Assembly (NCBI GenBank): GCA_018696595.1
Contig: JABHQW010000004.1
Location: 1 to 52,255, forward strand
Reading direction: 5' to 3'
Length of the DNA: 52,255 bases
Source of the DNA: Candidatus Woesearchaeota archaeon
GTDB lineage: Archaea > Nanobdellota > Nanobdellia > Woesearchaeales > GW2011-AR9
The notes below the pieces were generated by a model that searched no databases, had not been told where the DNA came from, and worked only from the letters and a program-made list of their open reading frames with translations. How positions within the stretch are numbered: position 1 is the stretch's first letter; each line of letters opens with the position of its first letter. Positions 1 to 52,255 of the stretch are shown piece after piece. The translations under genes were made by a program, and so were the position numbers.

Positions 1-354
1 AATATGTTCCCAACAAGCAGGTTTCTCAGTAACTATTTCTGTTACTGTTATATCCTTACCCGGAGCAATTGTTGTATCTTTACCTGGACTTACTGTCACA
101 TCTTTACCTGGACTTACTATTAGATCTTCACCAAAATTATCCATTACATCAGATTCTTGAATTTCTGAATAATTACTATTTTCTGGATCTCCGTTTTCGT
201 CCCCATTATCACATCCAAGCATAGGACTCATACTTAAAGCCCCCGCCAAACTATAAACCGCAATCTTACTAACTGCAGAATCTTTAATTCTTCCAAAACC
301 ATTCTTAACTTTACCTAAGAAACTATTTTCAATTTTACTTTCTAAACCATTCAT
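1..354 (-). CDS. Partial secreted/lipoprotein-like hypothetical protein (runs off the window start)
   Basis: Manual translation from ATG at 354 (GGAGG upstream): MNGLESKIENSFLGKVKNGFGRIKDSAVSKIAVYSLAGALSMSPMLGCDNGDENGDPEN...; hydrophobic segment ending LGC, then an acidic linker and PGKD repeats; not in the ORF track. Confidence 0.7.
   Translation of the reverse strand, partial: MNGLESKIENSFLGKVKNGFGRIKDSAVSKIAVYSLAGALSMSPMLGCDNGDENGDPENSNYSEIQESDVMDNFGEDLIVSPGKDVTVSPGKDTTIAPGKDITVTEIVTEKPACWEHI
46..117 (-). repeat. Three tandem 24-bp coding repeats (VSPGKDVT/VSPGKDTT/IAPGKDIT)
   Basis: Direct reading: ATCTTTACCTGGACTTACT occurs twice 24 bp apart, plus one degenerate copy. Confidence 0.8.
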
Positions 355-387
355 TTTCTTCCTCCAAAAATTAACTTAAATTTAACC

Positions 388-681
388 CTATAATCCAAAA
401 GCGTTAGTAAACTCACGCATTCTTCTGAACTCTGCCAAGAAACCAGAACCTTTATCTGTAAGAACAATAATCTTAGAAGCAGTTTTCTTTTTACGATGTT
501 CAATTTCTTGAATTAAAACTAACTCTTTACCAATTAACTCATCCAAGTAATTGTTTAAAAGTTTATGAGATAAGTTTGATTTATACATTAAATGGGTTGG
601 CTTAATAGTTCCACCCTTGTTCTGAATAGATAAAAGGATGTCATAAATCAGTTCAAGTCTTGATCTTCTTTTTGTAGTCAT
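388..681 (-). CDS. Archaeal winged-helix DNA-binding protein (HTH_45-like)
   Basis: RRSRLELIYDILL...KPTHLMYKSNLS...LTDKG pattern typical of small archaeal wHTH regulators; 4-bp overlap with the upstream membrane gene. Confidence 0.8.
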   Translation of the reverse strand: MTTKRRSRLELIYDILLSIQNKGGTIKPTHLMYKSNLSHKLLNNYLDELIGKELVLIQEIEHRKKKTASKIIVLTDKGSGFLAEFRRMREFTNAFGL

Positions 682-1385
682 CTTCTTTTAATTTGGCTGT
701 AAACTGAAAGTAAGATTAAGAATCCCACTAACAGGAATAATTCTCCTAAAACATAAAAACTGTCGAAAAGGAACACGAACACGAAAAAGATGTTACTTAA
801 CAAGATGAACAAAAAGCTAATCATAACTTTAAACGCATTCCTGTTTCGGTTAGTGTTTAGATAGTTCTTGTAATAGTTTAATACAGTTAAGCCAATAATA
901 ACTGCACTGGTTAAATAAAATACAAAGTAACTAAAATTAGCTACAAATGATATTAATAAGATTAAATATAGGAATAAAGCAATTTGACTTACTTCATAGT
1001 ATTTGTTTAATCTTGATCTTGATTTCTGTGAAACGAAGAAGATTAATAACCAACCGCCTAACATTGAAGCCATCTGTATAAAGAAAGCCCCCCTGTAATA
1101 TAAGTCAGAAAACTTAAGGTGGTTACCTAACGTAGGTTTCAACACTGTCATGACAGAATCTCTTACTGGAGTAAAGTATAATACTCCGTGAGTAAACATT
1201 TTAAAGAATAATCCTACTGATAGTAGAAGGAATGCTACTGAGAGGTATGAGAACTTGTTTTCATGACTAATTCTATATACTCGCCAACTATACGCAGCAA
1301 TCAATAGAGCAACAATTAGACCGATACCTTCGAATATTAAATCGAATCCGTTAAACCACTCTGGTGTAAAAAACAATTGATACAT
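678..1385 (-). CDS. Polytopic (about 7 TM) membrane protein of unknown function
   Basis: About seven hydrophobic segments; start moved to ATG 1385 (MYQLFF) because GGAGG lies just upstream. Confidence 0.7.
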   Translation of the reverse strand: MYQLFFTPEWFNGFDLIFEGIGLIVALLIAAYSWRVYRISHENKFSYLSVAFLLLSVGLFFKMFTHGVLYFTPVRDSVMTVLKPTLGNHLKFSDLYYRGAFFIQMASMLGGWLLIFFVSQKSRSRLNKYYEVSQIALFLYLILLISFVANFSYFVFYLTSAVIIGLTVLNYYKNYLNTNRNRNAFKVMISFLFILLSNIFFVFVFLFDSFYVLGELFLLVGFLILLSVYSQIKRR

Positions 1386-1528
1386 ATTTTCAAAACCCCT
1401 CCAAAGTAACAAATGAGCAGTTGCCTTTAAAAAGATTGTGGGTCTGCATTCTCTATTTACCTTCTATATGTATACTGCATAATCGATTTATAAGTAAATG
1501 GGTTTTCTAAGTGTAAGGTGATTAAAAG

Positions 1529-1648
1529 ATGACTAAAGATCTAATGGCGTTCGTTGCGGGATTAACACCAGAAGAAATTGTTTACTTATTATATTCCAGG
1601 CACACCACCTCCGTGCTATCATCACAGAAAAGTTCAAAACGTGCTTAG
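1529..1648 (+). CDS. Possible 39-aa small protein MTKDLMAFVAGLTPEEIVYLLYSRHTTSVLSSQKSSKRA (or a non-coding transcript)
   Basis: TTTATAAG about 35 bp upstream, GGTGA RBS-like motif, and a terminator-like hairpin downstream; no recognisable homology. Confidence 0.35.
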   Translation: MTKDLMAFVAGLTPEEIVYLLYSRHTTSVLSSQKSSKRA

Positions 1649-1663
1649 GCACAAACCTTCTTT

Positions 1664-1687
1664 CCGGGCTCGCGGGCTCGGTTTTTT
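1664..1687 (+). terminator. Hairpin plus U-tract terminator
   Basis: CCGGGC-tcgcgg-GCTCGG (one G-U pair) immediately followed by TTTTTT. Confidence 0.55.
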
Positions 1688-1705
1688 ATTTGTTAGAACT
1701 TTGAG

Positions 1706-1894
1706 CTAACCTTTATCCTTACTTCCTTTCTTTTTTTTATTCACTAAGATTAGGATTATAACTGCCACAAATAACACTAATGATAAAAGATATGTCCAGA
1801 AATTAATCTCAAGAGAATTATCTAAAAAAAACAAAATTAAAAGAACAATGAATGTACAAGTAAGAATCCATTCTTTATGTGTTATCTCTCTCAT
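1706..1894 (-). CDS. Small two-TM membrane protein (62 aa)
   Basis: MREITHKEWILTCTFIVLLILFFLD...VNKKKKGSKDKG; start moved to ATG 1894, 4 bp after the TIM-barrel stop, which avoids the overlap in the track ORF. Confidence 0.6.
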   Translation of the reverse strand: MREITHKEWILTCTFIVLLILFFLDNSLEINFWTYLLSLVLFVAVIILILVNKKKKGSKDKG

Positions 1895-1898
1895 CTTT

Positions 1899-4037
1899 CT
1901 ACTCAAATGGAACACCGCTCCAAAGTGTCCAGTCCTCTGAAGGAGAATAACCACCAAACGTAAAGTAAGGGGGTTGAGTCTGTCCAAAAGAACCGTACTG
2001 AACGTTACCCCACTGAGCTTTAGGAGCAGCACCAGAAGCGCCATAAATAGAACTGCCAAATAACTTCCAAGTTTTCATCACAGAATGGAACCCAGAAACA
2101 TCTGTAGTATAATCTGCACCAGGTTCAACAATCATCTCACCTTTGTAACCATGCTTCTTAAAGATGCGAACAATATCTTTAACAGGAGTGTTACCTTCAC
2201 CAGGAGCCAAATGATCGTCTTGGTAACCATAATTGTCAACTAAGTGTAAATGTCCGACTATCTTCTTCTCAGCAAGTTCTTCAACTTTACCCAACATCCA
2301 TTTGTCAAAATCTTTATCATTCTCATTAATAGTTTTGTTAGGATCACCTTGCCAATACTTTCGCCACATATTTAAATGTCCAGTATCAAAAGTAGCAACC
2401 AAATGTTGTTGTGCCTTATGCTCAGCTTCTTTAGCATCCATTCCACGTTGCATTAACTCTTGCTGCATTTTTTTACGTCCACCTTCAACCAAAGTCATTA
2501 ATTCGTCTGGATGAGAACCATAACTTTCAGGAAATAAGTTTTCCATCGCTACAGCAATAGGTTTTTTCAATTGACCTTGCTTTTCTAGACTACGAGTATG
2601 TTCCCAAGCATTCATTCCTGCTTTAGCATAAGCGTCAAAAGATTCGTCTAAAGCATAATTCTCTGCACTTTGTACATGCCGAATAGTTTCCATAGATTCT
2701 TCTGCCTGGGCCCATTGTGAAGCAGAAGCTTCTTGAGACTGGTTCATTTGTCTACGAAAATGAGAAAGTTCTTTCTCAATAACATCAGTGGGCATTTCTG
2801 CATCTTCAGGAACTAATCCCCTAGCTAAAGCCTGTGCTTGCTGTTTCAAACGCCATTTCTCACTATCATCAGTTTCACCCTCGATTTTCTTATAAGTTTC
2901 TAAAGCTACTTCTAACTTCTTAATTTTATCAATATAATCGTCAAACTGACCACCATAGTAATGGCCCCAACCCCTACTGTTAGCAGCGTTAGTTTCTAAC
3001 GTAGAAACAATATAAGCTTCCTCTGGCCGAACATTAATTTCATCTTTACTAACACCTTGTTTTAAAAATTTCATCCAGTAAGATTTTTTAAATTTGTTAT
3101 CATCATCTAATTTGCTTACATCTGGACTACCTGCACGAACCCAATCAGTATATTCTTCTTTTGCTCGTAAAGTCATCTGTTTAGCTTCTTTTTGAAGATC
3201 ACTCCAATCCATCTGATGAACTTTAAACTTCCCTTCCTTAGAATCATATTCAGGAACTCTATCCTCGTCCTTAATTCTATTGCCAAAATAGTCCATATAA
3301 ATTAATCGTCCATTTTCATCTTTAGCATTAGAAGCAGTTTTAGTTTGCCCATCAAAATCAAGATATTCTTCCCCTGCTTGAGTAGTATTCCAGATAGGAC
3401 GAGCAACTTTTCTATTTTTACGAGCTTCCTGAATAACTCCACCTGTCCTAGAATCAACAACTTTGTAAGAAGCCATCTCTTCTTCATCAGAATACATCTT
3501 GAATCTCTTATCTTCATTCCAAGAAGCGTCTGCTACCGGTCTTTGAAATTCTCCAGTATGAACAACTACAGGACCACCACGAGCAACATCAGCAGCAAAA
3601 TCTACTGCCCGTTTGATTTCGTTAATAGCCATCTCTTTATTTTGTTTAGAAAAGTTTCCTTGTTGATCCATTCCGGCTAATCCGTAAACACCAACAGAAG
3701 CGTGAGTAGTAAAATCGAATTTGTTAGCGGTTTGCATTTCACGTAAAGCTTGCCTTTGTAATTCCCCATACATTCCGGGAGTATGTCCTTGCGCAGAACC
3801 TTTACCAGAACCCATAAATCCTAACTCTGCAGTTTTTGAACCTGCCCGCATCTTCGCACTAATAGCTTGTACGTTCGGAACTGGACCTAAGCCAAGACTC
3901 ATTCCCACATCTTTAATTCCAACACCAACATCATTAGTAGAATCGTTACTAGGGCTAGGACTATTATCAAAATAACCTCTATCCATTGGAGTGGCATAAT
4001 CTCCGGACGTAAAATGTGTCCCACCAAACGTAACCAT
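1899..4037 (-). CDS. Endonuclease IV / xylose-isomerase-like TIM-barrel metalloprotein with a large helical insertion
   Basis: Motifs TTHAS, VVHTGE, AMENL, TFDTGH, HLHLVD, QDDHL, IVEPG match the AP_endonuc_2 metal-ligand pattern. Confidence 0.75.
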   Translation of the reverse strand: MVTFGGTHFTSGDYATPMDRGYFDNSPSPSNDSTNDVGVGIKDVGMSLGLGPVPNVQAISAKMRAGSKTAELGFMGSGKGSAQGHTPGMYGELQRQALREMQTANKFDFTTHASVGVYGLAGMDQQGNFSKQNKEMAINEIKRAVDFAADVARGGPVVVHTGEFQRPVADASWNEDKRFKMYSDEEEMASYKVVDSRTGGVIQEARKNRKVARPIWNTTQAGEEYLDFDGQTKTASNAKDENGRLIYMDYFGNRIKDEDRVPEYDSKEGKFKVHQMDWSDLQKEAKQMTLRAKEEYTDWVRAGSPDVSKLDDDNKFKKSYWMKFLKQGVSKDEINVRPEEAYIVSTLETNAANSRGWGHYYGGQFDDYIDKIKKLEVALETYKKIEGETDDSEKWRLKQQAQALARGLVPEDAEMPTDVIEKELSHFRRQMNQSQEASASQWAQAEESMETIRHVQSAENYALDESFDAYAKAGMNAWEHTRSLEKQGQLKKPIAVAMENLFPESYGSHPDELMTLVEGGRKKMQQELMQRGMDAKEAEHKAQQHLVATFDTGHLNMWRKYWQGDPNKTINENDKDFDKWMLGKVEELAEKKIVGHLHLVDNYGYQDDHLAPGEGNTPVKDIVRIFKKHGYKGEMIVEPGADYTTDVSGFHSVMKTWKLFGSSIYGASGAAPKAQWGNVQYGSFGQTQPPYFTFGGYSPSEDWTLWSGVPFE

Positions 4038-4101
4038 GTATAGAATTAATATATTATAGTATATAAAAGTTACTTAGGAGAATACAAGTGAAAGTGCACA
4101 A

Positions 4102-4184
4102 GTTACAAAGCCACCCTTGCCAATGGAGGCGCATTTTTTTGTTAGGAAAAAAATCTAAGGCGCCGTGCAGGGTGGTTTTGTAAC
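4102..4184 (+). ncRNA. Candidate structured RNA / palindromic element (family member A)
   Basis: 16-bp basal stem GTTACAAAGCCACCCT/AGGGTGGTTTTGTAAC (one G-U on +), GGCGC/GCGCC stem, ATTTTTTT/AAAAAAAT apical stem; core motif shared with 14486-14564. Confidence 0.55.
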
Positions 4185-4270
4185 AAAACACAATTAGTTT
4201 GACATTGCCCTTTGTAATTAAAGCTTGCCAGAGAGTAAACATTTTTATAATCCTTAACTATTCTCTCCAT

Positions 4271-4900
4271 ATGACTGAAGATTTGAGAAACCTTCCGCCT
4301 GAAGAGCGAATTAAGAAACTGAAAGAGTTAGAGAAGAAAAGGAAGAAAGAGATCGAAGAAGCTAAAAAGGGAATTAAAGAAAGTGAAACCGAATTAACTG
4401 AAAGAAGAAACTGGTTCGAGAAAGTTCCAATTCCACAAATTGCTCAAGATGATTTAACTGGATTAGGTAAAGACGCAAAGAAAATTCTTGAAACTCATAA
4501 AGGCGTTAAAGAAGAGAAAAAAGAATCAGTCGATGAAGTTGTTACTGAAAGTGATAAAAAAGAAATAGATTTAGAAGAGTTAGCCCAAGAAAGAGTTGAT
4601 ATCCCTTTTGAATTAATGCAATCTGAATATGCTCAACATCTTAGTCAGAAACCAGTCCAAGAATTATATGGCGAGATGAAAACTTTGCAAGAAAATGTTG
4701 CTGAGAAAGGTTATGTTACAGCAGAAGAACAACGTAAAGCAGAATATCTTATCGCGGGAATGGAAAACAAACTTGAAGATGTTGAAGAAGGATCTTATTC
4801 TTTTACAGAGAAAGCAGCAATGCGAGCAAGTTTAATTCAACAGATGGGTGCTAAAGTTACGGGCATGTACCAAAGTGGGAAATCAATGTATAAAAGTTAG
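4271..4900 (+). CDS. Hypothetical coiled-coil, acidic protein
   Basis: ORF with start moved to ATG 4271 (MTEDLRNLPPEERIKKLKELEKK), about 30 bp after TTTTTATAAT. Confidence 0.75.
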   Translation: MTEDLRNLPPEERIKKLKELEKKRKKEIEEAKKGIKESETELTERRNWFEKVPIPQIAQDDLTGLGKDAKKILETHKGVKEEKKESVDEVVTESDKKEIDLEELAQERVDIPFELMQSEYAQHLSQKPVQELYGEMKTLQENVAEKGYVTAEEQRKAEYLIAGMENKLEDVEEGSYSFTEKAAMRASLIQQMGAKVTGMYQSGKSMYKS

Positions 4901-4902
4901 TT

Positions 4903-6357
4903 TTACCAAGCGATCATTCTGTGTGCTTTCTTAAAGTTCCTTTTGATGTTAAAAGCATGGAAGGTGCAATGTCCAGTGATAGCCTTTGTTTCACATTTTT
5001 TAGCAGCTTTAATATGATCTTTAGCTAATTGTGCATCAGTAACAACCCCTGTACTACTTTTCTCTTTAGGTGTATAAAAGTCGCCAAAGAATTTCTCAGT
5101 AAAAGATTTCTTAGCAACTTCTTTCTTAACTTCTTCCTTTTTCTTAGTTCCTTTAGCTTCATCTAAATAAATATAAAGTTGTTCACCTAAAGATTCCATT
5201 GCTTCTTTAACAGAAGTTGAAACATCACCAATAATTGCTATCGTTTCTTCCTCTTTAAGAGCCTTATACGCTTCAACTTGTTTATCTGTCCAAGCATAAA
5301 CCCGAAAGTTCATTTCAAATTTACCGATATGTACCGGACCACGTTGATAACCTTCTTGAACAACTTTCATCTCTGGCCGAGTCCGATAAGTAAACGTCGC
5401 TAAAATACAACCATTAGCTCCACTTTTCCCAACAGGCGTTCTTTTACGAGTAAGAACTTCAATATCCAATAAACTCCCTTCAAAAGCAGAAATCAAATCA
5501 GCAGAACCCATATTCTTGTCATGCATAGTTAATCTGGCAACATGTTTCAAATAAGGTTTAATCCATTGCACATACATTTTAATGATTTGGAAATGTTGGT
5601 TCAAATATTGTAACATGAAAATCCTTCTATTTTTGTGTTCCTCATGGGTTCTCTTTTTCCATTCCATAAACTGTTTTAGGTGTCGTTGTAAAACTCTTAA
5701 CACATTCTTGTTAAAATCTACTTCTAAGCCAGAGATGTGTCGATCTAACTCATTGGTATTAGCAAAGACAGGGGCATCAAAAAAAAGATCAGGCAAAGTA
5801 ACAAACTCTAATTCCCTAGACATTCCAAAAACAGAAGCAGCATTCTTTGCTCCTCCTTGAACTAAATCGATAAATATCCCCTTCAAAGTAATTTCTGAAG
5901 ATTTGCTTCTTTTACCAATACTTTTACCTAATTGAGCAGCAGCTTCGTTATAATAACCTAACCGTTCATCAAGAATTCTTAATTCTCTAACCATCTGAAA
6001 TAATTCTTTAATCATTTTTCCAACTGTGGCCAGAAATTGAGAAACTTTATCTTGCTGTGCACCTAATCTTTGTTGAGTCACACCAAAGAAAGCAGAATTT
6101 TCTGAAGCTGCAAAAGAATCTTCTAATTTCTCAATAATTGGAAAATTCTCTTTAAAATTATCTAAAATCCAAAAATATGGTTCTTCTAAACTTAAATCAT
6201 AAGCCTCCATGGTTTGTTGATAAGACTTTAGAGGTTGAGGAAAACCAGTTGGACCATAATCTTCTTTAATAGTCTCTCTATGTTCTTCTTTATCAAACCC
6301 ATGTTTTTTTAATAGGGCTGAACGTGAACTCAAATCTGTATAATAAAAATTTTCCAT
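4903..6357 (-). CDS. Hypothetical protein (484 aa), no recognised domain
   Basis: Long ORF with natural composition and helical/coiled-coil segments. Confidence 0.8.
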   Translation of the reverse strand: MENFYYTDLSSRSALLKKHGFDKEEHRETIKEDYGPTGFPQPLKSYQQTMEAYDLSLEEPYFWILDNFKENFPIIEKLEDSFAASENSAFFGVTQQRLGAQQDKVSQFLATVGKMIKELFQMVRELRILDERLGYYNEAAAQLGKSIGKRSKSSEITLKGIFIDLVQGGAKNAASVFGMSRELEFVTLPDLFFDAPVFANTNELDRHISGLEVDFNKNVLRVLQRHLKQFMEWKKRTHEEHKNRRIFMLQYLNQHFQIIKMYVQWIKPYLKHVARLTMHDKNMGSADLISAFEGSLLDIEVLTRKRTPVGKSGANGCILATFTYRTRPEMKVVQEGYQRGPVHIGKFEMNFRVYAWTDKQVEAYKALKEEETIAIIGDVSTSVKEAMESLGEQLYIYLDEAKGTKKKEEVKKEVAKKSFTEKFFGDFYTPKEKSSTGVVTDAQLAKDHIKAAKKCETKAITGHCTFHAFNIKRNFKKAHRMIAW

Positions 6358-6405
6358 CTTATGCCTCTTTATTACTTGAATTACTTTATTATTTAATAAG
6401 TTTTC

Positions 6406-7032
6406 TTATTTTGAGCACTTAAAGAACCACAAACCTTCTTTCTCATAAAAATTAACAAAGAAACCAACACTCTCAAGAATAGAAACCCATTTAGAAGAAG
6501 GAAACGAATTAACTTCTTTCTGTTTCTGCCAATCGTTAACTTTATTCTGAGATAAGACAACCATTAAAGTTCCATTTAAAACTCTTTTAATTTCTCTCAA
6601 CAAACCCAAATAATTATTAACATAATTTAAAACAAATACTAAAGTCACAGAATCAAAAGACCCAGCACCAAAAGGCAACTCTTTTTCTAAGTCGCCAACA
6701 ACTTTCTTAACACAATTATCATTCCCTTGCAACATCTTAGCAGAGAAATCGAACCCAACAGATTTAACATAACTATAAGCACCACAACCTAAATCAAGAT
6801 TTTCTCCATTCTCTAAAAACTTAAGTTCTGTTGTAATTGCTTTTCTTTTCTCAGCACTAACTTTATGACCCCACATAAAAGCTTCAGCGTTCCAGAAAGA
6901 AACATTATCAGAAGGCCAACCTTTGGCCCAAGAAACCCCAGAAGCTAATTTCTTCATTTTACCTAAATCTTCTTGACCATATTGTAATTCAATTAAACCA
7001 TTAAAAAATTCAGTCTCAGGATCAAGTTTCAT
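6406..7032 (-). CDS. Class I SAM-dependent methyltransferase
   Basis: Motif I NLDLGCG, VVGDLEKELPFGAGSFDSV. Confidence 0.85.
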   Translation of the reverse strand: MKLDPETEFFNGLIELQYGQEDLGKMKKLASGVSWAKGWPSDNVSFWNAEAFMWGHKVSAEKRKAITTELKFLENGENLDLGCGAYSYVKSVGFDFSAKMLQGNDNCVKKVVGDLEKELPFGAGSFDSVTLVFVLNYVNNYLGLLREIKRVLNGTLMVVLSQNKVNDWQKQKEVNSFPSSKWVSILESVGFFVNFYEKEGLWFFKCSK

Positions 7033-7034
7033 TT

Positions 7035-8162
7035 TTAAAATAGAAGAACTGCTAAGTTAGCAAATCCATTAAGTATTAAGCCGCCAGCTAAATTGTCAAT
7101 CATTAAAACGAACACTAATAATAAAATCCTACCAAGACAAATAAAAACCTCTCTACTAACAAAGTAAGGAGCAGCATGACCACGCGCCTTATCATATTCT
7201 AAAGCCCCAACAGGAGATTCAAAAATACCGAAAGTTAATGCCCCAAAAATAGTTACTGCAAATACGTGCCAAACTTTAACAACTAAAGCACGCAAAATCC
7301 AAGATAATGATTCAAATCCTGCAATCCAACGAATAATTTTTCTTTTATCTATATGATCACTATATTTGCCAACAAATAAAACCAAACCCGCACTAATTGC
7401 AGAAAGTAAAAAACCCACTAACCCCAAACTAAAATAATCATTAAGAATATTAAAGATGAATAGTGGCCAAATAACCCCTGCAGCAATTACATGTGTCCCT
7501 CTTGCAACAAAAAATAAAGAGTTTTCCCAATGTTTTTTATCTAACATTGATCGTAACGAGAAATGATATTTAACATAATCTTCTTTACTTAAGAACAAGA
7601 AGAAAGCAGATAAAAACAATAATAATGAAGCCAAAATAAATACAATGTTAAACCCAACAAATTTAATTAAAAGCCCACCCAATAATGGACCAAACATAGT
7701 AGCAATAATAGTAAAAAATTTTCTTTTACCAAATTCTTCCCCACGATGTTTATGGTCACTGACATGTGCAAAAACTAGGTGCATACCCATCCAATAAAAT
7801 GCTTGTGAAAGCCCTAACATTCCAGCAATCACAAATAAAGGCGTGTTTAATACTGGCAAGAAGTAAAGTAACAGGACAAAAACTAAATAAAATGGGACCC
7901 CCAACAAAACCGAATGTTTCAACCCAGCCTGGGCAGCAAACTTAGCAGCAAAAGGAGTACTAATTGCAAAGATTGCAGCATAGAAAATAAAAAAGTATAA
8001 TGTTTGTTGTAAAGAAAAACCCCTCTCTACATAAAGATATAAAGGAATAAATAACCCAATTAAAGAAATTGCAAAAGATCTAATTGCTGAAGAGATGTAA
8101 ACTTGCGTTAGTTCCTTATGCGGAAAGAATCTCCACCAAAAATGTTCGTTATGATGCGGCAT
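7035..8162 (-). CDS. MFS transporter
   Basis: About 12 TM segments, GKYSDHIDKRK motif-A-like loop. Confidence 0.85.
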   Translation of the reverse strand: MPHHNEHFWWRFFPHKELTQVYISSAIRSFAISLIGLFIPLYLYVERGFSLQQTLYFFIFYAAIFAISTPFAAKFAAQAGLKHSVLLGVPFYLVFVLLLYFLPVLNTPLFVIAGMLGLSQAFYWMGMHLVFAHVSDHKHRGEEFGKRKFFTIIATMFGPLLGGLLIKFVGFNIVFILASLLLFLSAFFLFLSKEDYVKYHFSLRSMLDKKHWENSLFFVARGTHVIAAGVIWPLFIFNILNDYFSLGLVGFLLSAISAGLVLFVGKYSDHIDKRKIIRWIAGFESLSWILRALVVKVWHVFAVTIFGALTFGIFESPVGALEYDKARGHAAPYFVSREVFICLGRILLLVFVLMIDNLAGGLILNGFANLAVLLF

Positions 8163-8224
8163 AAATTATCACTCCTTTCTTTGATAAAATTTATAAAAGA
8201 ATATAAGTCTTTCTATTGTTGATT

Positions 8225-8317
8225 GGGCCCGTGGTCTAGTAGCTATGACGTCCGCCCGACTTTCATTCAATATGATTGGAACGCGGAAGATCGTGAGTGC
8301 GAGTCTCACCGGGCCCA
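8225..8317 (+). tRNA. tRNA-Val(GAC)-like gene with a 20-nt BHB intron (8262-8281); non-canonical loops
   Basis: Acceptor GGGCCCG/CGGGCCC+A73, anticodon stem TCCGC/GCGGA, T stem GTGAG/CTCAC, 5-nt variable loop; BHB central helix CCGA/TTGG and outer helix TCAT/ATGA; TTTATAAA upstream. Confidence 0.7.
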
Positions 8318-8379
8318 TTGTTTCTTTTATTATTTCTTAAACAGTTAGAAATATAAACAATAAAGATTTAATTAGTAAG

Positions 8380-8910
8380 ATGGACAATTATCAACAGCAG
8401 CAAAGTGTGGCGCAACAAGTTCAACCAACACAGACACAACAAATAGAACAGCCACTTTACGTCCTACAGCAAAACAAGAAAAGAGCACTAATTCCAAAGA
8501 TAACAACCCAAGTGGTCTTAGGGGCTATCTTCTATTTAGGAGTTCTGTTAAACATTTCATTGTTAAAACTAAGCGCTAGCAGTGAAACAGTAATAAAATT
8601 GGTAGCATTGATATTATTATTATTAATTGTAATTGTTGGAATTTTTTTGGCATTTCATCAAGCAAATCTTCCTTACAGATTTTATCGTAACAGGATTAAG
8701 TTATACAAAAAAGAAGTTCTTTACGTAAATATAATCAATACAAACCCAAAAATAGATTTCTGGGATAAATTTTTCAAAACATATTCAATAAAAATAGCTA
8801 AAGATAAATATATCCGTAATATCCCACAAACAGTCCAAATAAGTAACTATTTACAACAATTAATCAATTATGCAAAGAACTCTACTTCTTCACAAGGTAA
8901 TTTTCAATAA
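8380..8910 (+). CDS. Hypothetical two-TM membrane protein with Gln-rich N-terminus
   Basis: ORF; two hydrophobic helices followed by a basic soluble domain. Confidence 0.7.
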   Translation: MDNYQQQQSVAQQVQPTQTQQIEQPLYVLQQNKKRALIPKITTQVVLGAIFYLGVLLNISLLKLSASSETVIKLVALILLLLIVIVGIFLAFHQANLPYRFYRNRIKLYKKEVLYVNIINTNPKIDFWDKFFKTYSIKIAKDKYIRNIPQTVQISNYLQQLINYAKNSTSSQGNFQ

Positions 8911-9889
8911 CAATAGATGTGAAAGCTAAAATTAGTGGACCAATGATTACACCTAATACTCCAAAGAAATACAAACCACCAAAGATTCCCACTAACATAA
9001 TTAAAGGATGAATCTTAGCAATGTTGCCCATTAGTTTTGGTCGAATAAAGTTATCTAAGGTAGCCACGAAAATCAAACAATATACAAAAAGTAAAATCCC
9101 CTTAACAATTGAACTATTAGAATTATTAAATATTCCTTCAAGAATTAATATTGCTGAAGCAGGGACCCAAACAAAACCAGTCCCCAAATAAGGGATCAAA
9201 GCCAGTAAAGTCATGATTACCCCCCAAAATAAAGGAGAAGAGATACCAAAAATGAAAAACCCTAAAGCCCCTAATGCACCTTGAACTAAAGCAACAACAA
9301 AATAACCAAAAGTAATTCCATGAATAATTCCCCCTAAACGTTCAAGAGTGTTAGCATATCTCTTCTTTTGCAAGCGTAAATATTTCCTAATCTTTTTAAG
9401 TAAGTTTTCTCCTTCTTTCAAAAAGTAAAATAAAGTAAATAAAAACACAATCAAATTAATAATCATTCTTGGCAAACTAGCTAAAACCCCAGAACTTGCA
9501 GAGATTACCCAATTAGTAATTGACTTCACCCCTTCTTGAATCTGATAACTAAATTCAGGGTTCTGAATCGCGGTTTTCATACTTTCACAAATACTATGTT
9601 GACAATTAGAAAACAAGCCCATGGCCAATTTTTGTTTAACAAGGATAAAGATAACATAAGTTTCTTGAATTAAAGATTTAATAAAGAAAAAACCAGGCAG
9701 TATTATTAACAATAAAACAACTAAAGAGAGAATTAAAGAAGACCAAGTAGGACTAATTTTTTTCTCAAGTTTTTGATGTAATGGAAATAAAAGATAAGCC
9801 ACAAAACCCCCAAGAAATAATGCTTTAAGGAAAGGTTGAACTATTAAAAACGAGAGAATGAATAATATCCCCAGTATAATTAATGGCAA
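8882..9889 (-). CDS. AI-2E (PerM) family transporter
   Basis: ALIPYLGTGFVWVP, LDNFIRPKLMG, IHPLIMLVGIFGGLYFFGVLGVIIGP signature. Confidence 0.9.
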   Translation of the reverse strand: MPLIILGILFILSFLIVQPFLKALFLGGFVAYLLFPLHQKLEKKISPTWSSLILSLVVLLLIILPGFFFIKSLIQETYVIFILVKQKLAMGLFSNCQHSICESMKTAIQNPEFSYQIQEGVKSITNWVISASSGVLASLPRMIINLIVFLFTLFYFLKEGENLLKKIRKYLRLQKKRYANTLERLGGIIHGITFGYFVVALVQGALGALGFFIFGISSPLFWGVIMTLLALIPYLGTGFVWVPASAILILEGIFNNSNSSIVKGILLFVYCLIFVATLDNFIRPKLMGNIAKIHPLIMLVGIFGGLYFFGVLGVIIGPLILAFTSIVIENYLVKK

Positions 9890-10013
9890 ATAATCTCTGT
9901 AATTAATCTAAATCACCTCTTTTATAAGTAAAGACTATTTTAGAATATATAAAGATTTTGATTTCAAGAATTTTAAAAAAAGAAAAAAAAAGAAAAAAAT
10001 AAAGCCGTTAGGC

Positions 10014-12533
10014 TTATTGTTCTGCTTCAACTTCAGGTTCTACAACTTCTTCCATTACTTCTTCAACAACGGTAGGAGCACCAATTGTTGCGTCTGCAGT
10101 GGTTGTACCTTCGATCTCAACTTCATCGCCACTTAACTCAGAGTATCTCTGTGCGATAACCTTACCAGCCAGTCTTGTATCCGCTCCGGAGTAACCTGCA
10201 ACTAACATTGCTACACTCTCTCCATTCTCGAATAACTTAACTCTTGCTTTTCCAGGTGTAAATCCTTCTGTACAGTCTACTGGATTACCAAGTAATTCAG
10301 CAGCCACAGTGTTAACACATGGTCCACCAACAACAATTAAGTTCTGAGCCATTGCATCTGCAACTTCACTATCTAACTTTGTAGCGTCAACAACTTCAAC
10401 AGCTACCATACTTCCGCCACTTGCACTGGATGCAGTTACTGTAGATCCAGAAGTTACGTACAGATTTCCACCAACTTGAGCTTCGGGAACATCAATCTCA
10501 ATTGTTCGGGAACTTCCACTTGGATTTGTTTCCTTAACAAAAGTACCATAATTTTGGTAACCTTTAGTTACAGTGCTCTCTTCAGGGTCACTTACCCAGA
10601 AAGTCATGTTGCCATTCCTTACTTGAGAGTCTACTTCTGTATCAGCTTCAGTAAAACTAAAACTTACGGAAACGTTCTCATCAGTTCCTGTTAAGTCGTC
10701 TTTTCTGTCATCGTCGTCAGTAATTAAGTCAACAAACAATCTTGCATCAGTCATACCAACTCTGTGCCCTGTAGTGGTACCCAAAGTAGCGTTTGTGTTT
10801 TCAATCTTAATCCATCCGTTATTCTTAGTCCTTAACGAAAAACCAACACTAGCATTCCTGGCTGGCAAATAATGGCCTGATGTACTGACGTTACGAATAG
10901 CACCATTCTGAGATGAGGTCAATTGAACTGGATCATTATCAGTTGTTCCTAACGTACCGTTTCTACCATTAAATGTTGTTCCACCTAACTTTATGTCAAA
11001 TGTACCTGTAGATGCAAGAGTTCTAGTCAATGTTTCACCAGTACCTATATTCTTAAAGGTAACCTTTGGATCTGTGTCATCTGTTCCATCTCTACCAGTA
11101 TATTGCAGTAAATAACTTCTTGCATCATTACTTGTAGTTGCTGCAGCTTTATCGTTCAAGAAGAAATATTGGTTCCGGGTAACATTATTATATGTTGCGT
11201 TTAATATTAGTTCCCTTCCAGTTTTTTCTCCTAAGTACAAACCACTTGTGTTAGCGAAGACTAATGGAACTTTAATGGTTGTACCTTCAGAATTCTCAAA
11301 GGTAAGATCATACTCTGAATCTCCACCACTTGGAACAATCGTAATAGGAGATGAATCCTCTGTTGAAAGTCCCTGGAATTCAATGTCCCAATTTTGACCG
11401 AACAATACTTGAGGTTCATCCATTGCACCATCTTCACTTAACTTTTCTCCACTAGCTAAGAAGAAATCGTCGTCAGCAGACATGTTAATGTCAATCTGAT
11501 CTAATTGAAGATCTGATCCAGTTGTAGTAAATGTCCATCGCACACTTGCATCATTGATAGTTTCATCATTCACTTCTAAGTTATTATTGTGATGCAACTT
11601 TAACTTGTTTGCCCCAATAAAGAACTTTGCTGCATGAATACCACCTGCATAGTTTTGGTAAGTAATATCTGTTACGCCAATAACTGTACCATCACTCAAC
11701 TTATCGGTGTCTCCGTCAGCTAAAGCAGTAGTTAATTCACCATTAATTACAAACTTAGCTTTATTTACAGAACTGTACGCAGCAACTGACTGTAATGAAA
11801 CAGTATAATCTACGTCACCAACAAGATAATTTCCTTCATCTCCTTCTTGAAGAGTATCACTTGTAGAACCACCCATCAAAGTCAATTCAGGAGTACCTGC
11901 GGAATCATTCTTTGCTTGAACAATAGTCCATTCTTTTCCAAGAACATTAATGACTTCGTCTTCAAAATCTTCCAGATTTGAGCTGGAGTCAATATCAGAA
12001 TCAAATGTTGAGGTAAAGTCCAATACGTATCGTGCAAACTTTGTTCCAGATGGAATCTTATAGAATGCACCAAGGTTATTGTCTTCATCTTCTTCGTAAG
12101 TCAATCCAATATAACTATCGTCAAAGTGTAAGAACTGTTCATAGTTAGATGTTCCTTTTTCGTTAGTTACTGAACCATCTGCCAATGCACCAAGATCTCC
12201 ATCGGTAATGTATGACTCAACGTCACTAATATCATCGTTGAACTCTAAGATATTTGTGCTAGTTGCAACCAACCAAGTATCTCCTTCTAAAGATGTAGCA
12301 ACTGTTCCACCACTGGAAATTTTCATACTTGCTGCAATATCAGTCATTGCCAAATTGTCTACAGATGCAGCGTTTTCACCAACTACGAAATATCCATCAA
12401 ATACGCCATTATCTACAAACATATTTGGATAGTCGTTTAGGTCTGCTGCTAACGCACCCATTGCTGTTGCCCCTAGCATCAAAGCGCCAGTAAAGACAAC
12501 AGACATGCGTTTCACCATTCTTTTTATTTTCAT
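10014..12533 (-). CDS. S-layer protein (Methanococcales-like N/C-terminal domains)
   Basis: Signal peptide, ADLNDYPNMF, AASVDNLAMTDIA N-terminus and NLIVVGGPCVNTVAAEL...VAGYSGADTR C-terminus; start at ATG 12533 after GGAGGTG; poly-T terminator downstream. Confidence 0.9.
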   Translation of the reverse strand: MKIKRMVKRMSVVFTGALMLGATAMGALAADLNDYPNMFVDNGVFDGYFVVGENAASVDNLAMTDIAASMKISSGGTVATSLEGDTWLVATSTNILEFNDDISDVESYITDGDLGALADGSVTNEKGTSNYEQFLHFDDSYIGLTYEEDEDNNLGAFYKIPSGTKFARYVLDFTSTFDSDIDSSSNLEDFEDEVINVLGKEWTIVQAKNDSAGTPELTLMGGSTSDTLQEGDEGNYLVGDVDYTVSLQSVAAYSSVNKAKFVINGELTTALADGDTDKLSDGTVIGVTDITYQNYAGGIHAAKFFIGANKLKLHHNNNLEVNDETINDASVRWTFTTTGSDLQLDQIDINMSADDDFFLASGEKLSEDGAMDEPQVLFGQNWDIEFQGLSTEDSSPITIVPSGGDSEYDLTFENSEGTTIKVPLVFANTSGLYLGEKTGRELILNATYNNVTRNQYFFLNDKAAATTSNDARSYLLQYTGRDGTDDTDPKVTFKNIGTGETLTRTLASTGTFDIKLGGTTFNGRNGTLGTTDNDPVQLTSSQNGAIRNVSTSGHYLPARNASVGFSLRTKNNGWIKIENTNATLGTTTGHRVGMTDARLFVDLITDDDDRKDDLTGTDENVSVSFSFTEADTEVDSQVRNGNMTFWVSDPEESTVTKGYQNYGTFVKETNPSGSSRTIEIDVPEAQVGGNLYVTSGSTVTASSASGGSMVAVEVVDATKLDSEVADAMAQNLIVVGGPCVNTVAAELLGNPVDCTEGFTPGKARVKLFENGESVAMLVAGYSGADTRLAGKVIAQRYSELSGDEVEIEGTTTADATIGAPTVVEEVMEEVVEPEVEAEQ

Positions 12534-12697
12534 TTTAAAAAAACACACCTCCGTGTTTAATCTCTTTTTGTTATTACCCCATCATCATTCTCTTGCCGTC
12601 CTATAAAAATTTCGCAAGAAGTACACATCAAGTGGTACCACTTTTCGATTTTACAGACGATATTCTGATGAGATTACAACTAAAAACCCAATTTCGC

Positions 12698-12713
12698 TTT
12701 ATAAGCTTTTCGC
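12698..12713 (-). promoter_or_regulatory. BRE/TATA promoter of the S-layer gene (implies a 5' leader of about 140 nt)
   Basis: Minus strand GCGAAAAG-CTTATAAA, matching archaeal BRE+TATA. Confidence 0.55.
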
Positions 12714-12767
12714 AAAAATCGAGGTAGAAAAGACGAGAAAATGCATTAGGGGCCGTGCTGGCGAAAA
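12707..12767 (+). repeat. Degenerate member of the GCCGTGC stem-loop family
   Basis: TTTTCGC/GCGAAAA basal stem, GAGG on the 5' side and GGGGCCGTGC on the 3' side, as in 4102 and 14486. Confidence 0.35.
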
Positions 12768-12772
12768 ATATT

Positions 12773-12891
12773 GCGAGAAGGAGAAGTCATCATTTCCCAA
12801 TAACAAATATTATCTTATAGAACTAAGTTCTATATTAGTTCTATTTCCCGTTTATTGTTGGGAGAAAAGTCAAAAATGGTCTTTATTTTGC
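12773..12891 (+). other. Long imperfect rod-like inverted repeat with a perfect 19-bp internal palindrome
   Basis: ATCATT/AATGGT, TCCCAATAACAAA/TTTATTGTTGGGA, TATAGAACT-A-AGTTCTATA (12816-12834). Confidence 0.5.
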
Positions 12892-12920
12892 GGAGAAAGG
12901 ATAATCTTCTAGGCAATCCC

Positions 12921-14432
12921 CTATATCTTAGTAAAATAAAGATTAAATAACTTATTATTCAATTCAGAAATCTTAATTCGCTCTTGTTTTGTCGTATTTC
13001 GATCTCGGATCGTAACACAATCGTCTTTCAAAGTGTCAAAGTCAACAGTTATACAATAGTTCACACCTATTTCATCGGCCCTTGCGTATCTTCGCCCCAC
13101 AGAAGCAGATTCATCATAATAACAAGAGTAACAAGTTTTGATTTGTTGGTAAACTTCTTTGGCTTTATTAGTAACTTCTTCCTTATTTTTTACTAATGGT
13201 AAAACAGTACAAAAGAAAGGAGAAACTTTTGGAGAAAAGTTTAGAACAGTAATTGCTTTGCCCTTTTCATCAGTTCTTGTTTTATATGCATCAAACATTA
13301 ATGCTAAGAAAGCTCGCCCTACACCCTGAGAAGGTTCTGCAGCAACCCTTGGGATGATTTTTTCTTGAGTTTGTTCGTTAAAGTATTCTAAATTCTTTCC
13401 TGAATGTTCTTTATGTTGAGTTAAATCAAATTGTCCCCGGTCGGCTAAACCATAAATTTCTTTCCAGCCAAAAGGAAAATTATAATCTAAATCAAAACAA
13501 GCTTTAGCATAATGAGCAAGTTCTTCTTTTGTGTGTTCTCTTACTCTTAGGTTTTCGGGCTTCATGCCCAAGTCTTCAGTAAACCAAAGGAATTCTTGCA
13601 CTAACCAATAAGCCTGCCATTTGTTAATTTGTAAATTTAATAATTCTTGAACAGTGATTTTTGTTTGTTCTTCTCCCTTTTCTTGATTTTCTGCAGAGTA
13701 AACATTTAGTTCTAAATCTAAGTATGGTTTTAATAAAGGACAATCGTCTGCCTTGCCCGGATGAGTAAAGAATTCAATCTCCATTTGTTCAAATTCTCTC
13801 ACACGGAATAAAAATTCTCTTGGTGAAATTTCGTTACGGAAAGCTTTTCCAGTTTGAGCAATTCCAAAAGGAAGTTTTACTCTTGTTGTATCTATAACAT
13901 TTTTAAAATTAGTAAAAATAATTTGGGCAGTTTCCCCTCTTAGATATGCTAAGTTTTCGCCAGTTTCTTTTGGGCCAACATAAGTTTTAAACATTAGGTT
14001 AAATTGCGAGCATTCACCAAACTCTTCAGATTGGCATTTAGGACATTTAAGTCCTTTCTCTTTTATTGTTGCGTTAAAATATTCTAAAGATTTTCCTTCT
14101 ACATTTAGGTTATGTTGATCTTCAATTAAATGGTCTGCCCTATGTCTAGCGTTGCACTTTCTACATTCTATTAATACATCCGCAAAAGAATCTATGTGAC
14201 CAGAAGCTTTCCAAACATCTTTTGAAGAAACGATTGAACCGTCAATCCCCACAACATCATCTCTGTCTTGTACAAACCGTTTCCACCAAGTTTGTTTGAT
14301 TTTGTTGTTTACTTCGACTCCAAGAGGACCGAAGTCAAAGAATCCAGATAATCCACCATATATTTCAGAGTTAGGAAATACGAACCCTTTCTTTTTACAG
14401 AAAGTTGCCATTTCTTCAATGTTTAGAGTCAT
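12921..14432 (-). CDS. glyS: Glycyl-tRNA synthetase (class II, alpha2 type)
   Basis: GFFDFGPLG, YLRGETAQ, FRNEISPR, REFEQMEIEFF, EPSQGVGR, GRRYARADEIG. Confidence 0.97.
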   Translation of the reverse strand: MTLNIEEMATFCKKKGFVFPNSEIYGGLSGFFDFGPLGVEVNNKIKQTWWKRFVQDRDDVVGIDGSIVSSKDVWKASGHIDSFADVLIECRKCNARHRADHLIEDQHNLNVEGKSLEYFNATIKEKGLKCPKCQSEEFGECSQFNLMFKTYVGPKETGENLAYLRGETAQIIFTNFKNVIDTTRVKLPFGIAQTGKAFRNEISPREFLFRVREFEQMEIEFFTHPGKADDCPLLKPYLDLELNVYSAENQEKGEEQTKITVQELLNLQINKWQAYWLVQEFLWFTEDLGMKPENLRVREHTKEELAHYAKACFDLDYNFPFGWKEIYGLADRGQFDLTQHKEHSGKNLEYFNEQTQEKIIPRVAAEPSQGVGRAFLALMFDAYKTRTDEKGKAITVLNFSPKVSPFFCTVLPLVKNKEEVTNKAKEVYQQIKTCYSCYYDESASVGRRYARADEIGVNYCITVDFDTLKDDCVTIRDRNTTKQERIKISELNNKLFNLYFTKI

Positions 14433-14485
14433 TTTAGTTTGGATTAGTTTATTGTTTATTAAGTTTTTTGTAAAAGCATCTTATT

Positions 14486-14564
14486 TTTTGAGAGCTGCGC
14501 CAAAAGAGGCACACGAGGAAGACGCAGCCTTACTCGTAATTGGTGCCGTGCCCTGCTCTCAAAA
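14486..14564 (+). ncRNA. Candidate structured RNA / palindromic element (family member B)
   Basis: Perfect TTTTGAGAGC/GCTCTCAAAA basal stem, GGCAC/GTGCC and ACGAG/CTCGT stems; 42 of 79 nt are G+C. Confidence 0.6.
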
Positions 14565-14569
14565 TAAAT

Positions 14570-15544
14570 TCAGTTCTTTTGTAATAAACTTTCAGGAAAA
14601 TAAGAATACTTGTAAATCTTCAATGCTTTATAGTAAAAATAGGATCTAATCTTTCCAGGGAATAAGGATTTGATTTCATTAATCAATTTGTAAAAATCTT
14701 CTTGAGATTTTAATTCGCAGTCAAACTCGAAATCAGAACCGCCAACCGCAATATCCTGGTAAATCACATTAGGATGTTGAATTATGAATTGATTTAAAGA
14801 GGGGATGATGTTAATATCTTCTAATTCCAAATCAACTTTATAATATTCGTAACCCAATTTCTTTTGATCTATAAGTAACTTGTATGCAACAATAACTTTA
14901 TTTTTTTCTAAATTCCTAAGTTTGTATTTTACTCCAGTTGCAGTCATTTTAAGCTTTTTAGCTAATTCCAAAAGAGTAATTCTTGCATTTTCTGAGATTT
15001 CCTGCAATAATTGTAAATCTTTTTCATCAACAGAATATTCTTGAACACTTCCTGTAGACAAAACAGAATCACTATACTTCTTTTTTTCAACCAAATAATT
15101 CCTGTTGTAATGATGGTATTTAGTAAGTATAGAAAAACCACTATTAATAACATAATGACGATACTTTTTCAAAAAATTTTCATAAACTTTTTGATAAACA
15201 TTTAAATCTTTAACTAAAAATCCTAAAGCAAGATCAAATTTACCATCTGTCCGATAAATAGTAAAAACATCTTTCTCTTTTAAAAAATAAGCAACAATTT
15301 CTTCATCCAATTCGGTAGTAGTATTCTTTAACTCTAGATACAATCTTATCGCTTGATAACCTAACTTATTAAAATCAATTAACGCAAAATAACCACTAAT
15401 GATTTTATTTTTTTCTAATTGTTTTATTCGATAATTAACTACGTCCCGGCTTAATTTAGTTTTCTTAGCAATACTATTAATTGATTGTCTGCTATTCTGG
15501 TCAAGTTCGAAGAGGATTTGTAAGTCTTTTTTGTCTAATTTCAC
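14570..15544 (-). CDS. Lrp/AsnC-family regulator with duplicated HTH-RAM units
   Basis: Two HTH starts (LDKKDLQILFELDQNSR; VDEKDLQLLQEISENAR), each followed by a RAM-like domain. Confidence 0.9.
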   Translation of the reverse strand: MKLDKKDLQILFELDQNSRQSINSIAKKTKLSRDVVNYRIKQLEKNKIISGYFALIDFNKLGYQAIRLYLELKNTTTELDEEIVAYFLKEKDVFTIYRTDGKFDLALGFLVKDLNVYQKVYENFLKKYRHYVINSGFSILTKYHHYNRNYLVEKKKYSDSVLSTGSVQEYSVDEKDLQLLQEISENARITLLELAKKLKMTATGVKYKLRNLEKNKVIVAYKLLIDQKKLGYEYYKVDLELEDINIIPSLNQFIIQHPNVIYQDIAVGGSDFEFDCELKSQEDFYKLINEIKSLFPGKIRSYFYYKALKIYKYSYFPESLLQKN

Positions 15545-15645
15545 TTTAATTCACACATAAAGCAGATTTTGTTTATAAATTTTATTGTTTTTATGGAAAA
15601 ACAAGTGAAATGTTTTATATTCTTGTTAAGTACTACTATTTAGAA

Positions 15646-16335
15646 ATGAAACAAACGATTGGGATTGTTGGCGGACTTGGAACTGAAACAAGTTGTAAGT
15701 TTTGTTTTAGTGTTAACCATAAAATCAAAAATATTCGTCGTTGCCAACCGCACATTATTATGGATAACGTCCCAATGACAAGAGAATTAGAAAACCTCAT
15801 TATTCAAAATAACGCCTCAGAAGAAGTAGCTAAGTTGTTGCATGATTCTATAAAAAGATTAAACGTTTCCATGGCTGATGTAATTGTTATCCCTTGTAAT
15901 ACAGTCCATGTTTTTATAGACCAGCTAAGAGAACATTCCCGAGTTCCGATTATGAGCATCATTGAAGAAACCTCGAAAGAATGTAAGAAAAAAGAATTTA
16001 AAAAAGTCGGAGTACTTGGTTCTTCATTAACAATTAACTCTGGAATGTACAAAGAAGAATTGAAAAAACACACCATAGAAACAGTGATTCCAGAAGCAGA
16101 CGAACAGGAGTTTATCAGTTCTTGCATTTTGAAAATAATCAATTTGGAACATACCAAAGAAGATAAACAAAGAATGTTAAAGATAGTTGAAAAGATGAAA
16201 AATAAAGGCGCAGAAGCAGTAATCTTGGGCTGTACAGACTTGTTCTTGTTGTTAGCTAAAGAAAATACACCTATACCAAAAATTGATTCCACAGAAGTAT
16301 TTGAAAATGCTTTAGTTAGTAGGATGATTAGTTAG
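15646..16335 (+). CDS. Aspartate/glutamate racemase family protein
   Basis: IGIVGGLG N-terminus and both catalytic cysteines (IPCNTVH, LGCTDL); start moved to ATG 15646. Confidence 0.9.
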   Translation: MKQTIGIVGGLGTETSCKFCFSVNHKIKNIRRCQPHIIMDNVPMTRELENLIIQNNASEEVAKLLHDSIKRLNVSMADVIVIPCNTVHVFIDQLREHSRVPIMSIIEETSKECKKKEFKKVGVLGSSLTINSGMYKEELKKHTIETVIPEADEQEFISSCILKIINLEHTKEDKQRMLKIVEKMKNKGAEAVILGCTDLFLLLAKENTPIPKIDSTEVFENALVSRMIS

Positions 16336-16345
16336 GTGGCAAAAA

Positions 16346-16921
16346 ATGAATTCTATTTTCAATAATCACTCTAAAGAATATGACCAACACATGGTTGAAA
16401 CCGGCCATTATGCTGCCCAAGATGAAATATTAAAATTAGTTTCACCTTTTGTTAAAAGCCCAGTACTTGATGTTGCTTGTGGTTCTGGTCACATATTAAA
16501 AGAATTATCAAAACATTTTTCTGAGATTAAAGGAAATGATTTATCTAAAACAATGATTCAGTTAGCAAAACAAAATAACCCAGAAATGATTTTTACAAAT
16601 GATGATGCCAAAGAACTGATTTCTTACAATCAAAATTTTAAAACAATCTTTTGTGTTAATACATTATTCTATCTCAACAATAAAAAGAAAGCGATTAAGA
16701 GATGGCAGGATTTACTTGAAAAAGAAGGTAAACTGATTGTTATCGAAGAACATCCTTTTGTTTATCCTAATAACGAATTTCTTAATGGATTAAAATTAAG
16801 TCCTCTTTCACCAAAAGAGATTATTGAATTAATCTCTGACTTAAGATTAGAATTGCTTTATCAAAATAATGTTCATATTAATGAAAAACATAGTTTATTT
16901 GTTTTTATATTTGAAAAATAA
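16346..16921 (+). CDS. Class I SAM-dependent methyltransferase
   Basis: VLDVACGSG, GNDLSKTMIQLA. Confidence 0.88.
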   Translation: MNSIFNNHSKEYDQHMVETGHYAAQDEILKLVSPFVKSPVLDVACGSGHILKELSKHFSEIKGNDLSKTMIQLAKQNNPEMIFTNDDAKELISYNQNFKTIFCVNTLFYLNNKKKAIKRWQDLLEKEGKLIVIEEHPFVYPNNEFLNGLKLSPLSPKEIIELISDLRLELLYQNNVHINEKHSLFVFIFEK

Positions 16922-16932
16922 TCAGAATAACT

Positions 16933-18129
16933 TCACTTCTTCATCCAGTCAACTTCTTCCCTACTCAAATCCAACTCATCAGCCAATAAAGAACCATCAG
17001 AATGTTTAAACATCTCTTGAAAATAAGGAATCTGTTGTAAGGCGACTTTTTTAGAAGTGTGCGTAACCAAAGCCAACTTTTCAGCAATCTCTTTCTTCTT
17101 CGCAAACTTCATATTCGCTTGCCAGATTCTTAACAACCGCATTGTTGGTTGGTAAGAAACAAACATTGGATTCTTTTCAGTTTTTGCAGAAGAGATTCCA
17201 GCAGTAAGCAGATTATAAATGTAAACAATAAATCGCCAATGCTGTTGTTTTCTTATTCTTCCCCTAAACTGGTCTGCTCGAGCCAAATGCCCATATGCTT
17301 GAGACAAAGATTTTGGGCTAAGATATTCTTTAGGCAAATTATTGTCAATCCACAAAAAGATTTCATCCATTTTTATATCAAGATCATCTAAAGCAGGCAA
17401 AGCATTATCAACAGATGAAGATTTGAAAATTATTCTTAAAGCATTAATTATTGAATCAGTTCTTTTTCGATCAGATAAATTTTTCAAATCATCGAAAACA
17501 AAATTTTTATCAGTTGAACATATCTGTAAATCTATCAAAGCGCCCCTTAAATCACCATCAACTTGTCTGGCCAAAGAATTTATTGCTTTTTCTTCAAACT
17601 CAATATTTTCTTGTTCACAAACCCACATTAATGTATGAGCAATTGTTTTATATTGCAGTTTATGGAATTCAATCATCTGGCAAGCTTTTCTTAATGCTTT
17701 AAATTTGGAATTAGAAGGATCATTTGCCGTTAAGATTACGGGAAAGGTTGATTTTTCAATTGCTTTTGTTAATGCTTGAATACAACCACGATCTTTAACT
17801 CCAGAGATGTTATCAATCTCATCAATAAGAATTAATTTCGGTTTAAAGAATAAAGATTGCTGACCAATTGCAGAATTAAGGAAAGAATCCATGTTAGCTT
17901 TATTTCTTAAATCAGAAGAATTGATTTCAAGTAAATCAAAATCCAACTGTTTCGCCAAAGCATAAACCGAAGAAGTTTTTCCGTTTCCTATTGGACCATA
18001 TATTAAAGCAGCTTTCTGTCTCTTTTGTTTATAATTTTCTATAAAATCCTTTAATTCAGATACTGCTTTCTGTTGTCCAAATACTTGTTCTTCGCTTTCA
18101 GGAGCATATTTAGATGTGAATAGAGTCAT
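16933..18129 (-). CDS. rfcL: Replication factor C large subunit
   Basis: KYAP, GPIGNGKTS, EINSSDLR, LIDEID, GDLRGALIDLQ, ADQFRGRIRKQQHWRF. Confidence 0.93.
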   Translation of the reverse strand: MTLFTSKYAPESEEQVFGQQKAVSELKDFIENYKQKRQKAALIYGPIGNGKTSSVYALAKQLDFDLLEINSSDLRNKANMDSFLNSAIGQQSLFFKPKLILIDEIDNISGVKDRGCIQALTKAIEKSTFPVILTANDPSNSKFKALRKACQMIEFHKLQYKTIAHTLMWVCEQENIEFEEKAINSLARQVDGDLRGALIDLQICSTDKNFVFDDLKNLSDRKRTDSIINALRIIFKSSSVDNALPALDDLDIKMDEIFLWIDNNLPKEYLSPKSLSQAYGHLARADQFRGRIRKQQHWRFIVYIYNLLTAGISSAKTEKNPMFVSYQPTMRLLRIWQANMKFAKKKEIAEKLALVTHTSKKVALQQIPYFQEMFKHSDGSLLADELDLSREEVDWMKK

Positions 18130-18263
18130 AGAATGTTGGGAGCAGAGGTTGTATTTATTGTTTTTGTTTTATTTGGCTATGTCCTGGACAATAGTGTTTT
18201 ATTTAACCCCTCTACCCTAGAAATATATATAAAGCAAAACAAAAAACTAATTCGCTGGGTGAT

Positions 18264-19685
18264 ATGATGAAAAAAGGCTTAACATATTCTAACGTTTTAC
18301 TTGTACCTAAAAAAACCCCACTGAGTTCTAGAAGCGAAGCATGTGTTAAAACCAAATTCACAAAAAATATTGAATTAAACGTTCCTTTAGTAAGTGCCAA
18401 TATGGTTACTGTTACCGAACATGACATGGCTATCGCTATGGCCAGAAGAGGTGGCCTCGGAGTGATTCATCAATTTGGAACAATTGAAGAACAAGCAGAA
18501 GAAGTTAGAAAAGTAAAAAGGAGTACAAGTTATATTATCGAAGATCCAATTTCTATCCAAAGTAACGCCACTATGGAAGACGCTGTAAATCTGATGCAAG
18601 AAAAAAGTGTAACTAGTATTTTAGTCAAAGATCGAGATCAATTAGTAGGGATTTTTACAAAAAGGGATTACTTGTTTGAAAACGATTTGAGGAAACCAAT
18701 TAATTTAGTTATGACTCCAAAAGAAAGGTTAATCACGGCAGAATATGGAATTGATCTAAATGAAGCTAAAAAAATTCTTCATCAACATAGAATTGAAAAA
18801 CTCCCCCTAATGTCAGACGGAAAAGTTAGAGGCCTAGTAACTACTAAAGATATTAGCCGTTTAGAAAAATGGTCCCAAGCATGCAGAGATAAGAGAGGCA
18901 GATTAAGAGTTGCCGCTGCTATTGGTGTTAGAGATACAATAGAAAGAGCAAGAGTGTTGATTGATGCAGGGGTAGATCTTTTAGTTTTAGATGTAGCACA
19001 TGCCCATTCAGATTTTGTAATTGAAAAATTAAAAGAATTAAAAGCAACTTTCCCAATTGATGTAATGGTGGGAAATATTGGCACCGCAGAAGCCGCTAAA
19101 GATTTAATTGAAGCTGGCGCAGATGGATTAAAAGTAGGAATTGGCCCTTCAAAGGTTTGTAGTACAAGAATTGTTTCTGGAGCAGGCATGCCGCAATTAA
19201 CTGCGGTAATGAATGTTGTTTCTGTTGCTAAACAATATGGAATTCCTGTGACTGCTGATGGTGGCATGAAATATCCAGGAGATGTTTCCAAAGCAATTGC
19301 CGCCGGCGCTTCAAGTATTTATTCTGGAAGTTTCTTCGCTGGAACTGATGAAGCCCCAGGCATGATCATTATGAAAGATGGAAAACGTTATAAGAAATAT
19401 CATGGCAGTGCATCTTATGAAAGTAATCACGCTAGACAAGAAACCCAACATAAAAAGCAGTTCAAGAAACGGTTAGATTTGTTTGTTGAAGGTGTTTCTA
19501 ATTTAGTGGATTATAAAGGCCCAGTAAGTGAAGTAATTAAGTATTTAGTTAAAGGTTTGAGAAGCGGGATTAGTTATTGCGGTGCAAGAAATATTGCCGA
19601 GATGCATACAAAAGCCGAGTTTATTGAAATTACTTCTGAAAGTTGGCGAGAAAGCACTACAAGAGGAATGAAAGTTTCCGAGTAA
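18264..19685 (+). CDS. IMPDH/GMP reductase family oxidoreductase with CBS pair (motifs favour GMP reductase)
   Basis: LVSANMVTVTE, CBS pair, GIGPSKVCSTR catalytic loop, ADGG, YHGSAS flap, EGV. Confidence 0.9.
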   Translation: MMKKGLTYSNVLLVPKKTPLSSRSEACVKTKFTKNIELNVPLVSANMVTVTEHDMAIAMARRGGLGVIHQFGTIEEQAEEVRKVKRSTSYIIEDPISIQSNATMEDAVNLMQEKSVTSILVKDRDQLVGIFTKRDYLFENDLRKPINLVMTPKERLITAEYGIDLNEAKKILHQHRIEKLPLMSDGKVRGLVTTKDISRLEKWSQACRDKRGRLRVAAAIGVRDTIERARVLIDAGVDLLVLDVAHAHSDFVIEKLKELKATFPIDVMVGNIGTAEAAKDLIEAGADGLKVGIGPSKVCSTRIVSGAGMPQLTAVMNVVSVAKQYGIPVTADGGMKYPGDVSKAIAAGASSIYSGSFFAGTDEAPGMIIMKDGKRYKKYHGSASYESNHARQETQHKKQFKKRLDLFVEGVSNLVDYKGPVSEVIKYLVKGLRSGISYCGARNIAEMHTKAEFIEITSESWRESTTRGMKVSE

Positions 19686-19690
19686 ATGAC

Positions 19691-19821
19691 TTTTGAGAGC
19701 AGCGCCAAGATTATGAGCGTTTTATCAGAGAAAATATTAGTCTGCGGTGGGGGGTGCCCCATCCAGGGAGGACCGCAATCATAAAAACCATAGAAGAAGC
19801 GAACTGGCTTTGCTCTCAAAA
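19691..19821 (+). ncRNA. Candidate structured RNA / palindromic element (family member C)
   Basis: Same TTTTGAGAGC/GCTCTCAAAA termini and GCGCCAA as 14486; internal TTATGA/TCATAA and TGCGGT/ACCGCA stems. Confidence 0.55.
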
Positions 19822-19865
19822 TATACAATTAAGTTTTTAAATAACCTCATTCTCATAAACCTAAA

Positions 19866-22316
19866 ATGGAATTACCTAAACGATATGATCCAAAAGAAGC
19901 CGAACCAAGGCTACAGCAGTTCTGGGAAGAGAATAAAACTTACGCGTTCAACGCAGAAGATACAGAAAGAAAAATATTCTCAATTGATACCCCGCCACCA
20001 ACAGTTTCCGGGAAAATGCATATGGGTCACGCATTTAGTAATTCTCAACAAGATTTTATTGCCAGATACAAAAGAATGCAAAACTTTAACGTCCTACAAC
20101 CATTAGGAACAGATGATAATGGTTTACCTACCATGCTTCTAATTCAGAAATTGAAAAAAGTTCGTGCCAACATGATGGACAGAAAAGAGTTCAGAAAATT
20201 AGTATTAGATGTTCTTGAAAATGAACTTAAACCGAGTTATATTAATGATTGGAAAAAACTAGGTATCAGTTGTGATTATAATGTTAAGTATTCAACAATT
20301 GACCCTCACGCTCAAAAAATTTCACAAAAATCTTTCATCGATTTGTATAAAGCAGGCCGAGAATACAGAACAAAAGCACCAGCCATGCATTGTCCAAAAT
20401 GTCAAACTGCAATTTCTCAAGTTGAATGTGAAGATTTAGAAGTTTCTTCTCATTTTAATGATATCATTTTCAAAGCAGAGGGTGAAGATTTAACTGTTGC
20501 CACAACAAGACCAGAATTATTACCTGCTTGTGTTGCTGTATTTTACCACCCTGAAGATAAACGTTACCAACATTTGAAAGGTAAGAAAGCCAAAGTCCCG
20601 TTATTTGATTTAGAAGTTCCAATTATGGAAGATGAACGTGCAGACCCAGAAAAAGGAACGGGATTAGTAATGTGTTGTACTTTTGGCGACCAAACAGACA
20701 TGGAATGGCAAAAAGCTCATCAGTTACCAATTAGGGAAGCTATTGGTAAAGATGGGAAAATGACAGAACTTGCTGATAAATATCAAGATTTGAAAATTTT
20801 AGATGCGCGTAAAGAAATTATTGAAGATTTGAAAAGTAATAATTTGTTAACTAAACAAGAACCAATTACTCATGCGGTAAATGTTCACGAGAGATGTGGA
20901 ACACCGATTGAGTTCATTAATTCCAAACAATGGTTCATCAAATATTTAGATTTAAAAGAAGATATGGCTAAATGGGGAGAAGAGTTTACTTGGTATCCTA
21001 AACATATGAAAAACCGTTATGATAATTGGGTTAAAGGTTTAGCCTGGGATTGGTGTATTTCAAGACAAATACCTTACGGAATTCCCTTTCCAGTATGGTA
21101 TTGTCAAGATTGTGATGAAACAATTCTCGCTAGGGAAGAAGATTTGCCTGTTGACCCGTTAGAAGATAAAGCCCCAGTTGATGCTTGTCCAAAATGTGGT
21201 AGTAAGGAAATAATTCCAGAAACAGATATTATTAACACTTGGGCAACATCCTCATTAACACCAACAATCGTCAAAGAATTGTTTAAAGGCAAACCAGTTT
21301 ATGAACAATTAGTTAATAATCCTGAAGATATGCGACCACAAGCGCACGATATTATTTCATTTTGGTTATTTAATACAGTTGTAAAAAGCCAGTTACATTT
21401 TAAGATGGCACCTTGGAAAAATGCTTTTATTTCTGGTTGGATGTTAGATCCGAAAGGGAAGAAAATGTCTAAGTCTAAAGGTAATGTTATTGAACCGAGA
21501 GCTATGATTGAAAAATATTCAGCGGACGCTCTTAGATTTATGTCTGCTGGTTGTAAATTAGGAGACGACTTCCCATTCCAAGAAAAAGATTTGCTTACAG
21601 GTAATAAGTTTGTTAACAAGATCTGGAATGCCTCTAAGTTTGGGATTATGCATTTAGAGGATTATCAACCTTATGGGAAAGTTGAGAAGTTAGAAGTTTT
21701 TGATAAATGGTTATTAAGTAAATTGCATAAAGTTATTAAAATAAGTGCCGAAAGTTTTGACAAGTTTGAATATAGTAAAAGTAAATCTGAGGTTGAGAAA
21801 TTTTTCTGGCAAATATTCTGTGACCAATATTTAGAGATTGTTAAAGACAGATTATATAATCCTGATGTTCGAGGATCTTTAGAAAGAACAAGTGGCCAGT
21901 TAGGAGTTTTTGAAGCAATCAATTCGGTTTTGAAAATGATGAGCCCAATCACCCCACATATTACTGAAGAAATTTACCGATTATATTTTGCTGAGAAAGA
22001 AAATGAAAAAAGCGTTCATACTTCCACTTGGCCCAAGTTTGATTCTTCATTAATTGATGAACAAGCAGAGTTAGCTGGTGATTTAGGAGTAGACATTATT
22101 AACGCTGTACGTAAATATAAATCTGAGAAACAAATGTCGTTAAAAGAAGAGTTAGCAGGATTGGTTTTAGTTAGTTCTGAAGAGAACTTTGAAGAGATGA
22201 TAAATTCAATTTCTGAAGATCTAAAAGCAGTACTTAAGGTCAAAGAAATTAAGTTTTCTGGCGAAACTTCGTTGGAAAGTGAGAAATTTGCTGTAAAAGT
22301 AGGAATTTCAGCTTAA
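19866..22316 (+). CDS. valS: Valyl-tRNA synthetase
   Basis: DTPPPTVSGKMHMGH, TTRPEL, WCISRQ, KMSKS. Confidence 0.97.
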   Translation: MELPKRYDPKEAEPRLQQFWEENKTYAFNAEDTERKIFSIDTPPPTVSGKMHMGHAFSNSQQDFIARYKRMQNFNVLQPLGTDDNGLPTMLLIQKLKKVRANMMDRKEFRKLVLDVLENELKPSYINDWKKLGISCDYNVKYSTIDPHAQKISQKSFIDLYKAGREYRTKAPAMHCPKCQTAISQVECEDLEVSSHFNDIIFKAEGEDLTVATTRPELLPACVAVFYHPEDKRYQHLKGKKAKVPLFDLEVPIMEDERADPEKGTGLVMCCTFGDQTDMEWQKAHQLPIREAIGKDGKMTELADKYQDLKILDARKEIIEDLKSNNLLTKQEPITHAVNVHERCGTPIEFINSKQWFIKYLDLKEDMAKWGEEFTWYPKHMKNRYDNWVKGLAWDWCISRQIPYGIPFPVWYCQDCDETILAREEDLPVDPLEDKAPVDACPKCGSKEIIPETDIINTWATSSLTPTIVKELFKGKPVYEQLVNNPEDMRPQAHDIISFWLFNTVVKSQLHFKMAPWKNAFISGWMLDPKGKKMSKSKGNVIEPRAMIEKYSADALRFMSAGCKLGDDFPFQEKDLLTGNKFVNKIWNASKFGIMHLEDYQPYGKVEKLEVFDKWLLSKLHKVIKISAESFDKFEYSKSKSEVEKFFWQIFCDQYLEIVKDRLYNPDVRGSLERTSGQLGVFEAINSVLKMMSPITPHITEEIYRLYFAEKENEKSVHTSTWPKFDSSLIDEQAELAGDLGVDIINAVRKYKSEKQMSLKEELAGLVLVSSEENFEEMINSISEDLKAVLKVKEIKFSGETSLESEKFAVKVGISA

Positions 22317-22418
22317 AATAGCGAAAGGTTTTTAACTAACAATAAAATAATAAGCTTAAGAGGGGCGTAGAGAATTAACGTTCTAACTATTAATAACAAA
22401 CAGTGAGGTGTTTAAAAA

Positions 22419-22577
22419 ATGGAAGCATATTGTGTTAAATGTAAAGCAAAACAAGAGATGAAAGATGGTAAAGAAGTTGCTATGAAAGGAAAAGGCGGCA
22501 CTCAAAGAAGAGCTATGAAAGGCGTTTGTCCTAAGTGTTCAACAACCATGTTCAGAATTTTACCTAAAAAAGATTAA
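22419..22577 (+). CDS. Small zinc-ribbon protein (DUF5679-like)
   Basis: MEAYCVKCKAKQEMKDGKEVAMKGKGGTQRRAMKGVCPKCSTTMFRILPKKD; GAGGTG RBS; two CxxC; not in the ORF track. Confidence 0.85.
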   Translation: MEAYCVKCKAKQEMKDGKEVAMKGKGGTQRRAMKGVCPKCSTTMFRILPKKD

Positions 22578-22603
22578 TTTCTTTCTTTTTTTCTCTTTTT
22601 ATT

Positions 22604-23173
22604 ATGATCTCAACTTATCTATTTGATTTGGACGATACTTTAATTGATACTTCTATTTATCGTGAAATTTATTCTGAAGTTCTTTCTAAGATTAAAGAGA
22701 AAACTGATGTTGACATTGATTCTTTAGGTTTGAAGAAGAATAAATATGGCAATTATGATTCTGGTGAACTTTGTCGTTCGTTAGGGTTGCTTGATTTATA
22801 TTATTCAGTTTTAGAATCGCAGATTGAAGTAAAAGAAGTTTTGCATGATTCTGTTTTAGAATTATTTTCTTTGTTAAGAAAAAAAGGAAAGAAGATTGGC
22901 ATTGTTTCTAATTCTATGTTAAGAACAATTAAAGCTTATGTTGATAAGTATGGATTAGAAGTTGATTTTATTTTTAGTTCTGATTTGACTGGTTGTAATA
23001 AAGATTCTCCTGAGTATTGGAAGAAACTAATTGCTGCTGAGAAACTTGAACCTTCTTCATGTTTAGTTATCGGTGATGATAATGAGGAAGATGTAGAAGT
23101 TCCTGGTAAGTTGGGTTTTCAGACTTTCTATTTGGATAGTGTGGGAAAGTTGGGAGAAATATTAGTGCTCTAA
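22604..23173 (+). CDS. HAD-superfamily hydrolase
   Basis: FDLDDTL motif I, VSNS motif II, IGDDNEED motif IV. Confidence 0.9.
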   Translation: MISTYLFDLDDTLIDTSIYREIYSEVLSKIKEKTDVDIDSLGLKKNKYGNYDSGELCRSLGLLDLYYSVLESQIEVKEVLHDSVLELFSLLRKKGKKIGIVSNSMLRTIKAYVDKYGLEVDFIFSSDLTGCNKDSPEYWKKLIAAEKLEPSSCLVIGDDNEEDVEVPGKLGFQTFYLDSVGKLGEILVL

Positions 23174-24106
23174 TCCCATCCTAAAGTCAGTTAAGTCTAA
23201 GATAATTTCTAAGACTTGTTTCATGTTATTGATGTTAATTAATTCAGCAGAAGGAATCTTTTTGATGTGTTTGTTAATCAACATCTTAACTGCGTCCCGA
23301 TTCTTACTTAATTCATTAACTTTCTTAAAATCAAATTCATAGAAGAAATCATAGTATAACAAAATAGAATTATTAATCCTCAAGAGAACTTCAAAAGAAT
23401 TTTTGTTAAATTCCTTGTTATACCTTAAAGCATCCCTTGCATTGTATTTAATTATGTCCACAACCTTATCAATAGAAGCAATAATATGACAATAGAAGCT
23501 TGTTTTTTTTACATCAGGATAACCATATTTATTCAACAGTCTTAAAGAATAACTAACAAACTTGTTTATGTTATCGTGCCTCTCTTCAACCGAGGTTAAA
23601 AGATTACGATCATTGTTATGAATGCCATCTAAGTATGTTTTAGAAACCTCTTTTAGTAATAAAAATGCTCTTCTTAATACTATCCGAAAATCCTCCTCGG
23701 CTTCTTTTGTAATATATCTAACAATGACCTTATTTTCACTTTGTTCAATCACTTCAGCACCAATACATCGATTGACCATTTTATGAATAGCAGAAGAAAA
23801 AGTTACTTCTTGATTTGTCCTATAATGGAATGTTATGGGGTTCTTAAACCTAAATTCCATTTCATTAAAACCAAAACGGTATAAACTTTGCACATACAAC
23901 ATTGTTGAAGTTCGATCTAATTCTGAGATGTCAACAGAAATCCTATCTAACTTAACAGATTCTTTTGTGCTAAGAATAATTTTACTTCCTTCTTCTTCTA
24001 CGAATAAAGAGTCTCCTTTCTTCAATTTTCTTTCATTTAACCATTTCTTAGGTATTGAAAGTGTTAAACTACTTGGACCATGTTGAATTAGTTTTCTTTG
24101 TTCCAT
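23162..24106 (-). CDS. AbrB/MazE-type DNA-binding domain fused to PhoU-like domain (phosphate-uptake regulator family)
   Basis: RKLIQHGPSSLTLSIPKKW N-terminus; PhoU-like helical C-terminus. Confidence 0.85.
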   Translation of the reverse strand: MEQRKLIQHGPSSLTLSIPKKWLNERKLKKGDSLFVEEEGSKIILSTKESVKLDRISVDISELDRTSTMLYVQSLYRFGFNEMEFRFKNPITFHYRTNQEVTFSSAIHKMVNRCIGAEVIEQSENKVIVRYITKEAEEDFRIVLRRAFLLLKEVSKTYLDGIHNNDRNLLTSVEERHDNINKFVSYSLRLLNKYGYPDVKKTSFYCHIIASIDKVVDIIKYNARDALRYNKEFNKNSFEVLLRINNSILLYYDFFYEFDFKKVNELSKNRDAVKMLINKHIKKIPSAELININNMKQVLEIILDLTDFRMGLEH

Positions 24107-24210
24107 AAAAGCTGAATGTTCTATTCTTTTTTAAAGTTTTTGGACAAATATACACTATGTACATTATGTTGACGTTAGGTATACATATCACTGTTATTAT
24201 TACTACTATT

Positions 24211-24327
24211 ATGAAACAGAATTGCGAACATTGTGAGTATGTCTGGACGTCTAGGGTTGAGGAACCTAAAGCTTGTCCAAGGTGCAAACGCAGATTTGAC
24301 TATGGTGGTTGGTGTTTGGAGAAATAA
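24211..24327 (+). CDS. Small zinc-finger protein (38 aa)
   Basis: MKQNCEHCEYVWTSRVEEPKACPRCKRRFDYGGWCLEK; CxxC...CPRC; stop 2 bp before the next ATG; not in the ORF track. Confidence 0.7.
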   Translation: MKQNCEHCEYVWTSRVEEPKACPRCKRRFDYGGWCLEK

Positions 24328-24329
24328 AA

Positions 24330-25175
24330 ATGATTGAATTAAATAAAATATATGAATGTCTTAACAAAAATAGTGAACTCGTTGAAGCTGCAAGAGAAAC
24401 CACCATTTTTGGACCAACATTTCCAAAGGATACAGATTTGGGAGAAGAAAGTGTCACTTTCAGAGATCGCAATAACACATATCGATCAACATGTGCAAAT
24501 CATAGACAAAGAATGCATTTTGGTGAAACAAGTGCATTAACTCAAATGGTTGCGAGAAATGAACAGGCATGTTTTGAAATTGGAGCAGACATATTACAAT
24601 TAGCTTATGGAGGAATCTTAGAATATGTAGGCTTAGATGAACTACAAAATTTACATACTTGGCAAATTAACACTGCCTTTGGAGAGTTAGTCCCACCTGA
24701 AAAAGCAGTTCAAGTATATGCAAGTTTGCCAAAAGATCCAAGAGCAATAATTGGAAAAGTCAACCAAGAAGCAGTAGATAAACATGTAAAAAAAGCAATA
24801 GAAACATCTGAATTAAGACCTGTTTATCACAATTTGCTGGGCAATGTTGATTATTTTGAAAAATTAGATGGCATATGGGCAAGCGAAAATGGAAATGCCA
24901 CGATAGATAAATTGTCTAACGCAGGGATTCTGTTTGTAAATGGTTATTCTGATGAAGATGGTGGCAATTATTATGCAAGGTCAAAGAGTTTCTTAAGATT
25001 GCTCCCTGAAGATGAAAAAGAAAGAGATGATTGGCAAGTTAGAGAAAGAATGAAGGGAAAACGACAAGAAACAATCTGTAGGCTAGCATTAGAAGTTGGA
25101 GCAAGAGACCCAGAAAAGGACAAAGATTTGATAAGAATAGACCAATATATCTTAAAAAATCTATTAAGAAAATAA
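24330..25175 (+). CDS. Hypothetical protein
   Basis: ORF; start moved to ATG 24330 (MIELNK), coupled to the zinc-finger gene. Confidence 0.75.
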   Translation: MIELNKIYECLNKNSELVEAARETTIFGPTFPKDTDLGEESVTFRDRNNTYRSTCANHRQRMHFGETSALTQMVARNEQACFEIGADILQLAYGGILEYVGLDELQNLHTWQINTAFGELVPPEKAVQVYASLPKDPRAIIGKVNQEAVDKHVKKAIETSELRPVYHNLLGNVDYFEKLDGIWASENGNATIDKLSNAGILFVNGYSDEDGGNYYARSKSFLRLLPEDEKERDDWQVRERMKGKRQETICRLALEVGARDPEKDKDLIRIDQYILKNLLRK

Positions 25176-25207
25176 ATTTTTTAACTTTCTTTTTTTATTT
25201 TTTTTAA

Positions 25208-26584
25208 TTACTCTTTCTTCAGTTCATACCCGTCTTTACTATCGCCAACAGAATAACCAAACTTAGCAATCTTATCCCTTAAGTCATCAGATTTCTTCCA
25301 GTCCTTAGCTAATCTAGCTTGTAATCGTTCTTCAGCCAACTTAACAACTTCTTTAGGAATTTTCTCCTTTTTCAAATCTTTAAAACCAAGACCAAGAACT
25401 TTATCAAACTCTAATAAAGTAGCATACTTTTGATCATTCTTAACAGAACCATCTTTAAGTAATTCCCAAACCAAAGCTAATCCTTTAGCAGTATTCATAT
25501 CATCGTTTACTTCTTTAGTAAAAGTAGCTAAATAATTTTTATTTGCAGAAACCTTCTTGCCAGTCTTAATTTCTAAAACTTGATCAAACAATCGTTTCAA
25601 AGAAGTTTTTGCAGAATCTAATGCTTCAAAGCTAAACATTAAAGGATTTCTGTAACTGGTTCCTAAACAGAAATATCTGTAATCTAAAGGAGAATATCCT
25701 TTCTCTTCTAACTTAGATAAAGTTAAGAAATTTTCTCCAGACTTAGCCATCTTTTCTCCTTTACTTAAAACTAAGAATTCGTTATGCATCCAATATTTAA
25801 CCCAGGGCTTTTTTCCAATAGCTGCTTCAGACTGAGCAATCTCATTAGTATGATGTACAGGGATATGGTCAATTCCGCCACAATGAATATCAATCTTTTC
25901 GCCAAGAAATTTCATTGACATCGCTGAACATTCAATGTGCCAACCAGGATAACCGGTTCCGAAAGGAGATTTCCATTTCATCCCTTGATCTTGAAACTTG
26001 GATTTGGTAAACCATAATACAAAATCATGCGGATTTTTTTTATTAGGATCTTTATCAACTCTAGCTTTTCCTTCAACAGTTAAATCTAATCTAGATAATT
26101 TGCCATAATCATCAAGTTTAGAAGTGTCAAAGTAAACATTTCCACCAGCTTGATAAGTAAAACCTTTCTTCTCAAGTTTTTCAATAAAATTAATTTGATC
26201 TGTAATATGATCTGTTGCCCTAGGAAAGAAAGTTGGTTTTAAGATATTTAGTTTTTTAATGTCTCTCTTAAAAGAATCAATGTAAAACTCAGCAACTTCC
26301 CAAACGGTTTTCTTTTCCCGTTTGGCACCTTTAAGCATCTTATCTTCGCCTTGATCAGAATCAGAAGTTAAATGCCCTACGTCAGTAATGTTCATTACAT
26401 GTTTAACTTTGAAATTGTTAAACAAAAGTACTCTTTTAAGAAAATCGTAAAACATAAACCCTCTTAAGTTTCCAATGTGAGCGAAATTATAAACAGTTGG
26501 TCCACAAGTGTAAAGACTAACTTCTGTTTTCTTAATAGGTTTAAACGTTTCTTTCTTTCTTGTTAATGTATTGTAAAATTTCAT
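25208..26584 (-). CDS. cysS: Cysteinyl-tRNA synthetase
   Basis: YTCGPTVY, HIGN, GWHIECSAM, HHTNE, KMAKS. Confidence 0.97.
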   Translation of the reverse strand: MKFYNTLTRKKETFKPIKKTEVSLYTCGPTVYNFAHIGNLRGFMFYDFLKRVLLFNNFKVKHVMNITDVGHLTSDSDQGEDKMLKGAKREKKTVWEVAEFYIDSFKRDIKKLNILKPTFFPRATDHITDQINFIEKLEKKGFTYQAGGNVYFDTSKLDDYGKLSRLDLTVEGKARVDKDPNKKNPHDFVLWFTKSKFQDQGMKWKSPFGTGYPGWHIECSAMSMKFLGEKIDIHCGGIDHIPVHHTNEIAQSEAAIGKKPWVKYWMHNEFLVLSKGEKMAKSGENFLTLSKLEEKGYSPLDYRYFCLGTSYRNPLMFSFEALDSAKTSLKRLFDQVLEIKTGKKVSANKNYLATFTKEVNDDMNTAKGLALVWELLKDGSVKNDQKYATLLEFDKVLGLGFKDLKKEKIPKEVVKLAEERLQARLAKDWKKSDDLRDKIAKFGYSVGDSKDGYELKKE

Positions 26585-26895
26585 TCTAACTTCACAGCTG
26601 TTCCGTAAGCCAACACTTCAGCAGCTTGTGGCATCACGCTAGATGTAGAAAATCTGACCATGAGAATCGCATCCGCACCTAATTTCTCTGCTTCTGCAGT
26701 CATTCTTGCTAAAGCTTCATCCCTAGCTTTAGAGATCATATCTGTGTAAGATTTAATTTCTCCACCAACAATTGTTTTCAAGCCCGCCATAATGTCTCGG
26801 CCAACATGTCTTGATTGAATAGTGTTTCCTCGGACTACGCCAAGAGTTTCTTTAACATTCTTATTTGGTATGTTTTCAGTTGTTGTAATAATCAT
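26581..26895 (-). CDS. YbjQ/UPF0145 family protein
   Basis: MIITTTENIP, GLKTIVGGEIKSYT, AEVLAYGTAV. Confidence 0.92.
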   Translation of the reverse strand: MIITTTENIPNKNVKETLGVVRGNTIQSRHVGRDIMAGLKTIVGGEIKSYTDMISKARDEALARMTAEAEKLGADAILMVRFSTSSVMPQAAEVLAYGTAVKLE

Positions 26896-26896
26896 T

Positions 26897-27511
26897 TTAT
26901 GATTCAAGTACCTCAGCTTTATTTAAACTTTCTTTCATTATTTTGTCTAATTCTAATTTTTCTAATTGAGCAGCAATTTTTTCAGGGTTGGACTTTGTAC
27001 TTGGACTTTTTGGCCCCAATAAACAGCAGATCTCTGGTCCTTTAGATGTTTCATAGGTGCCAATCTTCTTCGCCAGATTAATTATTTCTTGTTTATCAAA
27101 TGTGAGAACAGGCCTAAATATTTCTAATTTCAAATTTTTTGTAATAACATTAAGATTACTTAATGTCTGTGAAGAAACTTGTGCTAGATTCTCACCAGTG
27201 ATTAAATATTTCGCTTTTTCTTTCTCTGCGATCAATTCAGCAGTTTTAAACATTAAAATTTTGCTGAGAATAAAATAATCTTTGTGATTACATTTTGTTG
27301 TTAAATCTTTAAGAACTTCGGCGAAAGGAATCAAGTAAACTTTCTTTAACTTAAGTTTCTTAACCAATTCTTTAACTTTATCAATCTCTTCTTCCCCCGT
27401 TAGGGGAACTTGATGAAAATGTACAGCAATAATATCTAGACGATTCTGCATTAAATGTATCGCTACTGGAGAATCTATCCCTCCTGAGAGTAGAGCTATT
27501 GCCTTTTCCAT
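26897..27511 (-). CDS. ThiI-like PP-loop sulfurtransferase, catalytic domain only
   Basis: LLSGGIDSPVA, TGENLAQVSSQTL, EICC; 204 aa with no NFLD/THUMP region. Confidence 0.85.
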   Translation of the reverse strand: MEKAIALLSGGIDSPVAIHLMQNRLDIIAVHFHQVPLTGEEEIDKVKELVKKLKLKKVYLIPFAEVLKDLTTKCNHKDYFILSKILMFKTAELIAEKEKAKYLITGENLAQVSSQTLSNLNVITKNLKLEIFRPVLTFDKQEIINLAKKIGTYETSKGPEICCLLGPKSPSTKSNPEKIAAQLEKLELDKIMKESLNKAEVLES

Positions 27512-27605
27512 GGGAAGAAGGTATTTGTTTGGTTTTATAAGATTTTTGGGTCTATCCTAAAATAAATTAGTAAACTTTATATTATTAAGGATAGTATTAG
27601 GGATT

Positions 27606-29555
27606 ATGAAAAAGATTGTGTGGTTATTGTTACTATTATTACTCCCGTTAGCTTTAGCAGAAGAAAACCTTTACTTGTACGATTCTTTAAACTTACAATT
27701 AGATGTTAATGGAGAGTTTACTTTAATTGCAGATGGCGGTTCTCCTTCTGTTCAACAAGTAAAAGCAGAAATGTTATTGTTTCCAAAAGACAATGGCCAA
27801 CAAGAAATTATAAAACTAAACACAGAAGGAGAAGTAAATGAGAATGAAATTACTTTTAATTGGAATGATAAACAGTTAGGGAAAAAAGAATTCTCTTATT
27901 CATCAGAGATTGAAACTAAAAACACGAGAACAAAAGTTAAAACAGAAATCCCTTTCCCATTAACAGGAATTGATAAGTACAAAGAGTATATTCTCTCATC
28001 AGAAACTATTGATTCTGACCATCCAAAAATTATTGCTAAAGCAACAGAACTGATTGAAGGGGAAGATGATGCTTTCAAAGCAGCATTTAAATTAGCAAAC
28101 TGGGTGGAAGAAAATGTTGAATATGACTTAAGTACATTAAATGCAGAAACCTCTCAGAAAGCATCATGGGTGTTAGAAAATAGAAACGGGGTTTGTGATG
28201 AGATGACTTCTTTGTTTGTTGCTATGGCTCGAGCTGTAGGCATCCCCGGAAGATTTGTTTCAGGAATCTCTTATACCACTTCAGAATTATTTGATGAGAA
28301 CTGGCAACCGCACGGATGGGCAGAGATTTATCTCCCAGAGTATGGATGGGTAAGTTTTGACATAACATTTGGAGAATATGGTTATGTTGACGTAACTCAT
28401 GTTAAATTAAGAGATAGCCAAGATCCTGCTGAAGCAGCTACAAAGTATGAATGGTTAGCAAACAATGTTAATTTAGAAACAAAGCAGTTAGATTATTCAT
28501 TAGAAATATTAGGTAAAGGAAATATTGAAACTGAAGAAATTTTGTTAGAACAAGAATTACTTTCAACAGAAGTTGGTTTTGGAAGTTATAATTTAGTTAA
28601 AGGAATTCTTAAGAATACTGCAGATTATTATGTAGCAACAACCCTCAGATTAGCAGTTCCGAAAGAGATTCAGATTATTGGGGACAATAAAAGAACAATC
28701 TTGTTACATCCAAAAGAAGTTAGAGAAACTTATTGGACTGTAAGTGTTCCAAAGAACCTAAATGATAAATATGAATACTCATTTCCAACAATAATTTATT
28801 CAGAGAAGAATGTTACTGTACAAGATTTATTTAAGGCAGGAGTTGACAAGGCAACGTATTCAGAAGAAGAAATTAAAGAACTAACTGTTCAAGATGAAGA
28901 GAAGGTTTATTCAAGAAAGGTTTCATTTAATTGTAATTATCCAAAAGAGATTAAGATTAATGAAAAATCAAAAATAACTTGTTCTGTAAAAAATAGTGGA
29001 AATACTAATTTAGATCAAGTAAAGTTCTGTTTAGCAGAAAATTGTAAAACAATTAACTTACCAATTAATCAATTGGAAACAATGGAAAAGGAAGTAGAAG
29101 GAACAGAAGTTGGTTGGAACAAATTAATTATTAGTGCTGAAAGTTCTGAGATTGAAAAAAAGTCAGCGATTGAGTTTCTAGTTTTAGATGCCCCAGAATT
29201 AGAAATAGATGTCCAATATCCAGAAGAAATTAATTATGGGGACTTGTTTAATTTAAATTTGATCTTAGAACAAAAATCATTCTCAAATCCGCAAGAGATT
29301 GTCATCACGGTAACAGGTTTAGGAATTGAAAATAAATGGACGATCGATAAGATAATTGAAAAAGAAGAATTGGCCTTAGAACTAGATACAAACAAAATCA
29401 GTACCAACAATAAATTCAAGATAACCACAATGTGGAAAGACAAAGAAGGAAAACTTTACTCTGACCATAAAGAAATAGAAATTAAAGGTAAAGGAAACAA
29501 TTTCTCAGAAAAAGTTAAAATGTTTTTGAATAAGATTATCAACTTGTTTGTATAG
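27606..29555 (+). CDS. Secreted transglutaminase-like protein with C-terminal Ig/CARDB-like region
   Basis: Signal peptide; Cys-His-Asp triad GVCDEM, PHGWAE, SFDIT. Confidence 0.85.
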   Translation: MKKIVWLLLLLLLPLALAEENLYLYDSLNLQLDVNGEFTLIADGGSPSVQQVKAEMLLFPKDNGQQEIIKLNTEGEVNENEITFNWNDKQLGKKEFSYSSEIETKNTRTKVKTEIPFPLTGIDKYKEYILSSETIDSDHPKIIAKATELIEGEDDAFKAAFKLANWVEENVEYDLSTLNAETSQKASWVLENRNGVCDEMTSLFVAMARAVGIPGRFVSGISYTTSELFDENWQPHGWAEIYLPEYGWVSFDITFGEYGYVDVTHVKLRDSQDPAEAATKYEWLANNVNLETKQLDYSLEILGKGNIETEEILLEQELLSTEVGFGSYNLVKGILKNTADYYVATTLRLAVPKEIQIIGDNKRTILLHPKEVRETYWTVSVPKNLNDKYEYSFPTIIYSEKNVTVQDLFKAGVDKATYSEEEIKELTVQDEEKVYSRKVSFNCNYPKEIKINEKSKITCSVKNSGNTNLDQVKFCLAENCKTINLPINQLETMEKEVEGTEVGWNKLIISAESSEIEKKSAIEFLVLDAPELEIDVQYPEEINYGDLFNLNLILEQKSFSNPQEIVITVTGLGIENKWTIDKIIEKEELALELDTNKISTNNKFKITTMWKDKEGKLYSDHKEIEIKGKGNNFSEKVKMFLNKIINLFV

Positions 29556-29591
29556 AATTTAAAAAAATAGAAAAAAAATAAAGAATTAAGT

Positions 29592-30107
29592 TTATCTTTT
29601 CTTCCTTCGTCGAGTTACGGCTGCTTTTTTGCCCGCTTTTCTTCGAACTGCAGTCTTTTTCTTTCGAGTTGCTGCTGCTTTCTTGCCAGCTCTCTTTCTT
29701 ACTGCTGTTTTTCTCTTCTTAGTTGCTGCGCCTTTCTTAGCTGCTGCTTTTCTTTTAACGGTTTTTCTCTTTCGAGTTGCTGCTGCTTTTTTACCGGCTG
29801 CACTTCTTTTAGCCTTAGAAGTCTTCTTTTTAACAGGTTTCTTCTTAGCTACTTTCTTTTTTACAACTTTCTTCTTAACAGCTTTTCTTTTAACCGCTTT
29901 TTTCTTTGCAACTTTCTTCTTAACAGCTTTTCTTTTAACTGCTTTTTTCTTTGCAACTTTCTTCTTAACTACTTTTTTCTTAACTGCCTTTTTCTTGACC
30001 GCTTTTCTTTTCACTGCCTTCTTCTTAACTACTTTTTTCTTAACAGCTTTCCTTTTAACAACTTTTTTCTTAACTACTTTCCTCTTTTTTACAACTTTTT
30101 TAGCCAT
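29592..30107 (-). CDS. Histone H1-like / Hc2-like Lys-rich repeat protein (171 aa)
   Basis: Start ATG 30107 after GAGGTG; K(K/R)K(A/V)V pentapeptide repeats, then four KKAAAT-type repeats. Confidence 0.85.
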   Translation of the reverse strand: MAKKVVKKRKVVKKKVVKRKAVKKKVVKKKAVKRKAVKKKAVKKKVVKKKVAKKKAVKRKAVKKKVAKKKAVKRKAVKKKVVKKKVAKKKPVKKKTSKAKRSAAGKKAAATRKRKTVKRKAAAKKGAATKKRKTAVRKRAGKKAAATRKKKTAVRRKAGKKAAVTRRRKKR

Positions 30108-30317
30108 CGTCACACCTCTTTGATTTGTTTTAAGTAAAGAGAAGCAATTTTTGTTTATAAATGTTTCTTTTTTGTAACTGAAAATAAAAAAGTAAAAACA
30201 CAAATTAATTTTTTTCAAAAAATAAATTCCGCCCCAGAACAATTATTAACGACGACAAAAACAAAAAGTAGATTTTATAGAAAAGTTTTTAATAAAACGA
30301 AACAATTTGTATTAATA

Positions 30318-31721
30318 ATGATAATTGAAAAATATTTTGATGAACAAACAATGAGTGTGCACCTTAGAGAGAACGCTTTTCCTACTGCGAAGAAAGGTTT
30401 TCCTGGCAATTGGAAGATTGAAAGAATAGACGATAAAGAACTTTCGCAACAAGAGATGAAAGAATTAGCACAAGACATTTTTGATTCAACAGAAAATAAC
30501 GAAAATTATTTTTTAGAAATTGAAAGAGCAGGAAGCACAATCGTTCAAGCGGGTGTTTATCGAATTGTAATTACAAAAATTCCGTTCAGTGATGGTTTTG
30601 AGATTACAGCAGTAAAACCAGTAGCAAAACTAAGTTTTGAAGATTATGACTTTGAAGAAAAGTTAGAAAAAAGAATTCTTGAACAAGCATCTGGAATTTT
30701 AATTTCTGGTTCTCCTGGAGATGGTAAAACAACAATTGCTAGAGCCCTAGCAGAACACCTAGCCTCTTTAGGAAAAATTGTAAAAACAGTTGAATCACCG
30801 AGAGACATGTTGTTAAGTCCAAACATCACCCAATATTCTTTAAATCATGGAGAAAGAGGAGAGATTCATGATGTTTTGTTATTATCTCGTCCAGATAATA
30901 CTTTCTTTGATGAAATGCGAAGCACAGAAGATTTTCAGTTATTTGCAGATTTAAGATTAGCAGGGATTGGGATGGTCGGAATTGTTCATGCTACAAACCC
31001 GATTGATGCAATTCAAAGATTTATTGGCAGAATTGAAATGGGAATTATTCCGCAAGTTATTGATACTGTTATATTTGTTAGACATGGGGCAGTTAGTAAA
31101 GTTTTAGAACTAAAAATGAAAGTTAAAGTTCCGAGTGGGATGACAGAAGCAGATTTAGCTCGGCCAGTTATTGAAGTTAGAGATTTCTCTTCAAGTAAAT
31201 TAGAATTTGAGATTTATTCTTATGGGGAACACACTGTTGTGATTCCTGTTGAAAATAAGACCAGGAAAGTGGTTTGGGATTATGCTGCAGATACATTAAG
31301 AGCTTATTTTAAAAGTTACTCGACAGAATGCGTGATTGAGTTTGTTGATGATAGCAAAATCAAGTTATTTATTCCTTCTGCGGAGATTTCTAAGATTATT
31401 GGTCCGAATGGCAAAGAAATATCTAAAATTGAGAAAGAATTAGGGTTAAAGATTGACGTTCAACAAATAACTTCTGAACAAAAAAGTAAAAAGTTTTCTA
31501 AAGAAATTGATTTTGATATTGAACAAGGCAAGAAAAACATAATTTTTCATTTGCAAAAGAAATTGAAAGACCAGGAAGTCGGAATTTTTGATGATGAAGA
31601 TTTACTTGTTCGTACACTTGTTAGCAAAAAAGGAGCGATTAAAGTAAGTCGTAAAGGTGCAGTTGGTAAAGCTGTTGAGAATGCCGTTGCGGGAAAACGA
31701 GCGAGAATTATGAAGGTTTAG
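30318..31721 (+). CDS. PINA/MJ1533-like ATPase with KH domain, lacking the N-terminal PIN domain
   Basis: FDEQTMSVHL, GSPGDGKTT, ESPRD, LLLSRPD, DEMR, GIVHA, C-terminal KH IIGPNG. Confidence 0.85.
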   Translation: MIIEKYFDEQTMSVHLRENAFPTAKKGFPGNWKIERIDDKELSQQEMKELAQDIFDSTENNENYFLEIERAGSTIVQAGVYRIVITKIPFSDGFEITAVKPVAKLSFEDYDFEEKLEKRILEQASGILISGSPGDGKTTIARALAEHLASLGKIVKTVESPRDMLLSPNITQYSLNHGERGEIHDVLLLSRPDNTFFDEMRSTEDFQLFADLRLAGIGMVGIVHATNPIDAIQRFIGRIEMGIIPQVIDTVIFVRHGAVSKVLELKMKVKVPSGMTEADLARPVIEVRDFSSSKLEFEIYSYGEHTVVIPVENKTRKVVWDYAADTLRAYFKSYSTECVIEFVDDSKIKLFIPSAEISKIIGPNGKEISKIEKELGLKIDVQQITSEQKSKKFSKEIDFDIEQGKKNIIFHLQKKLKDQEVGIFDDEDLLVRTLVSKKGAIKVSRKGAVGKAVENAVAGKRARIMKV

Positions 31722-31771
31722 GCTATTTTCTCAAAACCTTTAAATATATACTCTAGTAAATAGATAAAACT

Positions 31772-32989
31772 ATGGCTAACGAAGACACAAAGAAAAAAGT
31801 AGTATACTCAGAAACAATTGAATTAGATGATTTAGAAACAGAAAACAAAGCATTATTAGAAACTGTTGACCAACTTGAAGAAGAAAAGAAATTATCAGAT
31901 GTTCATGTTCGAAGGATGGAAGAAGAAACAGTAATGTTAAAAGAATTATTTAATAAAACAAGTTCTGAATTAAGTAACCTAAAGAAACCATCTTTGTTAG
32001 TTGCAGATGTAATCACTACAGACAAAGACCATAAAGCTGTAATTAAATTACCTAACGGCAACAAGTTTTATTGTAACATTTCTAACGAGATCTCAGAACT
32101 ATTTCCTGGAGATTCTGTATTAGTAGAACAAAAAGCATTGAATATTGTTAAAAGAATTGATTTAGGAGAAAACCAAGAAGTTGAAAAGTTTGTAATCATG
32201 GAAAAACCTAAAGAAAACTGGAAAGATATTGGTGGATTAAAAGAAGAAATTGAAGAAATTAAAGAAGTTATTGAATTACCTCTTAAGAAACCAGAACTGT
32301 TTAAGAAAGTCGGTATTAAACCACCAAAAGGAGTATTATTATATGGCCCACCTGGAACTGGTAAGACTTTACTCGCCAAAGCAGTTGCTCAAAGTACAAA
32401 CGCAACTTTTATTGAAGTTGTTGGATCCGAATTAGTTCAAAAGTTTATTGGAGAAGGAGCAAAGTTGATTAAAGAAATCTTTAATTTAGCTAGAAGAAAA
32501 GCACCTTCAATTGTTTTTATTGATGAAATTGATGCTCTTGCTGCTAAAAGAATGGAAACTGGAACTTCTGGAGAAAGAGAAGTTAATAGAACTTTCATGC
32601 AGTTACTTGCAGAGTTAGATGGATTCAAATGTTTAGATGAAGTTAAAATTATTGGTGCAACTAATAGAATAGATATTCTAGATCATGCTATGATTCGTCC
32701 TGGCCGTTTAGACAGATTAATTGAAGTTAGCTTACCAGATGCTTCCGGCAGATTAGAAGTTCTTAAAGTTCATACCAAAGAGATGAATTTACAGAAAGTT
32801 AAATTGAAAGAGTTATCTGAGTTAATGGAGAACTTTTCTGGAGCGGAAGTTCGAGCAGTTTGTACAGAAGCAGGCTACTTTGCTATTCGGAATGATCGGG
32901 ACCATGTTGGTCAAGACGATTTCTTAATGGCGATTGATAAAGTTCGGATGGAAGAGGAAGAAGAAGATAACGGTGGGTTCTTTGGATAA
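31772..32989 (+). CDS. pan: Proteasome-activating nucleotidase
   Basis: Coiled coil + OB + AAA (GPPGTGKT, VQKFIGEG, FIDEID, RPGRLDR); C-terminus FFG. Confidence 0.95.
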   Translation: MANEDTKKKVVYSETIELDDLETENKALLETVDQLEEEKKLSDVHVRRMEEETVMLKELFNKTSSELSNLKKPSLLVADVITTDKDHKAVIKLPNGNKFYCNISNEISELFPGDSVLVEQKALNIVKRIDLGENQEVEKFVIMEKPKENWKDIGGLKEEIEEIKEVIELPLKKPELFKKVGIKPPKGVLLYGPPGTGKTLLAKAVAQSTNATFIEVVGSELVQKFIGEGAKLIKEIFNLARRKAPSIVFIDEIDALAAKRMETGTSGEREVNRTFMQLLAELDGFKCLDEVKIIGATNRIDILDHAMIRPGRLDRLIEVSLPDASGRLEVLKVHTKEMNLQKVKLKELSELMENFSGAEVRAVCTEAGYFAIRNDRDHVGQDDFLMAIDKVRMEEEEEDNGGFFG

Positions 32990-33429
32990 TGAAAGAAGAA
33001 TGTTGTAATATTTTTGAAGTATTTGATGAAGAAAATAATTTAATTAAAGAATACACCCATTGGAAACTATTACTAAGAAAGAAAAACACTAAACTTGGTG
33101 CCTGTGTATTAATCACAAAAAGGCACTTAGAAAGATTCTCAGATACGAATAATGAAGAGATGTTAGAGTTTGGAGCAATAGTAAAAGAAGTAGAAAATGC
33201 TTTAAAGAAATCATTCAATTATGATAAGATTAATTGGTTAATGTTAATGATGAAAGATAAACATACTCACTTCCATATAATGCCAAGATACAATGAATCT
33301 AAGACTTTTACTGAAAGAGAATGGAAAGATGAAGAGGGACCAAATCCATTGATTCAAAAGTTAGTAGAACCAATCCCACAAGATATTCTAAACCAAATAA
33401 AAGCAGAAATCAAGAAAAACCTTAATTAA
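32989..33429 (+). CDS. HIT family hydrolase
   Basis: HTHFHIMPR histidine triad. Confidence 0.9.
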   Translation: MKEECCNIFEVFDEENNLIKEYTHWKLLLRKKNTKLGACVLITKRHLERFSDTNNEEMLEFGAIVKEVENALKKSFNYDKINWLMLMMKDKHTHFHIMPRYNESKTFTEREWKDEEGPNPLIQKLVEPIPQDILNQIKAEIKKNLN

Positions 33430-33457
33430 ATCTTAATTCTTCAAAGTTTATGGGCGC

Positions 33458-33510
33458 TCAGCAGTTACTTCCGTCTGGCATAGAGCCATTGGTGTTCACT
33501 TAATCATCAC
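33458..33510 (-). ncRNA. Candidate box C/D guide sRNA
   Basis: Perfect C box GTGATGA and D box CTGA spanning 53 nt in a GC-enriched intergenic stretch; TTTATAAG about 40 bp upstream; C'/D' boxes unclear. Confidence 0.45.
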
Positions 33511-33647
33511 GCTTTCCACACTTTAATAGTTGATTCTTAGCCGTACTTATAAATTTTTATGAGGAAAGTTTATAAAATAAACAAACAATACTAGACAAAA
33601 GTTAACTAGAATACAAAGAATTTATTTTAGTCGGAGGAAAAAGTAAA

Positions 33648-34139
33648 ATGGAAGGAACAGTAAAGTTTTTTAACAGAAGAAAAGGATTTGGTTTTGTGAG
33701 CGGAGATGACGGCAAAGATTATTTTGTACATTTCACTGCGCTTGGAGAAGGAACATTTCTAAGAGACAATGACAGAGTATCTTTTGAAGCCGCAGAAGGT
33801 GAAAGAGGATTAAAAGCTGAGAAAGTAGCTTTATTAGAAAAAGCATCTGACCGATCAGACTTACCTGCTGAAGAAGGATCTGAAGCCCCTGCTGAAGAGA
33901 CAACTGAAGAAGCTCCTGCTCAAGAAGAAGCTGCACCTGAAGCTGAAGAAGCTGCTGCTGAGGAAACAACCGAAGAAGAAGCTGCACCCGCTGAAGAAGC
34001 TCCTGTCGAAGAAGAATCTGCTCCGGAAGAAGAAACTCCTGCAGAAGAACCTGCTCAAGAAGAAACCCCAGCTGAAGAGCCTACCGAAGAACCGAAGGAA
34101 GAAGAAGCACCAGTTGAAGAAGAAAAGAAAGAAGAATAA
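33648..34139 (+). CDS. Cold-shock domain protein with long acidic E/A/P-rich tail
   Basis: MEGTVKFFN, KGFGFV (RNP1), DYFVHF (RNP2); GGAGG RBS. Confidence 0.93.
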   Translation: MEGTVKFFNRRKGFGFVSGDDGKDYFVHFTALGEGTFLRDNDRVSFEAAEGERGLKAEKVALLEKASDRSDLPAEEGSEAPAEETTEEAPAQEEAAPEAEEAAAEETTEEEAAPAEEAPVEEESAPEEETPAEEPAQEETPAEEPTEEPKEEEAPVEEEKKEE

Positions 34140-34168
34140 TTCTTTTAAATTTTTATTTTTTTATTTAT

Positions 34169-35194
34169 TTATTTTCTTAATATCTTTATATCAAAACAAA
34201 CCCTATAAACACTAGGAGAAAATTGCCCACATTTAACTTTACGTAAAATCCTACATCTCTTCTTGTTCTTCTTACAGATCTCGCGAATATTTTTAGCCAC
34301 TACAGCAAACTCAGCTTCAGATAAAAAATCGTATAAATGAACCACACCATTATCTTTAATTTTCTTTAAAGCTAATCCCAAGAACTGATCTCCTGTTTTA
34401 GGAAGGGGCATTGAGATTCGATCAAACTTTTTACGAACCTTAGGCAGAAGATCCCGAACATCCCCATTGAAAATAGCAACTCGACTATCCAGCCGATTTA
34501 ATGAAACATTTGTTAAAGCATATTGGTGAGCAAGTGAATTCATTTCAATCCCATAAATTAATTTAGCAGAAGAATTCTTTGCAATCACTAAAGGAAACGG
34601 AGCAGCACCAGAAAACATTACTAAAACTTCTTCTTTCGGTTTAACAAGACGGGCAATTCTTAACCGCTCATTTGCAGACCGAGCAGAAAAATAAGTTTTT
34701 TCTAAATCTAACTTGATTTTTACACCATTTTCAAAATGAATTGTTTCTTTGCTTCTCTTGCCAGCAAGGATTTTAACTTTTCTTAACCTAAACTCACCAG
34801 AATGAATTTTATCTTTCTTAACCACCGTTTCAATATTGTGGTTCTGTTTCAAGTAAGCTTGAGCAATAAGTTTTTCCTTTTTTTTAAGTTCATCAGGAAC
34901 TTCAAGAACCATAATCTTTCCTACAACTTCTAAAGACCGAGGGATTAATTTCATTTCTTTGGCTGTTAGTTTCCCTTTCAACAATTCATCAATCGTTGCA
35001 TGTTTTTCTTTTTTAGGAAATTTAAATTTGGTGTTAACAACTTTAGCCTTAGGAACTTTCATTTTCTTAACAATAGGAAAATAAATATAACCTAATTCTT
35101 TAACTACAAGATAATCTGGATGGGTCAACTTCTTAGCCACTAAGAAATTCTTGACTTTCTGGGCATTCTTTAATTCAGTGTAAGCTGCTAACAT
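34169..35194 (-). CDS. trm5: Trm5/Taw2-family tRNA methyltransferase
   Basis: EVVGKIMVL, YFSARSANERLR, VMFSGAAPF, MPLP; start moved to ATG 35194. Confidence 0.85.
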   Translation of the reverse strand: MLAAYTELKNAQKVKNFLVAKKLTHPDYLVVKELGYIYFPIVKKMKVPKAKVVNTKFKFPKKEKHATIDELLKGKLTAKEMKLIPRSLEVVGKIMVLEVPDELKKKEKLIAQAYLKQNHNIETVVKKDKIHSGEFRLRKVKILAGKRSKETIHFENGVKIKLDLEKTYFSARSANERLRIARLVKPKEEVLVMFSGAAPFPLVIAKNSSAKLIYGIEMNSLAHQYALTNVSLNRLDSRVAIFNGDVRDLLPKVRKKFDRISMPLPKTGDQFLGLALKKIKDNGVVHLYDFLSEAEFAVVAKNIREICKKNKKRCRILRKVKCGQFSPSVYRVCFDIKILRK

Positions 35195-35246
35195 AATTCC
35201 AATTAAAGAATAAAGATTTATAAAATTAACTAGTATTCTTGTCAAT

Positions 35247-36077
35247 ATGAAAAAGAGAACGAAGAAGAAATTAGCAAAATTTGGTAAAAAAACAGCTAAA
35301 GCAGTTATTACTGCACCTTTCAAAGGCCTCTGGTGGCTAACTAAAAAATCTTATTCTGGAGGTAAAAGTGTAATAGTCAAAACTAAAACTAAAGTTGAAG
35401 AGAAAAAAGTAGCAAAGAAGAAACCCAAAACCCAAGCAAAGTATGATTCATTAAAAGAATTAAGGTTAAAAAAAGGAAAGCTGCCACATTTTGAGAATAA
35501 ACTATACAATAACAAAAGTACAATTGGATTAATTCTAGGAGCTAGAGGGACAGGAAAATCTGCTATTGGAATGCGGTTATTAGAGAATTTCAAAGCTAAA
35601 ACAGATAAGCAAATTTATGCCCTTGGATTTAAAGATGAATCTTTACCTGATTGGATTAAAGCAATTGGAAACATTGAAGAAATTAAAAATAATTCTGTTA
35701 TTTTAATCGATGAAGGAGGGGTTGAATTCTCTTCAAGAAAAGCAATGAGTGGCGCCAACACATTTTTATCAGAATTATTGTTAATCGCCAGACATAAAGA
35801 CTTGTCTGTAATATTCATCACCCAAAATTCTTCTAATCTAGAAATTAATGCCATTCGACAAGCAGATTACTTAGTCATGAAACCAAGCTCTTTGTTACAG
35901 AAAGATTTTGAACGGAAAAAGATTAAAGATGTTTATTCTCAAGTTGATAAAGATTTTGAAGAATTAAATGACCCAGGGTTAACTTACATTTATGCTAACA
36001 ATTATTTAGGGTTTGTTTCTAACTCGTTACCCAGTTTCTGGAGTGATAAAGTCAGTAAAGGTTATTCTAAAAGGTAA
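35247..36077 (+). CDS. Zot-like / FtsK-HerA-superfamily P-loop ATPase
   Basis: Walker A GARGTGKS, Walker B ILIDE, ARHK, FITQ. Confidence 0.75.
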   Translation: MKKRTKKKLAKFGKKTAKAVITAPFKGLWWLTKKSYSGGKSVIVKTKTKVEEKKVAKKKPKTQAKYDSLKELRLKKGKLPHFENKLYNNKSTIGLILGARGTGKSAIGMRLLENFKAKTDKQIYALGFKDESLPDWIKAIGNIEEIKNNSVILIDEGGVEFSSRKAMSGANTFLSELLLIARHKDLSVIFITQNSSNLEINAIRQADYLVMKPSSLLQKDFERKKIKDVYSQVDKDFEELNDPGLTYIYANNYLGFVSNSLPSFWSDKVSKGYSKR

Positions 36078-36079
36078 AA

Positions 36080-36724
36080 ATGGATCAAAATTTATTTGAA
36101 CAAAAATATATGGAAAAGTCGTGGAAAATTAAAAAAAATCCTTATCAAAAATATATCATTGAGGAATCAGTCAAGAAATGGGCACAATTCCTTAAAGAAA
36201 AAAAGATTAAAGGTAAATTGTTAGATGTTGGTTGTGGCAATGGTAAAAATTCAGTTTACTTTGCTCAAAAAGGATTTAAAGTATTAGGGGTTGATTTTAC
36301 TAAGGAAGCAATTAACTTGTCTCAGAAATATGCAAACACAAAGAAATCTTCTGCAAAATTTGAAATTAAAGATATAACAAAAAAACAATTTAATAATGAA
36401 AAAGAATATGAGGTTGTAATTGATTGTGGTTGTTTACATCATTTAAGAAAAAAATATTGGAACCAATATAAAAAAAACATTTTGAGATTAATTAAAGAGA
36501 AAGGATATTTTTATTTACATGGATTTAGTGTTAATAGCAAGAAAATAGATAATGTTTCTAAAAAAAGAAATTGGGTTGTTAGAAAAGGACACTACACTCA
36601 CTTTTTTTCAATAAAAGAAGTTCAAGATTTATTTGGCAAAGATTTCAAGATTATTGAAACCTACGAATTTAAAAATCTTAATAATAAGTTTATAGTTAGA
36701 ACATTTTATATGCAAAGAATTTAG
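36080..36724 (+). CDS. Class I SAM-dependent methyltransferase (TehB-like)
   Basis: LLDVGCGNGKN, GVDFT, VIDCGCLHH. Confidence 0.88.
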   Translation: MDQNLFEQKYMEKSWKIKKNPYQKYIIEESVKKWAQFLKEKKIKGKLLDVGCGNGKNSVYFAQKGFKVLGVDFTKEAINLSQKYANTKKSSAKFEIKDITKKQFNNEKEYEVVIDCGCLHHLRKKYWNQYKKNILRLIKEKGYFYLHGFSVNSKKIDNVSKKRNWVVRKGHYTHFFSIKEVQDLFGKDFKIIETYEFKNLNNKFIVRTFYMQRI

Positions 36725-36732
36725 AAACATAA

Positions 36733-37770
36733 CTAGAAGAAACTTCCTAATCCTTTCTGAGATAACTCTTCTTTCTTATCTTTAATCTTAGCTAACTTAG
36801 ACTTAACCCGATCTAAAGAAAAGTCGTGTCCGTCAACTAATAATTTAATCAACTTCTCTTCATCAAAGTTGTTCCATTCTAGATTATAATCATCGCTAAC
36901 TTTCATTTCTTTAATGGTGTTGAAAACTTCTCTCCATTCTAAATCAGGATAGTGTTCTTCCCACTTAACTTCTTTAAACAACACATCAAAATTGTTAGCA
37001 TGTTCATTAACTAGTTTCATTGCTGTCTTAGGTCCAATACCTTTCACACCGCCAGGGTTGTAATCAGTTCCAACAAGAATTGCTAAAACAATTAACTGAT
37101 CTAAATCTATTTTTAACTCATCTAAAACATCTTTTAACATAATTTCTTCTGGCTTAACAGTAGTATAAGCAAACTTTCCAGCTTTCTTTCTTTTTCCGGC
37201 AATGGATAAATTTCTTACTAACCTCGGGCAAGAAAAAATCAAATTATCATAATCTTGAGAGATAGAAGCATAAGCATCCCCTCGTTTAACCATATACGCA
37301 GTTTGTGCTTCTCCTTCACTTGGAGCTTGAACAATTGGTAAACCCAATAATGTAATAATTCTTTTAGCATCAGCAATCATATCTTTGTCTAACTTAACAG
37401 TTCTAGAAGCAAATTTGCGCATATCTTCTAGATTACCCGCTTCTTCTGCTTCTTTTAATTTCAAAGAAGCTTCCTTTTTTACTTTCGTCCTTTTTTCCCA
37501 AGTTTTTAATTTTAAATCTGGGGCTTTACCATCAAAAACAAAAACTAATTTCAAACCTTCTTCCATAAATGAAGTTGTTCTATTGAAAAGACCAATTAAG
37601 TGTGAAGTGACTCTACCTTGAGAATCTGTTAAAGCAGAACCATCCATTCCGCGAATGGTAGTTAAGAACTGGTAAAGCATATTCATTGTATCTATTGCCA
37701 GAACTTTACCTTTCAGATCTTTAATAGCTATTTCTTTTCGTACAACTAAATCTTTGAATTGTAATCCCAT
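36733..37770 (-). CDS. fen: Flap endonuclease 1
   Basis: YQFLTTIR, FVFDG, APSEGEAQ, SQDYD, GTDYNPGGVKGIGPK, PIP box QKGLGSFF. Confidence 0.97.
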   Translation of the reverse strand: MGLQFKDLVVRKEIAIKDLKGKVLAIDTMNMLYQFLTTIRGMDGSALTDSQGRVTSHLIGLFNRTTSFMEEGLKLVFVFDGKAPDLKLKTWEKRTKVKKEASLKLKEAEEAGNLEDMRKFASRTVKLDKDMIADAKRIITLLGLPIVQAPSEGEAQTAYMVKRGDAYASISQDYDNLIFSCPRLVRNLSIAGKRKKAGKFAYTTVKPEEIMLKDVLDELKIDLDQLIVLAILVGTDYNPGGVKGIGPKTAMKLVNEHANNFDVLFKEVKWEEHYPDLEWREVFNTIKEMKVSDDYNLEWNNFDEEKLIKLLVDGHDFSLDRVKSKLAKIKDKKEELSQKGLGSFF

Positions 37771-37773
37771 ATT

Positions 37774-38223
37774 CTACTTTCCCTTAATCATTCCACCATG
37801 ATAATCTAATTCATAAACTAATTCTTCTTGATAATAAATCTTTTCCTTTCCTTTAAATTTTTCTATTGTTCCTTGAGATTCGTCTGTATATTTCCAATTT
37901 CCTTCATTGAATTTAGAAGGCCCCCTAAAAGGACGATCTGTTTTAACTAAAGACATTGCTTTTTTTAGAAACACAATCATCTCATTTGCGGAAACTTTCT
38001 CAGAAACTATTCCCCCATAATAATTCATGCCCCAAATAAATTTTCCTTGATAGAAAACAATCTCTTCTCCAATAAAAGGATCGAAGCCAAAGTAAGTATC
38101 TACATATTTGTAATCGCCTTCTTGATAAGAAAGAACTTTTGCACCTGTTTCTAGTTTCTCTGCTTCTCCTGTAGGATAACCTGTTATCTTTGCTTTAACT
38201 AGAAATTCATTTAGTTTCATCAT
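37774..38223 (-). CDS. DUF5680-like protein
   Basis: FLVKAK..Y, YVDTYFG, WGMNYYG, PFRGP, YHGG pattern recognised from memory. Confidence 0.65.
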   Translation of the reverse strand: MMKLNEFLVKAKITGYPTGEAEKLETGAKVLSYQEGDYKYVDTYFGFDPFIGEEIVFYQGKFIWGMNYYGGIVSEKVSANEMIVFLKKAMSLVKTDRPFRGPSKFNEGNWKYTDESQGTIEKFKGKEKIYYQEELVYELDYHGGMIKGK

Positions 38224-39352
38224 CTATTTTCCTAACAACAACGTTCTCAAACACACCAGATTCTAACATCTCTTCTGCTTTCTTAGTAATCTCGTTAGTA
38301 TATAAGAATAATAAAGGTAACTTTTTAGTTTGTGCTTCCATATATGCGGCAGAAATATCTTTCTCATCACACCGGTTTTTAGATTTAGCTTTACAGAAAT
38401 AAGTAATATGTCCAACCGCAGAAGGAACCTTAACCGAATAATCAATCTCGGAATTCTTTCTAACAATCTCTTTATTTCTGATAATTATTCTCAAGGATTC
38501 AAAGAACACATTAACAACTGGAGAAAATTCATCTTCAACAACTTTCTTTTTCTTTCTAATAATTTTATCTTTAATCTTTTGCATAACTGTTGGTTTCTTT
38601 TCTTCTTTTTCAGTTGATTCCTTCTCAACAAATGTTTCTTCTTCAACTTCTTCTTTTTCAATTACTTTCTTTTCTGCTTTTTTACTTTCTTCGGTTAATT
38701 TCTTCTGTTCTTCTTTAATCTCTTTTTCCTCAGCAACTTCTTCTTTAGCTTTCACAACTGGGGTTTCTTGAACTGGTTCTTTAGTTTCCTCTTTTTCCTC
38801 AACTTCTTCTTGAACTTCTTCAGTTGTCTCTTCAACCACTTTTTCTGGTTCCACTTCAGTCTCTGCAACAACTTCAGGAACATCTTCAGTAGTAACTGTT
38901 TCTTTAACACCGGTAAGAATTTCTTTAATATTAATATTAGCTTCCTCGTTACTCATTAAATGCCATTTCCAAAATAATTCGGTTTTGTTAGGAATGTTAA
39001 CATTTAAAGGAATAGCAAAATCTTTAAGATTTCTTAAGCCAACTTTTTCCACTAATTCTAAATCTGCTTCTCTCAAAACTTTCTGATCTTTCAACTTTTC
39101 TAAAACTAAAAAATCTTTAGGATTAACATTGTCTGCAGCAAAGTCAAACAACATAGCTTCTTGACCTGGCAAAAAGTATAATGGCGAACCACCAATCTTT
39201 AATTTAGAAATTTTAATCTTTCCTTGTGAAGCTAAATCAGATAAATGTGCTGAAGCCAATAAGATATTTGTATTAATATTTTTAGCTACTTTTGCAGGTA
39301 TTGTTGGTCCGGTTACCTTTATAAAACTCAATATTTTATCCTGATCTAGCAT
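38207..39352 (-). CDS. Hypothetical protein: wHTH-like N-terminus, acidic low-complexity linker, nuclease-fold-like C-terminus
   Basis: ORF composition; fold calls are inference. Confidence 0.7.
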   Translation of the reverse strand: MLDQDKILSFIKVTGPTIPAKVAKNINTNILLASAHLSDLASQGKIKISKLKIGGSPLYFLPGQEAMLFDFAADNVNPKDFLVLEKLKDQKVLREADLELVEKVGLRNLKDFAIPLNVNIPNKTELFWKWHLMSNEEANINIKEILTGVKETVTTEDVPEVVAETEVEPEKVVEETTEEVQEEVEEKEETKEPVQETPVVKAKEEVAEEKEIKEEQKKLTEESKKAEKKVIEKEEVEEETFVEKESTEKEEKKPTVMQKIKDKIIRKKKKVVEDEFSPVVNVFFESLRIIIRNKEIVRKNSEIDYSVKVPSAVGHITYFCKAKSKNRCDEKDISAAYMEAQTKKLPLLFLYTNEITKKAEEMLESGVFENVVVRKIDDETK

Positions 39353-39416
39353 AGGATTGTATTACTATAAGGGGTTTATATAGTTTTCGAGACTAGAGGG
39401 ATAAAAAGAAAAGAAA

Positions 39417-40040
39417 TTAAGGTCTTGTCCACTTAATCTCATAATAAGTAACGTCATTCTCTTCATCAACAACACCAATCAATAGTCGTTTCTTAGTAGA
39501 ATGAGCAACTCTGTTCTTAGATGAAAATTCATGCCAAGTAAACACAGAAGCTTCATGTACAGGGAATACAATCCAACGAGCATGATCTTCTCCCGGTTTA
39601 ACACCACGATCATAAACTCTGAAATCTGCACCAAACTTTAAAGCAGTCTTGATAACATAACCACGATTTCTGAAATCTTTGAATACACAATATCTAATCC
39701 AGAAGTTAGGTTCAGTTTTTCTTGCTTTTTTTACAAACTGTTCAAAGCTAACTTTTCTACCAGCTTCAGATTTAACTTCAAGTTTACCTTTCTCCATTAA
39801 ATAATAAGCTTCTAAAAGAGAAAGTTCAACTTTACCCGTTTCAGTTAAACTACCAAACCGAGATTGGTTGTAAAGTTCTCTAGCATCATCGCTGATTTCA
39901 GTAATTACTCTTTCACCACCCAAGATTGCTTTAACTACTACTTTGGCTTTCTTAGCTGATGTTTTGTCTTCTGAAGAAGATTCAGACTTTGCTGCTTTTC
40001 CAGATGACTTTTTAGTCTTTTTAGTTTTTGTTTTTGCCAT
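39417..40040 (-). CDS. endA: tRNA-intron endonuclease (single-unit, likely alpha4)
   Basis: LSLLEAYYL, RNRGY, LKFGADFRVY, catalytic Y/H/K (FRVY, EDHA, TKKR). Confidence 0.95.
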   Translation of the reverse strand: MAKTKTKKTKKSSGKAAKSESSSEDKTSAKKAKVVVKAILGGERVITEISDDARELYNQSRFGSLTETGKVELSLLEAYYLMEKGKLEVKSEAGRKVSFEQFVKKARKTEPNFWIRYCVFKDFRNRGYVIKTALKFGADFRVYDRGVKPGEDHARWIVFPVHEASVFTWHEFSSKNRVAHSTKKRLLIGVVDEENDVTYYEIKWTRP

Positions 40041-40179
40041 AGAAAAGAATATTGTGAATTTGTTTTTTAAAGGTTTCTAAAATAAACCCCAGAAAAAAAT
40101 CTAATGCTTTCCTAATCAAATCATGATATTAACAAAATTTAAATAAGATTAATCTTTGTCAGATAAATAGGTGATATCT

Positions 40180-40629
40180 ATGAAACAAATATTTGTAATA
40201 TTAACAGTCATAATTCTAAGTTTGTTTATTATTGGTTGTAGCGAAACTGTTGAAGAACTTCCCGTAAAACCAGAAGGAGTTCCTGAACCGGCAGTAGAGG
40301 AACCTACTGAAGAACCACTAGCAGAAACAGCCCCAATTGAATTAAAAGTAATTAAAGTTACAGGAGAAAACTATAAGTTCATGATGGATGGAAAAGAAAA
40401 TCCTGAAATTAAAGTTAAAGTTGGTGAAAAGATCAAGATTGAATTTACCAGCACTGAAGGTTTCCACGATTTTGTGATAGATGAATTAGAAGCAAAAACC
40501 GATAAAGTTAATTCAGGAGGATCAACTTCTGTGGAATTCGTAGCAAACCAAGCTGGAACTTTTTCATATTATTGCAGTGTTGGCAAGCACAGAGATTTTG
40601 GAATGGAAGGCACATTCATAGTAGAATAA
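40180..40629 (+). CDS. Cupredoxin-domain lipoprotein
   Basis: IIGC lipobox-like; HDF...YYCSVGKHRDFGM type-1 copper ligands. Confidence 0.9.
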   Translation: MKQIFVILTVIILSLFIIGCSETVEELPVKPEGVPEPAVEEPTEEPLAETAPIELKVIKVTGENYKFMMDGKENPEIKVKVGEKIKIEFTSTEGFHDFVIDELEAKTDKVNSGGSTSVEFVANQAGTFSYYCSVGKHRDFGMEGTFIVE

Positions 40630-40630
40630 A

Positions 40631-40873
40631 ATGGCTCTTCAAGATATAGCATTAGAACTGGTCTTTATCTTTGGGATCACTAATATTATTTTTTTATTAT
40701 TAGTATATTTCTCCTGCAGATGTATGGGTGGTGCAAAAGTAACTCAGAAACTGTTCAGTAAAGTGTGGTATCAGAAGTTTTATTCAAAACATTGTTATTT
40801 CTGGTGGGGATTCTTTTTATCAGTAATCTTGCATACCATTCTTGCGTTTTACTTGTTTGGTTTTCCTTTTTAA
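40631..40873 (+). CDS. Small two-TM membrane protein with intramembrane His/Cys
   Basis: SCRCM, KHCYFWW, LHTIL; 1 bp after the cupredoxin stop. Confidence 0.7.
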   Translation: MALQDIALELVFIFGITNIIFLLLVYFSCRCMGGAKVTQKLFSKVWYQKFYSKHCYFWWGFFLSVILHTILAFYLFGFPF

Positions 40874-40881
40874 TTTTCTTT

Positions 40882-41163
40882 TTACTTTCTCACAAACAAT
40901 CCACACCAACACATTCCTCCCCTTCCTTCAACAGGTTTCAACCAAGTTGAATGTGTTTTAAAATTGCAAGGACAAATTAGTTCTATATCTTTCTCACGAG
41001 TCCCATCACGTAACCTACAGGGACATAATTTCAAACCAAACTTTTTCTCATTAATTAAAACCCCTTCAATGATTGTATCTACGTGTGCTTTATCAGGATT
41101 AAGAACAAAATCGTTATTCTCACAAAACTTCCCCCAAACTTTCCTCAACTGTTCAGCATCCAT
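40882..41163 (-). CDS. Ferredoxin:thioredoxin reductase catalytic subunit
   Basis: CPCR, CPCN, CWCGLF. Confidence 0.92.
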   Translation of the reverse strand: MDAEQLRKVWGKFCENNDFVLNPDKAHVDTIIEGVLINEKKFGLKLCPCRLRDGTREKDIELICPCNFKTHSTWLKPVEGRGGMCWCGLFVRK

Positions 41164-41164
41164 T

Positions 41165-41311
41165 TTACAATCCAGTTAGGTTCTTAGCTTCTTCCTTATC
41201 CACTTCAACATAAGCGTTCTCTGCTTGACAAGTAGGACATTTCTCTGGACCAGCATTACCAAAATGAATATCACTACAAACATTACATCTAAAAAACTTT
41301 TTATCCACCAT
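41165..41311 (-). CDS. Rubredoxin-like protein (48 aa)
   Basis: MVDKKFFRCNVCSDIHFGNAGPEKCPTCQAENAYVEVDKEEAKNLTGL; two CxxC; not in the ORF track. Confidence 0.85.
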   Translation of the reverse strand: MVDKKFFRCNVCSDIHFGNAGPEKCPTCQAENAYVEVDKEEAKNLTGL

Positions 41312-41313
41312 TT

Positions 41314-42234
41314 TTATTTACCTCCTTTAGCCAAAAACTTAGCTACTTTCAATAAAGCAATACAAGCAGTTCCTGCAGAGATTACATACTGATACTCATG
41401 AACACTTGAACAATCACCAGCAGCATAAATCCCAGGGACAGAAGTTTCTGTACTGCAATTCACTACAATATGCCCATGTTCATCAACTTCAAGTAAATCT
41501 TTAGCAAAATCAGTATTAGCAACTCTGCCAATCTCAACAAATATTCCTTGAACGGCTAACTCCTTTACTTCTTTATTAACTTCATATTTCATTCCAGTAA
41601 CAAACTTGTCACCAAAAACTTCTGTAGTATTAGCATTGTAAATGATCTCTACCTTATCATTCTTCTTAACACTCTCTTGCAAATATTCGTGTGCAGTAAG
41701 TTTGTCTCCCCTAACAATCAAATAAAGTTTGTTAGCAATCTTATCCATGAAATCAACAGCTTCCATTGCTGAGTCTCCACCACCAATAATTGCCACATCT
41801 TTTTTAGCAAACAATGGACCATCACAAATTGCACAATAAGTAACACCCATTTTCTGAAACTTATCTTCTCCGGTAACATTTAATTTTCTTGGATGAGAAC
41901 CAGTTGCCAAGATAACAGATTTAGTCAAATAATCACCCTTACTTGTTTTCAACAATAAATTTCCATTTTTCTTAACAATTTTATTAAGAACAGTATCAGT
42001 TTGAACTTTAACTTTATTAAATTTCAATTGTTCTTCCATCTTACTAGAAAATTCAACACCGGTAGTTTCTTTAATTCCTGGGTAATTCAACACTTCACCA
42101 GATTCCATAAACTGGCCGCCAAATTTATCAGCGATAATTAGATAGTTCATTCTTTTTCTAGCAGCATAAATTGCGGCAGTACAACCCGCAATTCCTGCAC
42201 CAACAATAATAGTTTCATAAATAGTTTCAGTCAA
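41314..42234 (-). CDS. trxB: Thioredoxin reductase (NADPH, low-MW type)
   Basis: GAGIAG, CAIC redox motif, GGGDSA, AAGD; TTG start after GAGGTGA. Confidence 0.92.
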   Translation of the reverse strand: MTETIYETIIVGAGIAGCTAAIYAARKRMNYLIIADKFGGQFMESGEVLNYPGIKETTGVEFSSKMEEQLKFNKVKVQTDTVLNKIVKKNGNLLLKTSKGDYLTKSVILATGSHPRKLNVTGEDKFQKMGVTYCAICDGPLFAKKDVAIIGGGDSAMEAVDFMDKIANKLYLIVRGDKLTAHEYLQESVKKNDKVEIIYNANTTEVFGDKFVTGMKYEVNKEVKELAVQGIFVEIGRVANTDFAKDLLEVDEHGHIVVNCSTETSVPGIYAAGDCSSVHEYQYVISAGTACIALLKVAKFLAKGGK

Positions 42235-42264
42235 CTTTACTCACCTCATTTATAAGAGTCATCT

Positions 42265-43191
42265 TTATTTAATTAAAGATTTAATTTCTTTAAGAATATT
42301 TCGAGAATCAAGACCATACTTATGCCAAAGTTCCGTGGGTTTACCAGACTCACCAAACTGATCTGGCATACCAATGATTTTACATTTAACTGGATACTTC
42401 TCAGAAAGTAACTCAGTAACAGCAGAACCCAAACCGCCAATTACTTGGTGATCCTGGACAACTAAAACTTTTCTTGTTTTCTTAACAGATTTAAGTATTG
42501 TCTCGCTATCAAGCGGTTTGATTGTATGACAATTAATGATTTCTGGTTTGAATTTTAATTCTTTGGCCGCTTTAAACACTTCAGTAATAATTGGCCCAGA
42601 CCCAATAATTGTAATCTTTTGACCCTTCTGTAAAACTTGTGCTTTACCAATCTGGAATGAAGAAGTTTTTCTTGTTAAATCTTCAAACTTAGCTCGATGT
42701 AATCGTAAATATACTGGCCCTTTTAATTTTGCCGCAGCTTTCGTTGCTTTAATAGTTTGATTATAATCGCACGGTTCAATAATTGTAATTCCCGGTAAAG
42801 AACGTAAAGCAGCAACATCCTCTAACGCTTGATGTGTTGCTCCATCTTCCCCTGTTGCTAAACCACAATGGGTTGCTACTAATTTCACGTTAGCTTGATT
42901 GTAACAAACAGAAACACGAATTTGATCTAAACATCTCATTGGAACAAACACTCCGAAAGAACAAGCAAAAGGAATCTTTCCTTCCAAAGCAAGTCCGGTT
43001 GCCATCGAAACCATGTTTTGTTCTGCTACACCAGCTTGAAAGAATCGTTGTGGATATTTATCAATGAAAGCATTAAGTTTATTGGAATCTATTAAATCTG
43101 CAGAGAGAGCTACTACTTTCTTATTCCTGCCTAGTTCAGCCATCGCTTGTCCAAATCCTGAACGTGTTGATTGTTTTTGTTTTGTTTTCAT
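42265..43191 (-). CDS. tkt: Transketolase C-terminal (pyrimidine-binding) subunit
   Basis: STRSGFG, GVAEQNM, GEDGATHQ, IKPLD; start moved to ATG 43191. Confidence 0.93.
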   Translation of the reverse strand: MKTKQKQSTRSGFGQAMAELGRNKKVVALSADLIDSNKLNAFIDKYPQRFFQAGVAEQNMVSMATGLALEGKIPFACSFGVFVPMRCLDQIRVSVCYNQANVKLVATHCGLATGEDGATHQALEDVAALRSLPGITIIEPCDYNQTIKATKAAAKLKGPVYLRLHRAKFEDLTRKTSSFQIGKAQVLQKGQKITIIGSGPIITEVFKAAKELKFKPEIINCHTIKPLDSETILKSVKKTRKVLVVQDHQVIGGLGSAVTELLSEKYPVKCKIIGMPDQFGESGKPTELWHKYGLDSRNILKEIKSLIK

Positions 43192-43195
43192 TTTA

Positions 43196-44455
43196 TTAGT
43201 TTGTAAATTCAATAGTCCATAGGATATCTGGATCAAAATCTAGAGGAAAACCAGATACCTCTTCAACCCAACTTAAATCTTCTTGCTTAATAGTTTTAGC
43301 CACAGGATCAAGACTACACATTCGATCTAAAAAATTAAAATATTGAAACATCAAATCAATATTTCCATCATAAGCACTTTGAACCATTTCTTCTGGCAAC
43401 AAATATTTCATCCAATGCGGTAACATAACATTAACTCCATGTCCGCCCATAATTTCTAAATTATCATCCATGTTATTACCACCTTTACAAGAAGCATGAC
43501 TAACTCCATTATTATGTCTAACTTCGTGAGTTATGATCTGAATTAAATTAATAATTCCTTGACCAAGATCTGGACTGTTCAAATCTTGATTTTTCCATGT
43601 GTTTAACATACCTTGATTTATATTGCTAATAATATTATAACCATTAAAACTAACTTTATTAATTAAGTTTGAATTATCCAAAGAGTTAATGTCTGCACTA
43701 AAAGTTATTGTTCCTGCTGAATCTTTAAGCCAATCATAATAACTTTGACCATTTGTCCAAGGAAGAGGTTTTGTAAAATAAGAATCTACTCTTGACATAG
43801 AATAAACTGCTTTCATAAATGCTTCTTTAAGCAGATTCTTTTCTTCAGTATTAAAACTCACCTTATTATCTTCGTCCCATTCCCAAGTCCCATCAGGATA
43901 TTCAATAATTGGAACATATGCTGAAAATTTAATTTTAAAATCATCATTAAATTTGACAATCCATTCTTGAGGAATCTCTTCCACTAAAATAAAATCAAAA
44001 GTAGGTATTTCTTTAACACAAGCATCTTCAACACATTTATAATCTTCTCCAAATTTCTGATTACAATCAGCATACCAATAATTAAATTTAGGGCCAGCAT
44101 TGGTTTGCCTACAAATACCTTCAATCAATCTAGTTTTTTCTTTAAGAGTTCCTTTATACCAAGTGTAACAACGATCTGTTTTAGAACCGCCATTATAGGT
44201 AGTAATTGATTTAGTTAATAATGAATTTTTATCAAAAGTAGAAATTGAATCTGGATCTTGACAATCATACCATTTATTTGCCTGACCTGTTAACGCAGTT
44301 TTTTCAACTTCTTGTGGTTGTAAATCACTAGGTAATTGTTCTAAATCTTCTTCTGTAACATCTTCTATACTTTGTGAATCTATTAATGGTTCTTGAACAC
44401 AACCAACTAATAAAAACAAAGCAAGTACAAAAACAACAATTATCCCTCTTTTCAT
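43196..44455 (-). CDS. Lipoprotein with Cys-rich N-domain and zincin-like HExxH motif
   Basis: LLVGC lipobox-like, six-Cys module, THEVRHNNGVSH. Confidence 0.7.
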   Translation of the reverse strand: MKRGIIVVFVLALFLLVGCVQEPLIDSQSIEDVTEEDLEQLPSDLQPQEVEKTALTGQANKWYDCQDPDSISTFDKNSLLTKSITTYNGGSKTDRCYTWYKGTLKEKTRLIEGICRQTNAGPKFNYWYADCNQKFGEDYKCVEDACVKEIPTFDFILVEEIPQEWIVKFNDDFKIKFSAYVPIIEYPDGTWEWDEDNKVSFNTEEKNLLKEAFMKAVYSMSRVDSYFTKPLPWTNGQSYYDWLKDSAGTITFSADINSLDNSNLINKVSFNGYNIISNINQGMLNTWKNQDLNSPDLGQGIINLIQIITHEVRHNNGVSHASCKGGNNMDDNLEIMGGHGVNVMLPHWMKYLLPEEMVQSAYDGNIDLMFQYFNFLDRMCSLDPVAKTIKQEDLSWVEEVSGFPLDFDPDILWTIEFTN

Positions 44456-45300
44456 TTACGTTTCATTATCCTCTCTCTTTCTTTATTCAGTTCAGTTAAA
44501 GCTCGGGCTGCTTCCTCAGCTTTCGGAGTTTTTCCGTGCCAACTAAACTGATGTTCCATAAACGAAACTCCTTTCCCAGGAATTGTATAAGCAATAATAC
44601 AAACTGGTTGTTTAATCTTCTTAGCTTTCTCAACCATAGAAATTATCTGTTTAAAATCATGTCCGTTAATCTCAAAAACTTTCCAATTATGCGCTTCATA
44701 TCTTTCTTTCAAATTCTTTAACGGCCAAACGTCTTGTGTATGCCCAGAGATTTGAATGTTGTTCCTATCAATGATATTAATCAAATTATTTAATTTATAT
44801 TTGGCAGCAGCATTAACTGCTTCCCATGTGCTACCTTCATCATGTTCACCATCAGAAGTTACACAATAAATAGTATGTTTCTTCCGGTCCAATTTCCCAG
44901 CTAAAGCCATTCCTACAGCTGCACCTAAACCTTGACCAAGAGAAGCGGTTGCTAATTCAATTCCCGGAAGGTCTTGCCGAGACGGATGACCTTGTAATCT
45001 TGTCCCCATTTTTCTTAAAGTTAACAATTCTTCTTTTCGAAAATATCCTGCTCGAGCCATCGCTGCATATCGTACTGGACAAACGTGACCAGGAGAAAGA
45101 ATTAACCGATCTCTTTTATCCCAATTCAGTTTTTTAGAATCATGTTTTAAAATGTTAAAATAAAACGCAGTGAAAATATCTACTAAACCTAATGGACCAC
45201 CACAATGACCAGAACCCGCGTTAGTTAACATAATCATTAAATCTTCTCTGATAGTATTCGCCATCAGTTGCAATTCTTTGATTTTAGTTAACTTTTTCAT
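44452..45300 (-). CDS. tkt: Transketolase N-terminal (TPP-binding) subunit
   Basis: GSGHCGG, DRLILSPGH, LQGHP, SDGEHDEG...IDRNN, WHGK. Confidence 0.95.
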   Translation of the reverse strand: MKKLTKIKELQLMANTIREDLMIMLTNAGSGHCGGPLGLVDIFTAFYFNILKHDSKKLNWDKRDRLILSPGHVCPVRYAAMARAGYFRKEELLTLRKMGTRLQGHPSRQDLPGIELATASLGQGLGAAVGMALAGKLDRKKHTIYCVTSDGEHDEGSTWEAVNAAAKYKLNNLINIIDRNNIQISGHTQDVWPLKNLKERYEAHNWKVFEINGHDFKQIISMVEKAKKIKQPVCIIAYTIPGKGVSFMEHQFSWHGKTPKAEEAARALTELNKERERIMKRK

Positions 45301-45436
45301 ATCTACCTCTTTTTAATACTATTAAATTATTAAGATTAATAAATGTTGTGTTAAAGATTTATTAAAGAATACCCATAACATTTATAATGAATAAAATATT
45401 AATTATAATATAAATTATAAATTGAGGTGAATTAAT

Positions 45437-45670
45437 ATGGCAACTGTAAAAATTTATTCAACACCGACATGTCCTTGGTGTAAAAAAGCAAAAGCGTATT
45501 TTAAAGAAAATAAGATTAAGTTTACTGATATAGACGTTTCTGCAGATGAAGCTGCTCAGAAAGAAATGGTTGAAAAATCAGGTCAAATGGGTGTTCCAGT
45601 AATTGATATTGACGGAAAAATCTTAGTTGGCTTTGATCAAGGTAAGATTGAAGAAGCTTTGAAAGGATAA
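45437..45670 (+). CDS. Glutaredoxin-like NrdH/YruB redoxin
   Basis: YSTPTCPWC, GVPVI, VGFD. Confidence 0.93.
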   Translation: MATVKIYSTPTCPWCKKAKAYFKENKIKFTDIDVSADEAAQKEMVEKSGQMGVPVIDIDGKILVGFDQGKIEEALKG

Positions 45671-45706
45671 ATATTAAAATCTAGTTTAAAAAAAGAGGTG
45701 TAACAA

Positions 45707-46516
45707 ATGAAAGTATTCATAGATAGCGCAGACTTAGATGAAATTAAACAAGCTTATGAATGGGGTATCGCAGACGGAGTTACAACCAATCCCTCTTTAA
45801 TGAAAAAAGCTGTTGATAAAAGAAAAAAAATCAACTTAAAACAATACATTGACCAAATTCTTAAAATTGCTAAAGGTACACCTGTAAGTTTAGAAGTAAC
45901 TGAAACCTCTGCTCAAGGCATGATTACCCAAGGAAAGAAACTTTACAAATTATTCAATCCTGTTGCTAACAATGTTTACATTAAAATCCCTGTCAATCCT
46001 GCATTTAAAAATGCTGACAAAACTCACTTTGCAGGTATTGAAGCCATTAAAGCACTTTCTAAAGTAAACATTCCCGTTAATTGTACATTGATTTTTACTC
46101 CTGAACAAGCCCTTCTCGCTGCGAAAGCAGGAGCAGCATTTGTCAGTCCGTTCGCTGGAAGAATTGATGACTTTATTCAAACCAATAATAAAATGAAGTT
46201 CAATAAAACTAATTACTTTCCTATGGAAGGAAAAGAAAAAGGTAAAACCACATTAAACGATAATGGGATTGCCTCCGGAATTGATTTAGTTGCTCAATGT
46301 GTAGACATTCTCAAAAATCATGGTTATAAAACAGAAGTTCTTGCTGCCTCTCTTAGAAATACCCGACAAGTACGAGAAGCCGCTTTAGTAGGAGCAGATA
46401 TATCTACATTACCATTTTCAGTAATCCAAGATATGCTTAAACATCCTAAAACTTATGAAGGAATGAAAAATTTCACTAAAGACATTGTTCCTGATTATGT
46501 AAAACTAACAAAATGA
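45707..46516 (+). CDS. tal: Transaldolase (TalC/FSA family) with insertions
   Basis: FIDSAD, GVTTNPSL, YIKIP, NCTLIF, SPFAGR, LAASLR. Confidence 0.92.
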   Translation: MKVFIDSADLDEIKQAYEWGIADGVTTNPSLMKKAVDKRKKINLKQYIDQILKIAKGTPVSLEVTETSAQGMITQGKKLYKLFNPVANNVYIKIPVNPAFKNADKTHFAGIEAIKALSKVNIPVNCTLIFTPEQALLAAKAGAAFVSPFAGRIDDFIQTNNKMKFNKTNYFPMEGKEKGKTTLNDNGIASGIDLVAQCVDILKNHGYKTEVLAASLRNTRQVREAALVGADISTLPFSVIQDMLKHPKTYEGMKNFTKDIVPDYVKLTK

Positions 46517-47412
46517 AATCAAAACAAAAAAGCTTGAAACTACCATATTTAGATAAAGTAGTAATTGACGCTTTAAATCTATTCAAGAAAAGTAAATTAC
46601 CAAAACTAAATTTAAAATATAAACGACCATTAGTTCTAGGGAGTGGAAATGCTGCAGTTACCGGAAGAATAATCTTCGCAGATAAAGATGCAATCTTTGC
46701 TGATGAAGGGAATTATAAACAAAAGCTGAAAGCGATTAAAAATATTGATGGTGCAATCTTACTTTCTGCTTCTGGTGGTAAACATGCCCCTATTATTGCT
46801 AAAGATCTTAAGAAAAGAAAGATTGAAACTGTTCTAATTACAAACAACCCTAATGCTGAAGCAAACCAGTTTGTTAAAAAATCTTTTTTCTATCCGAAAA
46901 ATACTGAACCTTATACTTATAACACTTCTACTTATATGGGTATGATTCTAGGAAAAACAAAAGAATCTCCACAAAAAATATTAAATCTAATTAAAAAAAC
47001 AAAAACTCCAAAAAATCTAAAGAAGTTCAACGCATTCTACATTATTGTTCCAACTGAATTTGATAATGTCCGAGAATTATTTCAAACAAAATTTGATGAA
47101 TTGTTCGGACCCATAATTAATGGCAGAGTGTTTACGATTGAACAAACTAAACATGCAAAAACCGTTGTTCCATCTGATAAAGAATTCTTTATTGGATTAG
47201 GCTATAACAATAAATTATTCGGTAAAAAACAAAACAGATTGAATGTAACATTACCAAAAAGCGCTGGACCAGCAACAGTAATGGCTCTTGGTTATTATAT
47301 TATTGGCCAAATTCAAAAACAACACCCTAATTATTTTAAAAATAATATCACTAATTATACTAAACAAACTTCAAAAATGTTCAAGAGCACAATCAAACCA
47401 ATTGTTGAATAA
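46513..47412 (+). CDS. SIS-fold sugar-phosphate isomerase (putative glucose-6-phosphate isomerase)
   Basis: VLGSGNA, LSASGG, VLITNN; position in a PPP operon. Confidence 0.6.
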   Translation: MKSKQKSLKLPYLDKVVIDALNLFKKSKLPKLNLKYKRPLVLGSGNAAVTGRIIFADKDAIFADEGNYKQKLKAIKNIDGAILLSASGGKHAPIIAKDLKKRKIETVLITNNPNAEANQFVKKSFFYPKNTEPYTYNTSTYMGMILGKTKESPQKILNLIKKTKTPKNLKKFNAFYIIVPTEFDNVRELFQTKFDELFGPIINGRVFTIEQTKHAKTVVPSDKEFFIGLGYNNKLFGKKQNRLNVTLPKSAGPATVMALGYYIIGQIQKQHPNYFKNNITNYTKQTSKMFKSTIKPIVE

Positions 47413-47448
47413 AAATTAACAATCAACTTATCAAAAAAGAGGTAAAAT

Positions 47449-48843
47449 ATGGATGATGTAACTTTTATTATTCTTGGAGCCACAGGCAACTTAACTAAAA
47501 AGAAACTCATTCCCGCAATTTATCATTTGATTGAAAATAAGAAGATAAAAAAATTCGCTATCATTGGAGTAGCCAGAAATAAAACTCAAACAAAAACAAT
47601 TCTCAACAAATCTAAAAAGCATATCAAGAACATTAAACAAAAAGTCTGGAAAGAATTAGAAAATAATTTCCATTATCTTCCGTTGGATTTCTACCAACAA
47701 GAAAAATTTTGCAGTTTAGATCCATTTGTTAAAAATATTGAAAAAAAGAATAAACTTTCCGGTAATAGACTTTTCTATTTAGCTACTTTACCACAACACT
47801 TCCCCGTTATTGCTAAAACTCTAAAGAAATGTGCTTTAACCAAAAAAACCAAAAACAATTGGGTCAGAGCAGTATTTGAGAAACCTTTCGGTCACGATTT
47901 AAAATCAGCAAAAAAAATTAATAAAACGATTAAAAAGATCTTCAAAGAAAAACAAATTTATCGAATTGACCATTATCTAGGCAAAGAGCTAATCCAAAAC
48001 ATTGCTATAACTAAGTTCACTAACACTTTTCTTGAACCGCTTTTAAACAATAGGTATGTTGACCATGTACAAGTTATTCTTAGTGAAAACGTTGGTATTG
48101 AAGAGAGAGGCCCATTCTACGACAAATATGGAGTGATTAGAGATGTTCTCCAAAATCATATGATGCAAATGCTTTCTTTAAGTACAATGGAAAAACCAAA
48201 AAAGTTTTCAGGAAATTATATCCGTGATGAAAAAGTAAAAATCTTAAAAACAGTAAAAACAACTAAAGAACTTGTTGTTGGACAATACATTGGTTATAAG
48301 AAAGAAAAAGGCATCCCTAAGAATTCAAAAACAGAAACTTTTGCTGCTACTAAACTTTTCGTTAACAATAAACGTTGGAAAAAAGTACCATTCTACCTGA
48401 TTGCAGGAAAGAAGATGAAAAATAAAATCACTTCTGTTTATTTTCAATTTAAAAAAGCTCAATGTCTTAACATCAACAACCATTGCGATTTTAAAGCCAA
48501 TTACTTAACTATTCAAATTCAACCTGAAGAGGGTTATTATCTGCAAATGAACGCCAAAGTTCCTGGCGAAGAAAAAGTTACTGCAGTAAAAATGGACTTC
48601 TGTCATGCTTGTACTTTTGGCCCTAACACGCCAGCAGCTTATGAAACTCTTTTAGAGGATGTTATTGAAGGAGATCAATCATCTTTCGTTAGAACAGATG
48701 AAATTGAACAACAATGGAAAATTACAGATAAAATTACAGAACAAAAAAAAAAATTATACAAATACAAAATCAAAACATATCCGAAACAAGCAAATAAACT
48801 AATTGAAAAAGATAACAGAAAATGGCACTTGGTAGTAAAATAA
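47449..48843 (+). CDS. zwf: Glucose-6-phosphate 1-dehydrogenase (bacterial type)
   Basis: GATGNL, GVAR, EKPFG, RIDHYLGKE, RDVLQNH. Confidence 0.96.
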   Translation: MDDVTFIILGATGNLTKKKLIPAIYHLIENKKIKKFAIIGVARNKTQTKTILNKSKKHIKNIKQKVWKELENNFHYLPLDFYQQEKFCSLDPFVKNIEKKNKLSGNRLFYLATLPQHFPVIAKTLKKCALTKKTKNNWVRAVFEKPFGHDLKSAKKINKTIKKIFKEKQIYRIDHYLGKELIQNIAITKFTNTFLEPLLNNRYVDHVQVILSENVGIEERGPFYDKYGVIRDVLQNHMMQMLSLSTMEKPKKFSGNYIRDEKVKILKTVKTTKELVVGQYIGYKKEKGIPKNSKTETFAATKLFVNNKRWKKVPFYLIAGKKMKNKITSVYFQFKKAQCLNINNHCDFKANYLTIQIQPEEGYYLQMNAKVPGEEKVTAVKMDFCHACTFGPNTPAAYETLLEDVIEGDQSSFVRTDEIEQQWKITDKITEQKKKLYKYKIKTYPKQANKLIEKDNRKWHLVVK

Positions 48844-48844
48844 A

Positions 48845-49501
48845 ATGAAAAACAACTCTAAGACACCATTAATATTGATCGACAGAGATGGAACATTAAT
48901 CTTTGACAATAAATATCATCTTGGCAGAACTAATGATTGGAAAAAGAAAATTAAATTCCTTCCCGGAGTGATTAATGGTATTAAAAAACTTAAAAAAATC
49001 CCCAACATCAAAATTTATATGGTTACTAATCAGCCTGGTGTAGCCATTAAAGATTTTAAATTGCTAACAAAAGAAAGAGCAGAACAAGTAGCTCAATATA
49101 TTGAAGAAAAACTGAACAAAAGAGGAGCAATAATTGATGGACATTTTGTTTGCGGTCATGCTTCTCCTGCTTATACCAAAAAAAGAAGCGAATACAAATT
49201 CCACAAAAAGTTAATCTGTAACTGTACTTGTATTAAACCCAACTATGGTATGGTTTTCGATGCTTTGAAAAAAGAAGGTTTAAAGAAAAGTAATACTAAC
49301 ATTTATGTGATTGGCGACAGGATTTCAGATATTAAAACGGCTTTGAAAGTAAACGGAAAAGGCATCTTTGTTCCATTCAAAGGAGAAAAAGAAGAAATTG
49401 AAAAAATTAATAAAATCAAAAATAAGAATAAAAAAAGCATCTATTTAGCAAAAAACTTTTTAGATGCAACTAAATTAATTATTAAAAAAGAAAAGAGGTA
49501 A
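48845..49501 (+). CDS. HAD-IIIA phosphatase (GmhB/HisB-like)
   Basis: DRDGTL, VTNQPG, CxCxKP, IGDRISD. Confidence 0.88.
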   Translation: MKNNSKTPLILIDRDGTLIFDNKYHLGRTNDWKKKIKFLPGVINGIKKLKKIPNIKIYMVTNQPGVAIKDFKLLTKERAEQVAQYIEEKLNKRGAIIDGHFVCGHASPAYTKKRSEYKFHKKLICNCTCIKPNYGMVFDALKKEGLKKSNTNIYVIGDRISDIKTALKVNGKGIFVPFKGEKEEIEKINKIKNKNKKSIYLAKNFLDATKLIIKKEKR

Positions 49502-49504
49502 AAA

Positions 49505-50407
49505 ATGAAAATAGGATTTATTGGTTTAGGCCGAATGGGATATAGTATGTGTTTAAACTTATTAGAACATAAACATAAATTAGTAGTCTATGACGTTAAT
49601 AAAAAACCAATCCAACAATTAGCAAGAAAAGGAGCTATCCCTGCTTACAACATGGAAGAAGTAATCTCAAAATTACCTAAACAAAAAATTGTTTGGTTAA
49701 TGATTCCTGCAAAATTTGTTGATGATACACTTAAAAAATTACTCCCTCTATTAAACAAAAACGATATTGTTATTGATGGTGGAAATTCTTATTATACTGA
49801 TTCAATTAAAAGATATAACCAACTAAAAAAGAAAGGCATCAAATTTCTTGACTGTGGAACTTCTGGAGGAATTGAAGGAGCCAGATACGGTGCCTGTATG
49901 ATGGTCGGCGGAGACAAACCAGTATTCAAAAAAGTTGAAAAACTTTTCAAAGACCAATGTGTTGAAAGAGGTTACGGATATATGGGCAATCCCGGAGCAG
50001 GACATTTTGTTAAAATGGCTCATAATGCTATTGAGTATGGAATGATGGGTGCAATTGCTGAAGGGTTTAAAGCGATTGAAAAACAAGTCCCAAAATTTAA
50101 AACCAATATTAAAGAAGTTGCAAAAGTTTATTCTCACGGCAGTATTATTGAAGGTAAACTAATGGGCTGGCTCTGGCACGCGTTCAAAAAACCAGGTTAT
50201 TTAAAACAGATTTCTTGTGAAGTTCCTAAAGGAGAAACTGAAGAAGAGATGAAAATGCTAGAAAAAATGAGCAATATGCCAATTTTGCATCAAGCACATT
50301 TAATGCGTGAACGTTCACGGAAAATGAAAGTCTGTGGCCAGTTAATTGCAGCAATGAGAAACATGTTCGGCGGCCATGCAATTATTAGAAAACAAGAAAA
50401 GAGGTAA
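49505..50407 (+). CDS. gnd: 6-phosphogluconate dehydrogenase, short (YqeC-type) form
   Basis: GLGRMG, IDGGNS, DCGTSGG, GHFVKMAHNAIEYG, MRNMFGGH. Confidence 0.93.
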   Translation: MKIGFIGLGRMGYSMCLNLLEHKHKLVVYDVNKKPIQQLARKGAIPAYNMEEVISKLPKQKIVWLMIPAKFVDDTLKKLLPLLNKNDIVIDGGNSYYTDSIKRYNQLKKKGIKFLDCGTSGGIEGARYGACMMVGGDKPVFKKVEKLFKDQCVERGYGYMGNPGAGHFVKMAHNAIEYGMMGAIAEGFKAIEKQVPKFKTNIKEVAKVYSHGSIIEGKLMGWLWHAFKKPGYLKQISCEVPKGETEEEMKMLEKMSNMPILHQAHLMRERSRKMKVCGQLIAAMRNMFGGHAIIRKQEKR

Positions 50408-50412
50408 ATAAA

Positions 50413-50766
50413 ATGGATAAAAAAATGATAATGGGTGTGATGATGTTATTAATGATAATATCATTAGTGTTTGCAATCTGGGGAGTACAGATGCATACCA
50501 AAGTTGTAAAAGAAGAAGCTAAGTTTCATGTTGCTCAAGCAGAATACTTTAGCTTAGATAAAGTAACTAGAGAATCAGCAGCAACTGGATCTGAATTAAC
50601 CCAAGACTTAGTTGAGATTGTTAATTACCCTTCGGCATTAATGGAATTAAAGTTATTAGGTGTTGGAAAAATTTTAACAGGAATTTATGTGTTGTTATTT
50701 GGAATCTTGATTGCTTTAGTAATGATGCCAGTAAGACTAGGTAACATTATAAAGAAAAAGAAATAA
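50413..50766 (+). CDS. Two-TM membrane protein of unknown function
   Basis: ORF after GAGGT, two hydrophobic helices. Confidence 0.75.
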   Translation: MDKKMIMGVMMLLMIISLVFAIWGVQMHTKVVKEEAKFHVAQAEYFSLDKVTRESAATGSELTQDLVEIVNYPSALMELKLLGVGKILTGIYVLLFGILIALVMMPVRLGNIIKKKK

Positions 50767-50795
50767 ATTTCTAATTATTTTTTTATTTTTTCTTT

Positions 50796-51446
50796 TCATT
50801 TATACTTCTTGATATTCAAACAAATCTTCCCATGACCTTTATCAAATTCTCCTTTCGCTTGATTAATAATCTTCATCGCTTGTGGACAAGTATTTACCAA
50901 AAATATGTTATCTAAATCTTTTGGACTAATCAACTTCTTCTTCATAGGTTGCTTTTCCATCCAATCAATTAACCCTTTCCACATTGGCCCAAGTAATATT
51001 ATTGGAACATTATCACAAATATGTTTCACTTGTAACAATTGCCAGGTATAAAACAATTCTAAAATAGTTCCTATCCCACCAGGAGCAACTACAACAACGT
51101 TAGACAATTTCATAAAATCATCCAATCTTCCAGAAAATTTGTTAAACTGTTTTTTAATATCGAGATGAAACCCATCGTGCTGTTCAAACGGAAGATTAAT
51201 GGTTAACCCAATTGAATGAGAACCATTATTTTTTTTCTTCTTCCTGCCTGAATGATGCCCACGAGAAGCCGCATCCATTAACCCTGGACCACCACCTGAA
51301 ATTAAGTCCATGTTATTCTCAGCAATCATGCTAGCCAAAGTATGTACAAAAGTATATGTCTTCTCACCTTTCTTAGTCCGAGCAGAACCAAAAATGGCAA
51401 CCCGAAAATGTTTTTTATTAATTTTCATTTTTTTTGTTTTTTTCAT
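50796..51446 (-). CDS. LOG family (Rossmann-fold nucleotide-binding) protein
   Basis: IFGSAR, SGGGPGLM, PGGIGTILE; start at 51446 or slightly downstream. Confidence 0.9.
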   Translation of the reverse strand: MKKTKKMKINKKHFRVAIFGSARTKKGEKTYTFVHTLASMIAENNMDLISGGGPGLMDAASRGHHSGRKKKKNNGSHSIGLTINLPFEQHDGFHLDIKKQFNKFSGRLDDFMKLSNVVVVAPGGIGTILELFYTWQLLQVKHICDNVPIILLGPMWKGLIDWMEKQPMKKKLISPKDLDNIFLVNTCPQAMKIINQAKGEFDKGHGKICLNIKKYK

Positions 51447-51450
51447 TTTC

Positions 51451-52254
51451 TTAACCAAATGTAAAAGCATGAAACGTAAAACCTTCTTTTACAACTAATT
51501 TCAAATTATACTCACCATGATCACCATCAAAAACATTATACAATTGAGGTTTGTCAACAATAACAAAAGCTTTCTCACCATCAAACTGTACATCCTCTCC
51601 AGCTTGTTCTTTAGAAACATAAAGACCATCAATAAATACTTCCATCTCTACTGCTTCTTCAAGATTATCAGCCACAATGTTAACAGAACCTGCCAAAAAA
51701 TCCAAGATAATAGCAGCAGAATCTTCTTTTGCTTCTAAATTATCTGCGTTACTGTGCCAAGAACTTTGTAAATAAATCACGTCCCTATTTGTTTCCCCAG
51801 ACAAAACGTAATCTACAGTATCCTTAGAATTTAACCCCCCAGAATTACCAACATCTTGTCCTCGAGGTAAAGCAAATGAGTATCCAGCATAAAGTTCTGG
51901 AGTTGTTGGTAGTTTAGGAGTTTTATCAGGCATCTCTGAAAGAGGAATTTCTTCAACTTCCGTTCCAATCTCAGAAAGAAGTTTTTGAATAACTTTTTCA
52001 GTCTGATCGTAAGCACCTTCTCCAATATGGTCAAAACGAATATAACCTTCAGAATCAATTAAATATTTACGTGGCCAAAAACGATTTTTAAAATTTCTCC
52101 AAGTTTTATAATTATTATCCTGAACAACAATATATTCAATCCCATATTTTTCCATCGCCGATTTAACATTATCAATATCTTTCTCAAACTCAAATTCAGG
52201 CGTGTGAACACCAATAATAACTAAACCCTGATCTTTATATTTCTCATCCCAAGA
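51451..52254 (-). CDS. Partial DipZ-like thioredoxin-domain protein (runs off the window end)
   Basis: Frame stays open to the window end: WDEKYKDQGLVIIGVHTPEFEFEK...NRFWPRKYLID...TPELYAGY...AFTFG. Confidence 0.88.
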   Translation of the reverse strand, partial: SWDEKYKDQGLVIIGVHTPEFEFEKDIDNVKSAMEKYGIEYIVVQDNNYKTWRNFKNRFWPRKYLIDSEGYIRFDHIGEGAYDQTEKVIQKLLSEIGTEVEEIPLSEMPDKTPKLPTTPELYAGYSFALPRGQDVGNSGGLNSKDTVDYVLSGETNRDVIYLQSSWHSNADNLEAKEDSAAIILDFLAGSVNIVADNLEEAVEMEVFIDGLYVSKEQAGEDVQFDGEKAFVIVDKPQLYNVFDGDHGEYNLKLVVKEGFTFHAFTFG

Positions 52255-52255
52255 A

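Follow-up and report, generated by a model that had tools for sequence, protein, structure and literature searches.

Two hairpins, here called A and B, in a 52,255-nucleotide stretch of Candidatus Woesearchaeota archaeon DNA (the window) are very probably the centres of old copies of a non-coding MITE that was spread by a borrowed IS5-type transposase. Most likely, they are not RNA genes. An earlier note on this DNA had left four options: a small RNA, a ribozyme, a protein-binding motif or a palindromic mobile element. The ends, 9-bp duplications, IS5 partners, empty sites and patchy distribution described below support the last of these, and the case for the reading that it favoured, a selected RNA structure with a promoter of its own, is weak. 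Transposition itself we infer from sequence. The features of the window, by position, strand and our reading, are:

4077..4222, no strand, element A, a whole MITE relic (~146 bp)
4102..4184, + strand, central hairpin of A: basal stem, core and apical stem (model R1, 78.4 bits)
4119..4168, + strand, asymmetric conserved core of A: GC-CAATGGA-GGCGC ... CTAAG-GCGCC-GT-GC (exact pattern match)
14466..14473, no strand, probable target duplication of B, left copy TTTTGTAA (read from sequence)
14474..14576, no strand, element B, a MITE relic (~103 bp) bounded by the direct repeat TTTTGTAA
14486..14564, + strand, central hairpin of B (model R1, 59.5 bits)
14577..14584, no strand, probable target duplication of B, right copy TTTTGTAA (read from sequence)
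19691..19820, + strand, palindromic element of a second, related family (weak match to model R1, 13.2 bits)

A hairpin family with a conserved core

The modules described for A and B in the earlier note are present at these positions, and on the + strand both hairpins fold better than shuffled sequences. The modules of A read GCCAATGGA-GGCGC-ATTTTTTT/AAAAAAAT-CTAAG-GCGCC-GTGC, where CTAAG is the 5-nt bulge, and are enclosed by a 16-bp basal stem; the hairpin folds at -39.4 kcal/mol (z -6.2 against shuffles, + strand). Those of B read GCCAAAAGA-GGCAC-ACGAG/CTCGT-AATTG-GTGCC-GTGC, enclosed by TTTTGAGAGC/GCTCTCAAAA, with z scores of -3.9 on the + strand and -4.3 on the - strand. A covariance-model search for further copies, as the note had proposed, found 25 in this 1.19-Mb genome, a count in which copies with decayed cores are under-represented because copies were located via the core. 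The strict core pattern matched 12 times in the genome and never in a reversed control, so the resemblance between A and B is not due to chance. All own-genome copies are intergenic.

The covariation reported for the P2 stem proved broader than claimed: GGCAC, GGCGC, GGGGC, GGTAC, GGGAC and AGCAC all occur with matching partners. Pairing holds for 82% of cells across 18 own-genome copies (shuffles, 65%), and both sides have changed in 21 of 29 pairs. The core follows the consensus GC-CAANNGA-GGNNC ... 4-5-nt bulge ... GNNCC-GT-GC, and its unusual conservation, also remarked on earlier, was borne out: about 22 positions show next to no variation over 28 genera, in contrast to the freely varying P1, P3 and ends. 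In the element at 19691..19820 the outer stem is that of B (TTTTGAGAGCAGC-GCCAA ... GCTCTCAAAA) and the inner module differs (GCGGTGGGGG...CCGC ... GAAGCGAACTGGC); this second family has four copies in this genome.

Inverted ends and 9-bp target duplications

The limits of the complete unit were given by near-identical copies at separate loci in related genomes (G070, G118, G042, G123 and G068). In these, similarity stops exactly at inverted ends of the GG.. type, and each copy is flanked by a 9-bp direct repeat of its own. So delimited, the complete unit is 120-190 bp long, non-coding and almost fully palindromic, and its ends are terminal inverted repeats beginning GG(C/T), such as GGCTCTGTAGAA.., GGYNKGTCYAGAATA and GGTAATGTCAAGTTA. 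MITEs are shorter than about 300 bp and have no coding capacity; the units here measure 103-188 bp. A script search recovered 13 insertions with both a perfect 9-bp duplication and a GG.. inverted end, and all 13 duplications were different; the terminal inverted repeats of 13 units of related genomes match at 9-14 of 14 end positions. In the genome studied here, copy C3 (~284.06-284.24 kb) has ATAGAAAAG on either side and inverted ends that match at 10 of 12 positions. A search of this genome for GTCAAGTTA end pairs was too noisy to use.

We assigned A and B to the MITE family because their interiors and arms are homologous to complete units. The right end of A (...TTTGACATTGCC) has the end type GG(C/T)AATGTCAAGTT, and its right arm is homologous to units of G002 and G118 with the same end type. 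Its left end, GGAGAATACAAGT, is degenerate (9/15 positions), and no target duplication was found at its flanks; homology to G001 at this locus breaks off a few bases from 4076/4077. The repeat flanking B is 8 bp long (8/9 positions when taken as 9 bp), and clear GG.. ends were not seen on this element, within whose right end the stop codon (14570-14572) of a minus-strand Lrp/AsnC-type gene falls. At the orthologous site in G002, homology to the flank of B runs up to ~14472 and the element is absent. We rejected a longer reading of B, as a 195-bp unit with TCTTCAATG repeats, since its left part is present in G002 at a site that has no element.

Partner insertion sequences of the IS5 family

Related genomes (G118, G041/G042, G057 and G070) hold insertion sequences of ~1 kb that have the ends of the MITE and 9-bp duplications. 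The one in G118 (L316:633-1626) has the ends GGCTCTGTAGAAA.. and the duplication CTAAGAACA, that in G057 (L321) has the ends GGCTCTGTAGAATTGC.. and a 9-bp duplication, and that in G070 (L313) has the ends GGTCTGTCCAGAA.... Within a single genus, the first 23 nt of the insertion-sequence end in G041 (L320) and of the MITE end in G042 are identical but for one position. The partners encode DDE transposases of the IS5 family. Their ORFs match PF01609 at 51-62 bits, and with NF033579, the IS5-family model of NCBIfam (curated cut-off 140), the scores are 140.2, 138.2 and 106.5 bits.

The distribution of these transposases is associated with that of the core: at least ten core matches were found in 6 of the 8 genomes with a close transposase homologue, compared with 7 of the 105 others (Fisher p 1.7e-5; p 1e-3 when counted by genus). 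PF01609 transposases as a whole show no association with the element (16/35 core genomes, 40/78 coreless genomes), so the association is with a specific IS5 lineage only.

Neither this genome nor its two congeners yielded an IS5 or IS1 transposase or a remnant of one, and the absence of large dispersed repeats here implies that no insertion sequence is resident. Despite lacking such a transposase, G002 retains 34-39 copies of the element. We also found no insertion sequences with the end types GGTAATGTCAAGTT or GGCTTCATCCGGAATA, and saw no MITE-type ends at the transposase loci L296, L299 and L302. On the reading that A and B are MITE relics, the transposase would bind the shared ends and act in trans on the short elements, which would move by ordinary DDE transposition. 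The hairpin forms the middle of the transposing unit, and the 25 copies here would be stranded relics, as the transposase is missing from this genome.

IS1 was considered as the parent and rejected: no genome with an IS1 transposase has a match to the core, and the one clear IS1 end pair that could be read, in G017 (GGGGGTG..), is unlike the MITE ends. GGnnnTG ends have been reported for IS1 and IS6 too (PMC6807381). Tyrosine recombinases are present in 23/23 family genomes, with or without the element, and thus show no link to it.

Patchy distribution and empty sites

A search in relatives, another proposal of the earlier note, covered 113 genomes of this taxonomic family, and core matches came from 35 of them. 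The remaining 78 genomes, one of them a congener, had no match, so the core is not essential. Genomes hold between 0 and about 39 copies, even inside one genus. The matching sites in the same-genus genomes G001 and G002 are without A and B, and a clean 147-bp insertion in G002 corresponds to an empty site in G000. Identical copies of the element are located at contig ends. Viral contigs gave 61 pattern matches, none of them a true element by the model. A pattern scan of a genome collection returned mostly chance matches in GC-rich bacteria; true matches there came only from Woesearchaeota/Nanoarchaeota MAGs and three MAGs labelled Methanosarcinales, in one of which the match equals a G002 match in coordinates and score.

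An unlikely reading of the hairpins as RNA genes

The reading favoured by the earlier note was that of separate small genes for structured RNAs, all with TATA promoters of their own. The folds are indeed stable on the + strand, P2 and the other stems covary, and the copies are intergenic. We nevertheless consider this reading very improbable. The TATA-like boxes that it invoked exist, but not as promoters of the elements: they lie 23-32 nt upstream of the minus-strand start codons 4037 and 14432 (around -27) and are conserved in same-genus genomes without the element, and are therefore the promoters of the neighbouring minus-strand genes. A and B each sit ~40 bp upstream of such a gene's start codon, just past its TATA box. 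That the units are inserted DNA is shown by their target duplications and inverted ends and by the cognate transposase, and RNA genes of this kind fit poorly with a copy number that runs from 0 to about 39 within a genus. As to the covarying stems, which the note took as a sign of RNA, paired changes are expected in a DNA palindrome as well.

The preference for the + strand read from G-U pairs is not general either, since B folds at -34.2 on the minus strand and -31.4 on the + strand, and the outer stems of 68 copies hold 34 G.T and 29 A.C mismatches, which is no bias. Owing to a conserved G.U pair in the core, overall stability is slightly higher for the sense strand (mean -0.86 kcal/mol, p 0.047), in favour of RNA genes; beyond this single pair, strand preference is absent. 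Core orientation relative to flanking genes is likewise unbiased (15 co-oriented, 11 opposed, 16 divergent and 4 convergent). The statement that the hairpins belong to no known RNA family holds: Rfam scans at gathering and permissive settings gave no match to A or B, for which the best scores were chance miRNA/snoRNA models far below threshold. The sole Rfam match in the window is to a tRNA (8225-8317), and ARAGORN found no tRNA-like match in the elements. On the MITE reading, a hairpin family with textbook compensatory changes is thus inserted DNA and not a new class of RNA, which removes a false lead and serves as a warning for structured-RNA screens of AT-rich DPANN genomes.

What preserves the core

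Neither a centre with stronger conservation than the ends nor the survival of a one-sided loop and bulge follows from a plain MITE model. The short asymmetric centre, missing from the parent insertion sequence, is nonetheless far more conserved than the stems, and better conserved than the ends that the transposase would bind. Our best guess is that selection at element level maintains the core as a module: it may be a host-factor site, for instance, or a fold that aids transposition or the tolerance of a very short element.

It is unlikely, if quite conceivable, that the nearly invariant, asymmetric core functions as a separate module which has been joined to several IS5-type end pairs, as a fold or site recognised by a conserved archaeal protein or as a small RNA. 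If so, this MITE family would be selected at its centre rather than its ends, and the core would either enable very short elements to transpose or be tolerated, or supply the host with a dispersed regulatory hairpin.

Alternatively, the MITE may carry a working cargo. The core would then act either as a folded RNA, transcribed by read-through or on its own, or as DNA, single-stranded or duplex, to which a conserved host protein binds. It would be preserved for this function and not for transposition alone; regulatory hairpin, insulator, terminator and decoy are candidate roles. Such a cargo would account for the near-invariance of some 22 core positions in 28 genera in which P1, P3 and the ends are free to change, and for the retention of the asymmetric 5' loop and 3' bulge, both of which palindrome homogenisation would erase. 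The core is also not found inside the parent insertion sequences, and it occurs in combination with three or more end types. One variant has the loop NN swapped for a small covarying hairpin (GUC/GAC, GAC/GUC or GGC/GCC), which favours a fold over a duplex site. We still regard a cargo as improbable: core orientation is unbiased, the stems have no wobble bias, Rfam has no match, the core is dispensable in 78 of the 113 family genomes, a congener included, and in nested units (inverted doublets) both strands carry it. To see whether the core moves separately, we looked for the same outer stems without it, and no example turned up.

Two known structures were tried for the core or the hairpin and rejected. 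In a kink-turn, tandem sheared G.A / A.G pairs come after a three-nt bulge; here the loop has 5 nt and an invariant U lies opposite the first G (GA opposite GU), so an L7Ae-binding kink-turn does not fit. Integron attC sites form co-oriented arrays at cassette ends beside IntI, and the copies are scattered singly in both orientations.

Comparison with known systems

The partners resemble the IS903 group of the IS5 family: they are ~1 kb long, encode one DDE transposase of 300-330 aa that matches NCBIfam transpos_IS5_2, and have GGC.. inverted ends and 9-bp duplications, the last two being traits of that group in the ISfinder family table.

REP/REPIN elements with their RAYT also form hairpins and inverted doublets with a conserved motif and variable stems. 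An element of that kind, a folded single strand moved by an HUH Y1 (RAYT or IS200-type) transposase, would have the hairpin shape, conserved asymmetric centre, freely covarying stems and nested inverted doublets of some copies seen here. This origin is scarcely credible, however: Y1_Tnp (PF01797) was not found in G000, G002 or other core-bearing genomes (24 genomes searched), and the units have inverted ends and DDE-style 9-bp target duplications, neither of which REP elements are known to make.

In Neisseria, insertion of the Correia (NEMIS) elements duplicates TA, against 9 bp for the present family, and these elements contain an IHF site as well as promoters. They and other bacterial MITEs are likewise hairpin-forming and intergenic; they have functional interior sequences and affect neighbouring genes (PMC10969869).

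Also close in habit are MITEs SM1-SM4 of Sulfolobus solfataricus, which, as summarised in PMC10969869 from Redder, She and Garrett (2001), are mobilised in trans by resident insertion sequences. SM1-SM4 and the present family are alike in being short, non-coding, mostly intergenic and present in tens of copies per genome, and in being non-autonomous, with target duplications and inverted ends common to full insertion sequences. Unlike SM1-SM4, the present family occurs in DPANN (Woesearchaeota-type) archaea, nested layers of palindrome take up almost all of its interior, and its most conserved part is an asymmetric centre that the parent insertion sequence lacks. DPANN are not among the archaea with described MITEs in the same review, and a bulk count of 105 MITEs per Mb for one Woesearchaeal genome is given in PMC11602168. 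The common ends and 9-bp duplications newly tie hairpin repeats of Woesearchaeota to DDE transposases of the IS5 type.

Elements A and B belong to a dispersed hairpin family

The two intergenic stem-loops lie where the earlier note had placed them, and their module-by-module alignment proved exact:

4102-4184, + strand: hairpin of element A
14486-14564, + strand: hairpin of element B

Fold energies of the + strand are -39.4 kcal/mol for A (z -6.2) and -31.4 kcal/mol for B (z -3.9); the minus-strand fold is weaker for A (-33.1 kcal/mol) and stronger for B (-34.2 kcal/mol). An Rfam scan of the window gave nothing credible over either element, in keeping with the earlier failure to assign them to a known RNA family. 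The sole match in the whole window was a tRNA gene (8225-8317, + strand; 49.2 bits) that ARAGORN missed, and its length of 93 nt suggests an intron or other non-standard feature.

A strict pattern for the core, the conserved asymmetric centre of the hairpins, matched 12 times in the 1.19-Mb genome that holds the window (hereafter the own genome) and 0 times in the reversed control; a looser pattern found 18 copies. The alignment of these 18 copies (A1) supported three helices, with 82% of cells paired compared to 65% in shuffles and both-sided changes in 21 of 29 pairs. The covariance model proposed earlier as a check, built from A1, recovered 25 copies in the own genome, two of them within the window. 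All own-genome copies are intergenic. The invariant core consists of GC-CAANNGA-GG..C (5' side) and G..CC-GT-GC (3' side), the 3' half being preceded by a bulge of 4-5 nt. In a core variant, a small and itself covarying hairpin takes the place of NN. The covariation reported for the inner stem (P2) is real, and across genera it runs through six or more pairs of sequences.

The complete unit is a MITE

Identical or near-identical copies are present within several genomes, some at contig ends, and we read the boundaries of the unit by aligning near-identical copies together with their flanks. Similarity breaks off sharply at inverted repeats that start GG(C/T) and finish (G/A)CC, and each aligned copy is flanked by a 9-bp direct repeat that differs from copy to copy. 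A script check gave 13 insertions, of units 121-188 bp long, in which an inverted GG.. end goes with a perfect 9-bp duplication. One own-genome copy (contig C3, ~284.06-284.24 kb) has ATAGAAAAG at both sides. In the congener G002, one unit carries the 9-bp duplication CTATTTCTC, whereas the own-genome site (C4:18478) is empty. Some units are nested, with one core per strand, and there a single stem serves both copies, as the apical stem of the outer and the basal stem of the inner. Inverted ends, 9-bp duplications and an empty site are, as read from these alignments, the defining marks of a MITE. Very probably A and B are old MITE relics, presumably moved in trans by a DDE transposase of the IS5 type found in relatives.

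Insertion sites of A and B

The arms of A are homologous to complete units of the GG(C/T)AATGTCAAGTT end type. Positions 4211-4222 hold its right end, ...TTTGACATTGCC. The left end starts at 4077 and is degenerate, and there is no duplication. Homology to the other congener, G001, covers the TATA region and ceases within a few bases of 4076/4077, and the element is absent from G001 and from both G002 loci. The 209-aa gene beside A (4271-4900) is inverted in the own genome relative to G001 (L050) and G002 (L049/L051); in these congeners it sits upstream of the gene for an AP-endonuclease-fold protein, in the same orientation. Rearrangement at this site may be the reason for the missing duplication. 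Insertion-sequence transposition accompanied by large deletions leaves no duplication (PMC11708052). A similar single-gene inversion is seen beside an element of G002 (L029, compared with own-genome C8:50377-50730).

Element B (~14474-14576) has a copy of TTTTGTAA on either side. Homology to G002 stops at the left repeat, and the G002 site has no element. B has an apical stem with 90% identity to the one in a hairpin-loop-variant unit of G002, which makes B a mosaic of subfamilies. An upstream tandem Lrp/AsnC-type regulator gene (14570..15544, minus strand) has its stop codon and last two codons within B, at 14570-14576, and apparently owes its present end to the insertion.

Each element starts ~40 bp upstream of a minus-strand gene's start codon; the neighbour of A encodes the AP-endonuclease-fold protein, that of B a class II aminoacyl-tRNA synthetase. 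The TATA-like boxes that the earlier note had placed upstream of the elements have the minus-strand sequences TTTATATA and TTAATAAA, ~27 nt before the start codons of the neighbours, and both are conserved in relatives without the element. They fit promoters of the minus-strand neighbours, assuming leaderless mRNAs.

Partner insertion sequences in related genomes

Large dispersed repeats are absent from the own genome, as are Y1, PF01609 and IS1 transposases and any remnants of the transposases of its relatives. A REP/RAYT-type element is disfavoured by the 9-bp duplications and by the absence of a Y1 transposase from the core-bearing genomes among 24 searched. Tyrosine recombinases were rejected as the mover: they occur in 23 of 23 family genomes and do not track the element. 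Related genomes do contain ~0.92-1.0-kb elements with the same ends and the same 9-bp duplications as the MITEs.

Partner insertion sequences and matching MITE ends
G118, L316:633-1626: ends GGCTCTGTAGAAATGC.. / GGCTCTGTAGAAACCCT..; duplication CTAAGAACA; nearly identical to the G070 MITE end GGCTCTGTAGAAACCCTCC
G057, L321: ends GGCTCTGTAGAATTGC..; 9-bp duplication TATATTACA
G041, L320: end GGCTCTGTAGAATTGCTTTATAA; the MITE end of G042 (same genus) differs at one of 23 positions
G070, L313:464-1383: ends GGTCTGTCCAGAA.., matching the MITE ends GGYNKGTCYAGAATA of G014, G018, G068, G123 and G022

For the MITE end types GGTAATGTCAAGTT and GGCTTCATCCGGAATA no partner insertion sequence was found. 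Each partner has a single ORF of 298-325 aa that matches Pfam DDE_Tnp_1, and against NCBIfam NF033579 (IS5 family transposase; cut-off 140) the ORFs score 140.2, 138.2 and 106.5 bits. The G118 transposase gene lies at L316:613-1545 on the minus strand. Of the 113 genomes, 8 encode a close homologue of this transposase (identity of 63% or more). At least 10 core matches were found in six of these eight, compared with 7 of the 105 others (Fisher p 1.7e-5, or 1e-3 when counted by genus). Both p-values are only indicative, as the groups were set with the data already in view and related genomes are no independent samples. PF01609 transposases as a whole showed no association with the core.

Perfect 9-bp duplications also flank two more insertion sequences of G118, L317 (G118:C57, 868-2096) and L318 (G118:C177, 726-2540). 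One has ends GGCTTTGCGTGGA.. and duplication TTTTTTAAC; the other has ends CAGCGATTCCCGTTTT, a 459-aa transposase and duplication GTTCTAGTG.

RNA or DNA

Paired stem changes are not diagnostic of RNA, since a DNA palindrome behaves alike. G-U pairs had been said to favour the + strand; the outer stems hold 34 G.T and 29 A.C mismatches, which is no strand-specific signal. Minimum-energy folds contain 130 G-U pairs in sense and 71 in antisense orientation, and about 68 of the 130 should be the single conserved G.U of the core, one per copy, as read from the folds rather than counted. Core orientation relative to flanking genes showed no bias (15 co-oriented, 11 opposed, 16 divergent, 4 convergent; p 0.56). 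To a role of the core at the level of the host or of RNA we give a modest probability.

The conserved centre

The centre is better conserved than the ends, and both its loop of 5-7 nt and its bulge have stayed one-sided. The centre tolerates a structured insertion and is combined with at least three end types. A kink-turn is ruled out by the U that always stands opposite the first G. All insertion-sequence loci examined lack the core sequence; the centre is not derived from them. The same stem sequences never occur without the core in the own genome, and independent mobility of the core therefore seems unlikely. Our best guess is that selection on the core acts at element level.

A second palindromic family has four copies in the own genome:

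19691-19820, in the window
C3, ~334.1-334.24 kb
C5, ~48.8-48.95 kb, minus strand
C8, ~12.8-12.95 kb

Its outer stem and GCCAA start are common with B; its interior, GCGGTGGGGG..CCGC .. GAAGCGAACTGGC, is unlike that of B. The outer stem of B around a different interior suggests modular exchange of interiors between families. A long inverted-repeat pair with AAACCCTCACCATT in common (own-genome C6:115247-115397 and C3:261948-262093) is possibly a third hairpin repeat family.

Distribution among genomes

Core matches occur in 35 of 113 genomes and 28 of 58 genera of the same taxonomic family; 16 genomes from the order's other families have none. The number of copies varies erratically: of the two congeners, one (84% complete) has 0 and the other 34-39, and two genomes of the same genus have 22 and 1 copies (g71) or 11 and 1 (g3). 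Viral contigs held no true copy. The named records with true matches are Woesearchaeota/Nanoarchaeota MAGs and three MAGs labelled uncultured Methanosarcinales archaeon (L098, L143 and L157). One of these three equals a G002 match in coordinates and score, and the Methanosarcinales labels look doubtful.

Comparison with known MITEs

The hairpins form an ordinary MITE family. DPANN hosts are not listed in a MITE review (PMC10969869), and a census that describes no families gives 105 MITEs per Mb for one Woesearchaeal genome (PMC11602168). For the family analysed here, sequence comparison adds unit boundaries, a 9-bp duplication and an IS5-type partner. Nearest to it in logic are the SM elements of Sulfolobus.
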